From the NCBI RefSeq assembly GCF_006345805.1, contig NW_021827398.1:1-10452 (forward strand): a DNA stretch of 10,452 nucleotides, written 5' to 3'. The translations under genes were made by a program, and so were the position numbers. Positions 1 through 10,452 of this stretch are shown here, in pieces; position 1 is the stretch's first letter; each line of letters starts with the position of its first letter. This stretch comes from Octopus sinensis (taxonomy: Eukaryota). Below the pieces are notes generated by a model. It had not been told where the DNA came from, did no database searches, and saw nothing but the letters and a program-made list of their open reading frames with translations.

Positions 1-489
1 AATAAAAAAAAAGATAAAGGTCAAAATATTAATTAACCTTCTTTTCTCTGATCCTTCCAGAAAGGAATGGAAATTCAATTATGCAGCCTCTGTTTCCATT
101 ATCTGAAGTTCTATACAGCTAATTACCATATTTCAATGGTATTTCCGGTTAATGAAAAACAAAGTGTGTTTTTAAACTAGTTAACATGTAATAATCGGTA
201 GATTAATCTGTGCTAACACGTCTCTTCATTTCTTCTTTAAACATTGATTTCTTGATTTAATTTCTTTTTCTCAGCTTTCATTTGATTCCTTAGAAAGTAG
301 CAACAGTCTTGATTGGTGGAGGTGAGGGTCGGGGTTTAGGTCGACACAACATTTACATACGGTCGCCATTTTATGTAGGGAGCTGATTATTTTTTTCGTT
401 CTTTGTCATTGCCAAACTCAAGTAAAAAAAATGGTTTGTATCATGCTTACACCCTTCCAGTGTAGCCATCACAAAGATATTTAATTCAG

Positions 490-580
490 TCCAGTGAAAG
501 AATCTCTATATTGTTGTCCGAACTTCTAAAATAGCAGCCAAATCGTCCTTTGTTTAATCGTATCCTACTGTCTTAAAAGC
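490..580 (+). repeat. Degenerate dispersed repeat (AATAGCAGCCAAAT family), copy 1
   Basis: ctaaaatagcagccaaatcgtcctt...cctactgtcttaaaa aligns by eye with 7891-7937 (agaaatagcagtcaaacctccctc...caaccgtcttaaa) and loosely with the reverse complement of about 6398-6452. Boundaries approximate. Confidence 0.5.
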
Positions 581-1364
581 TGGAAGGGCTCTTTGGCGAA
601 TATGGTCCCGAATGCTCCCTTCAAAGATGGAATTCTATTATACATTGATCTACTCAATCAAGTTGGAGCTGGGTTAAACAACTACGGCGACGACGATACT
701 GAATTTTCCCTGCACAATCCATCTGTAAATAGTATACGATATAGAGTACATACTCAATACATACTATATGAAATATGGAATACCATATTAACAAAAGAGT
801 GGTATTGGAACCCAAAGACAAACATTTAGTTTGGTTTTAATACCAATAAATTTATCTCGTGAATCTGTCGAGGTTTATTTTGTTGCTCCAAGAGAAAATA
901 ATGGAAAAGCTGACAGGAAATATTTTTAGACTAATTAAAATACAATTCAGTAATCAATAATTAATACTATCTATTATCTCTTAGTTTACTTGATAGAAGT
1001 GTTCGCGTGTTACGCTTTCAACAGCTTAAAGTATGGAACAAACTCAAGGACATAACTGAAAAGGCTCTCCGAAAGGATCAAAGCTGCCGGTCATTTCCGA
1101 CGTCTAAGACACTCAATTAAAACAACAATAACTCTAACGATGATCCCCTGTAAAACATGCCACCCGCACTACAGCGAAATATTCACCACCCGCTTTGGGG
1201 GTTTTATCATAATATTCTCACTCAAACAGTAAACCATTAAAATAATTAAGAAGCACGAAGATCAAGTGGGTGGAATCTTTCCAGAACTCATATTCAATTG
1301 TTTGGTGAGAATATTTGGCCGTATTCCCATTGACAACGTTTTATTCGAAAAAGTTTAAATGTGT

Positions 1365-1390
1365 ACACACACACACACACACACTCACAC
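1365..1390. repeat. (CA)n microsatellite
   Basis: Direct reading of an AC dinucleotide run. Confidence 0.95.
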
Positions 1391-1549
1391 GGCAGTTGAA
1401 AGTACAGAATATTTAGAAATGATATGGATTTTTGTATTTCGGGTGCAATAGTATCAAGTTGATATACGCCAAATAAAGAAGTATTTTGAATGAAAATGAA
1501 AATACTATTTTAGGATATATATTGCTATATCCATCTATCTACCCGTCCA

Positions 1550-1550
<1 letters not shown>

Positions 1551-1630
<80 letters not shown>

Positions 1631-1758
1631 CCTGTCTGTCTGTCTGTATACCTGTCCGTCTGTCTGTCTGTCTGTCTACATATATATATATCTACACACA
1701 TACATATATATGTATGTATATATATATATATACGTCTATATATATATACACATATATA

Positions 1759-1804
<46 letters not shown>

Positions 1805-2011
1805 CACACACACACTCACATGTTTATCGGCATATGTATGTGTGCTCACATACATATACAGACAGAGACGCACAGCGGCATATTGCTATAAATTGTATGT
1901 ATGTATGTATGTATGTATGTATGTATGTATGTATGTATGTATGTATGTATGTATGTATGTATGTATGTATGTATGTATGTATGTATGTATGTATGTATGT
2001 ATGTATGTATG

Positions 2012-2042
<31 letters not shown>

Positions 2043-2087
2043 ATATCTATCTATCTACCTGTCTGTCTGTATACCTGTCTGTCTGTC
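1551..2087. repeat. Compound microsatellite: (TATC)n-(TGTC)n-(TA)n-(CA)n ... (TATG)n-(TATC)n-(TGTC)n
   Basis: (TATC)n about 1551-1630, (TGTC)n 1632-1678, (TA)n about 1680-1804, (TATG)n about 1895-2013, (TATC)n about 2013-2057, (TGTC)n 2059-2087. Confidence 0.97.
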
Positions 2088-2227
2088 GATCGATCTGTGA
2101 ATTATGATCATCATCAATTCCTTCAAAATGACTCCAGACATCTTTCCTGGCAGCATCCTGCAACTAATTGATTCCGTTAAAGGTACACAAAGTACCAGGT
2201 GATGGAGTTGAACCAAGCGATGTTTTA

Positions 2228-2327
2228 TGTCCACCACCGCAAGATTTGAACTCATGACGCAAAAACCCAGAATAAATAACGAGGCATCAATTCCGAAATT
2301 CTTACAGTTCCGCCAACATACCGCCTT
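2228..2327 (-). mobile_element. Degenerate tRNA-derived SINE head fragment, same family as 8439-8635
   Basis: agatttgaactc (2242-2253) is the reverse complement of a B box (GAGTTCAAATCT). The segment ends in ccgcctt, an AAGGCGG start on the minus strand, at a spacing like the 8439 copy. Confidence 0.55.
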
Positions 2328-2344
2328 AGATTGACTATACCTTG

Positions 2345-2465
2345 GCTGTTCCTTGACAGGAAAGAAAGCAAAGCCGATGTCCGTGAGATTTGAACCCTGT
2401 GCGTAGAGACTCGGAATAAATAACGCGAAGTATGACACACTATCGACTCTACCAATTCCCCACCT
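2345..2465 (-). mobile_element. Second, adjacent degenerate SINE fragment of the same family
   Basis: aaagcaaagccgatgtccgtgagatttgaaccc resembles the reverse complement of about 8504-8540 (aaaggcaaagtcgacctcggcagaatttgaactc). It shares gaataaataacg with the preceding copy. Confidence 0.55.
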
Positions 2466-2717
2466 GAAAACATTGTTTCATTCCCTGGTCTTTAAAGGAA
2501 ACATTCTCTTCTAACTCCATTGTTTATATTTTCTCAAATCATTAAATCTGATGATGGAGCTAGAGTTACCCTCCTTGATTTTTATTTCTTAAGAATTTTC
2601 TTTTTTCACTTTTAAAAGACCCAGGCGTTAGTATTTGTTTTCTGATTGCCTGGCATATTCTCAGTTAATTGAAAAAATTCCATTCACGATATCACGTATT
2701 TGAGATGCTGTTCACCA

Positions 2718-2724
2718 TATATAT

Positions 2725-2758
<34 letters not shown>

Positions 2759-2761
2759 ATA

Positions 2762-2805
<44 letters not shown>

Positions 2806-2844
2806 TATATATATTATTATATATATATATAGATATATATAGTT

Positions 2845-2876
<32 letters not shown>

Positions 2877-2945
2877 TATTTTATATATATATTGTATATA
2901 TAATATATATTCTATATATATATGTATATACACATGTTGATATAT
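2718..2945. repeat. Imperfect (TA)n microsatellite
   Basis: About 230 bp of interrupted TA repeats. Confidence 0.95.
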
Positions 2946-3004
2946 GTATAAATATAAATGATGTATGTGTATTATATATCATTAATAAGATATGTATATA
3001 TATA

Positions 3005-3292
3005 CACTCACACACACGCAAACACGCATACACATATACAGACACAGGATATAGAATTTACCCAGAGGTATTTTCTTCTATTAATGATAAATGTTTGCAT
3101 GTGTACACACGCACACACACACACATACAAGGGGAAATACATAGTATATGTTTGAGCATATATGTGTGTGTATGTGTGTGTGTATGTCGTGTGTTTATGA
3201 TTGCTCTTGTTTCTGTATCTGTCTATCTGCAAATATATACGTGTGTATGTATGAGTGAGTGTGTGTGTGTCTGAACGCGTGTGTGTGTGTGT
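3005..3292. repeat. Interrupted (CA)n/(TG)n low-complexity tract
   Basis: CA runs at about 3005-3045 and 3105-3128; TG runs at about 3163-3195 and 3240-3292. Confidence 0.8.
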
Positions 3293-3522
3293 ATTATAGT
3301 GAATCTAAAGAAACCGTTTCTTTAGACATATTATGAATCTGCGATAGGAATATTGACGGCGTTTCGTCATCATCTCTCCTGTTTTAAGCGAAAACCAACT
3401 CTATAGGAGATAAACAGGCCAACGGGAGTTTTCGGCATTGCAATGGCTTCCATTATAGAAATCAACAAGGAAAAGGAGTTTGGTAAACAGTTTAATATAT
3501 AATACGTTAGTGAATGTGAAGA

Positions 3523-3605
3523 AGAGAGAGAACGAGAGAGGGAGAGAGAGAGAGAGAGAGAGAGAAAAAAGAGAAAGGAGGAGAGAGGTAGAGAGGGTGA
3601 GAGAG
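3523..3605. repeat. (AG)n microsatellite / purine tract
   Basis: Direct reading. Confidence 0.93.
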
Positions 3606-3742
3606 TGAATTTGCTACAATTGTTAGTTATGAGTAGTTAATAAAGTTTTATTGGGTATAATGTTTACAAAAAAATTGCTAACAAGGTGAAAATGGCTCCT
3701 CAGGAGAATATGATATAATAATACTAATGATACTAATAATAA

Positions 3743-3745
<3 letters not shown>

Positions 3746-3779
<34 letters not shown>

Positions 3780-3891
3780 CATATGCACACACACACACAC
3801 ATATGTATATTGTATACATATATATATACATACATACATCCATACCCATACATACTAATTATATATATATAATATTATATAAATAATAATA
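3746..3891. repeat. (TA)n/(CA)n/(TACA)n compound microsatellite
   Basis: Direct reading; it flanks fold-back element 1 on the left. Confidence 0.9.
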
Positions 3892-4053
3892 TAGGGAATA
3901 GATCCAAATTTCCAGGGAAAAAAAAATCAGATTTAGGATTAAATCCAATTTTATAGTAAAATATTATAAATATTATTAGAGACAAAACCACTATTTGCAA
4001 AACAAACAAGGAAGACTTAATCATAAATAAATTTTATAAATAGTCAAAAACCG

Positions 4054-4095
4054 CCACTACAATTGTTTCTTGTCTGATCGACAATCTTCAGGTGG
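4054..4095 (-). ncRNA. Minimal type I hammerhead ribozyme motif
   Basis: Minus strand reads CCAC CUGAAGA UUGUC-GAUCA-GACAA GAAA CAAUUG UA GUGG. Stem I is CCAC/GUGG, the CUGANGA and GAAA core is intact, stem II is 5 bp, stem III is the palindrome CAAUUG, and the cleavage triplet is GUA. The stem II closing pair is U-A instead of the usual R-Y. Confidence 0.72.
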
Positions 4096-4155
4096 ACTCA
4101 ATAAGTCAGTTTTCAATTATGAGACTTCCTAATTTGAAACTGACTTATTGGAAGT

Positions 4156-4197
4156 CCACCTGAGATTGTCGATCAAGACAAGAAACAATTGTAGTGG
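4156..4197 (+). ncRNA. Inverted copy of the hammerhead motif with a 1-nt core deletion
   Basis: CCAC CUGAGA UUGUC-GAUCAA-GACAA GAAA CAAUUG UA GUGG. The core is one A shorter than the minus-strand copy, by mutation or sequencing indel. Confidence 0.55.
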
Positions 4198-4296
4198 CGG
4201 TTTTTTTGACTATTTATTAAAATGTTATGTTGATTAAGTCTTCCTGTTTGTTTTGCAAAATAGGGGTTTTGTCTCTAATAATATTTTATATATATA

Positions 4297-4691
4297 TCTA
4301 TATATATATTATATATATATATAATAATAAAATCCGTTCGTCTGTCTGTCTGTCTGCTTTCTGAGGATCTGGGCATCCTCCATCCTATTGCGCTCAATTT
4401 GATATGTAGATACCGACGGTATCAGGGCGTGTATAAGTCTTGATAAAAATTACAAAAATCGATTCCAGGTGAGAATGCGATCGATAAAGCCGCGGGAACG
4501 TGAATTTGAAAAATCGTTTTTCTTGGAATAGTAAAAAAGTCTATCTTTATGTCTTCTTTTGCTGGTGTCTCAAATTAAGCTTAAATCAGTGTTTCTCAAA
4601 GGGGAGACCAATGGAACAGTCGGACAAGTTGTTTTGGGTTTAAATGTCTGACAACTGAGCACCGTCCATTGGACGGGGTGCGTTTTGGTCG
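4297..4691 (+). mobile_element. Probable non-autonomous Helitron-like element
   Basis: 5' A|TC start followed by (TA)n and a subterminal (GTCT)n tract. GC-rich 3' hairpin gcaccgtcca-t-tggacgg(gg)tgc at 4659-4681, about 10 nt before a GTCG|T end (degenerate CTRR|T). No TSD or terminal inverted repeat. Confidence 0.55.
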
Positions 4692-4694
4692 TAA

Positions 4695-4780
4695 ATATAT
4701 AATATATATATAATATAATATATATAATATATATATAGAGATATATATATATATATATATAATATAAATTAATAAATATA
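4695..4780. repeat. Imperfect (TA)n microsatellite
   Basis: Direct reading; it lies between the Helitron-like element and fold-back element 2. Confidence 0.92.
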
Positions 4781-5312
4781 AGGGTAGCAAAAAATTCTAG
4801 AAAAAATTCTCCGCTACCAGCGGTCTAGTGAGAAAGAAAGATAGTCAAAGACTATAATAATATCATTCAACAATATAAGGAATGGCCCTAATAGGCCATT
4901 CGACTCACTAGAAAGACCAGCCAAACTCAAACCGCTAAATAGTTGTAATTCTGAAATTGAAAGAGAAATAAAAAAACATTTACCCTTTTCATCTCTGGAC
5001 TATGCATAGTTTCGACAAACCGCGGTGGCGGTGGAGTTTTGAAAATTTAGAGCATATAGACTGGAGGCTTCGTTGCCGTCGCCTCGTGGACATATACTCG
5101 TCCTCGGCTTCTCTGCTGACGAGACACGCCAGTTGTAAATAAATCTAATTTAATTTAATTAAGTTTGTCGAAACTATGCGTAGTCCAGAGATGAAAAGGG
5201 TAAATGTTTTTATTTCTCTTTCAATTTCAGAATTACAAATATTTTGCGGTTTGAGTTTGGCTGGTTTTCTAGTGAGTCGAATGGCCTATTAGGGGCATTC
5301 CTTATATTGTTG
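4779..5312. mobile_element. Fold-back element 2: inverted arms 4868-5020 and 5163-5312 with a 142-bp spacer, carrying a hammerhead; probable Penelope-like or retrozyme-type remnant
   Basis: caacaatataaggaatg...tttcgacaaac is the near-exact reverse complement of gtttgtcgaaa...cattccttatattgttg. The left arm has an unpaired extension to taaggg at 4779. (TA)n lies on both sides. Confidence 0.78.
5110..5191 (+). ncRNA. Type I hammerhead ribozyme with canonical GUC cleavage site
   Basis: Stem I UCUCUG (5110-5115) / CAGAGA (5186-5191). Core CUGACGA (5116-5122). Stem II GACA (5123-5126) / UGUC (5166-5169) with a 39-nt AU-rich loop. GAAA (5170-5173). Stem III CUAUGCGUAG is self-complementary. GUC at 5183-5185, with cleavage predicted after 5185. 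Confidence 0.85.
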
Positions 5313-5366
5313 TATACATTATATATATATTATATAGATATTATATATATATATATATAATATATC

Positions 5367-5472
5367 TGAAAAAACAAGTCAAAATAGAAAATGCTAAAAT
5401 AATATTTTAGCATTTTCTATTTGACTTGTTGGTTTTTCATAATATCAACTCGTGTGTTCCTTTTCACCCTTA
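5367..5472 (+). mobile_element. Fold-back element 3: short palindrome 5367-5439 with an extension ending CCCTTA-(TA)n
   Basis: tgaaaaaacaagtcaaaatagaaaatgctaaaata-a-tattttagcattttctatttgacttgttggtttttca, centred on 5402. It is followed by a 33-nt unpaired tail ending ccctta (5467-5472) and then TA repeats. Confidence 0.6.
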
Positions 5473-5571
5473 TACATATATATATATATATTATTATACA
5501 AGGGTACTGCACGAGTTCCTGCATAGCAACAAAATAGAGTATATATATTAGGACTTGTCTTCTATACACAT

Positions 5572-5572
5572 G

Positions 5573-5616
<44 letters not shown>

Positions 5617-5620
5617 ATAT
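5572..5620. repeat. (TA)n microsatellite
   Basis: Direct reading. Confidence 0.93.
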
Positions 5621-5699
5621 GTACTCTTTACACAAAGTCAGATCAACAAAATTATACTCCATCCTATGAGAGATCAATGCACTAACTACATTAAATGAT

Positions 5700-5748
<49 letters not shown>

Positions 5749-5806
5749 CACGTGTGTGTTTGTGTGTTCGTGTGTGTGTGTGTGTGTGTATGTCTCTCTC
5801 TCTCTC
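5700..5806. repeat. Compound (CA)n(TA)n(TG)n(TC)n microsatellite
   Basis: Direct reading. Confidence 0.93.
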
Positions 5807-6139
5807 CCTGTATATATTAACATTCACAGGCGTAACGTTAATAGAAATTATGCTTTGAAGCCAAGCTGCGTTCAGTCGGTTTCTTGTTCATTCGTTTACG
5901 GCGCCGGCTTAAGAAGGTTTGGTATGAAATGCTGTGAATGGAGGTCGCAGGTTTTCAAGTAATCACATTATAGATGAAAAATATAATAATTGCTTTTTAT
6001 TATACATCAAAGGAATGTTTTTTTTATGTTTACAAGTAGTAATTAGATCATGCCTGAACAAGGTGAAATAACAGTCAATAACTGGCTAAAGTGCAATGGC
6101 ACCTTCTGACTTCCCCAAATGGGAATTCTTGGTAATCGC

Positions 6140-6304
6140 TCAGAATTTTGGCTCCTTTTTCTTTATGGTTCCACCGGAAGCTTGACTATTTTGAGACTCA
6201 ATTTCTCCGTGTTGTCTTTCTTCTTTTAAAACCTGATTTGAAACGGAAGTGGCTATCGTTTCTTGCAGGTTACGGTTGTTATTCAGTCTAAGGCCACTTA
6301 TGAT
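6140..6304 (-). CDS. Possible terminal coding exon of an unknown gene (IISGLRLNNN...KKKEPKF*)
   Basis: Minus-strand acceptor-like acattttattatatgtctcccag precedes a 54-codon non-repetitive frame ending in TGA; the other two frames close quickly. No recognisable homology. Confidence 0.22.
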   Translation of the reverse strand: MISGLRLNNNRNLQETIATSVSNQVLKEERQHGEIESQNSQASGGTIKKKEPKF

Positions 6305-6397
6305 CTGGGAGACATATAATAAAATGTAGTCCAACTGTGGCCTCACCGTCCTTTTCTTACGTACAGGAGGCCCAGAACCATATTTTCGACGTATTTT

Positions 6398-6486
6398 TGT
6401 CTAAAGTAGGTGGGGAAGAATCTAAAGGATAATTAGCTGTTGTTTATAGCACGTGGAGCAACCACAAGGCTGCTTGATTGGTTCGT
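6398..6486 (-). repeat. Highly degenerate copy of the AATAGCAGCCAAAT dispersed repeat
   Basis: aattagctgttgtttatagc is a diverged reverse complement of gctagaaatagcagccaaat, preceded by tgtctaaagtagg matching cctactgtctta-like sequence. Confidence 0.35.
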
Positions 6487-6742
6487 TTTTCAGAAACAGG
6501 CGTGTTTCTCGGGGCACGCGGGTTTTTAGGTATCTTGCAAGGGACTTATCAAATGTTATCTCTAAGCATTTACTAAAGACTTAATTACATGGGCCCACGT
6601 AAAAGACACTCCAATTGCTAGGATTTCAACACACCAAAACAAAAACAAATCCAAAAAAGACTTGCCCTCATTGACGTAAGCATTTGTTCATTGGCTGTTG
6701 GAAAGCTAAGTGTATCGGTTACTGACAGGTTACATTCCTTGT

Positions 6743-7132
6743 GTGGAGGCGCAATGGCCCAGTGGTTAGGGCAGCGGACTCGCGGTCATAGGATCGCGGT
6801 TTCGATTCCCAGACCGGGCGTTGTGAGTGTTTATTGAGCGAAAACATCTAAAGCTCCACGAGGCTCCGGCAGGGATGGTGGTGATCCCTGCTGTACTCTT
6901 TCACCACAACTTTCTCTCACTCTTACTTCCTGTTTCTGTTGTACATGTATTTCAAAGGGCCGGCCTTGTCACTCTCTGTGTCACGCTGAATATCCCCGAG
7001 AACTACGTTAAGGGTACACGTGTCTGTGGAGTGCTCAGCCACTTACACGTTAATTTCACGAGCAGGCTGTTCCGTTGATTCGGATCAACCGGAACCCTCA
7101 TCGTCGTAACCGACGGAGTGCTTCCCCCTCCT
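6743..7132 (+). mobile_element. Full-length tRNA-derived SINE with 13-bp target-site duplication
   Basis: Pol III A box TGGCCCAGTGG (6755-6765) and B box GTTTCGATTCCC (6799-6810) in a tRNA-like head, followed by a body of about 320 bp. Exact direct repeats TTACATTCCTTGT at 6730-6742 and 7133-7145. Confidence 0.92.
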
Positions 7133-7888
7133 TTACATTCCTTGTACAACGACTCGAACCGTCGACCTCTTCTTTTGCGATAATATAGTCTTTGAAACAA
7201 GCCATCGCTTCTCTGTTGTGTAAAAAAAGAAATTCTCAATGTCAAAATATAACTTCTCCGTCTCTGCCGCCGCATTGTGTCTTCTCCTTTGTGTCTTATT
7301 AAATGGAAATAAATACAGTTATCCAGAGAGGAAATGATTCCTTTCTCGTATCTTAGTCTGAAGGTAAGCTATTGATGTGAAGATCGATTCCTTATTTAAC
7401 CATTCCATTTCATTCACACCTCCTGGTTTATGCAATTTCCGGACGTCGTCGTTGTCGTCAACAGAGAAGAAAAGACAATGAGACTTTGCAAAACTTTGTT
7501 ACCCAAGATTCCTTGTACGAAGAGAAAATTATGCTAAAATCAGAAAAACATGAAAGATGAATAAGAATAAAAGAATAAAAGAATTATATATTCACCAAAT
7601 CCATAACAAAAGTTTTTATCAGAAAATACATGGTAGACTTTCATTTCGTTTGTCATTCACTGATCGATTTGCAGTTTTTGTCTACCTTCTATTGATGATC
7701 GATCGATGTTTTGACAAAGTGGACATATCTTACATGCAGTGAAGTTCGTTTTTTCCTTCTTCTTCCATTTTTCCGCCGCCAAATCTTGAAAGAATATACA
7801 ATATCAATTTCTTGCCGTCTGTTGTTAGGTTTAATCTTAGAACTTAAAGGAGCGAGTGAAGTTGAATATTGTGATGTATTCCAATTAA

Positions 7889-7964
7889 CAAGAAATAGCA
7901 GTCAAACCTCCCTCAAATTACACACAACCGTCTTAAATAAAAATCACTTTTATATAGTGTAGTC
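7889..7964 (+). repeat. Degenerate dispersed repeat (AATAGCAGCCAAAT family), copy 2
   Basis: agaaatagcagtcaaacctccctcaaattacacacaaccgtcttaaa aligns with 526-579. Confidence 0.5.
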
Positions 7965-8111
7965 GAAATGCCATTTCCGTTCTCTTTTCTTTCTCAGTGA
8001 GTGCACAGAAAGCTGTTAGAAGGTCTGGCATGGCACCGATGCGAGAACTTTTTTCAAACATGGCTGGTTTCGAAAGAGAGAAAATGAAAGTGAAAGTAAG
8101 AGAAAGAGTGC

Positions 8112-8114
<3 letters not shown>

Positions 8115-8190
<76 letters not shown>
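8115..8190. repeat. (AG)n microsatellite
   Basis: Direct reading. Confidence 0.96.
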
Positions 8191-8192
<2 letters not shown>

Positions 8193-8438
8193 AGAAAAGA
8201 ATGAGGCGATGGAAGATGTTACATAATGAATGCATTTTGATTTGATAAATGCAAAATATTTCCAAAATTATAAAAAAAAAACAATAATTAAAACGAGATT
8301 TACATTAATTTAAAGCATGAACAACATTTAGAGTTATTCATACATACATGGGTGAACATATCAGTGGTTAAGTTCTGAAAGACCACCCTACGACTCTGGG
8401 ACCCCTTACTTCTCGTAGCGAATTTTGTTGAATCCCCA

Positions 8439-8635
8439 AAGGTCATGAAGGCACAATCGTTAGCATTCCCGGTAAAATGCTTTTTCATCCGTCTTTACGT
8501 TTTGAGTTCAAATTCTGCCGAGGTCGACTTTGCCTTTCACCCTTCAGGATTGGATAAATTAAGTACCAGTTGAAAACTGGTGTCAATGTAATCGAACTTG
8601 CTAGCCTTGTGTCAAAAACATTTAAAACCAATATA
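8439..8635 (+). mobile_element. tRNA-derived SINE with a conserved central domain (MetaSINE-like), moderately decayed
   Basis: A-box-like ggcacaatcgttagc and B box gagttcaaattct (8504-8516), then gaggtcgactttgcctttcacccttcaggattggataaattaagtaccag, which resembles from memory the Meta/Sauria-SINE-type central domain. Related copies occur elsewhere in the window. Confidence 0.75.
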
Positions 8636-9677
8636 TTAAAGGTCATTATCACTTTAAAACCACCGAGTATTTCCCTTGTGCTACTTGATGTACTGAAGTG
8701 CAAGCTTATTATCAGGTATTTCACCTAATTTTTCCTGTTACTTCACCTCGCCCTCGTTCCTGATGTTCGGGCAGACGGTCCGTAGCCCTTGTCTCTCTCT
8801 CTATGTACAAAATACTTTACCTGATATCACCGAGAACTTCCCAAATAGTACTTCGAAGGTACAGATAAAGCCCCCTCTGCTTAAAAAAATTTAAAAAAAC
8901 CAGATAGATTAGCATTTTGCTTGTCCACTGCTACATAAGTTTTGATCAAGGAAATGCGGTCCTTACAAATATAATTTTTCTGCAGTTCTGTTTTGGATTG
9001 TCCATATTAAAGAATTCGATGATGGCTAAATTGCGTCAAAACTACCGTTTTCATGAATGCCTTTCTCTCTTGACAATGGTTGTGCTTCTCTGCAACAGTC
9101 AATGCTGTTGTTTTTGCTGTCGTCATCATTGTCGTCGTTGCTGAGTAAATTCTCAAAATAGACTACGACGGACATCTTTATTCTTTCGATAAATGTGTGT
9201 ATGTTTGCGTATACCCATGTGTGTCAGTGTGTCCGTGTGTGCATTGTTGCTATCAGTTTTGTTTATGCTGTGCAAATTTGCCTTTTGGGATATTAAATTC
9301 TGACATTCTATGCTTTCCAGTTTACCTGTCTCTTATTATCATTATTATTTTTCTTGTGATTTTTGCCATTTTGAAAATTGTGTTTACGTGTTTTTTCTTT
9401 TTATATATATTTCAATTTGTTTATTTGATGACTTCTACTGCGTTTATTCTGAGGGTGAGTCATCTCTAGTGCCACCACTTCTCTCTTTCATGTTTACGTC
9501 AGTCGATGGTTCTCTCGCTGGCGAAAACATTGTAACTATTGTAAACAAGATATAAAAATATATTGTCAAAAACTGATAAACCTTTCGGCTTTTTCATGTA
9601 TCGGTAGAGACAGTCAGACCTTCAGCAGATACTTGTTTGTAATATATACAATACACACATGCAAGCATGCATGCATA

Positions 9678-9833
9678 CATAATATAATATATATTATATA
9701 TATATGTGTGTATATATATCTGTATATATATATACATATGTTTGGAAATATATACTTATATATAAATACATACATTATGTATATGTATTAATGCATATAC
9801 ATACATACATACATACATACATACATACATACA

Positions 9834-9864
<31 letters not shown>

Positions 9865-9937
9865 CTACATACATACATATATATATATATATTTATATAT
9901 AAACACATATATTTGTGTATGTGTATATATATATATA
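9678..9937. repeat. Compound (TA)n / (TACA)n microsatellite
   Basis: (TACA)n core at about 9797-9875 flanked by imperfect TA repeats. Confidence 0.94.
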
Positions 9938-10224
9938 AATCACGTTGTCAGAAATATGAAATGTTTCTCCGATACATTTGATGATAAAGCAACATTTTAT
10001 AGATCGAACGAAACGGTGGAGTAAAAAGATTTTGAAGGAAGCATTAATCTTATCCTCCAAATCCGAAACGTTTCCACCTGATGAATCTCTGGTCATTAAA
10101 ACTCAGTATCTGTCATGTGATTTGGTTGAAATATCCAAACATGATCATTGGGAAATCCAACAATGCCATTCAAAAGCAATAATTATGGGGACAAAACGGA
10201 TGCATTCTGAGACACAGTAAGTGG

Positions 10225-10261
10225 CGTGGGGGTACGTGGGGGTACGTGGGGGTACGTGGGG
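10225..10261 (+). repeat. 10-bp minisatellite (CGTGGGGGTA) x about 3.7; potential G-quadruplex
   Basis: G tracts at 10228-10232, 10238-10242, 10248-10252 and 10258-10261, separated by TACGT. Confidence 0.9.
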
Positions 10262-10287
10262 AAATCAACAACACCAGCTAAAAGTTG

Positions 10288-10380
10288 TTTTATTTTGCCA
10301 GCGCTAAAAGGTTGAAAGGAAAAGTTGACCCTGGCGGGATTTTAATTCAGGATGAAAAGGAATACCACAAGGCATTTTTT
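10288..10380 (-). mobile_element. Degenerate copy of the 8439-8635 SINE family
   Basis: aaggttgaaaggaaaagttgaccctggcgggattttaattcag aligns with the reverse complement of about 8502-8547 (aagggtgaaaggcaaagtcgacctcggcagaatttgaactcaa). Confidence 0.65.
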
Positions 10381-10452
10381 TCCCACAATTCGGTCTTCGT
10401 TTATAGCATCGAACATTTATGGCAATTAGAAGCATTTGAGTCAGTAGTGTTG

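Follow-up and report, generated by a model that had tools for sequence, protein, structure and literature searches.

Three fold-back insertions on an Octopus sinensis contig as probable twin-primed products of Penelope-like elements at (TA)n tracts

Three short inverted repeats (E1, E2 and E3) that lie close together on a contig of Octopus sinensis are short insertions, consisting of 3' ends, of three unrelated families of Penelope-like elements (PLEs), and each probably arose by two primings on sense RNA, at a distal (A) and a proximal (B) start site, at a (TA)n tract cut on both strands, with the two products joined head to head (a reading to which we give a probability of roughly 0.78). This reading draws on the family identity of the elements, the two fixed ends of each family, the pairing of A with B ends, the independent lengths of the two arms, the splice junction of E1 and the (TA)n flanks, all of which are observed in the copies described below. 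In terms of mechanism, we infer that the RT-endonuclease would cut both strands of a (TA)n tract, that TA primers would anneal to AU-rich start sites on the sense RNA, that one cDNA would be primed at A and another at B, and that the ends of the two cDNAs would be joined head to head to give an inverted repeat whose one-sided tail equals the A-B distance. Each insertion would leave (TA)n on both of its sides as the next target, making the growth of clusters likely.

The window (the whole stretch of DNA analysed, 10,452 nt) is an entire unplaced contig of 10.5 kb from a genome of 2.7 Gb. Its relevant features, in window coordinates, are as follows.

3746..3893: (TA)n-rich target tract; more tracts at 4287-4323, 4695-4766, 5320-5365 and 5471-5491.
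3883..4124, minus strand: E1 main arm, a spliced pseudo-LTR of a PLE that is Hydra-type by its motifs, with the distal site A end lying in (TA)n; aligns to exon 1 plus exon 2 of the parent L193 without the intron.
3883..3964, minus strand: E1 tail, equal to the A-B distance (82 nt in the parent).
4058..4091, minus strand: candidate E1 type I hammerhead (CUGAAGA..GAAAC..GUA), helix I 4 bp, helix II 5 bp; from the descriptor scan.
4099..4110, minus strand: E1 spliced exon-exon junction in the main arm; in the other arm at 4139-4150, plus strand.
4125..4290, plus strand: E1 inverted arm, with the proximal site B end; one base is missing from its hammerhead core (4160-4193).
4315..4692, plus strand: unrelated interspersed repeat between E1 and E2 (TC start, GTCT repeat and a hairpin at the 3' end), from a comparison of the ends of 8 copies.
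4768..5020, minus strand: E2 arm with the site A end, starting inside the hammerhead.
5021..5312, plus strand: E2 arm with the site B end, part of a 470-nt non-coding tandem unit.
5116..5185, plus strand: candidate E2 type I hammerhead with a long loop 2 (CUGACGA..GAAAC..GUC), helix I 6 bp; from the descriptor scan.
5362..5401, minus strand: E3 inverted arm, with the site B end.
5402..5478, plus strand: E3 main arm, the last ~75 nt of the pseudo-LTR of a PLE that is Neptune-type by its motifs, with the site A end and a 34-nt tail; aligns to the 3' end of the parent L133.

The inverted arms of E1 (3961-4122/4127-4295), E2 (4853-5020/5163-5325) and E3 (5360-5401/5403-5445) are identical at 154/159, 157/163 and 39/40 aligned bases, respectively. 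As described in an earlier note on this DNA, the three elements share no mutual homology (shuffled sequences reach the scores of their cross-alignments 13-165 times in 200), each has a one-sided tail (~73, 89 and 33 nt), CCCTA or CCCTTA is present at 3892, 4779 and 5467, and both arms reach (TA)n. The 142-nt spacer of E2 is assigned to its short-tail arm, so that the E2 arms do not form a simple hairpin, and its B arm extends ~150 nt further 5' than its A arm. The abundant repeat at 4315-4692 (1516 first-look candidates) is a neighbour that stands outside the PLE system, and by its end features we take it to be Helitron-like. At 5495-5560 (minus strand), a fourth stretch terminates in CCCTTG plus AT-rich bases beside a TA tract, and a DNA search with it matched only itself; the sequence at 6744-7125, judged by eye, is presumably tRNA-like and of SINE type. 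Comparison of four contig sets with window positions 3860-5500 gave no piece covering the whole stretch and nothing decisive.

DNA searches returned 1100 (E1), 2658 (E2) and 722 (E3) first-look candidates, from which 40 candidates were scored per search and 30 loci were fetched per family. A hammerhead descriptor matched the window at two places only, viz. 4091-4058 (minus strand) in E1 and 5116-5185 (plus strand) in E2, against a background of 0.045 hits per shuffle (200 shuffles), and it is intact in 55 of the 65 E1 copies and 23 of the 28 E2 copies that span the motif. The E3 family gave 46 descriptor hits; its hammerhead has a U3-A8 core, a minimal variant described previously (PMC4209133), and sits further upstream than the window copy of E3 reaches, this copy being without a ribozyme. 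An Rfam scan of the window yielded 70 matches at E<=1, which were microsatellite-driven only and included no hammerhead. The motifs of all three families are candidate ribozymes for which self-cleavage is predicted from sequence. Partial hammerhead-like cores were also seen by eye at 3340-3375 (minus strand), 9565-9625 (minus strand) and 10065-10150 (plus strand), where the full descriptor failed; these are possibly decayed PLE ends. Together with the parent elements described below, the descriptor hits agree with the earlier assignment of the cluster to a hammerhead-bearing, Penelope-like class.

Each family has two fixed AT-rich ends, the distal A and, 34-99 nt upstream of it, the proximal B, the distance between them being 82 nt in E1, 87-99 nt in E2 (where it is blurred by TA-like sequence) and 34 nt in E3. 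The earlier note had taken CCCT(T)A as the terminus, but the copies share 6-11 further element bases past this motif (to 3883 in E1, 4768 in E2 and ~5478 in E3), in agreement with the read-through sequence of unbroken parents. A (TA)5 tract is present within 50 nt after the long arm in 26/28 copies of E1, 24/27 of E2 and 27/29 of E3, i.e., in 77 of 84 distinct copies (window copies excluded and duplicates collapsed) compared with 103 of 1602 background windows (6.4%), which bears out the preference for (TA)n that had been proposed; two of the three E2 copies lacking (TA)5 read through into the next unit. The inverted arms stop at the fixed site B, and maps of the arms in the collected copies show turning points that are highly variable in E2 and E3, as would be expected from the variable inversion breakpoints that had been suggested. 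The ends of E1, E2 and E3 abut across short TA tracts at other loci as well (L016, L051, L052, and L059), and serial insertion into each other's flanks is therefore common. Other recurring ends at TA tracts include those of a hammerhead-like family without CCCT (L012, L143, L194, and L197) and of another family with CCCT plus ~12 bases (L012, L085, L087, and L248).

Longer copies of E3 continue into an ORF with RVT_1 and GIY-YIG domains. The complete parent recovered by our search (L133) consists of an inverted truncated copy ending at B, a pseudo-LTR (pLTR), ORF1 (437 codons from stop to stop), ORF2 (784 aa; Pfam RVT_1, E=3.5e-8, and GIY-YIG, E=3.8e-4), a second pLTR and (TA)n, and L138/L139 represent tandem E3-family units of 4.4 kb. 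The parent protein has the motifs GLKF and DKG, a CX4CxxC linker, CCHH and, at the C-terminus, GIY-YIG; among the query and 120 homologues, the Neptune-type linker is present in 121/121 and the GIY-CxxC-YIG pattern in 117/121. E3 is a truncated tip of an autonomous element that its motifs mark as Neptune-type, an assignment that derives from these motifs and may not separate Neptune from Nematis. In L133:3105-6706 and L131-L139, ORF1 and ORF2 overlap in the -1 frame, and the slippery heptamer U-UUU-UUA is identical in 8 copies; ORF2 of the parent has AUA, overlapping the ORF1 stop, where several relatives start with Met, and no stimulatory structure was found 3' of the slippery site (-1.8 kcal/mol).

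The parent of E1 is a different element. L193 (7.3 kb) comprises a pLTR, an ORF, a long 3' UTR, an intron and a pLTR, and the ORFs of L193 and L197 contain DKT, a CxCX5C linker, and terminal CxxC and CxH, no CCHH, and KWK in place of RWK. These proteins gave no match to an RT or GIY-YIG family in Pfam; the parent protein agrees by eye with a published alignment of the Hydra clade (PMC8557442), and 48 relatives were found. E1 is a truncated tip of an autonomous element that we assign to the Hydra type, the clade being read from motifs by eye. Further Hydra-like families, with 31-51% protein identity to the E1 parent, are present at L228:400-1500, L229:5475-6627 and L230:1227-2116. The ORF at L197:1070-2863 has a long asparagine-rich stretch between the RT and the endonuclease, a position in which such a stretch has been reported for rotifer Penelope elements (PMC3846280).

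In unspliced copies of the E1 family, the pieces of E1 are split by an intron of 1.1-2.8 kb that ends in AG (13 arms read). The donor at the junction is GT in 10 of these arms and GA in the other 3, which have GT 4 nt downstream; 2 copies have been spliced from a second donor lying 4 nt downstream. Exact matches to the spliced junction number 403, and only 13 of them extend 9 nt further upstream; intron-retaining (13 arms) and spliced (403 matches) copies thus coexist in the family. Because the window E1 is without an intron that other copies have kept, it is a spliced retrocopy that has passed through RNA. An intron ending just before the hammerhead has been described for Penelope of Drosophila virilis (PMC4209133). 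The transcript probably starts just upstream of the spliced junction, at the shared 5' stop (a predicted start ~20 nt upstream of the splice donor), and such a start would account for the two E1 arms stopping at the same place in a near-perfect hairpin, both cDNAs having probably run to the 5' end of a short spliced transcript. A fixed 5' end for the whole E1 family was considered and rejected, for most copies run on upstream and the fixed end belongs to the spliced copies only. Apparent read-through of E1 at four places was likewise discarded, as it traces to another, LINE-type RT fragment beside one duplicated insertion; at L170-L174, the E1 tip and this fragment are duplicated inside a tandem cluster of C2H2 zinc-finger genes. 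Seven of 29 E1 copies are without an inverted arm. At L168 (G000:C13:70713872-70716907, minus strand), the final 40 nt of the E1 tail are repeated ~34 times head to tail between TA tracts, in an array that ends at site A, owing either to reiterative copying or to later satellite growth; the 17 matches to this 40-nt array all fall at this one locus, and reiteration is therefore not general.

E2 alone among the three is non-coding, and the earlier proposal of several non-autonomous families finds no support in E1 and E3, which are truncated tips of autonomous elements. Copies of E2 read through site A into the next unit, the unit measuring 435-526 nt (~470 nt in 7 of 10 loci), with one hammerhead, 36% GC and a strong predicted fold as a circle (z = -6.8, 40 shuffles). 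A tblastn search with the E1 and E3 parent proteins found no match in the E2 loci L031-L060, and partial searches (viz. with the read-through pattern, which gave 15 matches, by tblastn of both parent proteins, and in three neighbouring Hydra-like loci) did not find an E2 parent. These characteristics fit a non-coding, retrozyme-like unit that would borrow its enzyme in trans; animal non-LTR retrozymes have been proposed to be non-autonomous PLE derivatives (PMC7229834). Our best guess for the donor is a Hydra-type element, because E2 has a long tail and, by eye, 17 of 20 bases in common with E1 at site A.

In the fold-backs, unlike ends are paired. Among the 17 E1 fold-backs selected by their centre, 16 are A+B, one is interrupted and none is A+A or B+B, a result whose chance under independent choice of ends is at most 0.5^16. 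The same is true of copies selected by similarity (n=87), where each of the 47 whose inverted arm is complete is A+B. One E1-family locus, the long L192/L193, is A+A and counts against strict pairing. For E3 arms selected by their endonuclease (n=30), 12 end at A and 15 at B (A and B ends in this part of the analysis being classed from alignment end positions, 242-267 as A and 146-166 as B). When 16 B-ending arms were followed upstream, 12 had no inverted partner, 3 had an A partner and 1 was tandem, and in the three with a partner (two of them probably duplicates) the A arm measures 183-443 nt versus 2.2-2.7 kb for the B arm. A short A arm in any single copy could be a later deletion. Among ten A-ending arms there was one with a B partner, and three showed partial inversions. 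Microhomology could be cleanly resolved at 7 of 23 joints, where it amounts to 0-3 nt, and no target-site duplication or empty site was readable in the flanks, which consist of (TA)n.

The inverted arm could alternatively be a copy-back product of the same PLE families, in which a single cDNA started at A would snap back or change template, serve as its own template and, after resolution, end at B. Related proposals for PLEs are self-priming with an antisense template (PMC3846280) and endonuclease resolution of the tail (PMC8557442). Copy-back likewise predicts A+B pairs, and the near-perfect palindromic centres of E1 and of the window E3 fit a snap-back, as does the greater likeness of arms within than between copies (0.5 vs 1.4%, 1.9 vs 3.9% and 0.4 vs 1.6% divergence in 16, 6 and 8 copies, respectively), which later conversion would fit as well. 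However, copy-back cannot yield B ends that occur alone or B arms that are longer than their A arms (window E2, L065, L081, L269, and L273), in places by kilobases, and these observations argue for twin priming rather than for one strand folding back; the sense-strand splice junction present in both E1 arms argues further against an antisense template. We therefore consider copy-back unlikely, and template switching, which the earlier note had invoked, finds no support as a general rule, though copy-back may still explain some of the short, symmetric copies. Ordinary MITEs, whose terminal inverted repeats are flanked by TA duplications of the target, would also appear as short inverted repeats within TA-rich sequence; we give this reading almost no weight, for the ends are asymmetric and the centres variable, fixed symmetric repeats with a constant internal part are absent, many copies have no inverted arm, and copies extend into RT genes or tandem units or have had an intron removed. 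Fold-back chimeras from library preparation or assembly might be suspected where the window is a whole unplaced contig whose copies have more small indels than others, but the same site B stop recurs at dozens of loci within chromosome-scale contigs, no mirroring is seen in the flanks and the two arms diverge by 3-4%, making an artefact highly improbable. The earlier view of the elements as neither MITEs nor artefacts is thus upheld.

As a further alternative, all three elements could be non-autonomous and depend on one enzyme with CCCT(T)A beside (TA)n as its recognition site; a common enzyme acting at (TA)n had been proposed in the earlier note. In its favour, CCC followed by T(T/A)A occurs just inside site A in 3/3 families and at site B in none, and at other TA tracts, after removal of the three families, CCCT exceeds AGGG immediately before the tract (64 vs 19 of 722 junctions, compared with 47 vs 49 further away). 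This proposal is very improbable, since E1 and E3 have their own parents in different PLE clades, whose proteins align with E=0.018 at best, so that the motif cannot mark one enzyme common to them, CCCT(T)A is internal to the end, the skew is general for CCC over GGG (135 vs 65), the family copies are non-independent, and another hammerhead-bearing family ends without CCCT(T)A. The sequence pattern is suggestive, CCCT(T)A being at most a candidate recognition signal, and at low odds the motif may be an old start-site signal. A more elaborate and unlikely version of this idea is that CCCUWA inside the distal start is a telomerase-template-like signal kept across the Hydra and Neptune clades. 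A dimeric RT would use CCCUWA for one strand of the target and the proximal site for the other, so that two cDNAs of a single RNA would heal a break in (TA)n, and it could also reiterate (as at L168). The E1 signal reads CCCUAA, which is one reverse-complement TTAGGG repeat.

How PLEs form inverted repeats and tails has been named as an open question (PMC8557442). The class and the architecture of the elements studied here are already known and the families are new Hydra-type, Neptune-type and retrozyme-like ones; the value of this work lies in the evidence that pairing and splicing provide on PLE inversions. The genome contains thousands of similar copies from two clades, in which splicing, A+B pairing and unequal arms point to twin priming on sense RNA, and exact start sites are now available for an in vitro test. 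Annotation tools could, in addition, mistake such short inverted repeats with TA flanks for MITEs. A narrow literature search, confined to sources other than subscription papers, found no relevant paper on twin priming for PLE inversions, which is weak evidence of novelty.

The characteristics of E1-E3 are in large part those described for endonuclease-containing (EN+) PLEs, viz. 5' truncation, partial tandems, an inverted truncated 5' copy, a tail on one arm, a pLTR hammerhead motif and AT-rich or (TA)n targets (PMC3846280; PMC8557442; PMC11167929), with the tail again equal to the distance between two fixed ends. EN+ traits present in our copies include RT plus GIY-YIG (E3 parent, by Pfam) pseudo-LTR tandems, truncation and inversion (L133, L138/L139, L193, and L196/L197), and copies that retain an intron (E1 family). 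The 34-nt tail of E3 is inside the published range of 30-40, whereas those of E1 (82 nt) and E2 (87-99 nt) are longer. The PLE of Anolis cuts and extends both strands in vitro, and two RNA start sites delimit its tail (PMC11167929); its start sites are non-homologous to the target and show no strand difference, whereas those of E1-E3 resemble the TA target. Strict pairing of one A with one B end is a feature of the copies studied here that is not stated in the text of the PLE papers examined.

At the level of clades, the E1 parent shares with the Hydra clade, including Hydra-1_Obim, DKT, CxCX5C, the absence of CCHH, CxxC plus CxH close to the C-terminus, a C-terminal endonuclease, a hammerhead and (TA)n as target (PMC8557442). 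It differs in its pLTR intron, its N-rich insert and KWK for RWK, and its unit of 7.3 kb, reached through a long 3' UTR and the intron, exceeds the <3 kb that is general in the clade as a tendency and not a rule (PMC8557442). Hydra-1_Obim itself is a different family, as five short motifs of the E1 and E2 families are absent from the portion of the supplement examined (PMC8557442). The E3 parent agrees with the Neptune clade in GLKF, DKG, CX4CxxC, CCHH, C-terminal GIY-YIG, the 34-nt tail and the U3-A8 minimal hammerhead, and differs in a separate ORF1 that overlaps ORF2 in the -1 frame (PMC8557442), a figure legend of the same paper noting some PLEs with a frameshifted ORF1. E2, lastly, resembles animal non-LTR retrozymes (PMC7229834; bioRxiv 10.64898/2026.07.22.740005) in being non-coding and arranged in tandem, with a single type I hammerhead in each unit; its unit measures 470 nt versus ~300 nt in those elements, and, unlike them, its dispersed copies show inversions and the A and B ends typical of PLE insertions.

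What the first reader, a model, noticed from the sequence alone, without database searches (positions are those of the whole stretch)
4054..4197. Divergent pair of minimal hammerheads, one per strand, in a 326-bp palindrome
Seen in sequence: the minus strand carries a 42-nt HHR (CCAC-CUGAAGA-stem II-GAAA-CAAUUG-UA-GUGG), and the opposite arm has the same motif on the plus strand with CUGAGA. Apart from the core it is unrelated to the HHR at 5110, so two distinct ribozyme families lie within about 1 kb. Stem III is only the palindrome CAAUUG, the known signature of dimer-dependent PLE hammerheads. Inference: transcription from either direction gives one ribozyme plus its own antisense, so hairpin formation could suppress cleavage or feed small-RNA pathways.
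Basis: partly seen in the sequence, partly recalled or inferred. Interest (0 to 1): 0.75.

Follow-up and report, generated by a model that had tools for sequence, protein, structure and literature searches.

The report
Mirror-image Penelope-type hammerhead repeat
This is one worn copy of a small non-coding repeat present thousands of times in this animal genome; its two mirror-image halves each carry a minimal hammerhead ribozyme motif of the kind known from Penelope-like retroelements, predicted to cut RNA only in pairs, so it is an ordinary member of a known class.

Summary
A 42-nt minimal type-I hammerhead motif lies on the minus strand at 4054-4095. Its mirror copy lies on the plus strand at 4156-4197 and has lost one core A. 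Both sit in a 320-nt palindrome (3968-4287).

This is not a single locus. It is one diverged copy of a repeat whose 32-nt hammerhead word occurs 2,533 times exactly in the 2.72-Gb genome. In other copies both arms carry the intact core.

Each arm is the 3' end of a longer non-coding element whose copies are cut short at different 5' points. The palindrome is a head-to-head double insertion into a (TA)n microsatellite. An 85-95-nt tail sits on exactly one arm. Variants shared between copies are mirrored in both arms.

These features match published Penelope-like element (PLE) insertions, and RT plus GIY-YIG elements are abundant in this genome. I found no sequence link to a specific autonomous partner.

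Folding gives a double hammerhead for two copies (-22 against -6.5 kcal/mol for one). A whole-palindrome transcript folds into a hairpin of about -200 kcal/mol that would bury the ribozyme.

No usable RNA data were available. Covariation support is weak. Verdict: new member of a known kind. One lead is worth following: truncated copies start just after the predicted cut site.

The parts
3856..3881 (.). AT-rich (TA)n-type microsatellite flanking the left end
   Evidence: Sequence. A (TA)n run of at least 8 nt abuts both ends in 30 of 32 aligned rows by script. The other two show it by eye in the alignment.
3882..3967 (-). One-sided tail: an extension of about 85 nt, read as the 3' tail of the minus-sense unit
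   Evidence: It is present on exactly one arm in all 32 aligned rows (30 distinct copies) and in all 8 loci with short palindromes. It is present in 9 of 17 single-arm copies.
3968..4124 (-). Left arm: the 3'-terminal module of the element, sense on the minus strand
   Evidence: Inverted repeats, family alignment and a perfect 335-nt consensus palindrome.
4054..4095 (-). Minimal type-I hammerhead motif with an intact core. Loop 2 is one nt shorter than in the family. The predicted cut lies between 4058 and 4057.
   Evidence: Descriptor hit and dimer fold.
4121..4128 (.). Head-to-head junction at the centre of the palindrome
   Evidence: The hairpin loop in the fold. Centres differ between copies: the spacing between the two hammerheads is 51-104 nt in 19 of 20 pairs.
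4125..4287 (+). Right arm: the same module, sense on the plus strand, without a tail
4156..4197 (+). The same hammerhead motif with a one-base deletion in the core (CUGAGA at 4160-4165), so probably dead in this copy. The site would lie between 4193 and 4194.
   Evidence: Sequence. It fails the descriptor. Other family copies have CUGAAGA.
4288..4330 (.). (TA)n-type microsatellite flanking the right end

Best explanation
The two hammerhead motifs are mirrored copies of one sequence module in a head-to-head double insertion of a high-copy, non-coding mobile element. The element was likely inserted into a (TA)n microsatellite by the reverse transcriptase/endonuclease of a Penelope-like element (PLE). 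The ribozyme is predicted to cut only when two copies pair through their ACAAUUGU stretch.

Shown directly:
- The motif, the palindrome and the copy number.
- The (TA)n flanks and the one-sided tail.
- Single arms that continue into a longer non-coding element (about 1 kb or more) with variable 5' truncation.
- Mirrored shared variants.
- Abundant RT plus GIY-YIG open reading frames in the same genome.

Inferred:
- Element RNA is copied from its 3' end at a cut (TA)n site.
- Both arms are made from one template lineage at each insertion, either by both DNA ends priming or by the cDNA folding back on itself. This gives a perfect palindrome with a variable centre.
- One arm starts at the RNA's very end (with tail) and the other at an internal AU-rich site (without tail).
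- In RNA from long or tandem copies, two hammerheads would pair and cut after GUA.
- In a transcript of a whole palindrome the ribozyme would be locked in a hairpin of about 160 bp. In this copy the plus-strand ribozyme is also broken.
For: (1) The motif meets the hammerhead core and helix rules and is far above chance.

(2) The best dimer fold is the double hammerhead, with an 8-bp intermolecular helix III: -22.0 kcal/mol against -6.5 for the monomer.

(3) Repeat family. The first look found 1,701 candidates and all 40 scored were 87-93% identical to the window. The consensus is a perfect palindrome.

(4) Signs of a retroelement.
- Of 20 lone hammerhead words fetched, about 13 are the 3' end of a longer element. 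Homology runs more than 760 nt upstream in six of them. It stops at about 470, 330 and 230 nt upstream, or 9 nt upstream of the motif, in others.
- The 3' ends are constant and abut (TA)n.

(5) PLE insertion signature as published. This comprises a head-to-head inverted copy, a tail at one end only, and AT-rich or (TA)n targets (PMC3846280 and PMC8557442, passages read). A PLE protein cuts and extends both strands and initiates internally (PMC11167929, abstract and passages read). Here exactly one tail per dimer is seen in 30 of 30 distinct canonical copies and in 8 of 8 loci with short palindromes.

(6) Lineage variants are mirrored. Position 104 is changed in both arms in 14 rows, position 108 in 2 rows, and L013 has 3 changes mirrored in both arms. 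Private changes are mostly one-sided: 96 one-sided cells against 21 mirrored and 1 changed in both arms without mirroring.

(7) Autonomous PLEs are present. GIY-YIG gave 5,029 first-look candidates, and 149 of the 150 scored passed, with open frames up to 883 aa. [quoted passage not shown]

(8) Related families B and C keep the core, helix I and helix III. They vary in N7, loop 2 and the closing pair of helix II, which is U-A, A-U or A.G.
Against: - I found no sequence homology between the arms and the ends of the autonomous PLEs sampled (30 loci of about 3.3 kb and 6 of 9.9 kb). The only matches look like neighbouring insertions.
- The sampled 781-aa PLE has no hammerhead by my descriptor.
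- No Rfam hammerhead model matches.
- The G10.1-C11.1 pair, which PMC4209133 calls highly conserved, is U-A here.
- Covariation is weak. Only one of 13 pairs has a change on both sides, and shuffles reach the observed score in 35 of 500.
- Palindromes without a hammerhead are as common as those with one (10 against 10 pairs). The word downstream of the motif is commoner than the hammerhead word (4,278 against 2,533). So the ribozyme is not needed for a copy to exist.
- Target-site duplications cannot be read inside (TA)n.
- No RNA evidence of any kind was obtained.
Confidence: 0.7

Rival explanations
1. It is the same Penelope-type non-autonomous element, but the hammerhead-like module is not a working ribozyme. 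It would be a relic, or a structured piece of the 3' module kept for another reason such as recognition by the reverse transcriptase.
For: U-A stands in place of the conserved G10.1-C11.1. Helix I has only 4 bp with no loop contacts. Published PLE minimal hammerheads cut poorly in vitro (PMC4209133, part 2). A PLE study found no reads at the hammerhead site (PMC11167929, passage). Copies without a hammerhead are abundant. Covariation is weak.
Against: All 11 core bases, A15.1/U16.1 and H17 are kept in families A, B and C. Changes fall at N7, loop 2 and one compensated pair. Several unrelated hammerhead types with the same rules occur in 394 kb of fetched loci, against 0 in 5 Mb of control sequence. 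Truncated copies start just after the predicted cut site.
Confidence: 0.15
2. It is a DNA transposon derivative (a MITE or foldback element with long terminal inverted repeats and a TA target), and the hammerhead-like motif sits in the repeats by accident.
For: It is a near-perfect palindrome with TA-rich flanks. Inserts of 0.2 to 4.2 kb lie between arms at some loci. No ORF is present.
Against: Single arms are common and continue into a long element with variable 5' truncation and a constant 3' end. The tail breaks the terminal symmetry in every dimer. Subfamily variants are mirrored in both arms, which cut-and-paste transposition does not produce. No transposase-bearing relative was seen.
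Confidence: 0.1
3. It is a host hairpin-RNA gene, such as a microRNA or siRNA precursor, and the hammerhead is incidental.
For: The hairpin is very stable. There are weak matches below the gathering score to plant and animal microRNA precursor models (MIR5038 at 37.7 bits against a gathering score of 70).
Against: There are thousands of copies with variable centres. The Rfam matches are far below the gathering scores and are typical of any long hairpin. No small-RNA data were available.
Confidence: 0.04

Closest known systems
Minimal hammerheads (min-HHRs) in the pseudo-LTRs of Penelope-like elements (Cervera & de la Pena 2014, PMC4209133; parts 1-2 read)
   Same: Type-I motif, short helix I (4 bp), helix III reduced to a palindrome, inferred action as a dimer, very high copy number, and mostly solitary motifs away from full elements. 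That paper already notes pairs of min-HHRs 100-700 bp apart on opposite strands.
   Different: Helix II has 5 bp, not 7-8. There is no unpaired base after A9 in family A. The 10.1-11.1 pair is U-A (A-U or A.G in sister families), not G-C. The motif was not found in the ends of the autonomous PLEs sampled here.
PLE insertion architecture: inverted pLTR, head-to-head junction palindromes and a one-sided tail (Arkhipova et al. 2013, PMC3846280; Craig et al. 2021, PMC8557442; passages read)
   Same: Head-to-head inverted copy, a tail on one end only, AT-rich or (TA)n targets, partial tandems, 5' truncation, and mobilisation in trans by pLTR-like ends.
   Different: The tail is about 85-95 nt here, against 30-40 bp. 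The unit is a short non-coding module with no ORF between the repeats. Copy number is in the thousands.
Animal non-LTR retrozymes (Cervera & de la Pena 2020, PMC7229834, passages; Li, Clavereau & Pollet 2026 preprint 10.64898/2026.07.22.740005, abstract and section 14 read)
   Same: Non-autonomous, hammerhead-bearing, AT-rich, a few hundred nt long, and proposed to derive from PLE ends.
   Different: Retrozymes are defined by head-to-tail tandem arrays and circular RNAs. This family is mostly dispersed, as inverted dimers or 5'-truncated long copies, and tandem arrays are rare (455-nt and 927-nt periods). The neighbouring element at 4783-5330 fits the retrozyme pattern better.
HDV-like ribozymes that define the 5' end of R2 and other non-LTR retrotransposon RNAs (recalled; cited in the discussion of PMC4209133)
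   Same: If the 5'-end pattern seen here reflects self-cleavage, a ribozyme would set the 5' end of a retrotransposition template.
   Different: It is a different ribozyme class. Here cleavage would remove the ribozyme from the template, not leave it at the 5' end. This is untested.

Membership tests
Hammerhead ribozyme, type I | Conserved core C3 U4 G5 A6 N7 G8 A9 and G12 A13 A14 | tested here: met
   It is met on the minus strand at 4054-4095 and in nearly all aligned family copies in both arms. The plus-strand copy at 4156-4197 lacks one A and fails.
Hammerhead ribozyme, type I | A15.1-U16.1 pair and a cleavable H17 that is not G | tested here: met
   GAAA-CAAUUG-UA: A15.1, U16.1 and A17. 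These are invariant in 17 distinct variants.
Hammerhead ribozyme, type I | Three helices around the core, open at helix I | tested here: met
   Helix I has 4 bp and helix II has 5 bp in the monomer fold. Helix III forms only between two copies, as 8 bp. 96.4% of cells are paired over 17 variants.
Hammerhead ribozyme, type I | Covariation supporting the helices | tested here: inconclusive
   One of 13 pairs has changes on both sides (U-A 7, A-U 5, other 5). Shuffles reach the covariation score in 35 of 500.
Hammerhead ribozyme, type I | Match to the curated Rfam hammerhead models | tested here: not met
   No hammerhead family matched at gathering score or at E<=10.
Hammerhead ribozyme, type I | Self-cleavage at the H17 site | not testable with these tools
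   This needs transcription and cleavage assays or end-specific RNA sequencing. The runs on offer were contigs of unknown kind.
PLE minimal hammerhead (Cervera & de la Pena 2014) | Palindromic positions 15.2-16.2 and no stable helix III as a monomer | tested here: met
   ACAAUUGU, or ACGAUUGU with G.U pairs, is self-complementary.
PLE minimal hammerhead (Cervera & de la Pena 2014) | Highly conserved G10.1-C11.1 pair and an extra base between A9 and 10.1 | tested here: not met
   Of 111 distinct instances the closing pair is U-A in 80, A.G in 21 and A-U in 10. Family A has no bulged base.
PLE minimal hammerhead (Cervera & de la Pena 2014) | Location in the terminal repeats of an RT plus GIY-YIG element | tested here: inconclusive
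   Not found in the 36 PLE-bearing loci sampled. This is a small sample out of 5,029 first-look candidates.
Penelope-like element insertion (non-autonomous derivative) | Head-to-head inverted copy with a tail on one end only | tested here: met
   30 of 30 distinct canonical copies and 8 of 8 loci with short palindromes have exactly one tail.
Penelope-like element insertion (non-autonomous derivative) | Variable 5' truncation with a constant 3' end | tested here: met
Penelope-like element insertion (non-autonomous derivative) | AT-rich or microsatellite target | tested here: met
   (TA)n lies on both sides. The sampled autonomous PLE copies also end in (TA)n.
Penelope-like element insertion (non-autonomous derivative) | Sequence shared with the end of an autonomous PLE of the same genome | tested here: inconclusive
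   No convincing shared end was found. The partial matches in L059/L081, L106 and L108 look like separate neighbouring insertions.
Non-LTR retrozyme | Head-to-tail tandem arrays of units of about 170-400 nt, each with a hammerhead | tested here: not met
   Most copies are dispersed inverted dimers or long truncated copies. Only occasional tandems were seen, at C3:32185336/32185791 and C2:19098082/19099009.
Non-LTR retrozyme | Circular RNA products | not testable with these tools
   No raw RNA reads were available.
MITE / foldback DNA transposon | Both termini always present as inverted repeats, flanked by a target-site duplication | tested here: not met
   Single arms and 5'-truncated long copies are common. 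The one-sided tail breaks the symmetry. Duplications cannot be read in (TA)n.

The most novel reading that the evidence does not exclude
The genome keeps a footprint of hammerhead self-cleavage in vivo. Arms of this repeat either retain the whole ribozyme plus at least 10 nt upstream, or start within about 30 nt after the predicted GUA|G cut. Almost none start inside the ribozyme. This holds in three sister families. It would mean that the 3' cleavage product is itself reverse-transcribed and inserted, and that both arms of each palindrome are rebuilt from one template at every insertion. This would be the first in vivo evidence that Penelope-type minimal hammerheads cut.
Probability: 0.3. Interest if true: 0.6.

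Novelty: new member of a known kind. Interest (0 to 1): 0.38.

Why it matters
On its own this locus is an ordinary, partly dead copy of a mobile repeat. The family has some value as a natural data set on how Penelope-type elements insert, which is still poorly understood. It comprises thousands of young copies with perfect palindromes, exactly one tail per dimer, mirrored inherited variants and a two-class distribution of 5' ends. If the 5' ends mark ribozyme cleavage, they would settle whether these weak, dimer-dependent hammerheads work in animals. For annotation, such palindromes should be masked as repeats and not called as microRNA-like hairpins.

Tried and rejected
- Rfam gave no hits at gathering score. 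At E<=10 it gave only weak microRNA-precursor-like matches to the hairpins, all far below their gathering scores, and no hammerhead.
- There are no meaningful ORFs in the window, in a 4.2-kb stretch between two arms, or around a tandem array. I rejected the idea that these inserts encode the enzyme.
- Search for an autonomous partner. I examined 30 GIY-YIG loci of about 3.3 kb and six loci of 9.9 kb. There was no hammerhead and no convincing homology to the arms. Partial matches in L059/L081, L106 and L108 look like separate neighbouring insertions.
- Sequencing runs: no RNA holder was listed.
- Laying four runs gave only short Logan contigs of guessed kind. They show no starts, ends, strand or circular joints. 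The second laying call was not used, because no raw reads were on offer.
- I did not check the missing A against reads. The family alignment answers the question well enough.
- Earlier notes of this scan: none for this genome and none by sequence.
- Word counts do not show extra conservation of the hammerhead. The downstream 32-nt word is commoner, 4,278 against 2,533.
- The exact 27-nt word of the second hammerhead as it stands in the window is unique. The family form differs by one base.
- Literature searches for 'hammerhead ribozyme' with 'octopus' and for hammerhead, retrozyme, inverted repeat and hairpin found no paper describing this repeat family. Supplementary figures of PMC4209133, which hold the min-HHR alignments, were not read.

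Full report
**What is in the window**

The minus strand of 4054-4095 reads CCAC-CUGAAGA-UUGUC-GAUCA-GACAA-GAAA-CAAUUG-UA-GUGG. It satisfies a minimal type-I hammerhead descriptor:
- core CUGANGA and GAAA;
- A15.1 and U16.1;
- A17 as the cleavable base;
- helix I of 4 bp and helix II of 5 bp;
- helix III reduced to the self-complementary ACAAUUGU.

The mirror copy on the plus strand, 4156-4197, has CUGAGA and fails the descriptor. Both lie in a palindrome spanning 3968-4287. An extra 86 nt (3882-3967) sits on the left side only. (TA)n-type microsatellite lies on both sides.

The motif is not a chance hit. The descriptor gave 0 hits in 2,000 Markov replicas of the window and 0 in 5 Mb of Markov sequence. 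Rfam did not recognise it, either at gathering score or at E<=10.

**It is a repeat**

The window lies in a 2.72-Gb genome of 13,516 contigs. A search with 3952-4302 found 1,701 first-look candidates, and all 40 scored were 87-93% identical.

The 32-nt hammerhead word occurs 1,262 times forward and 1,271 times reverse. Its reversed control occurs 0 and 0 times.

I aligned 32 rows, which are 30 distinct copies. Some are clearly segmental or tandem duplicates of each other. The alignment shows:
- a unit of about 420-465 nt;
- a tail of about 85-95 nt on one side;
- a 335-nt palindrome that is perfect in the majority sequence;
- (TA)n at both ends.

Nearly all of the other copies have the intact CUGAAGA in both arms (L021 lacks the same A, L024 a base beside the core). 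The missing A at 4160-4165 and the missing loop base at about 4075 are therefore not family features.

**The arm is the unit, not the palindrome**

Of the first 100 listed hammerhead words, 40 form 20 divergent (minus, plus) pairs. Nineteen pairs are 51-104 nt apart and one is 250 nt apart. The other 60 words stand alone.

I fetched 20 of the lone words:
- 3 are full palindromes whose partner word is mutated;
- about 13 are single arms that continue upstream into a longer non-coding element.

In the single arms, homology runs more than 760 nt upstream in six copies. In others it stops at about 470, 330 or 230 nt upstream of the motif, or 9 nt upstream of it. Two long copies share about 1.05 kb. 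The 3' end is constant. Nine of 17 arms end with the tail and 8 end at the internal AU-rich site, directly followed by (TA)n.

Variable 5' ends with a fixed 3' end are the mark of target-primed reverse transcription. They do not fit a cut-and-paste element that needs both termini. Some pairs of arms enclose 0.2-4.2 kb of other sequence without ORFs.

**Both arms come from one template**

In the 32 aligned rows, most changes affect one arm only: 96 one-sided cells, against 21 mirrored cells and one changed in both arms without mirroring. Variants that define lineages are mirrored in both arms:
- CAAUUG to CGAUUG, in 14 rows;
- GAAAC to GUAAC, in 2 rows;
- three substitutions in copy L013.

The CAAUUG/CGAUUG marker also occurs in single-arm copies. 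Centres differ between copies. I infer that the mirror half is made anew at insertion, or that master copies are homogenised.

Published work on Penelope-like elements describes exactly this architecture:
- head-to-head inverted copies with junction palindromes, read as self-priming, and an optional tail on one end (PMC3846280, passages);
- partial tandems, an inverted 5'-truncated copy, a 30-40-bp tail at one end and a (TA)n preference (PMC8557442, passages);
- a PLE protein that cuts and extends both DNA strands and starts reverse transcription at internal sites, which explains the tail (PMC11167929, abstract and passages).

Here every dimer I read has exactly one tail: 30 of 30 canonical copies and 8 of 8 loci with short palindromes.

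**Is the enzyme there?**

GIY-YIG (PF01541) gave 5,029 first-look candidates, and 149 of the 150 scored passed. Open frames reach 883 aa.

[quoted passage not shown] Its copies end in (TA)n.

I found no homology between its ends and the arms, and no hammerhead in it. The partner is therefore not identified, and membership rests on architecture alone.

**Does the ribozyme work?**

In silico, one copy folds at -6.5 kcal/mol with helices I and II only. Two copies fold at -22.0 kcal/mol into the classical double hammerhead, with an 8-bp intermolecular helix III.

A transcript of the whole palindrome folds into a hairpin of -198 (plus strand) or -197 (minus strand) kcal/mol for the window copy, and -270 kcal/mol for a canonical copy. 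The antisense arm is transcribed first, so the ribozyme would be buried as it emerges.

Sister families keep the core, helix I and helix III. They vary where a hammerhead tolerates change:
- N7 is A, C or G;
- loop 2 takes six forms;
- the closing pair of helix II is U-A, A-U or A.G.

The formal count is weak. 96.4% of cells are paired, but only one of 13 pairs has changes on both sides, and shuffles reach the score in 35 of 500.

Points against a strong ribozyme:
- U-A stands in place of G10.1-C11.1;
- helix I has only 4 bp;
- such motifs have low published activity (PMC4209133);
- palindromes without any hammerhead are as common as those with one.

**A lead: where truncated copies start**

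I used a 32-nt anchor 35 nt downstream of the predicted cut, which has 4,278 exact hits.
- The first 100 places hold 20 pairs. Ten have spacing 53-83, ten have spacing 199-242, and none falls between.
- All ten short pairs lack the ribozyme, and their arms start at +9 to +26.
- I chose 20 lone anchors because they had no exact hammerhead word nearby, so this sample is enriched for damaged copies. Eight have the whole motif region. Of the 12 that are cut, 11 start at +6 to +26 and one at -9.

Family B has 72 anchor hits, and I read all 18 pairs:
- 8 pairs have the motif in both arms;
- 1 pair has one arm cut at -35;
- 5 pairs combine a whole arm with a short one, starting at +4, +16, +22, +25 and +26;
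- 4 pairs have two short arms, with starts that include +3, +5, +8 and +1 (the last could also be read as -8).

Two arms could not be placed. I read these positions by eye from the printed junctions.

So about 36-38 of roughly 40 readable truncated arms start in the 34-39 nt after the cut site. Only 2 or 3 start in the roughly 69 nt before it. Copies are not independent. At the least, three families each show a short class bounded at the site.

Possible readings:
- the 3' cleavage product serves as a template;
- lineages without a hammerhead were founded there by chance;
- the reverse transcriptase stops there.

**Context**

The neighbouring element (about 4783-5330) carries a different type-I hammerhead at 5110-5191 on the plus strand. 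It has helix I of 6 bp, G10.1-C11.1, a loop 2 of about 39 nt and C17. Its family word occurs 57 times, partly in tandem arrays of 459-470 nt, which is retrozyme-like. At C7:71.64 Mb the two elements sit side by side in a 1,349-nt tandem unit. Both seem to share the (TA)n target. Three further minimal hammerhead types turned up by chance in 394 kb of fetched loci.

**Earlier notes of this scan**

Two unchecked AI notes on other genomes are relevant. One describes palindromic mini-Penelope insertions in a shark whose centres differ between copies. The other describes a PLE-type repeat in TA microsatellites. They agree with my reading but are not independent evidence.

**Verdict**

The object is a decayed copy of a high-copy, non-autonomous, Penelope-type element inserted head to head. 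Its hammerheads belong to the known dimer-dependent minimal kind. It is a new member of a known kind, and the truncation pattern is the one lead worth testing.

Noticed in passing
window 4783-5330 (hammerhead at 5110-5191, plus strand; half motif on the minus strand at 4992-5018): This is a second inverted-repeat element, with a different type-I hammerhead: helix I of 6 bp, G10.1-C11.1, a loop 2 of about 39 nt, helix III ACUAUGCGUAGU and C17. The family form of its 27-nt word occurs 30 times forward and 27 times reverse, partly in tandem arrays of 459-470 nt, which is retrozyme-like.
   Followed up: partly
families A, B and C across the genome (loci L110-L155): Truncated arms start within about 30 nt after the predicted hammerhead cut site and almost never inside the motif. 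Pair spacings fall into two classes with nothing in between.
   Followed up: partly
L002-L030 alignment; L013: Variants shared by lineages are mirrored in both arms of the palindrome, while private changes are one-sided. Copy L013 has three changes mirrored in both arms that no other aligned copy has.
   Followed up: yes
L108:7153-7805; L006 (minus strand, near 2454 in reverse coordinates); L024 (minus strand, near 1128 in reverse coordinates): Three further minimal hammerhead types with 8-nt palindromic helix III were met by chance in flanking DNA. The one in L108 is again a divergent pair next to (TA)n. The control of 5 Mb of random sequence gave none.
   Followed up: no
L106:2832-5174, L107:2872-5214, L108:2821-5163, L109:4540-7188 (minus strand): A young Penelope-like element family has an open 781-aa (883-aa in L109) RT plus C-terminal GIY-YIG frame. 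It has a non-coding 3' region of about 1.1 kb with repeated TGATGACGTC-type motifs, and its copies end in (TA)n. My descriptor found no hammerhead in it.
   Followed up: partly
C2:19094232-19099032 (L039-L041, L050): A long form of family B lies in a head-to-tail array with a 927-nt period, with an inverted copy 3.8 kb upstream. There is no ORF between them.
   Followed up: partly
window 4089-4162 and 4974-5209: The hairpins of both elements give matches below the gathering score to microRNA precursor models (MIR5038 at 37.7 bits, MIR2619 at 47.9 bits). This is a likely source of false microRNA calls in such genomes.
   Followed up: no
window 1541-1640, 1890-2030, 3520-3600, 8110-8190, 9797-9935: The window is dense in microsatellites: (CTAT)n, (TGTA)n, (AG)n and (TA)n. 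There is no convincing coding frame anywhere in the 10.4 kb.
   Followed up: no
runs X1-X20: Near-identical words of the repeat are held by runs labelled with three different organism codes. The family is probably shared by close relatives.
   Followed up: no
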